Shown: one piece after another, positions 1 to 44,214 of the stretch
Layout of the letters: every line of letters starts with the position of its first letter
Position numbering within the stretch: position 1 is the stretch's first letter
Source: Chloroflexota bacterium
GTDB taxonomy: Bacteria; Chloroflexota; Dehalococcoidia; UBA2979
Assembly: GCA_027593235.1 (NCBI GenBank)
Contig: JAQCIU010000027.1
Span: 1-44,214 of the forward strand
Direction: 5' to 3'
Length of the DNA stretch: 44,214 nucleotides
Program-made: the position numbers and the translations under genes
The notes under the pieces: model-generated
Seen by the model: the letters and a program-made list of their open reading frames with translations, nothing else
What the model was told of the DNA's origin: nothing
Databases searched by the model: none

Positions 1-1
1 G

Positions 2-607
2 CCGCTGGAGCCGGCGGCTCCGGATCCGACCGCGCCGACCGTGCCGGCGGCCACGCCGGAGGTGACCGGCGCGCCCGAAGCCACGCCGACGATCGAACAG
101 GCGCCACCGATCGCAGCGACGCTCGCGGCGGCGCTCCTGCCGGCGGCAAGCGTGGCGGCGGAGGATCGCGAAGCGGCGAGTCCGGCGAACGCCGCCAGAA
201 CCTCGGTGGTCTCGCTGCGCCCGACGCGGATTTCGGTCAACGGTGGCGCGAGCGCGATAGTGATGGCGCAGACACACCCACGGGTGATGGCGGAGCCGCT
301 GGCGAACCAGTTGGTGCCGGAGCTGGATGCGCCACTGCTGGTGGCAACGGGGGAGCCATTGGATTCGCTGACGACGCGGGAGCGCGAGGTGCTGACGCTG
401 ATCGCGCGCGGTTACTCGAACGCGGCGATCGCGGAGACGTTCGTGATTTCCGAGGGGACGGTCAAGACGCACGTGAAGCGCGTGCTGGCGAAGCTTGGGT
501 TGCGCGATCGAACGCAGGCGGCGATCTACGCATACGAGACGAACTTCGTGGCCGCGCGTGTGGTGGTCGACGTGCCGGAGCCGATCGTCCTGACGCGGGT
601 GCGCTAG
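2..607 (+). CDS. LuxR/NarL-family HTH regulator, 5'-truncated by the window, with long Ala/Pro/Thr linker
   Basis: C-terminal LTTREREVLTLIARGYSNAAIAETFVISEGTVKTHVKRVLAKLGLRDRTQAA is a classic LuxR HTH; frame is open back to position 2. Confidence 0.88.
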   Translation, partial: PLEPAAPDPTAPTVPAATPEVTGAPEATPTIEQAPPIAATLAAALLPAASVAAEDREAASPANAARTSVVSLRPTRISVNGGASAIVMAQTHPRVMAEPLANQLVPELDAPLLVATGEPLDSLTTREREVLTLIARGYSNAAIAETFVISEGTVKTHVKRVLAKLGLRDRTQAAIYAYETNFVAARVVVDVPEPIVLTRVR

Positions 608-647
608 CGCCGCTCGCGGTGGCTACGCGGGAGCGCCCACGCGGTGG

Positions 648-1457
648 CTAGCGCGGAAGCCCCCCACTAAACCAGTTGATCCGCGCCTCGAGTTGAGCGG
701 GGCCACCGGCGTGCATGACGGCGATCGCGTCGTCATCCGCTTCGGTCAGGGTCCGGGGGCCGCGCGGGCTAACGCCGTCGCCGATGCCCAGTTTCACGGT
801 GAGCTGGCGGGCGCGCCGGACGACAGCACCGATGCCCTCCGTGGCGTCGTGATGCTCGCCGATCGCGGGGATCAGCGCGTCAGGCAGACCCCAGATCGAG
901 GCGACCTCGATACCGAGCGTCTGGTGATCCGTGTCGAACTCCGCGCGTTCCGCTTCGATGTCGGTGGCGCCGGCCTTGATGCGGCGGAGCACGCGCTGGT
1001 AGTGAGGCGGCGAGGAGCAGGCGAGTGCGAGCCGCCCGACGTCGTGGAGCAGCCCGGCGCTGAAGGCGAGCGGGCGGATCGCGCGGACAGATTCGTCAGT
1101 GGAGGCGATGGCGTCCGCGAGGAGCGCGGTACCGACGAGATGACGCCAGAGTTCATCCTGATCGAGGCCGGACTTGGTGAGATCAGCGCCGGTGGATTGC
1201 TGCATGACGATGCCGAGGATGACGCGCTGTGTCTCCTCGAGGCCAAGGCGCACGATCGCGTCGGAGGCGCGAACGATGCGCTGTGCCGGCGCGTCCGCTG
1301 CGGAGTTGGCGAAGCGCAGCAGCGCGAGGGTGATCGCGGGATCGACTTCGACGACGGCGGCGATCTCCGTGATCGTGGCCTGCTTCGACATGATCAAAGA
1401 GACCGACTGGGAATGCGCCGGTGAGAGGACGGGAACACGAGCGGCGTTGATCGTCAT
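648..1457 (-). CDS. HDOD-domain protein
   Basis: DPAITLALLRFANS, AIVRLG, LWRH, AGLLHDVGRL, DH..LG...A..WGLP..I..HH motifs. Confidence 0.9.
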   Translation of the reverse strand: MTINAARVPVLSPAHSQSVSLIMSKQATITEIAAVVEVDPAITLALLRFANSAADAPAQRIVRASDAIVRLGLEETQRVILGIVMQQSTGADLTKSGLDQDELWRHLVGTALLADAIASTDESVRAIRPLAFSAGLLHDVGRLALACSSPPHYQRVLRRIKAGATDIEAERAEFDTDHQTLGIEVASIWGLPDALIPAIGEHHDATEGIGAVVRRARQLTVKLGIGDGVSPRGPRTLTEADDDAIAVMHAGGPAQLEARINWFSGGLPR

Positions 1458-1466
1458 ACGACGGGC

Positions 1467-1751
1467 CTATCTGTTGGGATCAGGAGGAGTTGGATCGAAC
1501 GCCGCAGGGTCGAGCCAGCGCCGATCGTTCCGCAATGCGGTTGCCGCGGAGAGGCTGTCCCCGACGCTCTTGATGCCGATCCGGAGCCAGTTCCCACAGC
1601 GATCGCAGAGGTGGAGCAACCGGAGGTTGCTGCGATGGGTGATGCGGGTGGCGCCCTGTTCCCCGGCAACCGGCTGTCCGGTGATCGACGAAAACTCGAA
1701 GGCAGCGCCCTGGAGCGGCCGTTCGCACACGTTGCACAGGAAGGTCTGCAT
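1467..1751 (-). CDS. Small C4 zinc-finger-like protein (CxxC-x39-CxxC), paralogue of 5000-5209
   Basis: CNVC...CDRC; GAGG RBS; ends 9 nt before the HDOD start; ungapped similarity to ORF 5000-5209. Confidence 0.8.
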   Translation of the reverse strand: MQTFLCNVCERPLQGAAFEFSSITGQPVAGEQGATRITHRSNLRLLHLCDRCGNWLRIGIKSVGDSLSAATALRNDRRWLDPAAFDPTPPDPNR

Positions 1752-1852
1752 CGCGGACCTCGATCATCGCGCGGGTTTGAGGCGTCCCACGGTTGGGGGT
1801 GCCGTTGGGTTCATCCTCGGAACATCTGGAGTCGATCAGCGGACCGGTTATA

Positions 1853-1880
1853 GAACGTTGAGCGAACGTTGATTGAACGG
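1853..1880. promoter_or_regulatory. Three 11-bp-phased GAACG(TTGA) direct repeats
   Basis: GAACGTTGA at 1853 and 1864, GAACGG at 1875, in a divergent intergenic region. Confidence 0.45.
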
Positions 1881-2009
1881 AAAGCAGAGCGAGCCGTCAG
1901 GATTCCACCGACCCCCAGTTGCTCAGGGCGAACACCGAAGCCGCCTTCACCGACCGAGCCGAGAATCGTGATATCGGGATGACGTGATGGTGAATGGGGA
2001 GGAGGGGCG

Positions 2010-2969
2010 ATGTCCGTTGACGAAGAATTTCGCGGCCTGCCGATCCCCTCCTCGATACTCCTCCCGCACCCGCCGGGGTTCGCGATCTTCGATCAGAACG
2101 GGGTCCCGCTGGACGTCGCGAAGCTGGATCCGCGCATCGATCCGATGGTGCTGATCCATCCGAAGGACTCCCCGGCGTTGCTCAAATGGGGCGAGCAGCA
2201 CGTCGCGGCGATCCTGACTAACGAGGCGCTCCCACTCTGGGAGCGCCAATACTTCCTGCACTACGGTCTGGTGTTGCAGGCGGGGCGGCTGTTCCGGTAC
2301 CGGGCGCGATTCGCGCGGGTGCAGCCGCTACTCGAGATCTTGCAACTGGCGGCAGCGTTCGTAACGCGCGAGCCATCCTCGTTCGCGGCTTCGCTCTCGA
2401 TGATGGTTGGACCCTACCGGACGGATTCGCACGCGGCGGGCACGGGGTTGTTGGCGGCGGCATTGCTGGTCGGCACGGCACCCGCAGGTTCGCTGGCGGC
2501 ACCGATCCTGGCGGCACCGATGCTGTCGGGGATGGTGGCGGATGTAGGGTTGGTGGAGAGCCATCGCGATTTGCTGAGTTTCGAGCGGGCGATGACGCCA
2601 CCGGAGCGGAACATCCTGCACGCGCACCCGCACTCCTCATCGCAGCTCGCGCGGCGGATTGGGCTGACGAGCGAGCGGATCCTCGAGGGGATCGAATCTC
2701 ACCACGAACGAATCGACGGCAGCGGCTACCCGCTGGGGCTGGGCGGCGACATGGTGCCGCGGCTGGCCCAGTGCGTCGCGCTGGCGGATACCTACCTGAC
2801 GCTGATCACGGAACGCCCTCGGACGGAGGCGCTGTCGCGGGACGACGCGCTGCAGGCGGTTTCGAACGAGGTGTTCTCGCGCGAGCTGGTTGAAGCACTG
2901 GCACGGCTGGTCCGCAGCAGCTACGACAGCGAGGCCGAACTGATGGCTGCGATGCAATCAGTTGCGTAG
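2010..2969 (+). CDS. HD-GYP domain protein with degenerate HD motif
   Basis: HP..S, HHERIDGSGYPLGL, VALAD; HD position reads VADVG; strong GGAGG RBS. Confidence 0.85.
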   Translation: MSVDEEFRGLPIPSSILLPHPPGFAIFDQNGVPLDVAKLDPRIDPMVLIHPKDSPALLKWGEQHVAAILTNEALPLWERQYFLHYGLVLQAGRLFRYRARFARVQPLLEILQLAAAFVTREPSSFAASLSMMVGPYRTDSHAAGTGLLAAALLVGTAPAGSLAAPILAAPMLSGMVADVGLVESHRDLLSFERAMTPPERNILHAHPHSSSQLARRIGLTSERILEGIESHHERIDGSGYPLGLGGDMVPRLAQCVALADTYLTLITERPRTEALSRDDALQAVSNEVFSRELVEALARLVRSSYDSEAELMAAMQSVA

Positions 2970-2973
2970 CCGA

Positions 2974-4476
2974 CTAGATCAGGCCCATGCGGGCAGCCGC
3001 TGAGACAGCGGCAATCTTCGAAGAGACCCCGAGCTTCTGATACGCGTTGTAGGCGTGACTCTGCACGGTCCGCCAACCGACGCCGAGTGCCGCACCAGCT
3101 TCGCGGTATGAGTTTCCATCACGGAACAGCCGCAGCACTTCCAGTTCGCGCGCCGTGAGGTCGGTATCCGCCTGGGCCGTCAGCGTGTCGATGCCGGGCA
3201 TGAGATCGAAGCGCCCGAGCGCGGCGGCGATACGGGCGCGGTGGGCGTGATGGGCGTAGGCAATGCCGAGCGCCCGGCAGCGGTCGGTGCCGGCACGGAC
3301 GAGATCGCTCCAGCGTTCCCGGGCGCCGTGCGGCGGGTCGAAGACGAGCAGTTCCGCACATTGGACACGGGCAAGTGCGGCCTCCACGGGGGAGTCGATC
3401 CGATCGGCGATGACGATCGCTTCCTCAAGCCAGCGGAGGCCGCGCGGGATGTCGCCGGCGCGGCTGGCGAGCAGGCCACGCACGCGGTGGGCGAGCACGG
3501 GCCACGCGGGCGCGCGGAGTACATGATCCGGCCACGCCCGATCGAACCAGGCGGACCATTCGGCAGCGGCTTCGCGGGTACCGCTGATGGCGACGGCTTC
3601 GGCGGCGATGAGCACCGCACCGATCGAGTAGAGCGCGAGCGGCCCGTCCGGAGGCGCGGGCTGGTAACCACTTGCGCCCTCGATGGCGTCGCAAAGCGCG
3701 CGTAGCGCGTCCGGGTTGCTGCGGAATGCGGGCGGCGCTTGCGAACGGAAGGCGACGATCTGCTCCACAGTGCGGCGCGCAGCGGGGACATCGCCGTCGA
3801 CGAGTCGCCAGTAGAAGTCGACCTGGAGCCGATACCAGTCGACGGGTTTGAGCCCGGCCTCGGTGGATGGGCCAGGCACCGCAGCGGTCGGGCGCTCGCC
3901 GCTGACGACGCGCATCTGTTGGTCAACGAGCTGGGAGAGGGTCAAGTGCCACTCCGGCGCGTCCGGCTGCATCGATGCCGACGCCGCAGCGAGGATGGCG
4001 CGGGCTCGCTGCGTCTCACCGATCGCGAGCAGCCATGGCGTCAGCAGACGCCGTTCGACCAACTTCGTTCCCGACGGGGCGCACGGCGGGGTCGAGCGGA
4101 GGAGCGTGTCGATCTCCTCGAGGGTGACAGTGGCAAGACCATGGCAGCGCGCGACGGTTTCTCGCAACACCTGGTCACGACAGTCGACAGGGGTGGACAT
4201 GCCTCCGACGACGGCGCGGGCCTCGGCGAGCGTGCGAAGCGCTCTGGCGGGATCAAGCGCCAACTCGAAGCCGGAGCGGATGCGGAGGGCGCGAGCGCGA
4301 TCGAGATCGGGGGAGCCGGCGCGCTCTGGTGCGATGATGCTGACGCCGACCGGGAAGCGCGGGAACCGCGTCTGGAGCTCCGCGAGCTGGGCATGAATCA
4401 CCCGCGCGACACCGCCGTCCCGACTGGACGACCGGTGTAGGGTCGCGCCATCGCGTGCCGACCGGTTCTCACTCAC
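2974..4476 (-). CDS. Large helical-domain LuxR-family regulator (start uncertain)
   Basis: C-terminal LTARELEVLRLFRDGNSYREAGAALGVGWRTVQSHAYNAYQKLGV; preceding Ala/Arg-rich helical region. Confidence 0.82.
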   Translation of the reverse strand: MSENRSARDGATLHRSSSRDGGVARVIHAQLAELQTRFPRFPVGVSIIAPERAGSPDLDRARALRIRSGFELALDPARALRTLAEARAVVGGMSTPVDCRDQVLRETVARCHGLATVTLEEIDTLLRSTPPCAPSGTKLVERRLLTPWLLAIGETQRARAILAAASASMQPDAPEWHLTLSQLVDQQMRVVSGERPTAAVPGPSTEAGLKPVDWYRLQVDFYWRLVDGDVPAARRTVEQIVAFRSQAPPAFRSNPDALRALCDAIEGASGYQPAPPDGPLALYSIGAVLIAAEAVAISGTREAAAEWSAWFDRAWPDHVLRAPAWPVLAHRVRGLLASRAGDIPRGLRWLEEAIVIADRIDSPVEAALARVQCAELLVFDPPHGARERWSDLVRAGTDRCRALGIAYAHHAHRARIAAALGRFDLMPGIDTLTAQADTDLTARELEVLRLFRDGNSYREAGAALGVGWRTVQSHAYNAYQKLGVSSKIAAVSAAARMGLI

Positions 4477-4550
4477 AACGGCGGGGCCTTCCGCGATCCC
4501 TGCGGTTCTCTACCTATCGAGGGTCCTCGGAAATCGATCGCCCGCACTAT

Positions 4551-4589
4551 TGCGTTGACACTTATATCAATGCTTAAACTGTCAACGCA
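4551..4589. promoter_or_regulatory. Perfect 10-bp inverted repeat TGCGTTGACA-N19-TGTCAACGCA (candidate operator)
   Basis: Read directly; AT-rich spacer; lies between the divergent LuxR and zinc-finger/wHTH genes. Confidence 0.55.
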
Positions 4590-4999
4590 GCGACAGATTC
4601 AGGTGGTGTCTCCTTCAATGTTTACTGGGCTTTTTGACCGAACGAGATCGGGGCGTGATCGAGCCGGTGATCGGTTCGTGATCGGTTGTCCGACAAGCGT
4701 GAGCGAATGTTGACATTCACCGCGCGCGTACCCCTCAAGGGTCGTTCCGCAACGGGCCGAGATGTGGGACGACGGGCCGCGGTGAGTTTCTGACGAGGCA
4801 CGCGGGCTTCTGAAGAGTCACTGACGAGAGCGTCGAACTCAGTCACGTGACGCAAGAGAGATGGCTCAGCGATTCCTACGATAGTGACGTCGGTGGTGGC
4901 TTCCGGTTCCGATCGGGGCGATGGAAGGCACGCTGGCGCGGCGGGGCGCAGCGGTTGGGATGGCGGCGAGTCAATCGCGCGCCAGAACTGGGGTCCGCA

Positions 5000-5209
5000 A
5001 TGCCAGCGATTCTCTGTGACCTCTGTCGTCAGGAGCTGCATGGCGCCGCGACGGAGATACGTCTTGCCCGCGGGCTCGCCGGGACGAATGCTGCCGGCAA
5101 GCCGTTCCTGGTGCCCCGTGACGATGACTCTCCGCAGTTCCTCTGCACCCGCTGTACCGCGTGGGTAACGACGGCGATCGATCAGCTTCGAGACTCCTTT
5201 GCCTCCTAA
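5000..5209 (+). CDS. Small C4 zinc-finger-like protein (69 aa), paralogue of 1467-1751
   Basis: MPAILCDLC...LCTRCTAW; start placed at ATG 5000 by alignment with the paralogue and shared leader sequence. Confidence 0.8.
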   Translation: MPAILCDLCRQELHGAATEIRLARGLAGTNAAGKPFLVPRDDDSPQFLCTRCTAWVTTAIDQLRDSFAS

Positions 5210-5954
5210 CCGCGTGACCTGGAGCAGCGACGAGCGGCCGGGCGACAGCCACGGGCCGGTGCCAGAACGTCCTCGGTTGGCGCTACTGGAGGCACCAACC
5301 GACGGCGCCGCGGACGATGTCCGCCTCGCCCCAAACGCCAGGCGCGCCTGGGTGGGTGGCCGCGAACTCGAACTCACAACGCAGCTCTTCGACCTGTTGT
5401 CCTTCTTCCTTGCCCACCGCGGCGAGGCGGTCAGCTTTGAGGTGCTGGCCTCCGAGGTCTGGGCGTATCCGCACGGCGCGGGCGATCACCACTTCCTCCA
5501 TACGGCGGTCTACCGGCTGCGTCGGATTTTGAACGGCGCCGGCATCGACGACCTGGTCGATGGGATCCGGGGCTACGGCTATCGGATCAGCGCTGGGCCG
5601 CCGATCAAGGAGGAGCCCGCCGTCCTCGCGACGCGGGCGATCGGCGTGTTCGACCCTCGCGATGCGGATCTGCCGCTCTCGATCGTCAACGACGCAGCCG
5701 TCGGGCTGACCGGCTACAGCATGGAAGCGCTGACGCGCATGCCGCATATCGTGGACCGCCTCTGGCCACCGGAGGCGCGATTGGTGATCAATGCGGTAGT
5801 CGATGACGCGGTGCGTACCGGGGCCGCCGACGCAGCGGGATTGTCACTGCGACGGGCGGATGGATCCACGGTGTTGGTGGATATCGCAATCACGCGGCTG
5901 GGAGCGTCCGCCGCGCCATTGTGCTTAGGTGAGGCAACGCCGCTCGATCGCTAG
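5199..5954 (+). CDS. OmpR/PhoB-type winged-helix protein with C-terminal PAS-like domain, no receiver domain
   Basis: LELTTQLFDLLSFF...VSFEVL..EVW...AVYRLRRIL...IRGYGYR, then VNDAAVGLTGYS..L and RRADGSTVLVDI; start may be GTG 5214. Confidence 0.85.
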   Translation: MPPNRVTWSSDERPGDSHGPVPERPRLALLEAPTDGAADDVRLAPNARRAWVGGRELELTTQLFDLLSFFLAHRGEAVSFEVLASEVWAYPHGAGDHHFLHTAVYRLRRILNGAGIDDLVDGIRGYGYRISAGPPIKEEPAVLATRAIGVFDPRDADLPLSIVNDAAVGLTGYSMEALTRMPHIVDRLWPPEARLVINAVVDDAVRTGAADAAGLSLRRADGSTVLVDIAITRLGASAAPLCLGEATPLDR

Positions 5955-6015
5955 GCTGAGATGGCTGATGGTCCAGACGATCGCGGGTGCGCACCCGCTC
6001 GGGAGTGAAGCAACG

Positions 6016-6201
6016 ATGGACTCACAACGAACTGCCAAGGCGAAGCACGTCGATCTGACTTGCCCTCGCTGTCGTGACTCCCTGAAGCAGCCGGATGGCG
6101 ATCCGGCAAGCGCGCACACCATGGGGAGTGGCTGTGTCGTCTACCGGGAGCGTCGAGCGGCAGCGACCGGGACGCCGACCAGCACCGCGAACGGCGACTA
6201 A
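6016..6201 (+). CDS. Small hypothetical protein with CPRC...H...C motif
   Basis: GGGAG RBS at 6001-6005, ATG 6016, possible metal ligands; co-oriented with upstream genes. Confidence 0.45.
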   Translation: MDSQRTAKAKHVDLTCPRCRDSLKQPDGDPASAHTMGSGCVVYRERRAAATGTPTSTANGD

Positions 6202-6370
6202 CCGCCGTCCGCGCACCGGTCAGGGGCGCAACGCATCCCGAGGGCCGGCCCGGCCGCGGGAGCCGTCGCGTCGAATGGCGGTCGTGCGTAGCTCCACCAC
6301 AAGCCCCCGAACCCCGCAGTTCCGCCCAGCGATCACGGGGCTCCACTGACGCGGCGCACAGTCGCGCCGC

Positions 6371-6379
6371 TGCTACGAT
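6371..6379 (+). promoter_or_regulatory. Extended -10 element (TGcTACGAT), possibly for tRNA-Arg
   Basis: TGn plus TACGAT about 80 nt upstream of the tRNA. Confidence 0.35.
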
Positions 6380-6461
6380 ATGGCGGCGCTCGAGGGCACC
6401 GACGGGCCGCTCTCGCCGTTGCCGGCGAGCCGTTCCTCGTCAGCCCCGCGCGTCGTCGCAC

Positions 6462-6537
6462 GCCCCCGTAGCTCAGGGGATAGAGCAGCGGACTTCTAAT
6501 CCGCCGGTCGGAGGTTCAAATCCTTCCGGGGGCGCCA
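6462..6537 (+). tRNA. tRNA-Arg (anticodon UCU)
   Basis: Acceptor GCCCCCG/CGGGGGC, D arm GCTC/GAGC, anticodon arm GCGGA-CTTCTAA-TCCGC, T arm GGAGG-TTCAAAT-CCTTC, encoded CCA; 76 nt. Confidence 0.97.
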
Positions 6538-6642
6538 CGATCCCTTTCCGACGAGACGATTCGGGGCGATCACGACGGCGCTCCGGCGGAGCACCATGAC
6601 GGGGCGCCGCGAATGTCGTGCCGCAGTGCGGAGAGGAATGCA

Positions 6643-7017
6643 ATGGCCAACGTGAGCGTGCGCTACATCGTCCACGATGTGGACGCGGCGATTCCGTTCT
6701 ATGTGGAGCAACTCGGGTTCGAACTGGTGATGCACCCGGCACCGGGGTTCGCGAGCCTGTCGTACGGCGCGCTCCGCCTGCTGCTGAACCGGCCGGGGGC
6801 CGGCGGCGCTGGTCAGGCGATGCCGGATGGCCGCGAGCCCGCGCCAGGTGGCTGGAACCGCGTGCAGATCGAGGTTGGCGACCTGGATGAGGTGGTCGCG
6901 AGGCTGACCGAGGCGGGCACGAGCTTTCGCAATGAGATCGTCACCGGGAACGGCGGCAAGCAGATCCTGGTCGACGATCCGTCGGGGAACCCAATCGAGC
7001 TGTTTCAACCGTTCTGA
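6643..7017 (+). CDS. VOC/glyoxalase-bleomycin resistance family protein
   Basis: VRYIVHDVDAAIPFY...LGF; DDPSGNPIELF; GAGAGG RBS. Confidence 0.9.
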   Translation: MANVSVRYIVHDVDAAIPFYVEQLGFELVMHPAPGFASLSYGALRLLLNRPGAGGAGQAMPDGREPAPGGWNRVQIEVGDLDEVVARLTEAGTSFRNEIVTGNGGKQILVDDPSGNPIELFQPF

Positions 7018-7137
7018 GCCTGACGGGCCTCACCGGCGCACGGCCGACCGCAGAATCTCCCGAGGCGTTACCGCCGGCGAACCGTTACCGTCGGCGACGG
7101 GGCGCGCGGACCTCGGTGCCGGGCCAGCTTCCGAGGC

Positions 7138-7557
7138 TCAGGCCGGCACGGGCTGGCGAGCGCTGAGGTTGAGCCGGCTGGTGATTTCCACGTTGCTCAG
7201 GGTGTTGCAGATCGGGCAGGTGCAGGCCAGCGCCTCCAGCTCCGAGCGGTACGCCAGCAGTGCGGGGTCGGCGACCTCCAGATCGATGTCCACCACGATG
7301 CTGACGACCCGCGCCGGGTTCTGTGCCATCTGCGCATCCAGGGTCGCTTCGGCGCGCAGGACCGTCACATCCTTCAGCCGGTCCTGGTTGAGGAGCGCGC
7401 CGAGCGTGCAGTTCCCAAGCGCGATCAGCAGCAGTTCCGTAGAGGTGTAGCCCAGCGGGCCATCATCGACGGCTTCTCGAACGTTGACCTGTGAACGGCC
7501 GCGCGCCGTGAAGACGATGCGCTTCCGATCCTGGTAGTCGGCGTGAACCGTGGCCAT
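7138..7557 (-). CDS. OsmC/Ohr family protein
   Basis: STELLLIALGNC...CPICNTL two-cysteine pattern; GAGGAG RBS. Confidence 0.85.
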   Translation of the reverse strand: MATVHADYQDRKRIVFTARGRSQVNVREAVDDGPLGYTSTELLLIALGNCTLGALLNQDRLKDVTVLRAEATLDAQMAQNPARVVSIVVDIDLEVADPALLAYRSELEALACTCPICNTLSNVEITSRLNLSARQPVPA

Positions 7558-7696
7558 GGTCGCTCCTCGATCGGTGGGGGCTGGGCGGGCGATCGGGCCC
7601 GCGTGGTTGTTGACTATTCTACTCAAGTTTCTGAATGAATTTTGGATCGAGATGGTGCGCTAGAGTCCCCGTCATCACCCGACAGGACGGCGATCC

Positions 7697-9010
7697 ATGG
7701 ATCTGCTGCGCACTCGCTTCCCGGCGTTCGGGGTCGCTGACTATCGGCGCCTCTTCATCGCCGCCTCTTTCACCTCCGGCGCGCGCTGGGCGTTGGTGCT
7801 CGGGCGCGGCTGGCTGGTGTTCGAACTGACGGATTCGGCCTTTGCCGTCGGCATGGTGACGTTCGCGGGGTTTTTCCCGTTCGTCGTCGTTGGTCCGTTC
7901 GCCGGGGTGATCGCGGACCGGGTGGACCGGCGACGGATGCTGTTGGTGACCTCCGCACTGGGGGTGGTCACCTCGTTCGCGCTGGTGGCGGTCACCGTCA
8001 CGGATGTGGTCCAACTGTGGCACGTGCTGGTGCTCGCGTTCATCGCGGGTTCGGCGCAGGCGTCGACGATGCCGCCACAACAGGCGTTGCTGGCGAACAT
8101 CGTCCCGAAGGAGCATCTGCTCAGCGCGGTGTCGCTTAGCGGGCTGGCGCAGCACGGTTCGCGGATCATCGGGCCGCTGTTCGGCGCGGCGCTGCTTTCC
8201 GCCTTCGGTGCGGGAGCGGTGTTCATCCTCTCCGCGGCGCTGCTGACGTGCGGCCTGATCGCGGTCTGGCTGATCAAGGCACGTCAGTCCGAGGCGGAAC
8301 AGGCGCTGGCGAAGGCGCCGGGACGTCCGCCGGTGCTGGTCCAACTCCGCGACGGCTTCGACTACGCCCGGAGTGATCGGCGGGTGGCGACGGTGCTGAT
8401 CCTCGTCGCCTTCCACTGCGGCTTCACGATGGCCTTCGATTCGATGATGCCGACGCTCTCGACGATGATCGGGGGCGACAGCGGGACGTACGGCTCGATC
8501 TTGATCGGCCTCGGCGCCGGTGCGGTGGTGGGGATCCTGGGGCTGGCGATGCTCTCCAGTCCGGCGGCGCAGGGACGCGCGTTCTTCGTCGCCTCGGTTG
8601 GCAGCGGCCTGTCGATGCTGGCGCTGGGCTTCGCGACGATCCCCGCGGCGGCCGTCGCGGGAGCGGTGCTGGCGGGAGCCACGCAGGCGTCGTTCATGGC
8701 GCTCTCCGTGACGTTCATTCAGCAGATCGTGCCGGACGCCTACCGAGGACGCGTGTTGTCGCTGTACTCGCTGCTGGCGGCCGGGCACATGGCGTTCATC
8801 AACCTTGGCTTTGGCTGGCTCTCCGAGATCGTTGGGGTCCGGCCGCTGTTGATCGTTCCCGGCCTGCTCTGGGTGGTGATCTTCCTCGTTGCGAGCGCGG
8901 GCCTCGAGGATGTCCGTCAGCTCCTCCGCGAGGGCAGCTTCGGGACCCCGATTGCACCGCCCGCCACGGCCGCTGCCGCCGGTGGCGGTGGCGGCGCGGG
9001 GGGCGACTAG
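7697..9010 (+). CDS. MFS transporter (MFS_3/DHA3-like)
   Basis: About 12 hydrophobic segments; GVIADRVDRRR motif A; VPDAYRGRV. Confidence 0.92.
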   Translation: MDLLRTRFPAFGVADYRRLFIAASFTSGARWALVLGRGWLVFELTDSAFAVGMVTFAGFFPFVVVGPFAGVIADRVDRRRMLLVTSALGVVTSFALVAVTVTDVVQLWHVLVLAFIAGSAQASTMPPQQALLANIVPKEHLLSAVSLSGLAQHGSRIIGPLFGAALLSAFGAGAVFILSAALLTCGLIAVWLIKARQSEAEQALAKAPGRPPVLVQLRDGFDYARSDRRVATVLILVAFHCGFTMAFDSMMPTLSTMIGGDSGTYGSILIGLGAGAVVGILGLAMLSSPAAQGRAFFVASVGSGLSMLALGFATIPAAAVAGAVLAGATQASFMALSVTFIQQIVPDAYRGRVLSLYSLLAAGHMAFINLGFGWLSEIVGVRPLLIVPGLLWVVIFLVASAGLEDVRQLLREGSFGTPIAPPATAAAAGGGGGAGGD

Positions 9011-9094
9011 CCACCTCAAGAGGCCCGCTTCCGGGTCCTTCCCCGGTGGGGCGATGCGTCTGGCATCATCCTCGGACTACCGAGGAGAGGCGCC

Positions 9095-10243
9095 ATGTCC
9101 AACGACCTGCCCGAGCACATCGCCCCGCTGCGCGCGGCGGTCCGCGACTTCGCCGATCGTGAGCTACGGCCGCGCGTCGAGTCGATGGAGGACGCGGGCG
9201 CGATCGACCGCGACCTGATCGATCAGATCGGCCAGCTCGGCTACTTCGGTGCGCCTTTCGAGGAGCGCTGGGGCGGCTCGGGGATGGGTGAGATCGGCTT
9301 CTCGATCGTCCAGGAAGAGCTGGCGCGGGCGCACGCTTCCACCGCGGTGATGGTGGCGGCCTCGTCCGGCCTCGCGGCGCGGATGGTCGCGGTGGCGGGC
9401 AGCGACGAGCAGAAAGAGCGGTTCCTTGGCCCGATGGCGCGTGGCGAGGGGGTGGGCGCGTTCTGCCTGACGGAGGCGAACGCGGGGAGCGATGTCCCGG
9501 CGATGACGACGACGGCGGTCGCCGACGGGGACGATTTCATCCTGAACGGCCAGAAGGTCTTCATCAGCAACGGGCGGCTCGCGCAGTACTTCGTGACATT
9601 CGCGAAGACGGATCCGGCGCAGGGCGGGCGCGGCATCTCGCTGTTCGTGGTCGACGCGGGCACGCCGGGCCTCGAGGTGGTGCGCCTCGAGGACAAGCTG
9701 GGGATCCGCGCATCGGACACGGCACAAATCGCGTACGACAACGTACGCGTGGGGCGCGACCGGCTAATCGGCGACGAGAACACGGGGCTGCGCCACGCCC
9801 TGACGACGCTCAACCAGTCTCGCGTCGGCATCGCATCGATCTCCCTCGGGATGGCGAAGGAGGCGACGAAGCTCGCCTTTGCGTACGCGCACGAGCGGGA
9901 GTTGTTCGGCGGGACGCTCGCAGACCAGCAGGTCAGCCAGCACGCCCTCGCGGACATGCAGATCGCCGTCTACACGGCGGAGTCGATCGTCTACCGGACG
10001 GCGCTGATGGCGGACGCGGGCGAGAACATCGAGGCCGAAGCGTCGATCTGCAAGACCTACGCCTCCGAGGCAGCCGACCGGGTGATCGACCGTTCGCTCC
10101 AGATGCACGGGGGCGTCGGCTACATCCGAGGTTCGGCGATCGAGCGGCTCTACCGCGACCACCGCGTGCAGCGCATCTACGAGGGCGCAAACGAGGTCCA
10201 GCGCAACAACATCTACCGCGTTATGCGGCGGATGTACGGGTAA
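9095..10243 (+). CDS. Acyl-CoA dehydrogenase
   Basis: FCLTEANAGSD, LNGQKVFISN, KLGIRASDT, QMHGGVGY, RIYEGANEV. Confidence 0.95.
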   Translation: MSNDLPEHIAPLRAAVRDFADRELRPRVESMEDAGAIDRDLIDQIGQLGYFGAPFEERWGGSGMGEIGFSIVQEELARAHASTAVMVAASSGLAARMVAVAGSDEQKERFLGPMARGEGVGAFCLTEANAGSDVPAMTTTAVADGDDFILNGQKVFISNGRLAQYFVTFAKTDPAQGGRGISLFVVDAGTPGLEVVRLEDKLGIRASDTAQIAYDNVRVGRDRLIGDENTGLRHALTTLNQSRVGIASISLGMAKEATKLAFAYAHERELFGGTLADQQVSQHALADMQIAVYTAESIVYRTALMADAGENIEAEASICKTYASEAADRVIDRSLQMHGGVGYIRGSAIERLYRDHRVQRIYEGANEVQRNNIYRVMRRMYG

Positions 10244-10247
10244 CGAG

Positions 10248-10889
10248 GTGACGCAACGTCACTGGGACGAGGCGTACAGCGGGACCGCAATCGAGCGAAC
10301 CGGCTGGTACGAGGAGACGCCCACGATCTCGCTCGCGCTGATCGATGAATGCCGGCTCAGTCCGCAGGACTCGATCGTCGACATCGGGGCGGGGGCCTCC
10401 ACACTCGTCGATCGCTTGCTCGATCGAGGGTTCGAGAACCTCGCGGTGCTGGACATCAGCGGCCAAGCGCTCGACCACCTCCGGCAGCGGCTGAGCGCGG
10501 AAGACGCGGGACGGGTCCGTTTCATCCGCACCGACGTCACGGCACCAGACGTGGGATCCGAACTGGGTCCGGTGATGCTCTGGCACGACCGGGCGACGCT
10601 GCACTTCCTGGCGGAGGGTGCGGATTGCGACCGTTACGCGCGGACGCTCCAGGGGTGCGTTGCTCCTGGCGGCTACGCGGTCCTGGCCACGTACGCGCTG
10701 CACGGGGCGCCGACCTGATCCGGGCTCCCGGTGCGTCGGTACGACGCGTCGATGCTTTCGGAACTCGTCGGCGATGAGTTCACGCTAATGCAGTCGATCG
10801 ACCACACGTACTATCAGCCCTCGGGAGACCCGCGTCCGTACGTCTACGCGCTCTTCAAGCGCACCACCCGACCGGAGCCACCGCAATGA
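10248..10889 (+). CDS. Class I SAM-dependent methyltransferase (TPMT-like) read through an in-frame UGA at 10716-10718; candidate selenoprotein (Sec157), 213 aa
   Basis: VDIGAG motif I, LDIS, WHDRA..HFL; after the UGA the frame continues SGLPVRRY...YVYALFKR to a TGA overlapping the next ATG (ATGA); SECIS-like hairpin follows the UGA. Confidence 0.8.
10719..10762 (+). promoter_or_regulatory. Candidate bacterial SECIS element
   Basis: Stem 10729-10738 / 10742-10751 (CGGUGCGUCG-GUA-CGACGCGUCG, two G-U pairs), G-U in the apical loop at +21/+22; lower pairing UCCGGG/UUCGGA. Confidence 0.6.
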
Positions 10890-11755
10890 CCACCGACAGC
10901 AGCCGCTACCTCGTCGAAACCGACTGGCTCGAGGCCAACCTCGACGCTCCCGAGGTGCGCGTCCTCGACTGCACCACGTTCCTCCGCCGTGGCGACGACG
11001 GACGCCTCCGCGCCGAAAGCGGCCACGAGGCGTGGGCCGAGTCCCACATCCCCGGCAGCGTCTTCGCCGACCTGCCCGGCGAGCTGTCGGACAAGGACGC
11101 GAAGCTGCGCTTCATGATGCCGCCGCCTGAACAGTTCGCCGCCGCGATGTCGAGCTACGGCGTCGGTGAGGGCACGCGCGCGGTGCTCTACGACCGTGCC
11201 GCGGGGATGTGGGCCGCCCGCATCTGGTGGATGCTCCGTGCCTTCGGGTTCGAGGACGCCGCCGTGCTCAACGGCGGCTGGACCAAGTGGACCGCCGAGG
11301 GCCGTCCCACCTCGAACGAGCCGAGCGCGCCTCGGACGGCGGCGTTCACGGCGCGGCCGCGACCGGAGCTGATCGCGACGCGCGAGGAGGTGCTCGCCGC
11401 CACCTCGGATGGCGCGACCTGCATCATCAACGCGCTCTCCGAGGAGCAACACCGCGGCGAGGGCGCCTCGCCCTACGGACGGCCCGGTCGCATCACCTCG
11501 AGCGTGAACGTGCCGGCGAACTCCCTCGTCGACCCGGCGACCAACGCCTACCTCCCGCTCGAAGTGCTCCGCGACCGCTTCGCCGGCGTCGGCGCGACCG
11601 AGGCCGGGAAGGTCATCACCTACTGCGGTGGGGGCATCGCGGCGAGCAACGATGCGTTCGCGCTGACGCTGCTCGGCGTGGAGAACGTCGCGATCTACGA
11701 CGCGTCGCTGTCGGAGTGGGCCGCCGATGACTCGCTGCCGATGGAGATCGGCTAG
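10886..11755 (+). CDS. Two-domain rhodanese / 3-mercaptopyruvate sulfurtransferase (SseA-like)
   Basis: LVETDWL, HIPGS, AARIWW, LNGG, YCGGG active-site loop, YDASLSEW. Confidence 0.93.
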   Translation: MTTDSSRYLVETDWLEANLDAPEVRVLDCTTFLRRGDDGRLRAESGHEAWAESHIPGSVFADLPGELSDKDAKLRFMMPPPEQFAAAMSSYGVGEGTRAVLYDRAAGMWAARIWWMLRAFGFEDAAVLNGGWTKWTAEGRPTSNEPSAPRTAAFTARPRPELIATREEVLAATSDGATCIINALSEEQHRGEGASPYGRPGRITSSVNVPANSLVDPATNAYLPLEVLRDRFAGVGATEAGKVITYCGGGIAASNDAFALTLLGVENVAIYDASLSEWAADDSLPMEIG

Positions 11756-11968
11756 CGCATCCGAAGGCGGCTGACGCAACGAGGGCGATGAGATGTCGCC
11801 CACTGCTTTCGTCGTTTCGGGACGCGCCGGATTCGCTGCGTCGAGCAGGTACCGATAACACGCCTCCTCGCAGCCGCTATTACAGACGTGCAGATTGATC
11901 GAGCGCGGTATAGGCTCACGCCCTCGTCATGTGCGAGGAAGTTGCTGGCGGCTGAACTGGGGGTTGCG

Positions 11969-13700
11969 ATGGATCCATGGATCGTTGGCAGTGAGCCGAG
12001 CGAGCGTTTCCCGCTCTGGACGCGTGCGAACGTCGGCGAGGTCTTTCCTGATCCAGTCTCACCGCTGACCTACAGCCTTGCGATGCCCACCGACGTCGAG
12101 GGCGGCTGGCGCGACGCGCTGGTGCGAATCGGCGGGTTCACGCACAAACGAGTTCGCGCCCGGGCGGATGGAGACGCTGGGCGTCTTTGGCGGCTATTGC
12201 TACCTGAACGCGTCGGTGACGCGGATCCTGGGCGAACGGGCGCCCGGCCTCTCCGCGCAGGCGATGGACGACCTCTTCTTTGGGGCGCAGCCAGGGGTGC
12301 CACCCTACGAGGAAGCGCCGGGCGATCAGAACGAGGAGCGCACCGTCGCGGTCGGCGAGGTCTTCCAGTGGGCCTTCGGTGCGGAGCGCCTGGAGGGACC
12401 GGCCGAAGGCGCGAAGCTGGTTGCGGAGCTGCACGCCAAGCGGCCGAACCTGGACGAGATGTCGAACGAGGATCTGTGGTCCTACGGGAAGACGCTCTAC
12501 AACGACTACTTCCGTCAGCTCTTCTCCGAGCACATCTTCACCACGTTCATGAGCACCGTACCGGTCGGCGCGCTGGCACAGGTTTGCGCGGCGGTGGGAC
12601 GTCCCGCCGACGCGATGGGGATCATCTCCGGCGTCGGCGACGTGGAGTCGGCGGCACCCTCGATGGCGATGTGGCGCCTCGGGCGACTCGTGGCGGCGGA
12701 TCCGGCGTTGACCGCGTACTTCAACGGCGGGGTGCCGGGGCTGTTTGAGCAGCTTTCCGAGAACGGCGCCGGTGCGGGATTCCTCGATCAGTTCGACCAG
12801 TTCATCGAGCAATTCGGGGCACGCGGGCCGAACGAGTGGGAGTCGCGAAACCACACATGGGAGACGCGCCCGGAACTGGCGCTGGCAGCGATCGATCGGA
12901 TGCGCCTGGCACCAGAGACCGCGTCACCGGAGCGCGGGAACCGGCGAATGGCGGAGGAGCGCGAGCGGCTGGTCGCCGAGCTTTCGGCGATGCTGGCCGG
13001 CGATCCGGAGACGCAGGGCACGTTCCTCGCGGCCGCGCGTGCCGCGACGGTGTTCCAGGCCGGGCGCGAGCGCACGAAGACCAACGCGATCAAGCTGGTC
13101 CACGAGGGTCGGGTGGCCTTCCACACCATCGGACGGCGAATGGTCGCCGCCGGTCACTGCGCCGAGGTGGGCGACTACGGACTGCTGCTCACCACCGAGT
13201 TCGACGAATGGCTCAAGAACCCGGCGGCGTTCAAGGAGACGCTCAACCAGCGCCGCGCGCTCTACGACACCTACAACTCGCTCCAGGAGCCGTTCGTCTT
13301 CTGGGGAACGCAGGACGACCCGGCGACGTGGCCGCGCAAGGGCGAATCCCCGGTGGCAGCGGTTGCCGTTGGCGACGTGCTGCAGGGCTTCCCGGGTTGC
13401 CCGGGGGTGGTAACCGCGGTGGCGCGGGTGATCCTCGATCCGATCGACCCGAGTGCGCTGGGGCCGGGCGAGATCCTGATCGCGCCGATCACGGATCCAT
13501 CGTGGACGCCGCTCTTCGTGGCGGCCGGCGCGGTGGTGGTGGACGTCGGCGCAGCGCAGAGCCACGCGATGATCGTCAGCCGCGAGCTGGGAATCGCCTG
13601 CGTGCCCTCGGTGACCGAGGCGACGCGGCGGATCCCGAACGGGGCGACGATCACGGTGAACGCGGATGCCGGGACCGTGACGATCGTCGCGCTCCCGTAG
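11969..13700 (+). pseudogene. PEP-utilising enzyme (substrate-binding plus phosphohistidine swivel domains, no ATP-grasp); frameshift from one apparent extra base near 12146-12148 (mutation or sequencing error)
   Basis: N-terminal WTRANVGEVFPDPVSPL in one frame; remainder (TDPSWTP, SHAMIVSRELG) in another; removing one A from CACAAACGAG joins them. Confidence 0.8.
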
Positions 13701-13707
13701 CCGCCCC

Positions 13708-15825
13708 GTGACGAGCACCACGGTCCCGGAGGCCGTCTCCTTCGACGAGCCGCTACCGGCGGGCGTCGATCCTCGGATGTTGCTCGGCGGCAAGGGCGCC
13801 GGGCTCGCCGAGATGCGCGCGCTCGGGCTCCCGGTACCGCCCGGCTTCGTAATCACCACCGAGGTCTGCCGGCGCTATCTCGCCGACGGCTGGCCCGCGT
13901 CGCTGGACGCCGCGATCTCCCACCAGCTCACGCTGCTCGAGGAGCGCGCCGGCCGCCGCTTCGGCGATTCAACGGCACCGCTGCTGGTCTCGGTGCGATC
14001 CGGCGCGCCCGTTTCGATGCCGGGGATGATGGACACGGTGCTCAACGTCGGCATGACCGCGGCGATCCGCGATCGCCTGGCCGCCGAGAGCGGCGATCGG
14101 CGTTTCGCTGACGACACGTGGGAGCGCTTCCGGAGCGCCTACCTCGAATGCGTCGTGGCTGACGAGGATGGCGGAGCGCCCGAGCCACCGGCCGATCCGC
14201 GTGCGCAGCTCCGCGGCGCGATCGAGGCGGTCTTCCGTTCATGGCATTCCGATCGCGCGCGGGTGTTCCGCAAGCGCGAGGGGATCAGCGATGACCTCGG
14301 GACCGCAGTGACGGTGCAGGCGATGGTGTTCGGGAACCTCGACGATCGATCAGGGACCGGGGTGGTTTTCACGCGCGACCCGGCGACGGGCGATCCGCGA
14401 CCGTACGGCGACTACCTCGCGCGGGCGCAGGGTGAGGACGTGGTCGCCGGGACGCACCTCACCAGTGGCCTGGACGCACTGCAGGCCGGTTTGCCGGCTG
14501 TGTACGACGCCTTGCTCAGCGCGCTCGCCCGGTTGGAGCGGCACTATCGGGACATCTGTGACGTTGAGTTCACCGTGAGCGCCGGTGAGCTGTACATCCT
14601 GCAAACGCGAATCGGGCGACGCAGCCCACTCGCGGCGGTGCGGACGGCAGTCGCGATGGCCGAAAACCCGGCGTTCCCGCTGAGCCCGTCGGAAGCGGTC
14701 GCGCGCGTGGATCACGCAACGATGCGAGCCGTTGCCGAGGCCGCGGCGGTCGACCCCAACGCGCGCGCGCTCACGTCCGGGCTCGCCGTGTCGCCCGGGG
14801 TCGGTGTCGGCGTGCTGTGCTGCGATCCGGACCGGGCAGCCGATCTGGCGAACCGCGGAATCGCGGTGGTGTTGGCGCGCGCCGCGACCTCACCGGCGGA
14901 CGTGCACGGGATGGTCGGCGCCTCGGCGATCGTGACCACGCTCGGCGGGGTGGCCAGCCATGCGGCGGTCGTCGCGCGGAGCTGGGCGATCCCCGCCGTC
15001 ACCAGCGTTGCGAACACCTCGGTCCTGGCGGCCGGCATCCAGGTGGGCGACGTGTTCGTCGCCGAGGGCGAGGTCGTGACGGTCGACGGCGCCAGTGGCG
15101 CGCTCTACCTCGGCGACCAGCGCCGTGCCGGAACGGCCACGGTGCCGGAGTTGGACACGCTCCGCCGCTGGGCGCATGAACTCGGGGTCGAGCCGGGCAC
15201 GCGCGCCAACGAGGCGAGCGCGGAAGGCCGCGACGCGGGCGTGACGCTCCTCGAACTCGCGCGCACGGTGCAGCTCAAGGGGCTGTGCAGCCCGGAACGG
15301 GCGGCGCAGGCACTGTTTACCGCGGAGCAGCGCATCGCCGCGTTGCTAGAGGAGCACCGCCCGCTGTTCCAGGAAACACCACGCGGGATGCTGCTGAGCG
15401 CCGACGGTCGCGGCTGGCTTCAGGAGGAGCTGGGCCGCGAACGCGCGGCACTCGATCGGGCGGCGCTGAACGGGAGCTACGAGCGCTTCATGGAGCTGAA
15501 TCACGAGTTCAAGCGCGTGGTCAGCGAGTGGCAGATCGCCTCAGCCAGCGGACACAGCGACGAACAATGGGCGCAGCTCGTTGCCGAGGTCGCGGCGATC
15601 GACCTCGGTCTCACGCCGCTCGCCGCCGAGGTGTCGGCGCAGATCACGCGCCTGCGCGGCTACGCCCCGCGCTTCAAGGCGGCGCTGGAAGCGCTCCGCG
15701 CCGGCGACGCCTCGATGCTCGCGTCGCCGCTGAAGGACAGCTACCACACGGTCTGGTTCGAGTTTCACGAGGAGCTGATCGGCGCCAGCGGCCGCGACCG
15801 CGCGACCGAGGAAGCGGCGACCTAG
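13708..15825 (+). CDS. PPDK-like ATP-grasp plus phosphohistidine domains fused to a C-terminal SYHTVWFEFHEELI domain; lacks the pyruvate-binding barrel
   Basis: LGGKGAGL, PVPPGFVITT, LLVSVRSGA..SMPGMMDT, VQAMVFGN, AQGEDVV, GGVASHAAVVAR. Confidence 0.88.
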   Translation: MTSTTVPEAVSFDEPLPAGVDPRMLLGGKGAGLAEMRALGLPVPPGFVITTEVCRRYLADGWPASLDAAISHQLTLLEERAGRRFGDSTAPLLVSVRSGAPVSMPGMMDTVLNVGMTAAIRDRLAAESGDRRFADDTWERFRSAYLECVVADEDGGAPEPPADPRAQLRGAIEAVFRSWHSDRARVFRKREGISDDLGTAVTVQAMVFGNLDDRSGTGVVFTRDPATGDPRPYGDYLARAQGEDVVAGTHLTSGLDALQAGLPAVYDALLSALARLERHYRDICDVEFTVSAGELYILQTRIGRRSPLAAVRTAVAMAENPAFPLSPSEAVARVDHATMRAVAEAAAVDPNARALTSGLAVSPGVGVGVLCCDPDRAADLANRGIAVVLARAATSPADVHGMVGASAIVTTLGGVASHAAVVARSWAIPAVTSVANTSVLAAGIQVGDVFVAEGEVVTVDGASGALYLGDQRRAGTATVPELDTLRRWAHELGVEPGTRANEASAEGRDAGVTLLELARTVQLKGLCSPERAAQALFTAEQRIAALLEEHRPLFQETPRGMLLSADGRGWLQEELGRERAALDRAALNGSYERFMELNHEFKRVVSEWQIASASGHSDEQWAQLVAEVAAIDLGLTPLAAEVSAQITRLRGYAPRFKAALEALRAGDASMLASPLKDSYHTVWFEFHEELIGASGRDRATEEAAT

Positions 15826-15871
15826 GGCGGGCCGACTTCGCTTGCCTCGCTGCCGGGCGAATCGGTCGAGG

Positions 15872-16225
15872 TCAGGCGGCGCCGAGCCAGTCTACGACCG
15901 CGCGACGATCGCTGAGTTCGGCGGTGCGACCATCCTCGGTCAGTCCGACCATGCGGACCGTTCGGCATCGCCAGCCGAGCATCTCCCCTGCGGCGTCGTC
16001 GCGGCAGACCGCTACGCCCTCGGCGAAATCTTCGGCCCGGAGGCCGAGGCCGAGCGCATCGGTATCGCGGAGGACCACCTCGTCGAGTTCGTCATCACTC
16101 AGGCCGGGTCCGCTGAGCCGGGCCAGCAGGTTCGAGCGACGGAACTGCAGGTAGAGGTGCGATTCATCGTGACGGCGACCGCCCTCCGGATGTAGCTCGA
16201 TCCAGAGCTGGCATGCGTTCTCCAC
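15872..16225 (-). CDS. Hypothetical protein (117 aa)
   Basis: GGGAGG RBS before GTG 16225; protein-like acidic composition; fills the gap between converging genes. Confidence 0.55.
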   Translation of the reverse strand: MENACQLWIELHPEGGRRHDESHLYLQFRRSNLLARLSGPGLSDDELDEVVLRDTDALGLGLRAEDFAEGVAVCRDDAAGEMLGWRCRTVRMVGLTEDGRTAELSDRRAVVDWLGAA

Positions 16226-16410
16226 CGGCAACCTCCCGTCGTACCCAGATACCGTATTGCATCCGTAATCGCTCGAACAAGTTCGTACTAGTGAGTACAA
16301 ATAAGTATGAACGCGATCCGCGGCCCGCTAGGCCACCACAAGTGGATACGCGTCCGCGGGCTTCCAGGAATACGGCAACAGTAACGACGGCTCAGCGAGA
16401 CGGCCGGGCG

Positions 16411-16872
16411 CTAGGAGAAATCGAGGTCCATCCAGCGGTGCTCGATGCCGGCATCGAGGAAGACGTCACCGCGGGCGACGTAGCCCAGCCGTTCGTAGAA
16501 GGGCATCGCGTGGAGCTGTGCGGAGAGCGTGATGCCCCGGCGTCCGAGGCGACGCGCTTCGTCTTGCAGCGCCAGCATCACCACGCGCCCGGCCCCGGTT
16601 CGGCGATGCTCCTCGAGCACGGCGACACGACCGATGTGCGCACGTTCCGCGGGCGGATCGTCGAGTAGGAGACGGCCGGTGCCGATCGGCTCCGCGCCGA
16701 GACAGACGAGCATGTGGATGCAGTCGTCGACGGTCGTCGGATCCTCATCGAAGCGATCCAGCTCCTCGTCCTCGGGGACGTGCTGCTCATCGATAAAGAC
16801 GCGCCGGCGGATCTCGAGGGCGTCAGCCAGCTCCTCGAGGGTCGCGATGCGGGTGACGATCAGATCGGCCAT
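16411..16872 (-). CDS. GNAT acetyltransferase (ElaA/YjcF-like)
   Basis: IRRRVFIDEQ, IGRVAV...RRTGAG, LSAQ..A..FYERLGY...F.DAGIEH. Confidence 0.92.
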   Translation of the reverse strand: MADLIVTRIATLEELADALEIRRRVFIDEQHVPEDEELDRFDEDPTTVDDCIHMLVCLGAEPIGTGRLLLDDPPAERAHIGRVAVLEEHRRTGAGRVVMLALQDEARRLGRRGITLSAQLHAMPFYERLGYVARGDVFLDAGIEHRWMDLDFS

Positions 16873-16881
16873 GCGTGCAGC

Positions 16882-17664
16882 CTACACAGCGTCGAGGCGT
16901 TCGACGAAACGGCGGATCATCGCGACGAGTTGATCGGGAACCTCGAGCTGGACGAAGTGCCCGCAGAGGGCGGCCTGGGCAAAGGCAGCGTGTGGCAGCA
17001 CCCGGTGCACCGCCTCGGCGGGACGGCGGCCGTGGCCGCCGTCGACGTACAGCACAGGCTGGCGGACGCCGGCCGCGATCGTCGGGATGTTGGCGGTGAG
17101 GGTGGCGCGCCACGAGGCGAGCGCGGCGTGTGGCGGGGTCTTCACCGCGTCGGCGACGACCCGCTCAGCCAGCACCGCGTCGCGCGGATCCGGGAAGAAC
17201 GCCGAATACAACTCGGTCATCGCCTCCTCGTGCGGGCGCTCGGCGAGCGACTTCCAGAGCGCGCTGCCCTCGAGGTCGCGGGCGGTGCTGAACTGGTCCA
17301 CCGCTCCATCGACCATGACGACGCCGCGTACCAGCCGGGGATGGCGGCGGGCCAGTTCGAGGGCGACGGTACTCCCCATCGAGTGACCGACGATCACCGC
17401 CGAGCGAATACGACGGGAACGGGCGAGGGCAGCGGTGTCGTCCGCGAATTGCCACATCGAATAGCCGTCTTCGGGCGCCTCGGAGCGACCATGACCACGC
17501 AGATCCAGCCGCAGCACGCGGTGCTGTTTCGCCAGCGGCGCGACGATCGGCTGCCAGTGGTCGAGGCGCGACCCCCAGCCGTGGATCAGGATCAGCGCGG
17601 GTCCCGTCGCTCCCGCCTCGCGGTAGTTGAGCTGCACGCGATCGGGCGTTCGATAACTCGGCAT
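16882..17664 (-). CDS. Alpha/beta hydrolase
   Basis: LIHGWG, DLRGHGRS, GHSMG nucleophile elbow, CGHF..LE.P. Confidence 0.92.
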   Translation of the reverse strand: MPSYRTPDRVQLNYREAGATGPALILIHGWGSRLDHWQPIVAPLAKQHRVLRLDLRGHGRSEAPEDGYSMWQFADDTAALARSRRIRSAVIVGHSMGSTVALELARRHPRLVRGVVMVDGAVDQFSTARDLEGSALWKSLAERPHEEAMTELYSAFFPDPRDAVLAERVVADAVKTPPHAALASWRATLTANIPTIAAGVRQPVLYVDGGHGRRPAEAVHRVLPHAAFAQAALCGHFVQLEVPDQLVAMIRRFVERLDAV

Positions 17665-17724
17665 GGTGGGTCCCTCCGGTGCGAAGATATCGATCAACGA
17701 TCGGGTTCGCGCGACGGAGGTCTC

Positions 17725-18816
17725 ATGCCATCACAACGGTTCGCCCGTGTCCGACTGCTGAGCCTCGCGCTCGTGCTCGGCCTCGCGATGACCTTCGGCG
17801 CGACGCGGCCCGCGAGCGCGCAGCAGCCGATAGTCGTCGGCAACGTACCGAGCGAGGGAGTCGCCATCCTCGTTACCGGCGCGCCGACGACCGTGACCGC
17901 GCTGGAGCAGGCGCGCGGCGACCTTGGCTGCGCGCCGGTTGGCATCGCGATCACCGAAGCTGGCGCCTGGCTGATCTACATCCCGACCGCACCGACGTTC
18001 GTGAATGCGGCATTTCCGGCGGCGCTCCCCAGCGGGCAGGGGTTCGTCGTCCGCTGCACGCCGTCGCTCGCCGCGCAGCGGTTCGACCTGCTCACGGCCA
18101 GCGGAGCGGGCACCGCCGCGCTGATCGCGACGTTGACCGACGCACGCGCCGGCGGACACAGCGGCTTCGATCGCTTTGTCATCGAGTTCGCGGACGAAGC
18201 GATCCCGGGCTACCAGATCGAGTACGTCACAACGCCGCAGTTCACCTGTGGAGCGGGATTCCCGGTCACGACAACGGGAAACGCGGTGCTCCGGGTCAAG
18301 CTCGCAACCGCGCGAATCAACGATGACCAGGGACAGCTCTCGATTCCGAGCCGCACGCTCACGCCGAACTTGCCGGAGCTGCTGCAGGCGGAGGAGATCT
18401 GCGGGTTCGAGGGCGACGTGACCTGGCTGCTCAGCCTCCAGGCGAAGCGGCCGTTCCAACTCCAGCTTCTTTCCGCCCCGGCGCGTCTGGTGATCGACGT
18501 CCCACACGCCCCGGTCGCGACGGTCAGCGGCGTCAGCGGCATCGCGCTGGCCGGTCCGCAGTGCCCGGTCGTGATCCTCGGGCAGCCGTGTCCCGACCAG
18601 CCGATCGACGCGACGCTCGCCTTCAGTCAGGGGGCGACGACCGTCGGGACGGTGCAGACCGGCAGCGATGGCACGTTCGCCCTCGATCTCCCGCCCGGCA
18701 CCTACACGGTCAACACGGTCGGTGGGTTCCTACCTTCGCTCGCGGCGACACAGGTGACATTGCCGGCGGGCTCGCACGGGTGGCTGGAACTGCACCTCGA
18801 TACCGGCATCCGTTGA
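17725..18816 (+). CDS. Secreted multidomain protein (AMIN-like middle domain, carboxypeptidase-regulatory-like C-terminal domain)
   Basis: GGAGG RBS; signal peptide ending ASA; H.GFDRFVIEF...CGFEG...PARLVIDV; GPQCPV...C and TGSDGTF..LPPGTY. Confidence 0.75.
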   Translation: MPSQRFARVRLLSLALVLGLAMTFGATRPASAQQPIVVGNVPSEGVAILVTGAPTTVTALEQARGDLGCAPVGIAITEAGAWLIYIPTAPTFVNAAFPAALPSGQGFVVRCTPSLAAQRFDLLTASGAGTAALIATLTDARAGGHSGFDRFVIEFADEAIPGYQIEYVTTPQFTCGAGFPVTTTGNAVLRVKLATARINDDQGQLSIPSRTLTPNLPELLQAEEICGFEGDVTWLLSLQAKRPFQLQLLSAPARLVIDVPHAPVATVSGVSGIALAGPQCPVVILGQPCPDQPIDATLAFSQGATTVGTVQTGSDGTFALDLPPGTYTVNTVGGFLPSLAATQVTLPAGSHGWLELHLDTGIR

Positions 18817-19427
18817 GCGCGCGCCCCGCAAGCGCCGACGACGGCGCCGCGATTCGGACGCCCCGGCTCAGCCTGGTGCTCCTCGAGCTGCCGGTCCTCG
18901 AGGCGGTCGAAGGCCCAACCAGCGAGGAGCGGAGCCTCGACTGGCCGGCGGACTGGCCCGCCGGCTGGCCGGAGGGCGAGGACCGCGCGAACCTTGCGTG
19001 GTTTCGGAAGCGCCTCGAGCGATTCGGGCGCACGCCGTGGGGACCGCGGGCGATCATCGACGCGAGCGGCGCGATGGTCGGGCACACGGGCTTCCACGCG
19101 CCGCCGTCCTCGATCCTCGATCTCCTGCACGACGATGCAACGTTCGAGGGCGATCCGGGCGCGCCCGGGAGCGCGGTCGAGATTGGCTACAGCGTCTTCG
19201 CGAGCGCCCAGCGACAGGGCTACGCCGTGGAAGCGGCGTCGGCCCTCGTCAGTTGGGCGTTCGCGTCGGGCGCCGTCGATGCCGTGATCGCCTCGGTGGC
19301 GGTGACAAACGCGGCATCGCTGGGCGTGCTCGAACGCGTCGGCGGTTTCACGGCGATCGGTCGCTGCTTCGACGAAGAGGACGGCGGGGAACGAGTCTTC
19401 CGTCGCGACCGAGGTGGATCCGCCTAG
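18813..19427 (+). CDS. RimJ/RimL-type GNAT acetyltransferase
   Basis: IRTPRLSL, VEIGYSV...QRQGYA.EA, N.AS..VLER.GGF; TTGA overlap with the upstream stop. Confidence 0.8.
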   Translation: MSARPASADDGAAIRTPRLSLVLLELPVLEAVEGPTSEERSLDWPADWPAGWPEGEDRANLAWFRKRLERFGRTPWGPRAIIDASGAMVGHTGFHAPPSSILDLLHDDATFEGDPGAPGSAVEIGYSVFASAQRQGYAVEAASALVSWAFASGAVDAVIASVAVTNAASLGVLERVGGFTAIGRCFDEEDGGERVFRRDRGGSA

Positions 19428-20302
19428 TCGGCGCGATTGCGCTCGCCGGAGAGCCAGCGGCCACCGAAGAGCAGCAGCCCGAGCGCGAGCGCGGCCGCGA
19501 CGAGCTGCACGTCGGGAGCCGCCTGCTGGGCGAGCAAGCCGGCGCTGCCGCCCTCGGCGGGGACAATCCCGGTATCGGCCGGTTGCGGTCCCGCGGCGGT
19601 GCCCCCGGTTCCCCCAGAGCCAGTTCCCGGCCGCGGCAGCGCGTTGCCGGGGGTCGACTGGACGAAGGAGTCATCGGAGATCGCGCCGAAGGTGCTCAGG
19701 CCACTCTCGAGGCCCACGAGCGAGATCGACACATCGGCCTCCGCGGCGCTGGCCGCCGGCTCGCAGCATGCAATCGTCACACCGATCTGGGCGAATGCCG
19801 CGACGAGCCCGTCGCCAAGTGCGTCGCGGACGGCCTGGCGGTCGGCGAGCGAATCACCGCTCTGCGGCGTCCAGATGCGGCAGCGGCGAGCCTGCTCAAT
19901 CTGTGCCGCGCCGTCAGGCGTGGCGAAGACGCCGGCAGCAGCGAGCAGCAAAGGCGCATCGCCCGTCGGAACGGCGTCGATGACCGAACGCACCTCGGGA
20001 TCCCCGTAGTACAGCGGCGTGTTGGAGAGACCGGCGGCGCTCATCACCTGCGCTTCGTCCAACAGGAGGACGAACGCAGTGACGACGCGCGAGTCGACGA
20101 AGACGCCACGAGGGGCGAATTGCCAGACGAGATCGCCCTCGACCACTGGCACCTGCTGGCTGGGGGCACCAACGATCGAGGCGGTGGTCGGACCGCCATC
20201 GTGCTCGCCCGCCGCCCCGGCGGAGCGAGGCAGCAGCGACACCAGGACAAGCACGGCGATACCCACGAGGAACGCGCTACGCGGGACGCGGAGTGTGCCC
20301 AT
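19424..20302 (-). CDS. Secreted protein with C-terminal PADTG sorting-signal-like tail
   Basis: Signal peptide (AGA); Gly/Thr linker, QPADTG, hydrophobic helix, Arg-containing tail. Confidence 0.72.
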   Translation of the reverse strand: MGTLRVPRSAFLVGIAVLVLVSLLPRSAGAAGEHDGGPTTASIVGAPSQQVPVVEGDLVWQFAPRGVFVDSRVVTAFVLLLDEAQVMSAAGLSNTPLYYGDPEVRSVIDAVPTGDAPLLLAAAGVFATPDGAAQIEQARRCRIWTPQSGDSLADRQAVRDALGDGLVAAFAQIGVTIACCEPAASAAEADVSISLVGLESGLSTFGAISDDSFVQSTPGNALPRPGTGSGGTGGTAAGPQPADTGIVPAEGGSAGLLAQQAAPDVQLVAAALALGLLLFGGRWLSGERNRAD

Positions 20303-20408
20303 AGATATCTGAACGTCCGGCGAGCCACGGAAGTTCCCAGAACCTTCGAAACTTAATTCCGAACGCGCGCAAGCCCCTCTGGGGCCCCACCGGTTCGGGG
20401 GAGTCCGC

Positions 20409-21599
20409 CTATCCCAGCGCCGCCCGCAGCTCGGTGGCCAGGTCCCCGCGCCGCCCCACCGCGACCGCCTCGAGACCCAGCCAATCCGCCATCGTCCGCA
20501 GCTCGCCCGCCAGTTCCGAGGCGACGCGCTTCACGTCCGCGCCGTCCTCGAGGTGCGCCGCCTGGGCGCGCAGCACCGAGGCCTGGCGATCCGCCTTGAG
20601 ATCGACGCGGGCGACGAGCTGACCGTCGAGCATGAACGGCATCACGTAGTAGCCGTACTGCCGCTTCGGCTCTGGGACGTAGATCTCGATCGTGTAGTCG
20701 AAGTTGAAGAGGCGGCTGGCGCGTTCGCGGAGCCAGACCACCGGGTCGAACGGGGTCAGCAGCGCGCGTCCCTCGATGCGGCGCGGCACCGTGGCGTCGG
20801 GGTGGAGGAACGCGGGCTGCTTCCAGCCCTCGATGGTGACGCGTTCAAGCTGCCCGGCGTCGGCCAGCTCCTCGAGGCGGGGGCGCGCTCGCGGCACGTT
20901 GAGGCGGTAGTAGTCCGCGAGGTCCTTCGCGGTCCCAACGCCATGCGCCTCGGCGGAGAGCATCAGCAGTTGGCGGTGTGCTTCCTCGGTGGAGGGCTCC
21001 GGCTGCGCGAGGACGTGGTCCGGGATCACGCGGTCAGTCAGGTCGTAGACGCGGGTGAAGCCGCGGCGCTCACGGGTGGTGACGTTGCCGGTGCGGAAGT
21101 GCCACTCCAGCGCGACCTTGCCGGGGCCGTAGCCCCACCACGGGCCGGTGCGTTCGCCGGGTTGCTCGAGATCCGCGACGGTCAGCGGTCCGCGGTTACG
21201 CACTTCCTCGAGGACCGTGTCGGCGTACCCGGGCTGATCGCGGAACAGGGCCTGGGGGCGGTGGCGCGGCTTCGCCTCGGCCATGCGGTGGCGGAAGAGG
21301 TGGTGGTGCTCCACCGGGAGCAGCGACGCCTCGTGGCCCCAGTACTCAAACAGCTCGCGCCGCTTGAACGCCAAGTCGTAGAGCAGCTCCTGCGGGTAGG
21401 GACCGAGCCTCGAGAAGAACGGCATGTAGTGAGAGCGGACGACGACGTTGACCGAATCGAGCTGCAACAGCTTGATCCGCTGCAGCACGCGCCGGAGATG
21501 GCGCACGTCGACGCGCCCCGTCGGCCGCCGGTCCGCGAAGCCCTGCGCCGCCAGCGCGACGCGGCGGGCTTCGTCGTTGGACAGGTCAGTCCGAGGCAT
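20409..21599 (-). CDS. YcaQ/AlkZ (HTH_42) family DNA crosslink-repair glycosylase
   Basis: LQLDSVNVVVRSHY, FEYWGHEAS, LLTPFDP, IEIYVP..KR.YGYY. Confidence 0.92.
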   Translation of the reverse strand: MPRTDLSNDEARRVALAAQGFADRRPTGRVDVRHLRRVLQRIKLLQLDSVNVVVRSHYMPFFSRLGPYPQELLYDLAFKRRELFEYWGHEASLLPVEHHHLFRHRMAEAKPRHRPQALFRDQPGYADTVLEEVRNRGPLTVADLEQPGERTGPWWGYGPGKVALEWHFRTGNVTTRERRGFTRVYDLTDRVIPDHVLAQPEPSTEEAHRQLLMLSAEAHGVGTAKDLADYYRLNVPRARPRLEELADAGQLERVTIEGWKQPAFLHPDATVPRRIEGRALLTPFDPVVWLRERASRLFNFDYTIEIYVPEPKRQYGYYVMPFMLDGQLVARVDLKADRQASVLRAQAAHLEDGADVKRVASELAGELRTMADWLGLEAVAVGRRGDLATELRAALG

Positions 21600-21613
21600 G
21601 CGTTCTTCGGCGG

Positions 21614-22522
21614 CTAGCGGAACGCCGAAGCGACCTCGCTCTGGAACTGGTCTGCCGAGGCCTTGGCACGGTCGGCGTTCTGGTCACCTCGGAGCTGGAA
21701 GATCGGGACGACCAGTTCGTCGACGCCGGCGTCGATGTACTCCTGCACGATCGCCTGCAGTTCCGAGGCCGACCCAGCCTGGAGGCGCGGGTTCTGCTGC
21801 TTCGCGGTCTCGGCAGCGGATGCGTCGTCGGTGACGAGGAACATCGCGTTCGCGGACTTCCGGATCTCCGAAGGGTCGCGTCCGAGGTCGGCGCAGTGCC
21901 GTTCGAGGACGCCGATCTTGTGGCGCAGGGTGTCGGGGCCGCCCCAGACGTTCCATTCGTCGGCGTACTGGGCGGCGATCCGCATCGTCACCTTCTCGCC
22001 ACCGCCGCCGATCAGGAGCGGCAATCGAGGTCGCTGGGCTGGCTTCGGGTTCAGCGGGGCGTTGGCGAGCTGGTAGAATTTCCCGTCGAAGGTCGTGCGC
22101 TCTTCGTCGAACAGTCCGCGCAGCACCTGCACCGACTCCTCGAGGCGACGCAGCCGGCCACCGACCGTGTAGAAGGGGATGCCGTAGGCCTCGTGCTCGT
22201 TCTGCTGCCAGGCGGAACCGATGCCGAGGACCAGCCGGCCGCCGCTGATGATGTCGACCTGCGCGGCCATCTTGGCGAGAATTGCGGGGTGCCGGTAAGT
22301 GTTGCCGGTGACCATGGTGCCGAGGCGGATGCGCGGCACCGAGGCAGCCAGCGCGGCCAGTGAGGTCCACGCCTCACCGGTTGGTCCACTGTTGTCTTCC
22401 TGGTTCGGCATGAAGTGGTCGGCGATCCAGAGACCGTCCCAACCGCTCTGTTCCACGTGCTGCGCGAAGTCACGCAGGGGCTCCCACGCTCCTGGCTGGT
22501 TCGGCCATGCGCTGAATTCCAC
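21614..22522 (-). CDS. LLM-class (probably F420-dependent) oxidoreductase
   Basis: WIADHF, RLGTMVTGNTYRHPAILAKMAA.VD.ISGGR, LLIGGGGEK, ADEWN. Confidence 0.92.
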   Translation of the reverse strand: MEFSAWPNQPGAWEPLRDFAQHVEQSGWDGLWIADHFMPNQEDNSGPTGEAWTSLAALAASVPRIRLGTMVTGNTYRHPAILAKMAAQVDIISGGRLVLGIGSAWQQNEHEAYGIPFYTVGGRLRRLEESVQVLRGLFDEERTTFDGKFYQLANAPLNPKPAQRPRLPLLIGGGGEKVTMRIAAQYADEWNVWGGPDTLRHKIGVLERHCADLGRDPSEIRKSANAMFLVTDDASAAETAKQQNPRLQAGSASELQAIVQEYIDAGVDELVVPIFQLRGDQNADRAKASADQFQSEVASAFR

Positions 22523-22551
22523 GGTCTGTCCTTCCTTCGCGTCGCGGCGGA

Positions 22552-23337
22552 TCAGGCGCCGACCGGCGCAGTTGAGTACTTCTCGATGAAGCCGAGCACG
22601 CGGGTCCACGCGTCGTCCGACTCGGTGGCGTACTCCTCGAAGCCGCGATCGAAGAAGGAGTGTGGAGCGCCGGCGTAGCTGTCGAGCTCGTGCGGCTTGC
22701 CGGCGGCCTGGAGCGCGGCCTCGAACTTGTCGACTTCCTCGCGCGGGATGCCCTGGTCCGCGCCGCCCATCAGCCCAAGGATTGGGCACTCGAACTGCGG
22801 CACGAGGTCAATGATCGCAGCGCTGCCCGGCGGCATGTTCTCACGGGTGGGATGCCCGTAAAACCCGATCGCGCCGGAGAGGCCATGCCCGTTCGCTGCC
22901 TGCGCCCACGAACCGCTGCCGCCGTAGCAGAAGCCGATCGTGAACACCTTGCGAGCGCCGTTGCCGGGTGCTGAACGGAGGTAGGCCACGCAGGCGGCAA
23001 CGTCGCTCTTCACACCGTCGAAGGTGGTCTGCGGGATGTGTTCCCGAAACGGGAAGTCGGCGTCGCGCTTGCCGACGCCGGCGGTGCGACCGAAGTAGTC
23101 CATCGCGACGGCGTCGTAACCGCGCTCCGCGAAGCGCATCGCCAGCTCCTCGTAGAACGGGAACAGGCCGCGGACGTCCGGCATGACGACGACGGCGGGG
23201 CCACGCGACGCCTCGGCGCGCGCAACGAAGGCGGCGAACTCCGTGCCGTCTGCGGCGGTCAGGGTCACGTCCTCGGTGTCGATGGCGGCGCCGGCGATCG
23301 GCGTGATTGGCGGCACTGCGTCATACGGAAAGCACAT
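22552..23337 (-). CDS. Dienelactone hydrolase family protein
   Basis: GFCYGG nucleophile, G.ADQ, Y.GAPHSF. Confidence 0.92.
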   Translation of the reverse strand: MCFPYDAVPPITPIAGAAIDTEDVTLTAADGTEFAAFVARAEASRGPAVVVMPDVRGLFPFYEELAMRFAERGYDAVAMDYFGRTAGVGKRDADFPFREHIPQTTFDGVKSDVAACVAYLRSAPGNGARKVFTIGFCYGGSGSWAQAANGHGLSGAIGFYGHPTRENMPPGSAAIIDLVPQFECPILGLMGGADQGIPREEVDKFEAALQAAGKPHELDSYAGAPHSFFDRGFEEYATESDDAWTRVLGFIEKYSTAPVGA

Positions 23338-23440
23338 CTGCAAACCCCCGCGCTGCTTCACTGGAAGCGGCCGTCCCGACCGCCGGGCCACGATACTACG
23401 CTGGCGAGGCCTGTGAGCCGCCAGGAAGTCCGGAGCATCG

Positions 23441-24163
23441 ATGCCAAGCCTCACGGACCCCCGAACGAACATCGCCAGCCGAGCCGCCGCCGTGTTGATC
23501 GTCAGCGGGCTGGTCGGCTCACTCGCGGGCAGCCACGGACCGCCGCCAGACTGCCTCCGCTCCCCCCTCGGGTCACCGTCTCGCGAGGGATTCGGCGGCC
23601 CCGAGTTCGGCGAGCTGGCGCCGCCACCAGATGACGTCCGTGTCCTCGCGGAGCACATGATCGCGGTCGTGCGCGGCTCGTATGTGGAGATCCTCGAGAC
23701 CACCGCTCAAGGGGACGTCGACGACCGCGTCGACCTGACCGCGGAGCAGCGGCGGAACGGATTCCCCACGCGGGCATGGCCGGTCACGGTGATGCGGTTC
23801 CGTGTAACGCGGTACATCGTGGGGGACGGGCCGACCGAGTTGACCGTCGGGCAGTACGGGGACTTCGCGGCGAACCAATACTTCTCGATGCCGGCCCCTC
23901 ACTTCGGGCAGGAGATCACGTTAATCGTCGGTACCTGGAACCTTCATCCGAGCATCAATAATGCTGTCTACGGGTCGTATGGGCGGCTTGTCGATCAGGG
24001 CGGACGGGTCTGCTACGCGTTCGTCGACGACGAGGCGTTCCGACAGAATCCGTTCCTCGAAAGTGCGTCGGTGCCGTTTGCCGGTGACATGTCGCTCGAC
24101 GAGCTACACGAGGTGTTGCGCGAGGCCGGGCGCGAGCGCGGCCTCCACGTCCCTGGCGACTAG
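23441..24163 (+). CDS. Hypothetical, probably exported protein
   Basis: N-terminal hydrophobic stretch; GGAG RBS; fills the gap between opposite-strand genes. Confidence 0.6.
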   Translation: MPSLTDPRTNIASRAAAVLIVSGLVGSLAGSHGPPPDCLRSPLGSPSREGFGGPEFGELAPPPDDVRVLAEHMIAVVRGSYVEILETTAQGDVDDRVDLTAEQRRNGFPTRAWPVTVMRFRVTRYIVGDGPTELTVGQYGDFAANQYFSMPAPHFGQEITLIVGTWNLHPSINNAVYGSYGRLVDQGGRVCYAFVDDEAFRQNPFLESASVPFAGDMSLDELHEVLREAGRERGLHVPGD

Positions 24164-24175
24164 CCTCGGCGGTCG

Positions 24176-25438
24176 CTAGACGTCCTCGAGGGCGAGCAGG
24201 TCGTCGACGGTCTGGCGGCGGCGGATCAGGCGCGGCTCGCCGTCCTCGATCAGGACCTCGGGGGCGAGGCCGCGGGTGTTGTAGTTGCTGGCCATCGAGG
24301 AACCGTAGGCGCCGGTGTCGTGGAACACGAGGTAGTCGCCGACCTCGACGCTTGGGAGATCGCGCGGGACGACGAGGCCGCCCTCCTCCTGGGTGAAGAC
24401 GTCGCCGGATTCGCAGAGCGGCCCACCAACGACGGTACGCTCCGTCGGCCCGCCGTCGACGCTGCCGTCGCGGTGCACCACCGAGATCTCGTGGTAGCTG
24501 CCGTACATCACCGGGCGCATCAGGTCGTTGAAGCCGGCATCGACGAGGGCGAAGCGGCTCAGCGAGGTGCGTTTGACCGCGCGGACCTCGGCGATCAGCT
24601 GGCCGGCCTCAGCCGCGAGGTAGCGGCCCGGCTCGATCTCCAGCGAAACGTCGTGCTCGAGGCTGCGCGCGATGTCGCGGCGGGCGGCGTCCCAGACCTC
24701 GTAGTAGGCGTCCACATCGATGCCCGCATCGCCGGCACGGTAGGGGATCGGCAAGCCGCCGCCACAGGACACGGCGCGGACGTCGCGGCCCAGTGACTGC
24801 ACCTGCTCGACCATCGCGCCGGCCACGAGCTGGAGGTGCTCGAAGTCGGTGCCGGAGCCGATATGCATGTGCAGGCCAACGAGGTCGAGCTCGAACTCAT
24901 CGATCACGGCGAGGGCGTCCGGCAGATCCTCGTGCCAGATGCCGTGCTTGCTGGATTCGCCGCCGGTGTTGGTCTTGCGGCTGTGTCCGTGGCCGAAGCC
25001 CGGGTTGATCCGCAGCCAGACGCGATGCCCTCGATGGCGCTCGCCAAGCTGGCGGAGCATGTCGACGGAGCCGGCGTTGACCGGGATGTCGCGCTCGGTC
25101 ACCAGACGGAGCGTCGCCTCGTCGACGATGTCCGCGGTGAAGACGAGATCCGCGGGCTCGCCCTGGCCGGTGTAGCCGACGCGAAGCGCTCGTTCGACCT
25201 CGCCACCGGAGACCGCATCGACGGCGACGCCCAGCTCGCGCAGCAGGCGCAGCAGGTGGGTGTTGGAGCTGGCCTTCTGCGCGTAGCGGACGAGATCGAA
25301 GCGACCGAGGGTGGCAACGCGCTCGCGCATCAGCGCCGCGTCGTAGGTGTAGACGGGGGTACCGAAGCGTTCGCCGATCATGCGAACAAGCGGTCCATCG
25401 ACAGATTTCGACACGAGCGGTGCTCCGAGGTCAGGCAA
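24176..25438 (-). CDS. lysA: Diaminopimelate decarboxylase (start uncertain)
   Basis: YAQKASSN PLP lysine, RINPGFGHGH..KTNTGG, HMHIGSG, EPGRYL, GPLCESGD, GAYGSSMASNYN. Confidence 0.96.
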   Translation of the reverse strand: MPDLGAPLVSKSVDGPLVRMIGERFGTPVYTYDAALMRERVATLGRFDLVRYAQKASSNTHLLRLLRELGVAVDAVSGGEVERALRVGYTGQGEPADLVFTADIVDEATLRLVTERDIPVNAGSVDMLRQLGERHRGHRVWLRINPGFGHGHSRKTNTGGESSKHGIWHEDLPDALAVIDEFELDLVGLHMHIGSGTDFEHLQLVAGAMVEQVQSLGRDVRAVSCGGGLPIPYRAGDAGIDVDAYYEVWDAARRDIARSLEHDVSLEIEPGRYLAAEAGQLIAEVRAVKRTSLSRFALVDAGFNDLMRPVMYGSYHEISVVHRDGSVDGGPTERTVVGGPLCESGDVFTQEEGGLVVPRDLPSVEVGDYLVFHDTGAYGSSMASNYNTRGLAPEVLIEDGEPRLIRRRQTVDDLLALEDV

Positions 25439-25539
25439 CTCTGAAGAACGGTTGGGCGACGAGTATAGAAGCAGCCATGGCTACGCACGCCTCGGCGGCG
25501 GCGAAATGGAGGGTGCGGAGCGACGGCACGCGCGCAGGG

Positions 25540-26535
25540 CTAGGCGGTGAGCAGGCCCTCGTGCTGGAGCGCGGTTCGCGCGAAGAGTTGATGCAACTCC
25601 GCCCGACGCGATTCCGACTGGCCCTGCTGTCCCATCTCGATCAGCACCGGCACGAGCCCCGGAACGAACTGGCCGACGCCAAGCGAGGAGGTGCCCCCGG
25701 TCGGCCATGAGGGATCGGAGGTCGGCCGTTGCGTCGCTCCGCCGCTGAAGCGGTTGCGGTTGCGATCGCGCATCACGAGCTGCTCGCGGTCGCTGACCTG
25801 CTCGTTCACCTCGTTGACGATCGCTTCGATTCGCTCGGACTCGGCCACATCCGCGCCGTTGGTGATGGTCTGCCCGAGGAAGGCGGTCCCGTTCTGTGTC
25901 CGCTCGTTGAAGAAGCCCCACGACTCGTGGAGATCGAGCAGCAGGCTCACCTCGAACTCCCGCGCGAGTTGGATGATCGAGTAGGCCATCCATTGCATCG
26001 GGAATCCATTCGCCGTTTCCAGCGGGACGCCGGGATAGAAGCGGTTCAGGTCGCCCAGTTCGGGGAGCGTGCGCTCGATCACCCGCGTCGCGACGATGTT
26101 CGCCCGCGGTATCACCACCGTCAGGCCGCGATCGGGCATCCAGTCGGCGATTTCGCCAGCGGCCTGCCAGCCACCAGGTTCGTTGCCATGCACCCCACCG
26201 AGGATCATCGTCCGCGGCCCCGGCTCGCCGCTGCGGTTGATGTAGACCGGGGTCTCCCACGGCGTGCCGGGTAGCGCGAGCCGGTTGAGCTGCCGCCGAT
26301 CGCCGTCCGCGACGCTGAGCCGCGGCGCCGACGCCGGTGTTGGGCTGGGCACGATCGCCGGTATGGCGCGTGCGAGCGGGGCGGGCGCTGCGCTGCCCTC
26401 GGTGGCCAGCGGCCGGACGGCGGGTGGTTCGGGATCGGCGCCGCAGGCAGCCAGAAAACCGGCGGTGGCGACGGCACCGCCCATGCGGAGGAACTGACGC
26501 CGCGACGCCGTGGGGCGCAGGCGGGATCTGCTCAT
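25540..26535 (-). CDS. Tat-exported lipoprotein, M14/succinylglutamate desuccinylase-aspartoacylase family
   Basis: SRRQFL twin-arginine motif, LAAC lipobox; GVHGNE, DLNR, LDLHE zinc motifs. Confidence 0.85.
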   Translation of the reverse strand: MSRSRLRPTASRRQFLRMGGAVATAGFLAACGADPEPPAVRPLATEGSAAPAPLARAIPAIVPSPTPASAPRLSVADGDRRQLNRLALPGTPWETPVYINRSGEPGPRTMILGGVHGNEPGGWQAAGEIADWMPDRGLTVVIPRANIVATRVIERTLPELGDLNRFYPGVPLETANGFPMQWMAYSIIQLAREFEVSLLLDLHESWGFFNERTQNGTAFLGQTITNGADVAESERIEAIVNEVNEQVSDREQLVMRDRNRNRFSGGATQRPTSDPSWPTGGTSSLGVGQFVPGLVPVLIEMGQQGQSESRRAELHQLFARTALQHEGLLTA

Positions 26536-26650
26536 GCCAAACATCGTAACGAAGCAGACAGACGCGTGGTGTGGGCGGCGCGCCACGACGGCGCGTTCCG
26601 GACGACGACGTTGGAGACGCCTCGGGCGTCTCGGACGAGCGGGACCGACG

Positions 26651-27346
26651 CTAGTAGTAGGAGGCGTCCATCTGCGGCAGTTCGCCGGTGACGGTGTAGA
26701 CGGTGCGCTCCGCGATGTTCGTCGCGCGATCGCCGATCCGTTCCAGGTTGTGGGCCACCCAGAGGAGGTGCGTAGCCGCCTCGATGGTGCTCTGGTCGGT
26801 GACCATCACGCCGATCAGATCGGCGTAGACGGTGTTGTAGAGCTCATCGACCTCGTCGTCGGCACGGCCGACAGCGAACGCTGCTTCCGTGTCGCGATCG
26901 ACGAACGCCTGGACGGCGTTGTTCATCATCTGTCGCGCCTTCTCGGCCATGATCGGGATGTCGACGAGCGGCTTGACCAGCGGCTCGTCCTGCATCATCA
27001 CGACGATGCGGGCGATGCCCTCGGCGTGATCGCCCATGCGCTCCAGATCGGTGGCGATCGCGGTCACCGACATCACCAGGCGGAGGTCACCGGCGAGCGG
27101 GCTCTGCTGCGCGATCAGCGCAACGCACATGTCGTGAATGCCGTATCCGGTCTCGTTGACCACCTGATCTTCGTCGATCACCACGCGCGCGAGTGCGACG
27201 TCCCGGTTGATCAGCGCCTCGACGGATCGCTCGATCGCGCGGTCCACCATCGAGGTCATTTCGAGCGCGCGGTCCTGCAGCGCCGAGAGTTGGCGGTGGA
27301 ATCGCTCGCGAAGTTCGCCGCGGGGTTGGGGCTCAGGGGTCACCAT
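26651..27346 (-). CDS. phoU: Phosphate signalling protein PhoU
   Basis: PLAGDLR, TDLERMGDHA, DDEVDELY, LERIGDRATNIAE. Confidence 0.95.
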   Translation of the reverse strand: MVTPEPQPRGELRERFHRQLSALQDRALEMTSMVDRAIERSVEALINRDVALARVVIDEDQVVNETGYGIHDMCVALIAQQSPLAGDLRLVMSVTAIATDLERMGDHAEGIARIVVMMQDEPLVKPLVDIPIMAEKARQMMNNAVQAFVDRDTEAAFAVGRADDEVDELYNTVYADLIGVMVTDQSTIEAATHLLWVAHNLERIGDRATNIAERTVYTVTGELPQMDASYY

Positions 27347-27421
27347 AATTCGCCTCATCTTACACAGCGGCAGCGCCGTCATGCGCCTGGTCGTGGCTGG
27401 TGTCAGCCGCCAATGGGTTGC

Positions 27422-28264
27422 TCAGTGCACCTCGGTCTCGCTCGAGGCCGCCTGCATTCCCGGTCGAATCAGCCGGTCGTACAGCGCGCCACCGACCAGG
27501 CCGCCGACCAGCGGGCCGACGATGTAGACCCAGAATCCGTTCCGCGGTCCGGGGATGGCGATGTCGCCCCATCCGGCGAGAAACGCGACGATCCGCGGGC
27601 CGAAGTCCCGTGCCGGATTCCAGCCGGCCTGGGTGATCGGGGCGAACAAGCTGATCAAGGCAGCGACCGTGAAGCCAATGAAGAACGGCGCCAGCGACGC
27701 TCCCGGTCGCCCCGAGTTCCAGCGATCGACCAGCGCGAAGATCATGAACACGAGCACGGCGGTCCCGAAGGCCTCGACAGCCACGGCGAGCAGCGGGGAG
27801 ACGAGCGCGAAGGCGCGATCATCGGTCCCAAACCTCGCGGGGTTCGGGAAGTATTCGCCGAACACCATCGCCGAGGCCTGACTGCCGGCCGCTCCGCGCA
27901 CGAGCCCGTTGTCCTCCTCGAACCGTTCGATGAACGGACCGAAGATCGCGAGGATCGCGACGCCGCCGAGGACGCCCCCGATGAGCTGCGCAGCCCAGTA
28001 CGGCAAGAGGCGCCGCCGCGGAAAGTCGTCCGGTCGCCAGACCGCGAAGGCGAGGCTGACCGCCGGGTTGAGATGCGCTCCGGACACGCTTGCCGTCGCG
28101 TAGATCGCCAGGGTGACACCAAAGCCCCAGACCACCGCGACCTGCCACAGCCCAATCTGCGCGCCGGTGGTGACGGCAGCGGCCACCGATCCCGTGCCAA
28201 AAAGCACCAGGATGAATGTGCCTGCCGTCTCGGCGACGTAGCGGTGAAAGCGTGGGGGAATCAC
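27422..28264 (-). CDS. MIP-family aquaglyceroporin (GlpF/AqpS-like)
   Basis: SGAHLNPAVS and NPARD (Asp after the second NPA = glyceroporin signature); GTGA overlap with the arsC stop. Confidence 0.92.
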   Translation of the reverse strand: MIPPRFHRYVAETAGTFILVLFGTGSVAAAVTTGAQIGLWQVAVVWGFGVTLAIYATASVSGAHLNPAVSLAFAVWRPDDFPRRRLLPYWAAQLIGGVLGGVAILAIFGPFIERFEEDNGLVRGAAGSQASAMVFGEYFPNPARFGTDDRAFALVSPLLAVAVEAFGTAVLVFMIFALVDRWNSGRPGASLAPFFIGFTVAALISLFAPITQAGWNPARDFGPRIVAFLAGWGDIAIPGPRNGFWVYIVGPLVGGLVGGALYDRLIRPGMQAASSETEVH

Positions 28265-28779
28265 CGGCGGTCGCTGCCGGACTCCGCGAGCGGGGATCCA
28301 GACCCGCGGAGCACGCCCAAGTCGTCCATCAGTGTCTCGACACGCCGGCGCAAGTCGTCGCGAATCAGACGCACGTCCGCCACGGATTGCCCGGCAGGAT
28401 CGTCCACCTCCCAGTCCTGGTAGCGAATCCCCGGGTAGAACGGACAGGCGTCCCCACAACCCATTGTGACCACCACGTCGGCGACGCGAACCACCTCGTC
28501 CGTCCAGTGCTTCGGGTACTCCTGCGAGATATCGATGCCGACCTCGTGCATCGCCTCGACGGCGGCGCGGTTCACCTCGTCGGCAGGCTCGGAGCCGCCG
28601 GAGTAGACCGCGACGGGATCGCCGGCGAGGTGGCGAAGCCAGCCGGCGGCCATCTGCGATCGACCGGCGTTGTGGACACAGAGGAACAGCACGCGGGGGA
28701 TCGGGCGCCCTCCGCTCGGATTGGCCTCGGTATCGCCCTGCACGCGGTCCGCGGCTACTCCGTCGCCCGGACCGCTCAT
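28261..28779 (-). CDS. arsC: LMW-PTPase-fold arsenate reductase
   Basis: VLFLCVHNAGRSQMA P-loop, VVTMGCGDACP, DW.VDDP; start uncertain. Confidence 0.9.
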   Translation of the reverse strand: MSGPGDGVAADRVQGDTEANPSGGRPIPRVLFLCVHNAGRSQMAAGWLRHLAGDPVAVYSGGSEPADEVNRAAVEAMHEVGIDISQEYPKHWTDEVVRVADVVVTMGCGDACPFYPGIRYQDWEVDDPAGQSVADVRLIRDDLRRRVETLMDDLGVLRGSGSPLAESGSDRR

Positions 28780-28865
28780 CCCTCTGCCGATCTGCGATTC
28801 ATGACTGTCGCCTCTGCGATGCACTGACTGAGGACCATTCTCTCCGTGATGAGGCACGAGTTCGA

Positions 28866-28881
28866 TTAACGCCGGCTTAAC
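28866..28881. promoter_or_regulatory. Candidate Pho box (TTAAC direct repeat, 11-bp period)
   Basis: TTAAC at 28866 and 28877, between divergent arsC and pstS. Confidence 0.55.
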
Positions 28882-28946
28882 GGTGGGGGCGAATCCTCCG
28901 AACTGAGCAGAGAGACGAGCCGGCAGATCGTCGGTTCCTGATTCCG

Positions 28947-29993
28947 ATGGAGGACATCACGAGTATGGAGCGATCGCTACTCACGAGGCGGATCCTGCTG
29001 CCGGGCGTGTTCGCCCTGCTAGCCGCATTGTTCGCGGTTGGATGCGGCGGCGACGGAAATGATGGGACCACGACACCGACGACAGCCGCGACCGCGAACG
29101 GCGGAGATGGCACGCCGTCAGGGATCGACTACGGATCGCTCGGTGGGGAGATCCGCATCGATGGATCCTCGACCGTGTTCCCGATCTCCGAGGCCGTCGC
29201 CGAGGAATTCAGCCAGGTCTCGAACACGCGCGTGAACGTCGGGTTCTCGGGCACGGGCGGCGGCTTCGAGAAGTTCTGTCGCGGCGAAACCCAGGTCAGC
29301 GACGCGTCGCGACCGATCAAGGACTCTGAAGTGGAGGCCTGTGCCGGAGCCGGCATCGACGACATCATCGAACTGCAGGTCGCGATCGACGCACTGACCG
29401 TGATGGTGAACCCGAGCAACGACTTCGTCACCTGTATGACCGTCGACGAGTTGCACCAGATCTTCGTCAACGGCGGCGCCGAGCGCTGGAACGAAGTCCG
29501 TGCCGAATGGCCGGACGAAAAGATCATCAAGTACTACCCGGGCACAGACTCCGGGACCTTCGACTACTTCGTCGAGGCGATCATCGAGTCCGTGGACGAG
29601 GCGGCCGGGCACACCGGTGACGGTACCGCTTCCGAGGACGACAACATCCTCGCTCAGGGCATCGAGAACGATCCGAACGCGATTGGCTACTTCGGGTTCG
29701 CTTACTTCCTCGAGGCCGGCCAGGCGCTGAAGGCGGTTGCGGTCGATGGTGGCGAGGGCTGTGTCGAGCCGTCGTTCGATTCGGCGCTCAACGGCACCTA
29801 CGAGCCGCTGTCACGTCCGCTGTTCATCTACACCAGTGCGAGCTTCCTCGCAGAGCGGCCAGAGATGATCGGGTTCCTCAACTTCTACCTGGAGAACCTG
29901 GACGTGCTGGTTCCAGACGTTGGCTACGTGACGATGCCGGCGGATCGGCACGCGGAGCAGGTCGCGAAGATCGAGCCATACCTCGGGGGGTAG
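28947..29993 (+). CDS. pstS: Phosphate ABC transporter substrate-binding lipoprotein
   Basis: Lipobox AVGC; IDGSSTVFP, SGTGGGF, DSGTFDYF, YEPLSRPLFIY; start may be 28965. Confidence 0.95.
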   Translation: MEDITSMERSLLTRRILLPGVFALLAALFAVGCGGDGNDGTTTPTTAATANGGDGTPSGIDYGSLGGEIRIDGSSTVFPISEAVAEEFSQVSNTRVNVGFSGTGGGFEKFCRGETQVSDASRPIKDSEVEACAGAGIDDIIELQVAIDALTVMVNPSNDFVTCMTVDELHQIFVNGGAERWNEVRAEWPDEKIIKYYPGTDSGTFDYFVEAIIESVDEAAGHTGDGTASEDDNILAQGIENDPNAIGYFGFAYFLEAGQALKAVAVDGGEGCVEPSFDSALNGTYEPLSRPLFIYTSASFLAERPEMIGFLNFYLENLDVLVPDVGYVTMPADRHAEQVAKIEPYLGG

Positions 29994-30019
29994 CCAGCGA
30001 GGTCGGGACGCTGCTTTGA

Positions 30020-30061
30020 TGGGCGCCGCAGGGCTGACACCTCGTCAGTCAGCGGCGCCCA
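30020..30061 (+). other. Intercistronic stem-loop between pstS and pstC
   Basis: TGGGCGCCGC/GCGGCGCCCA 10-bp stem plus inner GCTGAC/GTCAGT. Confidence 0.6.
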
Positions 30062-30098
30062 CGGCGGCACCCGTGATTGGCGTGAGGGGGTAGCGCGA

Positions 30099-31049
30099 GT
30101 GGCGATCACCGATGCGACCGGATCGGGTCCAGCGCCGATCGGCAGCCGGCTGCGGAAGCGGCGGATGGCACGTCCGTTCGAGTCACTGATCATCGCCAGC
30201 CTGTGGGCGTCCGCGATGGTCTCGATCGTCACCACGGTGCTGATCATCGTCGTGCTCTCCCGCGAGACGATCACCTTCTTTCAGGACGTCTCGTTTGCTG
30301 AGTTCTTTCTCAGTACCGAATGGCAGCCACTGCTCAAGCCGGTCTCGTTCGGCGTCTGGGAACTCGTCGCGGGAACGTTGAACGTGGTGCTCTGGTCGCT
30401 GTTGATCGCGCTCCCGATCGGGTTGATGTCCGCGATCTTCCTCAGCGAGTACGCCCACCCGCGGACGCGTCAGGTTCTGAAGCCGCTCCTGGAGGCGCTC
30501 GCTGGGGTGCCCACGGTGGTGTACGCGTACTTCGCGCTGACCTTCATCACACAGGATGTCCTCCAACCGCTGCTGGGCACGAACATCCAGTTCTTCAACA
30601 GCCTGGGCGCGAGCATCGTGATGGCGGTGATGATTCTGCCAACCATCGCCTCCATCTCCGAGGACGCGATGTCGAGCGTGCCTCGGGAGCTGCGGGAGGC
30701 CGCGTACGGGCTCGGCGCGACGCGCTTCGAGGTCGCGACCCGGGTCGTCTTCCCGGCGGCGCTGTCGGGGATCATCGCCTCGATCCTGCTGGCGATCTCG
30801 CGGGTGGTCGGCGAGACGATGATCGTCGCCGTCGCGGCGGGGTCCACGCCCAACCTGACGCTCTCGCCGCTGGAGAGCATCCAGACGATGACCGGGTACA
30901 TGCTTCAGGTTGGCATCGGCGACGCCGCGCGCGGGACCGTTGAGTACAAGTCCCTCTTCGCGGTTGGGGCGATGCTGGCGATGATGACACTCACCTTCAA
31001 CGTGTTCGGTCAGGTGCTGGTCCGCCGCTTTCGCGAGGTCTACTCATGA
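30099..31049 (+). CDS. pstC: Phosphate ABC permease
   Basis: LAGVPTVVY, LREAAYGLGATRFE, RVVGETM; operon position. Confidence 0.95.
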   Translation: MAITDATGSGPAPIGSRLRKRRMARPFESLIIASLWASAMVSIVTTVLIIVVLSRETITFFQDVSFAEFFLSTEWQPLLKPVSFGVWELVAGTLNVVLWSLLIALPIGLMSAIFLSEYAHPRTRQVLKPLLEALAGVPTVVYAYFALTFITQDVLQPLLGTNIQFFNSLGASIVMAVMILPTIASISEDAMSSVPRELREAAYGLGATRFEVATRVVFPAALSGIIASILLAISRVVGETMIVAVAAGSTPNLTLSPLESIQTMTGYMLQVGIGDAARGTVEYKSLFAVGAMLAMMTLTFNVFGQVLVRRFREVYS

Positions 31050-31933
31050 CGGAGGCGGTGAACGTCGCGCGCACGCTGCAACCCAGCGGGCAGGTCGCGA
31101 GACGGCAGCGGTTCTCGCGCGCGTCGACGTGGATGTTCGGAGCCGCGACGTCGATTGGCGTCATCGTGCTGGTCTTCCTTGCCATCGACACGATCCTCAC
31201 CGGGGGATCGCGGTTGAGCTGGGATTTCATGACCAGCTACCCATCACGATTCGCCGAACGAGCGGGACTGCGATCGTCGATCTTCGGTTGGGCGTGGGTC
31301 CTCGGCTTGACCGTAGCGATGGTGATTCCGGTTGGCATCGCGACCGCCGTCTGGATCGAGGAGTTCGCTCCGCGCGGCCGGCTGCTGAGCGTGGTGAAGC
31401 TGAACATCGCAAACCTGGCCGGGGTGCCCAGCATCATCTACGGCGTGCTGGGCCTCGTGATCTTCTCCCGGGCGTTCGGCCTCGGATCCAGCATCCTGGC
31501 CGGCGCGTTCACGCTCGCGCTGATGATTCTCCCGATGACCGTCGTCGCGGCGCAGGAGGCCATCTCACAGGTGCCATCCAGCCTGCGCGACGGCTCGCTC
31601 GCCCTCGGCGCCAGCCGCTGGCAGACGGTGTGGCACCACGTACTGCCCACCGCGAGCCCGGGCATCGCGACCGGGGTGATCCTGGCGATCTCCCGTGCCG
31701 CCGGGGAGACGGCAGCGTTGATCATGATCGGCGCGTTCGCGTTCATCGCCTTCGACAACACGAGCCCGCTCGACGACTTCACGACGGTCCCGATCCAGAT
31801 CTACAACTGGACGATCCGTCCGCAGGAGGCGTTCCGACAGAACGCATCGGCGGCGATCATCGTGCTGATGGTCGCGGTAATGACATTCAATCTCTTCGCG
31901 GCAGTCGTCCGCGAGCGTTTCCGGCACAACTGA
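31046..31933 (+). CDS. pstA: Phosphate ABC permease
   Basis: NLAGVPSIIYG, SLALGASRWQT, RAAGETA; ATGA overlap. Confidence 0.95.
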   Translation: MTEAVNVARTLQPSGQVARRQRFSRASTWMFGAATSIGVIVLVFLAIDTILTGGSRLSWDFMTSYPSRFAERAGLRSSIFGWAWVLGLTVAMVIPVGIATAVWIEEFAPRGRLLSVVKLNIANLAGVPSIIYGVLGLVIFSRAFGLGSSILAGAFTLALMILPMTVVAAQEAISQVPSSLRDGSLALGASRWQTVWHHVLPTASPGIATGVILAISRAAGETAALIMIGAFAFIAFDNTSPLDDFTTVPIQIYNWTIRPQEAFRQNASAAIIVLMVAVMTFNLFAAVVRERFRHN

Positions 31934-32014
31934 TCCGACATTCCAACGGCGGCGACGGGGCCGCGAGGGGCTACACTCATTTCTGAACCGACATCATGCA
32001 ACGGAGGAACAGCA

Positions 32015-32911
32015 GTGGTGGAAGCCGGCCCGACCGGGCAGTTCCCCACGACGGAGGAACCGGCGACGGAGGCCTCGCCCTCCAACGCTCGCACGCGTGA
32101 CCTCCGCCCCCAGGTGAAGAACCACGGCAATCACGCCGACGCGGTCACCGACGTTGCCGTCAAGATCGAGAACGTGGCCCTCTGGTACGGCGCGAAGCAG
32201 GCGATCGACGAGATTTCGATCGACATCCCGCGGAATGAGATCACGGCCCTGATCGGGCCATCCGGCTGCGGCAAGAGCACGCTGCTTCGCTGCATCAACC
32301 GGATGAACGAGCTGATCCCGGGGGTCCGAATCGAGGGCCAGATCCGCCTGGATGGGGATCCCCTCTACGGCCCACACGTCGATCCCGTCGAGGTCCGTCG
32401 GGTCGTCGGGATGGTGTTTCAGAAGCCGAACCCGTTCCCAAAGAGCATCTACGAGAACGTCGCGTTCGGTGCCCGGATCAACGGCTACAAGGGCAACATG
32501 GACGAACTGGTCCAGCGTTCGCTGGAACAGGCCGCGCTCTGGGACGAGGTCAAGGACAAGCTGAAGGAGTCCGGCCTCGCGCTGTCCGGTGGGCAGCAGC
32601 AGCGGCTCTGCATCGCGCGTGCCCTGGCCGTGCAACCCGAGGTCATCCTGATGGATGAACCCTGCTCCGCGTTGGACCCGATCGCGACGCAGCGCATCGA
32701 GGATCTGATGCAGGAACTGGCTGCCGACTACACGATTGTGATCGTCACCCACAACATGCAGCAGGCCGCCCGCGTCTCGAACCGCACCGCGTTCATGCTC
32801 GCCGAGGAAGATCTGGTTGGCCGCCTGGTCGAGTACGGCCGGACCGACCAGCTCTTCACCAGTCCGAACGATCGCCGCACCGAGGACTACATCACCGGCC
32901 GCTTCGGCTAG
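32015..32911 (+). CDS. pstB: Phosphate ABC ATPase
   Basis: [47 protein letters not shown]. Confidence 0.97.
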
Positions 32912-34203
32912 GACGCGCTCCCGAGGCGATCGGGAGCGCTTGCTCCGGATTCGCCCGTCTCACCCTCGGTGGTTGCCGCCACGCCCGCGGTCGCCGCGTT
33001 CGCTGGGTCCAGCGGCAAGGTGAAGCAGAGCGTCGCGCCGGGCGACCGATCGGCGACCCAGATACGTCCGCCCAACCGCGACACGATATGGCGCGCGATC
33101 GCGAGACCGAGGCCGCTGTTCCTGGCCGCGCTGCCGTTGTTCAGATCGGTACGAGACCTGTCGCCGGTGTAGAACCGCTCGAAGACCCGCGCGCGGTCGC
33201 GGGAGATGATGCCGGGGCCCTGATCGCGGACCTCGAAGCGCACCTCGTCCTCGCCCTCGAACGCACCGAGGGTGACCGTCCCGTTCGGCGGGCTGACGCG
33301 CAGCGCGTTATCCAGCAGGTTGGCGAGCACCTCGAGGACCCGCTCGCGATCGCCGATCGCGGTCGCCGAGCACTCGTCGATCAGCGTCAGCGATCGGCCC
33401 GCCTCCAGCAGCGGTTCGATGCGGCGGGCGGACGTTTGCAGCAGCTCGGCGGGGCTGAGTGCCTCAATGGTGAATTCGTCGTTCCGCGACTCGAGCCGGG
33501 AGAGATTCAGCAACCCCTCGATGATGTCGCTCAGGCGGGTGACCTCGTTAGTCAGCCGCTGATGGAAGTCGAGACGGCGCGCGTCGTCCGGGACGCCGCG
33601 CTCCAGCGTCTCCGCGAGTGCGAGCGCGGCGGTGACCGGCGTGCGAAGTTCGTGCGACGCATTCGCGACGAGGTCGGAGCGTGCGCGCTGCGCATGCCGC
33701 AGTGCCGTGAGGTCCTCGAGGGCCAGCACGTAGCGCGCCCCGGCGATCGGCTCGGCGAGCCGTGTCGCGGTGACACGCACCACCTGGCCGTCGCGGATAT
33801 CGATCTCGCGCGGCACGCCAGCGGCTTCACGCGCGACCTGCGCGATGTTGTGATCGCGCACGGCGCGGATCAGCGACACGCCCTCGACCTCCGGCCGGCG
33901 GCGATGACAGAGCGTGAGTGCGGCCTGATTGACGGCGACGACGTTCGACTCTCGATCGAGGAGAAACACCCCGCAGGGGAACCCCTCGAGCCAGTGCTCC
34001 GGAAGTGCGATGGCCCTCGGTCGGCTCGCTGCCACGGTCGACGGCGGCGGGGACGCGGGCATGGGCGGTGTGGCGCGGCGGGCGCTCCAGCCGGCGACGA
34101 GCACCGCCGCGGCCGTGGTCGCGGCCGCGAGCGGGCGTGGCATCAACGCCACGGCCAGCGCCGCGATCACCGCGACCGCAACGAGCAAGGCGATGCGCTT
34201 CAT
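32908..34203 (-). CDS. phoR: PAS sensor histidine kinase, PhoR-like
   Basis: SHELRTP H-box, NLLDNA, DQGPG, FERFY, GLGLAI; adjacent to pst genes. Confidence 0.88.
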
Positions 34204-34901
34204 GGGACGAATTTGTACCCGATACTGCGGACGGTTTGGATGTGCTTCGGGTTCGCCGGGTCAGCTTCGACCTTTTCGCGGAGCCAACGGATATGGACGT
34301 CAACGGTCCGCGTCTCGCCCACGTAGCTATAGCCCCAGACGGTTTCGAGGATCATCTCGCGCGACAGCGCCTGACCGGGGTGCCGCATCAGGTACTCAAG
34401 CAACGAGAACTCGCGAGGCCGCAGGCTCACCAGCTCACCGCGGACGGTGACCTCGTGGGAGACGACATCGAGGACGATGTCACCGCCTTCGACGCGGTCC
34501 GGCTGACCGCCCTCGGTCGTACCAACGACGCTGCGGGAGAGCTGGTCGCGGCGCAACGCGGAGGCCACGCGCGCGCGCAGTTCGCGCATCGAGAATGGTT
34601 TGGTGATGTAGTCGTCGGCGCCCAGATCGAGGCCCTGGAGCTTGTCCGCCTCCTGGTCGCGGGCGGTCAGCATCAGGATCGGCACCGGCTGTTCGGCGCG
34701 CAGGATGCGGCAGACATCCAGTCCGGACATCCGCGGCAACATCACGTCGAGCACGACCAGATCAGGGCGCTCCGCCCGTGCCAGCTCCAGCCCGGCGACG
34801 CCGTCGGCGGCGCGCAGCACCGCGTGTCCGTCGCGTTCGAGGTTGAACGCCACGGCCTCGAGGATGCTCGAGTCGTCTTCGACGACGAGAACGGTGGACA
34901 T
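34200..34901 (-). CDS. phoB: OmpR-family response regulator, PhoB/PhoP-like
   Basis: VEDD, LDVMLP, GADDYITKPF, TRTVDVHIRWLREK, TVRSIGY. Confidence 0.9.
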   Translation of the reverse strand: MSTVLVVEDDSSILEAVAFNLERDGHAVLRAADGVAGLELARAERPDLVVLDVMLPRMSGLDVCRILRAEQPVPILMLTARDQEADKLQGLDLGADDYITKPFSMRELRARVASALRRDQLSRSVVGTTEGGQPDRVEGGDIVLDVVSHEVTVRGELVSLRPREFSLLEYLMRHPGQALSREMILETVWGYSYVGETRTVDVHIRWLREKVEADPANPKHIQTVRSIGYKFVP

Positions 34902-35003
34902 CGCGGCCCATTCCAGCCGGTTCGCGGCTCCTGCGATCCTAACGGAGACCACACGCGCGGTGCGAGGGAGCGGTGTGGGGTGGCGCCCCGATAGCGGGTT
35001 CCC

Positions 35004-35729
35004 CTACGGGATGTCCATCAACCGCAGCCGGCGATCCGTGAGCCAGCCAAAGATCAGCACCACCACCAGCGCCCCGATGAGCGCTGGTGCCAGATCAAGA
35101 CGTGACGCATCGGTGTGTTGGAGGCGATCGCCATCGAGGCCCTGAATCGTGCCGAGCGCGTACTGGCGGATGCTGACGAAGCGGAGTCCAGAGAACAACC
35201 CGGTGATCGAGAACTCCCAGAGGAAGACGTAGCCGAGTCCGAAGGCGATCGCCTGCCGTGAAGCAAGTCCGGCCCAGCCGAAGGCGACGCAGTAGACGAT
35301 CGCGCCGACCAAGACGCCGACAGCGGTGACCAGCGAGGTCACGATATCGCCCTCGCTCAGCAGCAGCGAGGAGACCGTGCCGCTGAACGCGACCGGCACA
35401 CCGATCACCAGCGCCGTCGCGGCTAGCTTCGGGACGGCGATCCGCCACCGCGGAATCGGCTTGAGCGCGAGGTAGCCCAGCGTCTGATCGTCGACCTCGT
35501 CACCCAGCGTTGCGGTCGCCAGGAGCAGGGCGGCGACGGGAAGCACCGTGGAGATCAGCAGCCGGTCGGTCACCGCGTCATGCACGTCCGTGAGTTCGCC
35601 AGCGGCCAGGGTGGCGAACGCCGTCACCGCGCCGGCGATCAGCACTGGGACCAGCGCCAGCAGCAGCACGATCGCGTAGCGGCGGCGCTGCGTGAGCTGC
35701 GTCAGGGTGAGAAAGAAGATGGTGCTCAC
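35004..35729 (-). CDS. ABC-2 type permease
   Basis: About 6 TM segments; DEVDDQTLGYL..KPI.R. Confidence 0.85.
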   Translation of the reverse strand: MSTIFFLTLTQLTQRRRYAIVLLLALVPVLIAGAVTAFATLAAGELTDVHDAVTDRLLISTVLPVAALLLATATLGDEVDDQTLGYLALKPIPRWRIAVPKLAATALVIGVPVAFSGTVSSLLLSEGDIVTSLVTAVGVLVGAIVYCVAFGWAGLASRQAIAFGLGYVFLWEFSITGLFSGLRFVSIRQYALGTIQGLDGDRLQHTDASRLDLAPALIGALVVVLIFGWLTDRRLRLMDIP

Positions 35730-36730
35730 GAGGCAGCCGTCCCGGCGCCGTTCACGGCGGTCGCGGTGGTCATCGAGTTCCCGGCCCCTTCGGCGAGGTA
35801 GGAGAAGACGCTCTCCAGCGAGTCGTCGAGAGGCTCCACTCGCTGCAGCCGCACCCCGCCCGCCTGGGCTGCCACGGGGATGGCGTGCTGCAACGCGCGC
35901 ACGTCCTGGCTGAGCACCCGCAGCGACGTGCCATCGATCGACACCGAGGCGACCGAGGGCTCGCCGACCAATCGCGCAGCCAGCTCGCGGGGCTGATCAC
36001 AGTCGACACGCACGAGGTATGGCCGGCGGTTGAGCTGGGCGCGGATCGCACGGAAGTCGCCAGAGGCGGCGAGCTTGCCGCTGACGATCAGGATGACGCG
36101 ATCCGCCATCGTCTCGACTTCCTCGAGGATGTGCGACGAGATCAGGATCGTGCGGCCTTCTTTCGCGAGGCGGTCGATCACGTCCATGAACTCAAGCCGC
36201 TGACGCGGGTCCGTGCCGCTCAGTGGCTCATCGAGGAACAGCACGGGCGGGTTGTGCACGAGCGCGTGCGCGAGCCGCATGCGTTGGCGCATCCCTCGGG
36301 AGTAGCCGCCCATCTTGCGGTTCTGGGCGGCTTCCATCCCGACGATCTCGATCGCGCGGTCGGTGGCTTCGCGCACATCGGGTACGCCGCAGAGCGTGGC
36401 GCCGAGTTCGACGAACTGGCGGCCGGTCAGGAAGCCGTAGACGTTCTCGTGCTCGGTCATCACGCCGAGCCGCTTGTAGATACCGGGGTTACCTCGGACG
36501 GGCTCGCCCAGCACGGTGACCTGACCGTCGGACGGTCGGGCGAGTCCGGAGAGCATGCGCAGCAGCGTCGTCTTGCCCGCGCCGTTGGGGCCGACGAGGC
36601 CGGTCACGCCGGGGAAGATCTCGAACGAGATGTCGTTGACCGCCACGACGCTGCCGAACCAGCGCGATACGCGTTCGACGCGCACCGTCGCTTCGCGGCC
36701 GTTCCCGACGATCGGCTGTTCCGAGGTCAT
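35726..36730 (-). CDS. ABC transporter ATP-binding protein
   Basis: GPNGAGKTT, YSRGMRQR, LDEP, SSHIL. Confidence 0.93.
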   Translation of the reverse strand: MTSEQPIVGNGREATVRVERVSRWFGSVVAVNDISFEIFPGVTGLVGPNGAGKTTLLRMLSGLARPSDGQVTVLGEPVRGNPGIYKRLGVMTEHENVYGFLTGRQFVELGATLCGVPDVREATDRAIEIVGMEAAQNRKMGGYSRGMRQRMRLAHALVHNPPVLFLDEPLSGTDPRQRLEFMDVIDRLAKEGRTILISSHILEEVETMADRVILIVSGKLAASGDFRAIRAQLNRRPYLVRVDCDQPRELAARLVGEPSVASVSIDGTSLRVLSQDVRALQHAIPVAAQAGGVRLQRVEPLDDSLESVFSYLAEGAGNSMTTATAVNGAGTAAS

Positions 36731-37620
36731 TCCGTCGCTCCTCGGTAGCGCCACCACAACACCGCCCACCCGGCGGCGATCACAACCACCATCTCAGCGA
36801 TGTAGACGTATCCCGAGAGCGCGCCATCGAAGACACCGAAGGCCCAGTTGTTCACCTGGAGGAACGCTCCGAGTATGTTGACCAACCTCCACCAGTCCGC
36901 GGCGGTGCCGTCGAGTACATCGACGAGCACGGCGCCGACGGCTGCGGTCAGGAAAAAGAAGCCGAGGATTGCCGCCGCCGCATAGGCGCGGCGATCGGTG
37001 AACGAGGCGATCGCAAGCGCCACAGTCGTCTGCAACATGGCGAGAATCACCGCCGACAGCGCCGCGCGCGGCATCAGGTCGAGGTGGTCGCTGAACCATG
37101 TCCACGGGTTGTCGGCGATCACGAGCTGGGTCAGGTAGACGAGCACCTGGGGCAGCATCAGAATGCCGAGCATCACCGTGAAGAAGCCGATCCAGCGTGC
37201 CGCGACGTAGTTCATCGGCGTGAGCGGACGCACGAAGTAGAGCACCAGCACGCCGCTTCGGCGGTCCGGACACAGCATCTCCGGACCGAGCATGCCGGCG
37301 AACAGCAACAACGGGATCTGCGCGAATTCGTAGTACGCGCGGTTCGTGAAGTCCTCGAGTTCGAGGTCGGCGAGGTCGCCGCCGAACGACGAGACGAAGC
37401 CGGCGATCACCATCGTGATCACGGCGGGAAAGAGCGCGAGGATGATCAATCCAAACGGCAACAGCTTCGAACTGAGGCTCCGTCCGAGGCCCAGCGCGGA
37501 TCGGTAGGAGTCGCGCCAGATGGCGCGCATCGCACGCCCGAGGCCTTCGCGCTCGCCGGTGAAGCGCTGGTAGCCGAGGTCGAAGACCTGTCCTTCCGGG
37601 GCCGTCGGTTCGGTGGTCAC
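36727..37620 (-). CDS. ABC-2 type permease
   Basis: VFDLGYQRF, DRRSGVLVLYF.RP, multiple TM segments; GTGA overlap. Confidence 0.85.
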   Translation of the reverse strand: MTTEPTAPEGQVFDLGYQRFTGEREGLGRAMRAIWRDSYRSALGLGRSLSSKLLPFGLIILALFPAVITMVIAGFVSSFGGDLADLELEDFTNRAYYEFAQIPLLLFAGMLGPEMLCPDRRSGVLVLYFVRPLTPMNYVAARWIGFFTVMLGILMLPQVLVYLTQLVIADNPWTWFSDHLDLMPRAALSAVILAMLQTTVALAIASFTDRRAYAAAAILGFFFLTAAVGAVLVDVLDGTAADWWRLVNILGAFLQVNNWAFGVFDGALSGYVYIAEMVVVIAAGWAVLWWRYRGATE

Positions 37621-38531
37621 GAAGCGCTGCCGACCATCGCGTCGCGAAACAGCTCGGTCAGCGAGTGCTGGCGCGGCGCCATTGAGTACAGCAGCGCGCC
37701 CGACGCGACGACCGCGTCGCGGATGACGTCGTAGTCGGCGTCCTCGATGCCCTCGACGATCAGCACGTCGCCCTCGACCTGCGGCTGGAGGCCGCGTCGC
37801 CGTAGCTCCTCGGCGAGCGGCTCGGCGCCCTCGGAGACGACGATCGCGAGCGTGGTGGTCTCGGAGGTGAACCCGGCGACGGAGCCCTCGCGCGAGACGA
37901 GCCCGGAGTCGAGCACGATCACGCGGTCGCAGGTGCGCTCCACGTCGCCCATCAGGTGCGACGACAGCACGACGCTGATACCGAACTCGCGGCCGGTGTG
38001 CGCGATCAACTCGAGCATCTGCTGGCGGCCCATCGGATCGAGGCCCGCCGTCGGTTCGTCGAGGAGCACGAGCGCGGGGTCGTGTACGAGCGCCTGCGCG
38101 AGTTTCACGCGCTGCTTCATGCCGGTGGAGTAGCTGCCCAGCGGGCGATAGCGCTCCTCGTCGAGCCCGACGTGTCGGAGGGTGTCGGCGGCGCGCACGC
38201 GCGCGTCGTGGCGCGGCATCCCCGATATCTGCGCCATGTAGGAGAGGAACTCGACGGCGTCGACGTTCGAGGGCAGGCAATCGTGCTCGGGCATGTAGCC
38301 GATGCGTTGGCGGACCAGCGGCGTGCTGGCGACGTCCACGCCCTCGAAGAGCGCGCGTCCCTGGGTGGGGTGGATCAAGCCGAGGAAGAGCTTGAGCGCT
38401 GTGCTCTTACCGGCGCCGTTCGCCCCGAGCAGGCCGGTCACGCCGGGTTCGACAACGAAGCTGACACCCTGGAGTGCCCGCACCGGTCCGTATTGTTTCT
38501 CGAGACGTTCGGCTTCTAGCAGTGCAGGCAT
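37617..38531 (-). CDS. ABC transporter ATP-binding protein
   Basis: GANGAGKST, YSTGMKQR, LDEPTAGLDP, SSHL. Confidence 0.93.
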   Translation of the reverse strand: MPALLEAERLEKQYGPVRALQGVSFVVEPGVTGLLGANGAGKSTALKLFLGLIHPTQGRALFEGVDVASTPLVRQRIGYMPEHDCLPSNVDAVEFLSYMAQISGMPRHDARVRAADTLRHVGLDEERYRPLGSYSTGMKQRVKLAQALVHDPALVLLDEPTAGLDPMGRQQMLELIAHTGREFGISVVLSSHLMGDVERTCDRVIVLDSGLVSREGSVAGFTSETTTLAIVVSEGAEPLAEELRRRGLQPQVEGDVLIVEGIEDADYDVIRDAVVASGALLYSMAPRQHSLTELFRDAMVGSAS

Positions 38532-38638
38532 CGCGTCCGAGTATAAGGGTCGCCGTCAGGGACCCGACATCATCCAAAAGGGGCATCTTGCGGGATGGCC
38601 GACGATCGAGCCTGAGCGCGGCCGATCTCCGGATCGAG

Positions 38639-39730
38639 TCAGTTCAGGGCGAGCCATTCGACCCAGCGGCCGTGCGGATTGCAGTTCGCGAGGTGGGCGA
38701 CCGTCCGCTTGCCATCCTCGTAACGGTGGAGGAACAGCTCGGAGTGGTCGCCGCCGGTGCCCTCCATCGAGGCGAACCAGACGACGCGGCCCACCGACGC
38801 GGCGTTGAGCGCGTCGAAGATGCGACGCCGACCCTCCGCCGCGATCTGGTAGAGCGCGTGCGTGGCATAGACGCAGAGGGCGGCGTCGCGCGGCGCCGCA
38901 TCGAGGGCTGCACGCAACTCGAGGGTGGCGTCGCCCTCGATGACGCGCGGCGGATCGTGCCGGGCTACCTCGATCGCCGCGGCGAGACGGTCGTGGCGCT
39001 CGAGGTGCTCCGGCCAGATCAGGGCGCGCAGCCAGCGGATGGCGTCGTCATCCGCGAGGTCGATCCGGTCGAACTCGATGCCCATCCGGGATGCGACCGG
39101 GATCGCAGACGGGAGGTCAGGGAGGTGGTGATCGCCTCGCAGCTCCGCGGGGAGGTCGACAGCCGAGGTCTGGTCACCCCAGCGCAGCACGTCCTGACCA
39201 GCGTGTGAGTAGCGGTAAGCGTAGCGATCCCAGAGCAGGTTGAGACCGAGGCTCGGGCCGATCTCGATCAGAGCGAGCGCGTCCTCCGACGCTGCGCCGG
39301 CGACGTGGGCGAACGCGGGCAGGAGCACCGTGCAGCGCTGGATCACGTTCGTCTGCACCCGGCGAGTGCGGAGGAGCGCCTCGATCTCGACCCGATGGTC
39401 GAGGACGTAGGTGCGGAACTCCGGGAAAGCGGCGGCGGGGTCCTCGGAACCACCGAGGTCGCGGTAGAAGTGACGGAGCGAGGCGTCGGGGTCTTCGAGC
39501 AGCAAGTAGTGGACGGCGCCGAACAGCATGTTCGGCGGGGGCTGGGACGCGGGGATGACGGAGCAGATCGCGAGGAGCTGTTGGTCCTCGGCGATCGCGG
39601 GGCACAGGGCAGCGTAGAGACGGGCGTCGAGCTGGGGCGCCTCATTCTCGCCAAAGTTGCGGAACACGAGGACGAGATTCGCCGGCGAGCGGTCGCCGGG
39701 GACCGGCCGCTGGAGATCCCGATCGTTCAC
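38639..39730 (-). CDS. DUF2332-family protein
   Basis: FGAVHYLLL, VQTN..RC, LIEIG.S.GLNL.WD.Y, WLRALIWPE..R..RL, PHG.WVEW. Confidence 0.82.
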   Translation of the reverse strand: MNDRDLQRPVPGDRSPANLVLVFRNFGENEAPQLDARLYAALCPAIAEDQQLLAICSVIPASQPPPNMLFGAVHYLLLEDPDASLRHFYRDLGGSEDPAAAFPEFRTYVLDHRVEIEALLRTRRVQTNVIQRCTVLLPAFAHVAGAASEDALALIEIGPSLGLNLLWDRYAYRYSHAGQDVLRWGDQTSAVDLPAELRGDHHLPDLPSAIPVASRMGIEFDRIDLADDDAIRWLRALIWPEHLERHDRLAAAIEVARHDPPRVIEGDATLELRAALDAAPRDAALCVYATHALYQIAAEGRRRIFDALNAASVGRVVWFASMEGTGGDHSELFLHRYEDGKRTVAHLANCNPHGRWVEWLALN

Positions 39731-40575
39731 GACTTGCGGATCTCCTCGGAAGCCGCGGCCGAGGTGACGATCACCGGCTGACGCCACGCAGCGAACGCAG
39801 CGGGATCGATCGTGACGAGCGGTACCCAGCCCGCTCCACCCTTTGGCCGCGTCCACACCTCGTGCCCCGCGGCCTCGACGAGGACGGCGCTCGCGGCGAT
39901 ATCCCAGACGTGCGGATCCGGGTTGCGAGCAGCGGTGAGGGCACCGGCGGCGACGAGCGCGCCCTCGAGGGCGGTCGAGCCGAGCGACCGGTAGTCCCAG
40001 TTCGCGGCGCGCCGTTGGTGCCCCATCGGGATCGCGGCCAGCGCGCGGAGCCGGCCGTTGGAGAAGTGGCCGTGCCGCGGCATCGGCTCCCCGTCAAAGT
40101 GGAGCGGGCCACCTCGATGGGCGTGATACACACCGGGCCGGCCGAGGTGCGTCGCGACGCCCCAGATGGCTCCGGCGACGGGAACGGCGCCGTCGAAGAC
40201 GCCGATGGAGCTGGAGTAGAAGGGGAAGCCGTTGACGAAGTTCTGGGTGCCGTCGATCGGGTCGACCGCCCAGGTGAAGCGGGGGCCGGGCTGGTAATCG
40301 CCCTCGGTCTCCTCGCCGAAGAAGGCGTGGTCCGGGTAACGCGCGGCGATGCGGTCACGGATCAGGCGCTCGACGGCCTGGTCGATGTCGGAGACGGGGT
40401 TCGCCGGCGCGTTCGCGCCGCTCGCCGTGTCCTTGTACGAGACGAAGATCTCGCTCCCGAGGGCATCGAGGATGGCGGCGCCAGCCTCGGCAGCGATGGA
40501 ATAGGCCTCGGTCGCCAGTTCGGCAGCGATCGCGGGATCGTAAGGGGGAGCGGTCACGGACTCGGAATCGGGCAT
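39727..40575 (-). CDS. Inositol monophosphatase family protein
   Basis: FGEE, WAVDPIDGTQNF, R.LGS, WDIAA. Confidence 0.92.
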   Translation of the reverse strand: MPDSESVTAPPYDPAIAAELATEAYSIAAEAGAAILDALGSEIFVSYKDTASGANAPANPVSDIDQAVERLIRDRIAARYPDHAFFGEETEGDYQPGPRFTWAVDPIDGTQNFVNGFPFYSSSIGVFDGAVPVAGAIWGVATHLGRPGVYHAHRGGPLHFDGEPMPRHGHFSNGRLRALAAIPMGHQRRAANWDYRSLGSTALEGALVAAGALTAARNPDPHVWDIAASAVLVEAAGHEVWTRPKGGAGWVPLVTIDPAAFAAWRQPVIVTSAAASEEIRKS

Positions 40576-40691
40576 CAGGGGAACCACCTCACACTGCGCG
40601 CGATCGTCTCATCGATGCGACACGCACGCGACAAGCGATGCCGGTTCGATGCAATGGCGGCTGATTGGGATGGCGCGCGAGCAGACAGCCC

Positions 40692-41342
40692 TTACGCCGC
40701 GCCAACCGGCACGGGAAAGACGTAGGAGTCGATCGGCGCGAGGTGTTCGTAGGTCTCGGTGATCAACGACGAGCGCTCGAGTGGGACTTCCAACGCCGCT
40801 ACAGCGGCGGCGGTGAAGAGCACGTACGCGCGACTCCCAACGACATCTCCTGCGTGATTCTTGAGCAGTCGGTGGACTGCGTTCACGTCAGGACCCAACA
40901 GCTCCTGGCGCCCGGCGATCGGCTGGATGACGTAGGAGCCGGCGTGCAGGATGAACTTCAGGTCCAGTCCGCCGCCGCGCTCACAGGCGTGGCAGTCGCA
41001 CGTGGTCGCCGACTCCAACGCGGATATCCGATCGGAAAACGCCGCGTAGCAGGCATCGATGCAATCGAGGACCTGTTGGCCACGCAGCTGGAAGTCTTCG
41101 GCGCCGGCGAACGCGAATACTGCGTCGCCCTCCGTCTTCGAGAGCGTGAACGGCGGGACCAAGCGGTCGACGATCCCGTCGAGCAGCGTCGCCATCAGCG
41201 GGTACGCCTCCGGGATCACCCCGCTCCGCGCCATCTCCTCGCTGTGCGCCGCGCCCACCTCCTGTAGGAACGCCGTGTAGCCGGAGATGTCCGCAAGCAG
41301 GAGCATGCCCTGCTGCGCCGCCGTGATGTTCTGGGTCGTCAA
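40692..41342 (-). CDS. DUF2652-like class III nucleotidyl-cyclase-fold protein
   Basis: LADISGYT, KTEGDA, CDCHAC, LKFILH.G, L.GPDVN.VHRLLKN; GGAGG RBS before TTG. Confidence 0.8.
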   Translation of the reverse strand: MTTQNITAAQQGMLLLADISGYTAFLQEVGAAHSEEMARSGVIPEAYPLMATLLDGIVDRLVPPFTLSKTEGDAVFAFAGAEDFQLRGQQVLDCIDACYAAFSDRISALESATTCDCHACERGGGLDLKFILHAGSYVIQPIAGRQELLGPDVNAVHRLLKNHAGDVVGSRAYVLFTAAAVAALEVPLERSSLITETYEHLAPIDSYVFPVPVGAA

Positions 41343-41404
41343 CGCCGCACCTCCGGGCGTCGGGTCGACGCCGCTCGCGGATGATACATCGCCCTCGAAG
41401 CCGG

Positions 41405-43441
41405 CTACGCCGTCAGCGCCCCGGAAGACTCCTCGACCAGCGTGAGCAGGTTGTCCATCACCTCGACGATGTCGAAGTCGCTGGGGGTGAAGATGCGGCG
41501 CACGCCGAGCGCTTCGAGGGTGGGCATGTCTGCCTTCGGGATGATGCCGCCGAAGACGACGGCGATCTCGTCGGTGGCGCCGGCTTCCTTGAGCGCGGCC
41601 ATGAGCTGCTCGGCCAGTTCGAGGTGGGAGCCGCTGAGGATCGAGATGCCGATCACGTGTGCGGACTCGTCCACGGCGGACTGCACGATGTCCTGCGGGC
41701 TGAGGCGGATGCCGGAGTAGATGACCTCGAAACCGGCGTCGCGGGCAGCGACGGCGATCACCTCGGCGCCGTTGGAGTGACCATCGAGGCCGGGCTTGCC
41801 GACGACGAGGCGCGGGCGGCGGCCGGTGCGCTTCGTGAACTCGTCCGAACGGGCGCGCAGGCGCTCGAGGTCTGCCGGGACGAGGCCGATGTGCTGGCCC
41901 TCGATGCCGGTCGGTGGGCGGTACTCGCCGAAGGTCTCGCGCAACGCGTCGGACCACTCGCCGGTGGTGACACGGGCGAGCGCGCACTCGATCGAGGGCT
42001 CCATCAGGCTCGCGCCGGACTTCGCGGCGGCGTGCAGGCCCTCAAGGGCTGCGGCGACGCGGGCGTCGTCGCGGGTACGCTTCGTCTCCTCGAGGCGGTC
42101 GAGCGTCCAGCGGGCCTCTTCGCGGTCGACGCGGAAGATGCCGCCCTCGGCGTCGGCCAGCAGCGGCGAGTCGATCGCCTCGGTCCAGCGGTTCACGCCG
42201 ACGACGATGCGCTCGCCCGAGTTGATGTCGGAGATGCGCTCGGCCATCGAGCGGACAAGCTCGGACTTCATGTAACCGGACTCGATCGCGGCGCGGATGC
42301 CGCCCAGATCGAGGATGCGATCGATCTCGGCGCGCGCCTCGGTCTTGAGCGCGTTCACCTTGGACTCGACGACGGGCGAGCCGTCGAAGAGGTCGGGGTA
42401 CTCGAGGAGGTCGGTCTCGTACGCGAGCACCTGCTGGAGGCGGAGCGCCCACTGCTGGTCCCACGGGCGAGGCAACGAGAGCGCCTCGTTCCAGGCGGGG
42501 AGCTGGAGCGCGCGGCAGCGCGCGTTGCGACTGAGCGTGACGCCGAGGGTTTCGAGGAGGATCCGCCAGGCGTTGTTCTCGGGCTGCTGCTCGGTCAGGC
42601 CGAGGCTGTTGACCTGCACGCCGTAGCGGAAGCGACGGAAGCGTGGATTCTCGACGCCGTAGCGTTCGAGCGTGATCTCGTCCCACAGCTCCGTGAAGGC
42701 GCGCATCTTGCACATCTCTTCAACGAAGCGAATGCCGGAGTTCACGAAGAAACTGATGCGACCCACGATCGCCTCGAAGCGATCGGCGGGCACGTTCCCG
42801 CGCTCCTTGATCTCGTCAAGGATGCCGATCGCGTTGGCGAGTGCGAACGCCAGTTCCTGAACCGGCGTCGAGCCGGCTTCCTGGAGGTGGTAGCTGCAGA
42901 TGTTCGAGGGGTTCCAGCTCGGGATCTCGTCGAGGCAGTACTCGTACATCTCGGCGATCAGGCGGAGGGAGGCGTCCGGCGGGAAGATGTAGGTCCCGCG
43001 CGCCAGGTACTCCTTGACGATGTCGTTCTGCGTCGTGCCCTGCAGCTTCGACACGTCCTCGCCGCGCTCCCGCGCGAGGCCGACGTAGAGCGCGAGCAGC
43101 CACATCGCCGTCGCGTTGATCGTCATCGAGGTGTTCATCTCCTCGAGCGGGATCTCCGCGAAGAGGTTGTGCAGATCGTCGAGGGTGTTGATCGGCACGC
43201 CGGTCTTGCCGACCTCGGGCGCGGCGAGCGGGTGATCCGAGGAGTAGCCGGTCTGCGTGGGGAGGTCGAAGGCGATCGAAAGGCCCGTCTGTCCCATCGA
43301 GAGGTTGGAGCGGTACAGCTCGTTGCTGGCACGTGCACTGGTGTGGCCCGAGTAGGTGCGGAAGATCCACGGGCGCTCGGCGGTCGGGTTGCCGTCCTTG
43401 TCGTAGATCAGGTGGGCCTGCTGCGCTGGTTGGTCGCTCAT
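41405..43441 (-). CDS. meaA: B12-dependent acyl-CoA mutase, MeaA/ethylmalonyl-CoA mutase type
   Basis: PWIFRTYSGH, AFDLPTQTGY, YHLQEAG, QVNSLGLTEQQPENN, KPGLDGHSNG. Confidence 0.92.
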   Translation of the reverse strand: MSDQPAQQAHLIYDKDGNPTAERPWIFRTYSGHTSARASNELYRSNLSMGQTGLSIAFDLPTQTGYSSDHPLAAPEVGKTGVPINTLDDLHNLFAEIPLEEMNTSMTINATAMWLLALYVGLARERGEDVSKLQGTTQNDIVKEYLARGTYIFPPDASLRLIAEMYEYCLDEIPSWNPSNICSYHLQEAGSTPVQELAFALANAIGILDEIKERGNVPADRFEAIVGRISFFVNSGIRFVEEMCKMRAFTELWDEITLERYGVENPRFRRFRYGVQVNSLGLTEQQPENNAWRILLETLGVTLSRNARCRALQLPAWNEALSLPRPWDQQWALRLQQVLAYETDLLEYPDLFDGSPVVESKVNALKTEARAEIDRILDLGGIRAAIESGYMKSELVRSMAERISDINSGERIVVGVNRWTEAIDSPLLADAEGGIFRVDREEARWTLDRLEETKRTRDDARVAAALEGLHAAAKSGASLMEPSIECALARVTTGEWSDALRETFGEYRPPTGIEGQHIGLVPADLERLRARSDEFTKRTGRRPRLVVGKPGLDGHSNGAEVIAVAARDAGFEVIYSGIRLSPQDIVQSAVDESAHVIGISILSGSHLELAEQLMAALKEAGATDEIAVVFGGIIPKADMPTLEALGVRRIFTPSDFDIVEVMDNLLTLVEESSGALTA

Positions 43442-43585
43442 CCCCGCCGCCTTCCTCGAAACCGTCGAACGGCGTCGATGATCACATAACGCCCGGTCGG
43501 ATGCCATGTCGGCGGCCTCGACGTGTCGCAGCAGGGTCACGCTGGCAGACTGGGTCTAGGGTTCACCAACGAGTCGGAGCACATC

Positions 43586-44125
43586 GTGATCACGCTGCCA
43601 TCTTCGATACGCGACTGGGAGGGACCCGCGGTCCAGGCGATGGTCTGCTCGCCTGCGGAGGGTTACGGCATTGCGTGGGCGTTCGACGAGAACCACGGGC
43701 TTTCGCGCGTGCTCCGAGCGTCGAAGATGTCGACCCAGCAGGACCTCTTCAATGAGTTCGGTGCGGCGCTGCAGTTCGGCGACTACTTCGGCGAGAACTG
43801 GAACGCATTCAACGAATGCATCAACGATCTCGATTGGATCGAAGCCGCTGCGTAACTGCTGGTGATCGTCAATGCCGAGAGCCTGCTCACGGCTGATCCC
43901 GATCGGGACGTCGCGATCTTCTTCAAGATCCTCAACGAGGCAGCTGCTGCCTGGCTCGATCCCGAGGCGTTCCCAGGGTTCGACGGGCGAACCCCGCGTC
44001 CGTTCAATGTGCTTCTCCAGGTGTCCGTCGATGGACTGAACGCCCTCGACCGACTTCGGGCGCGCGGCAACGTTCCGCTCCCGGTTATCGATGTGGGTGA
44101 TTTCCTCGAGCGATTGCGCAGCTAG
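43586..44125 (+). pseudogene. Barstar-family protein interrupted by in-frame TAA (43853-43855)
   Basis: LFNEFGAALQFGDYFGENWNAFNECINDL.W; the same frame continues LLVIVNAE.LL...PRPFNVLLQ. Confidence 0.78.
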
Positions 44126-44126
44126 C

Positions 44127-44214
44127 TGTACTGACCACACACCTGCGAGACGGCTGACTGCGGAGGGACCTCCAGCGAGACTGGGAAGTGTGAAGCACCC
44201 AGAACTCGCAGGAG
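44127..44214 (+). mobile_element. Probable left end of an IS481-family insertion sequence (transposase outside the window)
   Basis: Begins TGTACTGACC (5'-TGT terminus); long hairpin 44170-44214 (CTCC/GGAG, GCGAG/CTCGC, CTGGG/CCCAG) pairing an RBS-like GGAG at the window edge. Confidence 0.5.

Follow-up and report, generated by a model that had tools for sequence, protein, structure and literature searches.

The two microprotein genes described here, A and B, belong to a family of small proteins with two CxxC pairs. It is restricted to two taxonomic families within a single class of Chloroflexota, which the source name of one member gives as Dehalococcoidia, and its presence tracks that of flagellin and of stand-alone HDOD genes. 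With moderate confidence, we read these proteins as pairing modules, stabilised by a putative zinc site, that bind other proteins in motility and c-di-GMP signalling. Both genes lie among genes for regulators and signalling proteins (Table 1) near the start of the window, i.e. the whole stretch of 44,214 nucleotides that was analysed.

Table 1. Features around microprotein genes A and B (positions in the window)
Feature	Position	Strand	Basis and remarks
GerE-type regulator gene, 3' part	2..607	+	Pfam GerE E 1.2e-19; convergent on HDOD gene
Stand-alone HDOD protein, 269 aa	648..1457	-	Pfam HDOD E 3.4e-41, full domain
Microprotein A, 94 aa	1467..1751	-	ORF; CxxC at residues 6-9 and 49-52
29 nt upstream of A	1752..1780	-	20/29 match to B's upstream stretch
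GAGG, Shine-Dalgarno-like	1758..1761	-	7-10 nt before A's ATG; read from sequence
HD-GYP-type protein (HD_5), 319 aa	2010..2969	+	Pfam HD_5 E 4.9e-15; divergent from A
LuxR/GerE-family regulator, 500 aa	2974..4476	-	Pfam GerE E 1.1e-10, residues 440-493; divergent from B
29 nt upstream of B	4971..4999	+	20/29 match to A's upstream stretch
GGGG, Shine-Dalgarno-like	4990..4993	+	7-10 nt before B's ATG; read from sequence
Microprotein B, 69 aa	5000..5209	+	ORF; CxxC at residues 6-9 and 49-52
Winged-helix (Trans_reg_C) regulator, C-terminal half weakly PAS-like	5199..5954	+	Trans_reg_C E 8.1e-15, PAS_9 E 0.086

Two paralogous genes and their neighbours

Judging by their sequences, A and B are real paralogous genes under purifying selection. 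Both reading frames were found where the sequence-only reading had placed them, and its ungapped alignment with 20/67 identities, counted by hand, is borne out by BLASTP (20/69 identities, 0 gaps, 36.2 bits, E 1e-9, the latter being the value for a single comparison), with which the shared motif it had written out also agrees. Orthologues of A (n = 9) share 70-99% identity and those of B (n = 6) 75-90%, the majority of the latter being called at 69 aa, while within-genus dN/dS amounts to 0.17-0.35 for A and 0.05-0.11 for B. Invariant in both groups are M1, C6, C9, L13, G15, A17, E19, G25, G33, R40, C49, C52 and W55. The GC content of A by codon position (0.61/0.54/0.78) resembles that of the adjacent genes, its C-terminal tail (ALRNDxRWxDP) is specific to A, and over residues 1-66 A is mildly basic and B acidic (pI 8.1 and 5.3, respectively). 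That B is hidden by a too-early start could be traced to the mechanical ORF list, which opens its frame at GTG 4847; among the B orthologues, conservation sets in with the M of MPAILCD, and where two database entries have been called with extra N-terminal residues, these bear no likeness to each other. Such microprotein genes are in part hidden by standard ORF calling.

It is scarcely credible that the two ORFs, or their likeness, are a chance product of GC-rich DNA from which no protein is made. DNA of 68% GC does yield many long spurious ORFs, several of which overlap A and B, but the orthologues show low dN/dS, the cysteines are conserved across 43 diverse family members (C6 invariant, the other three each at least 90% conserved), the structure model reaches a pLDDT of 91, and all 89 profile matches have a start codon at the first positions of the profile, with only 2 of the 89 looking damaged.

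The distance of 9 nt that had been given between A and the HDOD gene is correct, measured from the stop of A to the ATG at 1457. In the HDOD protein, H106, H138, D139, H178, H202 and H203 are invariant or nearly so among 42 relatives, and only one of the nine HDOD genes of this genome has an A-type neighbour. The HD-GYP-type protein has kept the HHExxDGxGYP motif, while the position of its HD dyad reads AD in the sequence, and the 500-aa LuxR/GerE-family regulator occupies the same position in two related genomes (G001 and G003). The gene at the left edge of the window corresponds to a 542-aa Sensor + GerE protein in G003 (matches of the L101 orthologue: Sensor E 2e-28, GerE E 1.5e-18). B had been described as abutting or overlapping a wHTH-PAS gene, of which the adjacency and the winged helix stand (the gene starts either at TTG 5199, with an 11-nt overlap with the B stop, or at the in-frame GTG 5214, 4 nt past it), but the PAS part is weak; the G003 orthologue matches PAS_4 at E 3.2e-4, below the cut-off.

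Upstream stretches

The 29 nt ahead of A and B do match in this genome, as the sequence-only reading had noticed, and at an unusual level: when the 29 nt ahead of the genes called in the retrieved loci are compared with one another, only 6.4e-4 of 151,525 pairs reach an identity of at least 20/29, and only 5 of 88,370 window 29-mers match A's stretch equally well. In the sister genomes, however, the same comparison gives 14/29 (G003), 12/29 (G001) and 8/29 (G112), so that the likeness is peculiar to this genome and does not reflect a conserved shared element. The 3' part of the match consists of the GAGG/GGGG Shine-Dalgarno-like stretch at -10 to -7, ATCGAGGTC is retained ahead of the A genes in G003 and G001, and most family starts are preceded by purine-rich stretches.

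Size and range of the family

Among 1.84 billion (1.84e9) representatives, the profile search found only 46 clusters, of which 42 are stand-alone proteins of 54-179 aa; the other 4 are long matches that rest on repeated short stretches and have no ZAD-like N-domain. Members are generally about 55-120 residues long, with one PilZ fusion of 179 residues. C6, C9, C49 and C52 do not vary among 16 close sequences, and in the family consensus the first motif reads CDxCxxP and the second LCxxCGxW (often CxxCG). Except for PilZ in the fusion, none of 43 members has a Pfam or NCBIfam match above cut-off, and a PDB profile search gave no real match, in line with the suggestion of an undescribed family. 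The profile search of related genomes that had been proposed found homologues in two Dehalococcoidia families, in 46 of the 99 genomes of the first and 3 of the 61 of the second, with up to 5 copies per genome.

Predicted fold and metal site

The AlphaFold2 model of A (pLDDT 91.2) has strands at 17-29 and 35-49 and a helix at 50-75, with C6 and C9 in the N-terminal loop, C49 closing strand 2 and C52 in the first turn of the helix. The predicted fold starts with a CxxC knuckle and continues through a long beta-hairpin into a long helix that opens with the second CxxC, i.e. a C4 finger of the treble-clef type, in which a putative C4 metal site is predicted to staple the hairpin to the C-terminal helix. 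Two CxxC pairs are present, and the model places them before the hairpin (the knuckle) and at the helix start. It should be noted that zinc-finger motifs of the C(P)XCG type can be metal-free or hold another metal: in one study, 5 of 14 purified C(P)XCG proteins from Haloferax contained no zinc, and AlphaFold2 was unable to tell which (PMC11241148).

A comparison with 48,161 chains gave no structural match at Z >= 5, and Foldseek none at E <= 1e-3. The best neighbours, all of them weak, are the Lsr2 N-domain (Z 4.5) and ZAD (Z 4.1, 3.6, 3.6 and 3.1), both of them dimerisation modules of a like hairpin-plus-helix build; GATA (Z 3.3) is also among the weak matches.

Three known classes were compared with the microprotein family, which differs from each of them. 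In a zinc ribbon both cysteine pairs would sit on beta-hairpin knuckles, while in the model the second spans the strand-helix junction. For zf-AD (PF07776), B scores 18.6 bits (E 0.0023), short of the Pfam gathering cut-off of 28, A gives no match, only 1 of 43 members matches at E <= 0.01, and the microproteins are not the N-domain of multi-C2H2 transcription factors. The Haloferax-type class is defined by two C(P)XCG motifs within at most 70 residues; here the first motif is CDxCxxP and A has 94 aa (B 69 aa).

Genomic contexts

The family had been proposed to be used modularly with different signalling partners. The variety of partners is real, and includes HDOD, GGDEF-EAL, REC-GGDEF, EAL-HDOD, REC-PAS, a CHASE histidine kinase, chemoreceptor/CheR/CheB and flagellin genes, but a signalling or motility gene is the immediate neighbour or fusion partner at only 21 of 71 sites, leaving 50 sites with none. 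Genes of the c-di-GMP type (HDOD, HD-GYP-type (HD_5), REC-GGDEF, GGDEF-EAL, EAL-HDOD or the PilZ fusion) adjoin or are fused at 9 of 71 sites, in 5 separate lineages, and in one genome (G412) both family copies lie within two-component operons. Tandem pairs of two distinct subfamilies (clade support 99 and 87-93) occupy 18 of 71 sites. Some of these pairs lie behind flagellin genes (7 sites) or behind chemoreceptor genes, facing CheR-CheB (5 sites); in 12 or more of the 18, the stop of one gene overlaps the start of the next by 1 or 4 nt, and in one genome the pair has merged into a single protein of 160 aa. In the fusion protein (P0031, 179 aa) the microprotein domain stands directly ahead of PilZ (Pfam E 3.9e-8; NCBIfam TIGR02266 E 4.6e-8), whose RxxxR and NxSxxG motifs are present as read by eye in the alignment; neither A nor B contains a PilZ domain.

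The two largest groups lie elsewhere, namely behind tmk (thymidylate kinase; 13 sites), where the best-scoring subgroup faces a thiolase gene, and in a cysteine-synthesis cluster (12 sites), where the members sit between rhodanese/JAB and CysM/ThiS genes. Further neighbours are a thioredoxin-reductase-like Pyr_redox_2 gene, flavin reductases and a DEAD helicase. Varied contexts such as tmk and the cysteine genes would fit local transcription factors, too.

It is possible, though on the unlikely side, that the family consists of small dimeric zinc-finger transcription factors that read DNA by the helix or the beta-hairpin, each paralogue being a local regulator of adjacent genes (the HDOD or wHTH operon here; cysteine synthesis, flagellin and chemotaxis genes elsewhere). 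The contexts are very diverse yet conserved per subfamily, which is what one would expect if local regulators had multiplied within one family, the members in the cysteine cluster run in the opposite direction to both flanking genes, tandem or fused pairs could supply the two half-sites of a dimeric binder, and the weak fold matches include GATA-type fingers (rmsd 2.1 A over 37 residues). On the other hand, the median pI of the core domains (residues 1-66) lies between 5.0 and 8.1 by subgroup, which is near neutral or acidic, no conserved basic patch is seen beyond R36 and R40, the regions upstream of A and B have no operator conserved across genomes, and the tight translational coupling with HDOD and the PilZ fusion suit a protein partner at least equally well.

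The cysteine cluster also bears on a quite improbable alternative, in which the four cysteines act as a zinc-thiolate switch like that of RsrA/Hsp33, sensing redox state or metal, or in which the protein is a metal chaperone; it would inform neighbouring pathways of thiol or metal status. The members in this sulfur-carrier cluster carry a third cysteine pair (CPxCE), the Pyr_redox_2 gene and flavin reductases are among the neighbours, and the HDOD partner has a full metal site of five histidines and an aspartate (layout after PMC12075610). However, treble-clef fingers ordinarily build their structural zinc site from two CxxC pairs, one on a knuckle and one where a helix begins, nothing in most contexts (flagellin, chemoreceptor, tmk, DEAD helicase, HDOD) points to redox, and the match with flagellin presence would be left unexplained.

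The A-B-HDOD trio and the link with motility

A and B are inherited along with one subtype of HDOD protein. The clades of A (support 98) and B (support 100) each consist of the same 4 genomes from 2 genera, in all of which the HDOD gene directly follows A (at 9, -4, -4 and -13 nt), and the closest orthologues of the HDOD protein (71, 65 and 49% identity) occur only in the 3 other genomes with A and B, the next best having at most 46%. In G112 the B-type gene is convergent on the HDOD gene, and B lies next to a wHTH gene in one genus only.

Over the 99 genomes of the first taxonomic family, 43 have both the microprotein family and flagellin, 3 only the former, 4 only flagellin and 49 neither; in the second, both flagellated genomes carry the microprotein family, as does 1 of the 59 others. 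At genus level, the microprotein family, flagellin and HDOD are found in the same 13 of 21 genera. Since these proteins occur almost only in flagellated members, and often beside or fused to second-messenger or chemotaxis genes, they probably act in motility signalling as small binding partners. Much of the link with flagella comes down to a single split among genera, related genomes are not independent, and many lifestyle genes would give the same phyletic pattern.

If the family consists of protein-binding modules, as we prefer, the module would pair as a homodimer, or as a heterodimer of two paralogues, and dock in its zinc-stabilised form onto signalling or motility proteins. A would be co-produced with the HDOD protein, and the two may join B in a small complex within a c-di-GMP-type module that also comprises the degenerate HD-GYP protein, the LuxR-type regulators and the wHTH-PAS regulator. 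A more far-reaching proposal, which we consider unlikely, is that of a new motility regulator, in which the zinc-stapled pairing hairpin-helix module would link HDOD, HD-GYP, GGDEF/EAL and PilZ proteins to the flagellar or chemotaxis machinery, possibly sensing nucleotides via the conserved R-x3-R of strand 2 and the Glu of strand 1. If true, A-B would provide the first defined partner, and the first mechanism, for a stand-alone HDOD protein. The practical weight of these findings is modest today, because the carriers are uncultured and the case is computational.

Comparison with known systems

The closest fold match, albeit a weak one, is the N-terminal dimerisation domain of Lsr2 from Mycobacterium tuberculosis (4e1p/4e1r; rmsd 4.0 A over 52 residues), which likewise has a beta-hairpin followed by a helix and is called a dimerisation domain in the title of its PDB entry, but which lacks a metal site and has 10% identity to the family. 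Lsr2 has a separate DNA-binding domain. ZAD (zf-AD), a homodimerisation module of arthropod C2H2 transcription factors, shares a C4 site in which one CxxC is N-terminal and the other begins a long C-terminal helix, whereas the A/B family is bacterial, stand-alone rather than N-terminal to C2H2 arrays, and has a much longer hairpin. The arrangement of the fusion protein, with an N-terminal domain before PilZ, is that of two-domain PilZ receptors of the YcgR/MotI kind, in which the N-domain contacts the target; its N-domain is a C4 finger unrelated to YcgR-N/PilZN, and it is the only such fusion among the 46 clusters.

Among the signalling domains of bacteria for which, to our knowledge, no mechanism has been established, HDOD is one of the commonest, and with A-B, a small, co-translated and co-inherited partner pair offers a concrete handle on it. 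In Pseudomonas aeruginosa, SadB (YbaK-like + HDOD) is an adaptor for AmrZ proteolysis that is reported to act by protein contacts and not by catalysis or a pocket ligand (PMC12075610). There the second domain is covalently attached and unrelated, and the pocket is without three of the metal-binding histidines, unlike the HDOD protein beside A, in which five His and one Asp are kept.

A parallel in general design is found in the C(P)XCG mu-proteins of Haloferax volcanii (e.g. HVO_2753 and HVO_0758), which are likewise described as stand-alone proteins of ~60-100 residues with two cysteine pairs and many paralogues per genome, and for which deletion mutants are affected in swarming and biofilm formation (PMC6562870, PMC10716476, PMC11241148). 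These are archaeal proteins, likened to the A/B family by description, and the latter differs in its long conserved hairpin and helix, its coupled pairs, the PilZ fusion and the HDOD partner. The A/B family would be a bacterial counterpart, expanded and tracking flagellar motility, of zinc-finger microproteins that have so far been studied mainly in haloarchaea.

A and B as genes

A and B, paralogues with two CxxC pairs each, are real genes, and their products belong to a new, narrow family of C4 microproteins. Both reading frames proposed in the sequence-only reading were recovered: A stands in the mechanical ORF list, while B comprises the last 69 codons of a listed 120-aa frame, the earlier GTG of which is an ORF-listing artefact, as had been suspected, because conservation begins at the ATG at 5000. 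Their gap-free likeness extends end to end in BLASTP (20/69 identities, E 1e-9). A has nine database relatives (70-99% identity, 94-99 aa) and B six (75-90% identity), and residues M1, C6, C9, L13, G15, A17, E19, G25, G33, R40, C49, C52 and W55 are unchanged in all 16 A/B sequences. GC by codon position (A 0.61/0.54/0.78, B 0.66/0.54/0.70) follows the pattern of the neighbouring genes; overlapping alternative frames lack a gene-like pattern, except for one antisense frame. Comparing the three genomes of the genus in pairs gave dN/dS values of 0.17-0.35 (A) and 0.05-0.11 (B), which are rough because dS is ~1-2.

The likeness of the 29 nt upstream of both start codons, also claimed earlier, is real and rare here (20/29 positions, a level reached by a fraction of 6.4e-4 among 151,525 upstream pairs and by 5 of 88,370 window 29-mers), but it is not kept in the three other genomes with both genes (G003 and G001 of the same genus, G112 of another), in which the stretches before A and B agree at 14, 12 and 8 of 29 positions, respectively. 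A shared regulatory element was therefore rejected, and the match is taken as a local peculiarity combined with a common GAGG/GGGG ribosome-binding stretch.

Two other non-coding features were observed. GTTCCGAGGATGAAC, ~60-70 nt before the ATG of A, is identical in G003 and conserved at 12/15 positions in G001; judged from the sequence, it could form part of a promoter or operator in the 258-nt divergent region between A and the HD-GYP-type gene. The 523 nt that separate the LuxR-type gene from B contain, in an AT-rich patch, a perfect 9-bp inverted repeat, GCGTTGACA-N19-TGTCAACGC; its core pattern occurs once in the window and in none of 100 shuffles, and the repeat was not found in the orthologous loci of G001 and G003. 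A promoter and terminator scan found nothing, and Rfam (window 1-7000, E <= 1) gave no riboswitch, only one tRNA and two sub-threshold chance matches.

Locations of the features discussed (window positions unless a contig or locus is named)
Feature	Location	Strand	Remarks
HDOD gene	648-1457	-	
Antisense frame	1174-1872		gene-like codon-position GC
A	1467-1751	-	94 aa
GTTCCGAGGATGAAC	1809-1823	-	
HD-GYP-type gene	2010-2969	+	divergent from A
LuxR-type gene	2974-4476	-	
Inverted repeat	4552-4588		
Listed frame containing B	4847-5209	+	120 aa
B	5000-5209	+	69 aa
wHTH gene	5199-5954	+	
tRNA gene	6462-6534	+	Rfam 69.9 bits; just downstream of wHTH-PAS gene
Own-genome tandem pair	G000:C32:79104-79337	-	with a 79-aa gene 23 nt upstream (L060)
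Own-genome flagellin gene	C32:82039-82449		only one in the genome
Fused tandem genes, G065:C8	L077:3746-4225	+	160 aa
tmk-type copy, G011:C4	L106:4010-4249	-	
tmk-type copy, G055:C11	L102:4001-4168	+	
Third-Cys-pair subfamily	~4001-4300 in each of L061, L064, L070, L071, L074, L111, L112, L117, L119, L120, L122, L123		

Extent of the family

A profile of 16 sequences yielded 46 matches at E <= 1e-3 (20 at E <= 1e-10) among 1.84 billion cluster representatives; of these matches, 42 have 54-179 aa and four are long proteins matched via repeated short stretches. Neither A (best PLATZ, E 0.07) nor B (zf-AD, E 0.0023, 18.6 bits vs 28; PHD, E 0.011) has a Pfam match above cut-off, a Pfam and NCBIfam scan of 43 members revealed no family in common, and a PDB profile search returned only C2H2 arrays at E 0.001, without a significant stretch. 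In the ESM Atlas, 29 of 30 matches are unnamed clusters and one is a ZZ-finger cluster at 0.91, which gives no usable lead. The earlier suggestion of a possibly undescribed family is thus borne out: a profile was built and searched, homologues were found, and neither Pfam, NCBIfam, the PDB nor the Atlas offers a fitting name. In one member, P0031 (179 aa; 'PilZ domain-containing protein [Dehalococcoidia bacterium]' in its source), the microprotein domain is followed by a PilZ domain (E 3.9e-8).

On whole genomes, a 43-row profile detects the family in 46/99 genomes (13/21 genera) of the window's taxonomic family, and in a class sample of 401 genomes it matches 8/26 of that family, 1/25 of a second family and 0/350 others. 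Besides A and B, the window's own genome contains a third type, located on contig 66, and, on contig 32, a tandem pair; searches of it with A or B as query found only the reciprocal pair, the further copies requiring the 43-row profile. Two tmk-type copies (in G011 and G055) look damaged: one changes frame after about residue 45 (with profile matches in two frames), and the other ends at 55 aa with the second Cys pair incomplete.

Predicted fold

In the AlphaFold2 model (43-row alignment; mean pLDDT 91.2, pTM 0.66), C6/C9 sit in an N-terminal loop, which precedes a long hairpin made up of strands 17-29 and 35-49; strand 2 ends with C49, and C52 falls within the first turn of helix 50-75. The C4 site is thereby predicted to be arranged as a treble clef. 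Zinc binding by the family is assumed; in a study on Haloferax, 5 of 14 purified C(P)XCG proteins were zinc-free (PMC11241148). Foldseek gave no match at E <= 1e-3, and when 48,161 chains were scanned exhaustively by structure, none reached Z 5. The best matches (Z 4.5 for the dimerisation domain of Lsr2; Z 4.1, 3.6 and 3.6 for three ZAD domains; Z 3.3 for GATA fingers) are too weak for membership and indicate shape likeness only; the predicted shape resembles hairpin-plus-helix modules that pair up.

Co-occurrence with flagellin and HDOD proteins

In these Chloroflexota, the family belongs to the gene set that accompanies motility by flagella and signalling of the c-di-GMP type. Flagellin (PF00669) is present in 47/99 genomes of the window's taxonomic family and a stand-alone HDOD protein like the window's (E <= 1e-40) in 40/99, and the 13 genera (of 21) that have the microproteins are also those with flagellin and with HDOD. 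By hand count, 43 genomes have both microproteins and flagellin, 3 only the former (G060, G063, G064), 4 only the latter (G061, G068, G080, G106) and 49 neither, while for microproteins and HDOD the numbers are 38, 8, 2 and 51, a pattern much of which is one split among genera and which does not amount to 99 independent trials. Within single genera, G102 is the only one of five genomes with any of the three (having all three), and G053 the only one of five lacking all three. In the second taxonomic family, flagellin occurs in 2/61 genomes and the microproteins in 3/61, both flagellated genomes being among the three (chance 3/1830, hand count).

Tandem pairs and genomic contexts

Around every match ~8 kb was fetched, genes were called by a simple codon score, neighbours were BLAST-clustered and one representative per cluster was run through Pfam. 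The 89 profile matches correspond to 71 sites (i.e. single or tandem loci) in 46 genomes.

Contexts of the 71 family sites
Group	Sites	Context
tmk group	13	AAA-PTPase-R3H and thymidylate kinase genes ahead; a thiolase gene faces the site
Cysteine-cluster group	12	flanked by rhodanese or JAB on one side and by CysM-like/ThiS genes on the other; members have a third Cys pair
Tandem pairs	18	flagellin gene next or next but one upstream in 7; gene for a 900-aa chemoreceptor ahead in 2-3; CheR-CheB faced by 5; DEAD helicase gene ahead in 4
A type	4	HDOD gene next downstream
B type	4	wHTH gene downstream, absent in G112
Contig-66 type	4	3 divergent from wHTH gene
SDR group	4	before SDR gene
Others	12	including REC-GGDEF followed by microprotein (4-nt gap); microprotein divergent from GGDEF-EAL and followed by HDOD; EAL-HDOD followed by microprotein; PilZ fusion

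In every tandem pair, one partner comes from the type-1 clade (support 99) and the other from the type-2 clades (87-93); a stop/start overlap of 1 or 4 nt is seen in at least 12 of 18 pairs, and in G065 both genes are fused, the halves being 45-51% and 67-68% identical to the separate genes of three relatives. The type-1 core is acidic (median pI 5.0) and the type-2 core neutral; the core of B, at 5.3, is likewise acidic, that of A, at 8.1, mildly basic. Since pairing of two types, overlaps and fusion are the usual signature of two chains in one complex, tandem members probably form such a complex. A predicted structure of the G065 fusion (7-row alignment; mean pLDDT 61, pTM 0.53) is uninformative on the packing of the halves; larger alignments placed both subfamilies on the second half and were left out. 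The own-genome tandem pair lies ~2.7 kb downstream of the flagellin gene and is followed by a flavin reductase gene and one for an SLT + M23 peptidoglycan hydrolase.

A signalling or motility gene is the immediate neighbour or fused at 21/71 sites and lies within two genes at 25/71; strictly c-di-GMP-type genes adjoin 9/71 sites in five separate lineages (for scale, GGDEF genes number 11 and HDOD genes 9 in the 3.4 Mb of the window's genome). In G412, the one second-family carrier inspected, both copies lie inside signalling operons, the first behind a REC gene with five PAS domains, the second between REC-GerE and GerE genes and a CHASE-PAS histidine kinase gene. Several independent members are joined by operon or fusion to second-messenger or chemotaxis proteins. 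The third-Cys-pair subfamily (DPCPxCEV) lies on the opposite strand from its neighbours in 12 genomes, and these surroundings represent a sulfur-carrier cysteine pathway.

The proposed modular use with different signalling partners consequently stands for the varied partners at those 21 sites, but not as a general rule, given the non-signalling contexts. The most economical reading is that of a zinc-stabilised protein-binding module that would work in pairs. The main rival, in which the microproteins are small dimeric transcription factors, accounts no less well for the varied non-signalling contexts (tmk, cysteine synthesis, SDR, DEAD helicase), although it is weakened by their near-neutral charge.

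A, B and the HDOD protein

A and B form a set with the HDOD protein. As had been read from the sequence, the HDOD protein (E 3.4e-41) begins 9 nt past the stop of A; of the wHTH-PAS gene proposed at B, the Trans_reg_C winged-helix frame is there, overlapping or abutting the stop of B, while the PAS half is weakly supported. The four A-type genes form a clade (SH-aLRT 98), as do the four B-type genes (100), and both clades are nested in the tmk-type clade (97), in a quickly built maximum-likelihood tree of 84 rows and 76 columns with many unresolved forks. Both types occur in the same four genomes, in all of which A precedes the HDOD gene (gaps 9, -4, -4 and -13 nt), and in G112 the B-type gene, without a wHTH gene behind it, converges on that same HDOD gene with a 16-nt gap. 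Among 99 genomes, the closest relatives of the window's HDOD protein are exactly those of the three other A+B genomes (71, 65 and 49% identity), all remaining HDOD proteins being at most 46% identical. Several A-type or B-type proteins from the database each have a longest source contig of the same size as that of a close HDOD relative (693,438; 102,685; 75,872; 22,057; 10,814; 2,768), so that the linkage probably recurs on additional contigs. The idea that A is a partner of HDOD proteins in general was rejected, since 8 of the 9 HDOD genes of the window's genome are without an A-type neighbour.

The HDOD subtype beside A keeps H106, H138, D139, H178, H202 and H203, and thereby shares the five-His-plus-Asp site that, according to PMC12075610, holds two iron ions in the Geobacter HDOD structure. 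Complex prediction of HDOD, B and A (A as partner) scored 0.73, 0.74 and 0.73, against 0.00 in two partner-replaced controls and 0.69 in the HDOD-replaced control, so that the score lacks specificity for the HDOD chain, may stem from the retained chain and weighs neither for nor against binding.

The HD-GYP-type protein encoded divergently from A keeps HHExxDGxGYP, reads AD at the HD dyad position and matches its Pfam profile only from position 44 of 170; by these residues it may be a non-catalytic, sensor-like HD-GYP protein.

With the microproteins as paired protein-binding modules, A (co-translated with the HDOD protein) and B would dock on the HDOD protein in the window. Two-domain PilZ receptors carry a target-binding domain before PilZ, and the PilZ fusion fits this docking model because its microprotein domain occupies that very place.

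Among Creative Commons PMC papers and bioRxiv, no paper was found on a small zinc-finger partner of HDOD or a PilZ-fused zinc-finger microprotein. One-domain zinc-finger microproteins that affect motility, i.e. the same kind of protein, are already known from Haloferax; new here is a bacterial family that has paired or fused forms and is linked to HDOD and PilZ.

Follow-up and report, generated by a model that had tools for sequence, protein, structure and literature searches.

The window, which denotes the whole stretch of 44,214 nucleotides analysed, contains a methyltransferase gene whose frame, initiated at a GTG codon (10248), is interrupted by an in-frame TGA and runs on for 56 further codons (SGLPVRRY...YALFKR...) to a second TGA in an ATGA overlap with the start of a rhodanese gene (Table 1), an arrangement already described in the earlier note on this DNA and present throughout in the sequence. 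The stop codon of an acyl-CoA dehydrogenase gene lies 4 nt upstream of the methyltransferase start, homologous proteins end within a few residues of the second TGA (10887-10889), and the neighbouring genes are open under translation table 11. Judged by its sequence and that of its relatives, the stretch 10248-10889 is very probably a single gene for a class I SAM-dependent methyltransferase of 213 residues, with the UGA at 10716-10718 decoded as selenocysteine (Sec). The source genome, a metagenome bin of 78 contigs, is 89.7% complete. Elsewhere in the window, the frames 11888-12748 and 12078-13700 overlap and resemble one gene, giving at least one other apparent lesion.

Table 1. Features of the methyltransferase locus and its neighbours, with positions in the window and the basis of each assignment
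Feature	Position	Strand	Basis
MFS transporter, in the synteny block of the Sec clade	7697..9010	+	Pfam MFS_3 151.7 bits, MFS_1 125.5 bits
Acyl-CoA dehydrogenase, upstream neighbour	9095..10243	+	Pfam Acyl-CoA_dh_N, _M, _1
Methyltransferase gene, 213 codons and terminal TGA, predicted Sec at codon 157	10248..10889	+	Translation with TGA=U
Cys35 codon TGC, second conserved Cys of the family	10350..10352	+	Cys in 102/113 Cys forms
SAM-binding motif I, residues 45-51, D-I-G-A-G-A-S	10380..10400	+	G47, G49 invariant; end of strand beta1
W-H-D-R motif, residues 112-115, end of strand beta4	10581..10592	+	Homologue alignment, model
Cys127 codon TGC	10626..10628	+	Cys exclusive to Sec forms
UGA predicted to be read as Sec, residue 157	10716..10718	+	Cys column in homologues, TGA elsewhere in Sec forms
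Putative bacterial SECIS hairpin, 10-bp stem and GUA triloop	10729..10751	+	RNA folding, apex conservation
Conserved hairpin core, 6 bp and loop	10733..10747	+	7 Sec forms
Two-domain rhodanese (sulfurtransferase), 289 aa, downstream neighbour	10886..11755	+	Pfam Rhodanese 84.5 bits, two stretches
True terminator TGA of the methyltransferase gene; ATGA overlap with rhodanese ATG	10887..10889	+	Homologue ends

Assignment of the read-through product (hereafter the source protein) to the class I SAM-dependent methyltransferases follows from its Pfam domains, a GxGxG motif for SAM binding and a seven-strand Rossmann-like sheet in the AlphaFold model (pLDDT 94, pTM 0.90). Pfam matches above cut-off comprise Methyltransf_12 (32.5 bits), Methyltransf_25 (PF13649, 31.4 bits against a cut-off of 27) and Methyltransf_11 (23.5 bits), and the best structural matches of the model are 7bgg (Z 21.2), 6mro (21.1), 3ggd (21.1) and Ecm18 (20.1), with the halogen methyltransferase 8ajp (19.7), TPMT 3bgd (18.9) and TehB (17.7) among those further down. 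As modelled, the fold is compact and closest to those of small-molecule enzymes (among them Htm, halide methyltransferases and TPMT). A PDB sequence search returned 17 matches; in 1y8c the best stretch extends to query residue 181, and in the other 16 it ends at residues 147-156 or before. The ESM Atlas, queried with the Cys-form homologue P0004, gave generic ‘class I SAM-dependent methyltransferase’ clusters only. Residue 157 is placed by the model in the loop after beta5, between the strand 138-149 and the helix 167-174; the W-H-D-R motif is invariant at W112, D114 and R115, with H113 found in 112 of 113 homologues.

The label ‘TPMT-like’, applied to the gene previously, holds for part of the family and not for the source protein itself: PF05724 (TPMT) is matched by 35 of 114 alignment rows (best E 2.9e-8), the source protein being among the 79 without a match at E <= 0.01, and a search of the whole genome with this profile did not return the methyltransferase locus, so the likeness to TPMT is a distant one. 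Thiopurine, thiol and halide methyltransferases (3bgd, 8ajp, 9h04, 3lcc) share the same compact small-molecule fold (Z 17.6-19.7). The TPMT family has the motifs W-D-R-G-A-L after beta4 and H-x-G-P-P-F after beta5, which we take to resemble W-H-D-R-A-x-L and H-G-A-P-T-U of the source protein; neither TPMT nor the halide methyltransferases are known to have a conserved Cys at the place of residue 157 or any Sec form.

The earlier note had named a family motif G(P/A)xxC-SGLPV, proposed that Sec replaces its conserved, possibly catalytic or methyl-accepting Cys, and suggested a survey of the homologous codon, an assessment of hairpin conservation and a search for the Sec machinery. The motif is real, the residue aligned with codon 157 being Cys in 113 of 113 full-length homologues, the set used for all residue counts, and the proposed replacement is now supported by this column, by TGA in seven distinct DNAs and by the presence of the machinery. 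Full-length members (205-215 aa, covering 94-97% of the read-through protein) belong to a large family, with 1,886 database matches and 2,957 representatives in a second search. Across 80 genome loci, codon 157 is TGC in 44, TGT in 26 and TGA in one, the remaining nine having been missed by the regular expression and found to encode Cys by eye. TGA recurs at exactly this codon, in seven distinct DNAs that are 56-68% identical among themselves (L021, the source locus; L022 from G003; L023 from G001; and L109, L111, L112 and L113), drawn from three genomes of one Dehalococcoidia genus and four metagenome contigs; L025 equals L022 over the stretches compared and the protein stretch of L110 is the same as that of L109, each pair being counted once. 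The six Sec forms other than the source protein are 60-68% identical to it.

Conservation continues beyond the UGA. Over codons 158-205 (48 codons, 21 pairs), dN/dS has a median of 0.18 at a mean dS of 0.85, compared with 0.22 over codons 109-156 upstream, and Ser158, Gly159 and Leu160 are kept among the Sec forms through 4, 4 and 3 different codons, a use of varied synonymous codons that indicates translation in the methyltransferase frame. In public protein sets, the Sec forms appear only as stumps: at least seven of the best 120 of the 1,886 database matches are products of 155-162 aa from gene callers, and P0003, P0020, P0039, P0070, P0088 and P0091 stop exactly one residue short of site 157. 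Such cutting at residue 156 renders Sec forms invisible in these sets. In a quick tree of 111 distinct rows from 123 extracted (identical rows merged, rows of fewer than 170 residues after trimming dropped), the Sec forms group in a single clade (SH-aLRT 99) that falls within the Chloroflexota Cys forms, which points to one origin and not to independent replicates. The Sec-decoding relatives G023, G077 and G119 retain Cys at the site.

The machinery for Sec insertion is encoded by the source genome, in which selA (544 bits), selB (300 bits), selD (359 bits) and tRNA-Sec (72.7 bits) all score above curated cut-offs; a tRNA-SeC with anticodon tca is also called by ARAGORN, selD itself has one internal TGA, and selA is found in G001 and G003 as well. 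The selD gene carries a SECIS-like hairpin after its UGA, with a 7-bp stem and a G-GUA-C cap that is the same apex as in the methyltransferase hairpin, although the loop starts 33 nt after the UGA in selD and 20 nt after it in the methyltransferase gene. A genome-wide scan for hairpins following an in-frame TGA gave seven candidates, of which only selD and the methyltransferase gene look coding.

RNA folding pairs 10729-10738 with 10742-10751 around a loop of G10739, U10740 and A10741, matching the hairpin previously noted at +11 to +33 after the UGA with G-U at +21/+22; part of the stem is dictated by the VRRYDA peptide. In bacterial SECIS elements, the bSECIS model places an apical loop containing a G at 16-37 nt after the UGA, and both the loop of the present stem-loop and its spacing agree with this. 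The SECIS of E. coli fdhF is likewise a hairpin within the coding sequence at a short distance from its UGA; its apical loop, longer than the present one, also contains G followed by U, and a bulged U is a further difference. A scan of TGA triplets and hairpins across the window finds no hairpin of 10 bp or more within 10600-10900 besides that of the methyltransferase gene. By itself, however, this hairpin is unexceptional in the GC-rich DNA of the window: the 66-nt fold has a z of -1.14, with 25 of 200 shuffles folding equally well, and the plus strand of the window has 33 hairpins of 10 bp or more where 20 block shuffles give 20.6 on average. Such a hairpin lies 5-20 nt downstream of only 4 of the 507 TGA triplets in the window. 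An Rfam scan of 10600-10900 at E <= 10 gave zero matches.

The evidential weight of the hairpin derives from its conservation. Within the core, four pairs and the loop are identical in all seven Sec forms, the exceptions being one G-C to G-U change in L022 and one mismatch in L023, while the lower stem occurs in two different pairing registers across the seven. Codons within the hairpin appear frozen among the Sec forms, with V162 as GTG in 7/7, R163 as the otherwise rare CGT in 6/7 and R164 as CGG in 7/7. Same-order Cys forms can make only 2-6 of 11-12 hairpin pairs, the apex kept in all Sec forms is absent from them, and the Cys form L143 encodes the same VRRYDA peptide with different codons and without the hairpin. 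RNAalifold and pair counting recover the conserved apex, although covariation is not statistically significant (score 0.095 against 0.078 in shuffles, 106 of 500 shuffles being at least as high) in a nearly invariant core where one pair changes on both sides. In the public contig X4, the changes 10749 T>C and 10750 C>T would leave two stem pairs intact (G-U to G-C and G-C to G-U), a hint, from one contig at depth 6, in favour of hairpin pairing.

By the standard bacterial mechanism, the hairpin would serve as the SECIS, with SelB and Sec-tRNA(Sec) binding the G-GUA-C apex while the ribosome is stationed at the UGA; translation would end at the second TGA, 57 codons on and without a comparable hairpin. 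On another reading, TGC became TGA in a Cys-form gene through faulty sequencing or assembly or by a recent nonsense mutation, and the locus is an artefact or a pseudogene. A single base change would be sufficient for this, and both the other apparent lesion in the window and the origin of the genome as a metagenome bin lend it some plausibility, but codon 157 is also TGA in the six other distinct sequences from other genomes and metagenomes, whose divergence excludes copies of one misassembled template. With the invariant Cys at this site, the seven divergent TGA sequences and purifying selection on the downstream frame, TGA as an error is barely credible. Public contigs of the runs X1 and X3 have 0 differences over the stretch; as both may be the source of the source DNA, they do not count as independent support. 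The UGA is also bridged by contigs X4 (record 12, 10694-11200, 20 differences) and X6 (record 16, 10654-10781, 6 differences), and no change at 10716-10718 figures among the differences listed; since 40 more are unlisted and contig-end changes fall outside the list, no inference on codon 157 is drawn from them. Among the runs listed, no RNA runs carry the stretch.

Translation could alternatively end at the UGA to give a 156-residue product, with the downstream part of a split gene translated separately and the GTG at codon 162 as one possible start. The invariance of this GTG in all seven Sec forms and the stumps reported by gene callers would fit such an arrangement, which is nevertheless highly improbable: codons 158-160, upstream of the GTG, maintain Ser-Gly-Leu by synonymous codons, the shortened product would by the model be deprived of strands beta6 and beta7, zero split cases occur among full-length homologues, and no ribosome-binding site was seen on informal inspection. 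UGA is the leakiest of the three stop codons, and read-through without selenium, by near-cognate insertion of Trp, Cys or Arg or under a reassigned code, might draw on this property; it is similarly hard to accept for a gene that itself terminates at TGA where its homologues end, among neighbours open under table 11, in a genome with complete sel machinery and a Sec-type selD, and at a position where the replaced residue is an invariant Cys in the classic Sec/Cys pattern.

The Sec clade is further distinguished by its gene neighbourhood. Acyl-CoA dehydrogenase (ACAD) synteny is found at all Sec-form loci, the rhodanese gene lies 3′ of the methyltransferase gene in 8 of the 8 loci of sufficient length, with gaps of varying length outside the source genome and the overlap occurring in this genome only, and homologous MFS frames are present at six loci (L021, L022, L023, L025, L111 and L113), five of them distinct as L025 repeats L022. 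The MFS-ACAD-methyltransferase-rhodanese order is restricted to the Sec clade, and may therefore mirror kinship alone. The only large second neighbour cluster from the family-wide search (61 loci) was rejected as antisense shadow frames of the methyltransferase gene itself.

Two methyltransferase selenoproteins invite comparison. The Sec-containing arsenite methyltransferase ArsM (NF008823; motif UxxG), whose selenoprotein status PMC13188914 gives as experimentally verified, is, like the source protein, a class I SAM methyltransferase in which Sec (predicted in the source protein) takes the place of a conserved Cys, apparently in the region after beta5, and in neither would Sec have the classical role of a thiol oxidoreductase. 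The two differ in motif, the source protein having T-U-S-G-L in place of UxxG, and in length, the source protein being ∼60 residues shorter. NF008823 (263-bit cut-off) does not match the source protein at E <= 0.01 and is not one of the nine NCBIfam families that do; profile comparison (hhalign) aligns residues 34-149, the Rossmann core, at 94% probability and ends before the Cys/Sec. The genome's own ArsM is a separate gene (C15:136911-137663, 286 bits) without TGA, and the ArsM genes of relatives have the matching Cys in a G-C-V-A-G context. MduS, a ‘methyltransferase domain-containing selenoprotein’ with PF13649, the motif CxxU and 2 Sec (PMC13188914, crediting Haft and Tolstoy 2025), shares the Methyltransf_25 domain with the source protein, which is set apart from the MduS description by one in-frame TGA instead of two and by a G-A-P-T-U context without CxxU.

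A function for Sec157 can be proposed from its predicted position next to the invariant W-H-D-R end of beta4, on the face of the Rossmann sheet where substrate would bind. By analogy with the Cys/Sec ligands of arsenite methyltransferase, a role as active-site nucleophile or ligand is the favoured, though tentative, reading, in which Sec157 would hold or activate a soft S-, Se-, As- or Te-type small substrate for methyl transfer from SAM. Position 127 changes in step with residue 157: Cys127 is present in all seven Sec-form DNAs and in all six other shortened database proteins in the alignment, whereas no Cys occurs there among the 113 Cys forms, which have Arg (54), Gln (53) or some other residue (6). 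Cys127 may thus be the partner of Sec157, with which it would form a selenenylsulfide; the Arg or Gln of the Cys forms probably tunes the thiol, its place being taken by Cys127 in the Sec forms.

The same pair might act as a redox switch, Sec157 engaging Cys127 (Cys35 in the Cys forms) in place of a substrate, with oxidants or sulfane sulfur opening or closing the active site through the selenenylsulfide. The exclusive occurrence of Cys127 alongside Sec157, the rhodanese as a conserved neighbour in the Sec clade and the redox activity of most known selenoproteins (in the account of PMC13188914) are points in favour; such a switch is still unlikely, as invariance of Cys157 in 113/113 homologues would be expected of a residue essential for catalysis or binding more than of a regulatory one, Cys35 is missing from 11 of the 113 Cys forms and from two Sec forms (Leu in L112, Val in L113), and neither a CxxU nor a UxxC motif is present. 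Distinctly less likely is covalent catalysis by residue 157, through a Michael-type attack on an unsaturated substrate or a transient Se-methyl intermediate. The Cys/Sec does follow beta5 in a Thr-Cys/Sec-Ser context, presumably the position corresponding to the nucleophile of RNA m5C and m5U methyltransferases (the motif VI Cys), and Sec would be the better nucleophile and the better leaving group, but the protein has no nucleic-acid-binding domain, its closest folds are small-molecule methyltransferases, and RsmB/F matches occur, weakly, in 3 of 114 members. A long shot is that Sec157, together with the Cys127 that evolved alongside it, works as a catalytic Se-S dyad with new methyltransferase chemistry, for example a Se-methyl-Sec relay or direct methylation of sulfane S/Se delivered by the rhodanese; if true, aquatic and marine Dehalococcoidia would make volatile methylated S/Se compounds by a selenium-dependent route not recognised before.

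Returning to Sec157 as a nucleophile or ligand, a family outside the thiol-oxidoreductase norm may point to selenium binding or activating a soft substrate and not to redox cycling. The strict pairing of Cys157 to Sec with Arg/Gln127 to Cys would constitute a natural experiment, marking, from the alignment, two probable active-site residues in a widespread family.

Whether the family had been catalogued as a selenoprotein, a question raised earlier, was checked against PMC13188914, a 2026 inventory of 119 prokaryotic selenoprotein families dominated by thiol oxidoreductases, in which ArsM is the one experimentally verified class I SAM methyltransferase listed. No matching family appears in its 119-family Table 1, while the supplementary lists (Peng 2016, the GOS study, deep-Sep) could include it, and term searches in PMC1976440, PMC2398784, PMC1088965, PMC9312934, PMC2375036, PMC7539508, PMC12013277, PMC13745706 and PMC1242214 did not find the family in the passages that the terms reach. 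An algal ‘SAM-dependent methyltransferase’ selenoprotein is mentioned in PMC2375036. The methyltransferase is accordingly put forward as a candidate for a further selenoprotein family, absent from the tabulated catalogue of PMC13188914, and its presence would document Sec use and a Sec-type SelD in a lineage of uncultured Dehalococcoidia from aquatic, estuarine and sediment metagenomes. Three further shortened proteins, P0151 and P0268, both 160 aa long and 99% alike, and the 161-aa P0185, likewise stop immediately ahead of the Cys and have nearest full-length relatives 69-71% identical to them; judged by where these proteins end, they possibly represent a second Sec lineage.

The methyltransferase gene of the window, read through the in-frame TGA at codon 157, is very probably a genuine, conserved selenoprotein gene. 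A protein search with the read-through product returned 1,886 homologues, and most of the best 120 of these are 205–220 aa long, with 94–97% of it covered; seven of the same 120 are stumps of 155–162 aa whose last residue immediately precedes the TGA position, and in the protein databases searched the selenocysteine (Sec) forms appear as truncated ORFs only. Alignment column 157 is Cys in 113/113 full-length homologues. The mixture of TGC/TGT with TGA expected by the earlier note is seen at the DNA level: codon 157 is TGC in 44, TGT in 26 and TGA in one of 80 genome loci spread over many phyla (among them Bacteroidota, Chloroflexota, Methanoperedens and Bathyarchaeota), the remaining nine, missed by the regular expression, being Cys by eye, while 39 metagenome loci comprise 32 with Cys, two uninformative and five with TGA, a count that includes two loci (L109 and L110) encoding one protein stretch. 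Within the window's order the family is found in 8 of 99 genomes, with TGA in three, all of the window's genus (its own genome G000, G001 and G003), and Cys in the other five; a class sample gave a family match in 2 of 401 genomes (E ≤ 1e-40). The 'TGA' flagged in G023 and G122 is the normal terminator of each.

Coordinates of the methyltransferase locus, its predicted structural elements and other genes with in-frame TGA
Feature	Location	Strand	Detail	Basis
Methyltransferase ORF	GTG 10248 to TGA 10716-10718	+	156 aa	translation table 11
Open frame past TGA 10716-10718	to TGA 10887-10889	+	56 codons	frame reading
Two-domain rhodanese gene	10886-11755	+	ATG overlapped by methyltransferase terminator TGA 10887-10889	
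Acyl-CoA dehydrogenase gene	ends 4 nt 5' of GTG 10248	+		ORF and Pfam
Strand beta4	residues 109-114		ends in invariant W-H-D-R	AlphaFold model
Helix	residues 124-137			AlphaFold model
Strand beta5	residues 138-149			AlphaFold model
Loop after beta5			carries residue 157	AlphaFold model
Helix after loop	residues 167-174			AlphaFold model
selD (L001)	G000:C16:112734-113672	-	in-frame TGA, context C-A-G-U-A-G-K	
ArsM-like paralogue	G001:C6:72418-73083		with TGA	
ArsM-like paralogue	G046:C126:350-1018		with TGA	
ArsM-like paralogue	G037:C9:164805-165497		with TGA	
ArsM-like paralogue	G014:C12:249593-250252		with TGA	
ArsM-like paralogue	G042:C1:1868009-1868362		with TGA	

Across the seven distinct Sec-form DNAs, codons 158–205 have a mean dS of 0.85 and a median dN/dS of 0.18, and constraint on them at least equals that on codons 109–156 (dN/dS 0.22). 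The Ser-Gly-Leu directly after the UGA is kept through four, four and three different codons, respectively. Together with the downstream constraint, this retention through varied codons excludes a pseudogene, and likewise a translational restart at codon 162, an invariant GTG. In a quick maximum-likelihood tree the Sec forms group together (SH-aLRT 99) within a wider set of Chloroflexota Cys forms, a topology that would imply a single Cys-to-Sec change, retained afterwards.

The Sec machinery on which the earlier note's proposal depends was sought in the window's genome (3.39 Mb in 78 contigs, 89.7% complete), and selA (544 bits), selB (300 bits), selD (359 bits, one TGA within the gene) and tRNA-Sec (72.7 bits; called by ARAGORN as tRNA-SeC, anticodon tca) are all present, selD being a selenoprotein gene in its own right. 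selA also occurs in the Sec-form genomes G001 and G003 and in the Cys-form genomes G023, G077 and G119, and was not found in the Cys-form genomes G114 (88% complete), G122 (77%) and G440 (96%).

RNA folding predicts a GUA-capped stem of 10 bp at 10729–10751, exactly where the earlier note had drawn a hairpin. Taken alone, this hairpin is unremarkable in such GC-rich DNA as the window's; the 66-nt fold around it has z = −1.14, with 25 of 200 shuffles folding equally well, and the window's + strand has 33 hairpins of this kind (mean in shuffles, 20.6), with one following 5–20 nt later at only 4 of the window's 507 TGA triplets. A 6-bp core with its GUA loop, at +15 to +29 after the UGA, is kept in 7/7 Sec forms, save for one mismatch in the G001 locus and one G-C to G-U change in that of G003; the lower stem lacks a bulge in the window's genome (10 bp) and has a bulged C in most others, with up to 12 pairs. 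Synonymous sites in this stretch are frozen among Sec forms (GTG 7/7, CGT 6/7, CGG 7/7), CGT being a rare codon at other Arg columns. Same-order Cys forms could form only 2–6 of the 11–12 stem pairs, and one Cys form (L143) encodes the identical VRRYDA peptide with other codons and no hairpin. Counting against the hairpin evidence, part of the stem is dictated by the encoded peptide; covariation does not reach significance (106 of 500 shuffles scored at least as high), and no Rfam family matched the region. The genome's selD has a 7-bp stem with a G-GUA-C cap, an apex common to both hairpins, and its loop lies 33 nt past the selD UGA; a genome-wide scan for such hairpins 14–39 nt after an in-frame TGA gave seven candidates, only two of which look coding, selD and the methyltransferase gene. 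By the standard bacterial route, the hairpin would recruit SelB carrying Sec-tRNA(Sec).

Table 1 of PMC13188914, a 2026 inventory covering 119 prokaryotic selenoprotein families, includes among its methyltransferase-type entries ArsM (UxxG) and fusion forms, with MduS (PF13649, CxxU, two Sec) and methylated-DNA-protein-cysteine methyltransferase also listed; an algal 'SAM-dependent methyltransferase' selenoprotein appears in PMC2375036. The window's protein carries a single Sec, flanked as T-U-S-G-L, whereas the inventory table gives UxxG for ArsM and CxxU with two Sec for MduS; it aligns to ArsM over the Rossmann core only, is set apart from MduS only by the motif and Sec count listed there, and matched none of the named NCBIfam models. 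Same-class relatives have ArsM-like paralogues that score 131–229 bits to NF008823 (below its cut-off) and contain a single in-frame TGA apiece; these are possible ArsM-type methyltransferases with Sec.

The host family is one of widespread, uncharacterised, small-molecule methyltransferases. Pfam places the protein among generic class I SAM methyltransferases, no NCBIfam model came near its cut-off, and the confident AlphaFold model (pLDDT 94) has small-molecule methyltransferases as its closest structures, with Z bunched at 17–21 (Htm, 6mro, 3ggd, Ecm18, halogen methyltransferase, TPMT, TehB and bacillithiol methyltransferase). Among specific Pfam families, PF05724 (TPMT) is matched most often, by 35 of 114 alignment rows scanned, the protein itself being among the 79 without a match. 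Besides Cys157, the family's other conserved Cys is Cys35 (102/113), lost in two Sec forms. Among the 113 Cys forms, residue 127 is Arg 54 times, Gln 53 times and never Cys, but it is Cys in 7/7 Sec forms; the fold topology suggests that residues 127 and 157 both lie next to beta4 and beta5, at the sheet's substrate edge.

The favoured, though tentative, reading takes the Cys/Sec ligand in ArsM as its model: in the active site, Sec157 could bind, or act as nucleophile towards, a soft small substrate of the sulfur, selenium, arsenic or tellurium type, with Cys127 as selenenylsulfide partner in place of the Arg/Gln that would tune the thiol in Cys forms. A redox switch at Sec157 is unlikely, and its participation in covalent catalysis more improbable still. 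What stands out in this gene is the predicted use of selenium chemistry in the pocket of a methyltransferase, together with the accompanying change to Cys at position 127. Neighbours conserved in the Sec clade (MFS transporter, acyl-CoA dehydrogenase, rhodanese) fit sulfur or selenium chemistry, but common descent alone may account for the shared gene order; the loci compared show no neighbour that is conserved throughout the family.

Distant family members P0151/P0268 (160 aa; 41% identity) and P0185 (161 aa; 37%) break off at the very residue that precedes the invariant Cys, lack Cys at position 127 and have nearest full-length relatives 69–71% identical; they may represent a second, independent Sec lineage. 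P0123 (233 aa, 55% identity), a Cys-form relative with Cys at both 127 and 157, continues after its Cys-Asn-Gly-Leu stretch with an Arg/Pro-rich tail that is atypical of the family, and looks like a frameshifted gene call.

Elsewhere in the window, ORFs 11888–12748 (no Pfam match) and 12078–13700 (PEP-utilizers mobile domain, 64 bits) overlap on the + strand in different frames and look like one gene with a frameshift near 12080–12130, its conserved N-terminus M-D/E-P-W-I-V-G-S-E being present in the G001 locus too. At many loci, long antisense ORFs overlap the methyltransferase gene (10221–10703, − strand, in the window); their clustering across 61 loci as an apparent conserved neighbour is an artefact of the high GC content and of conservation in the coding sequence.
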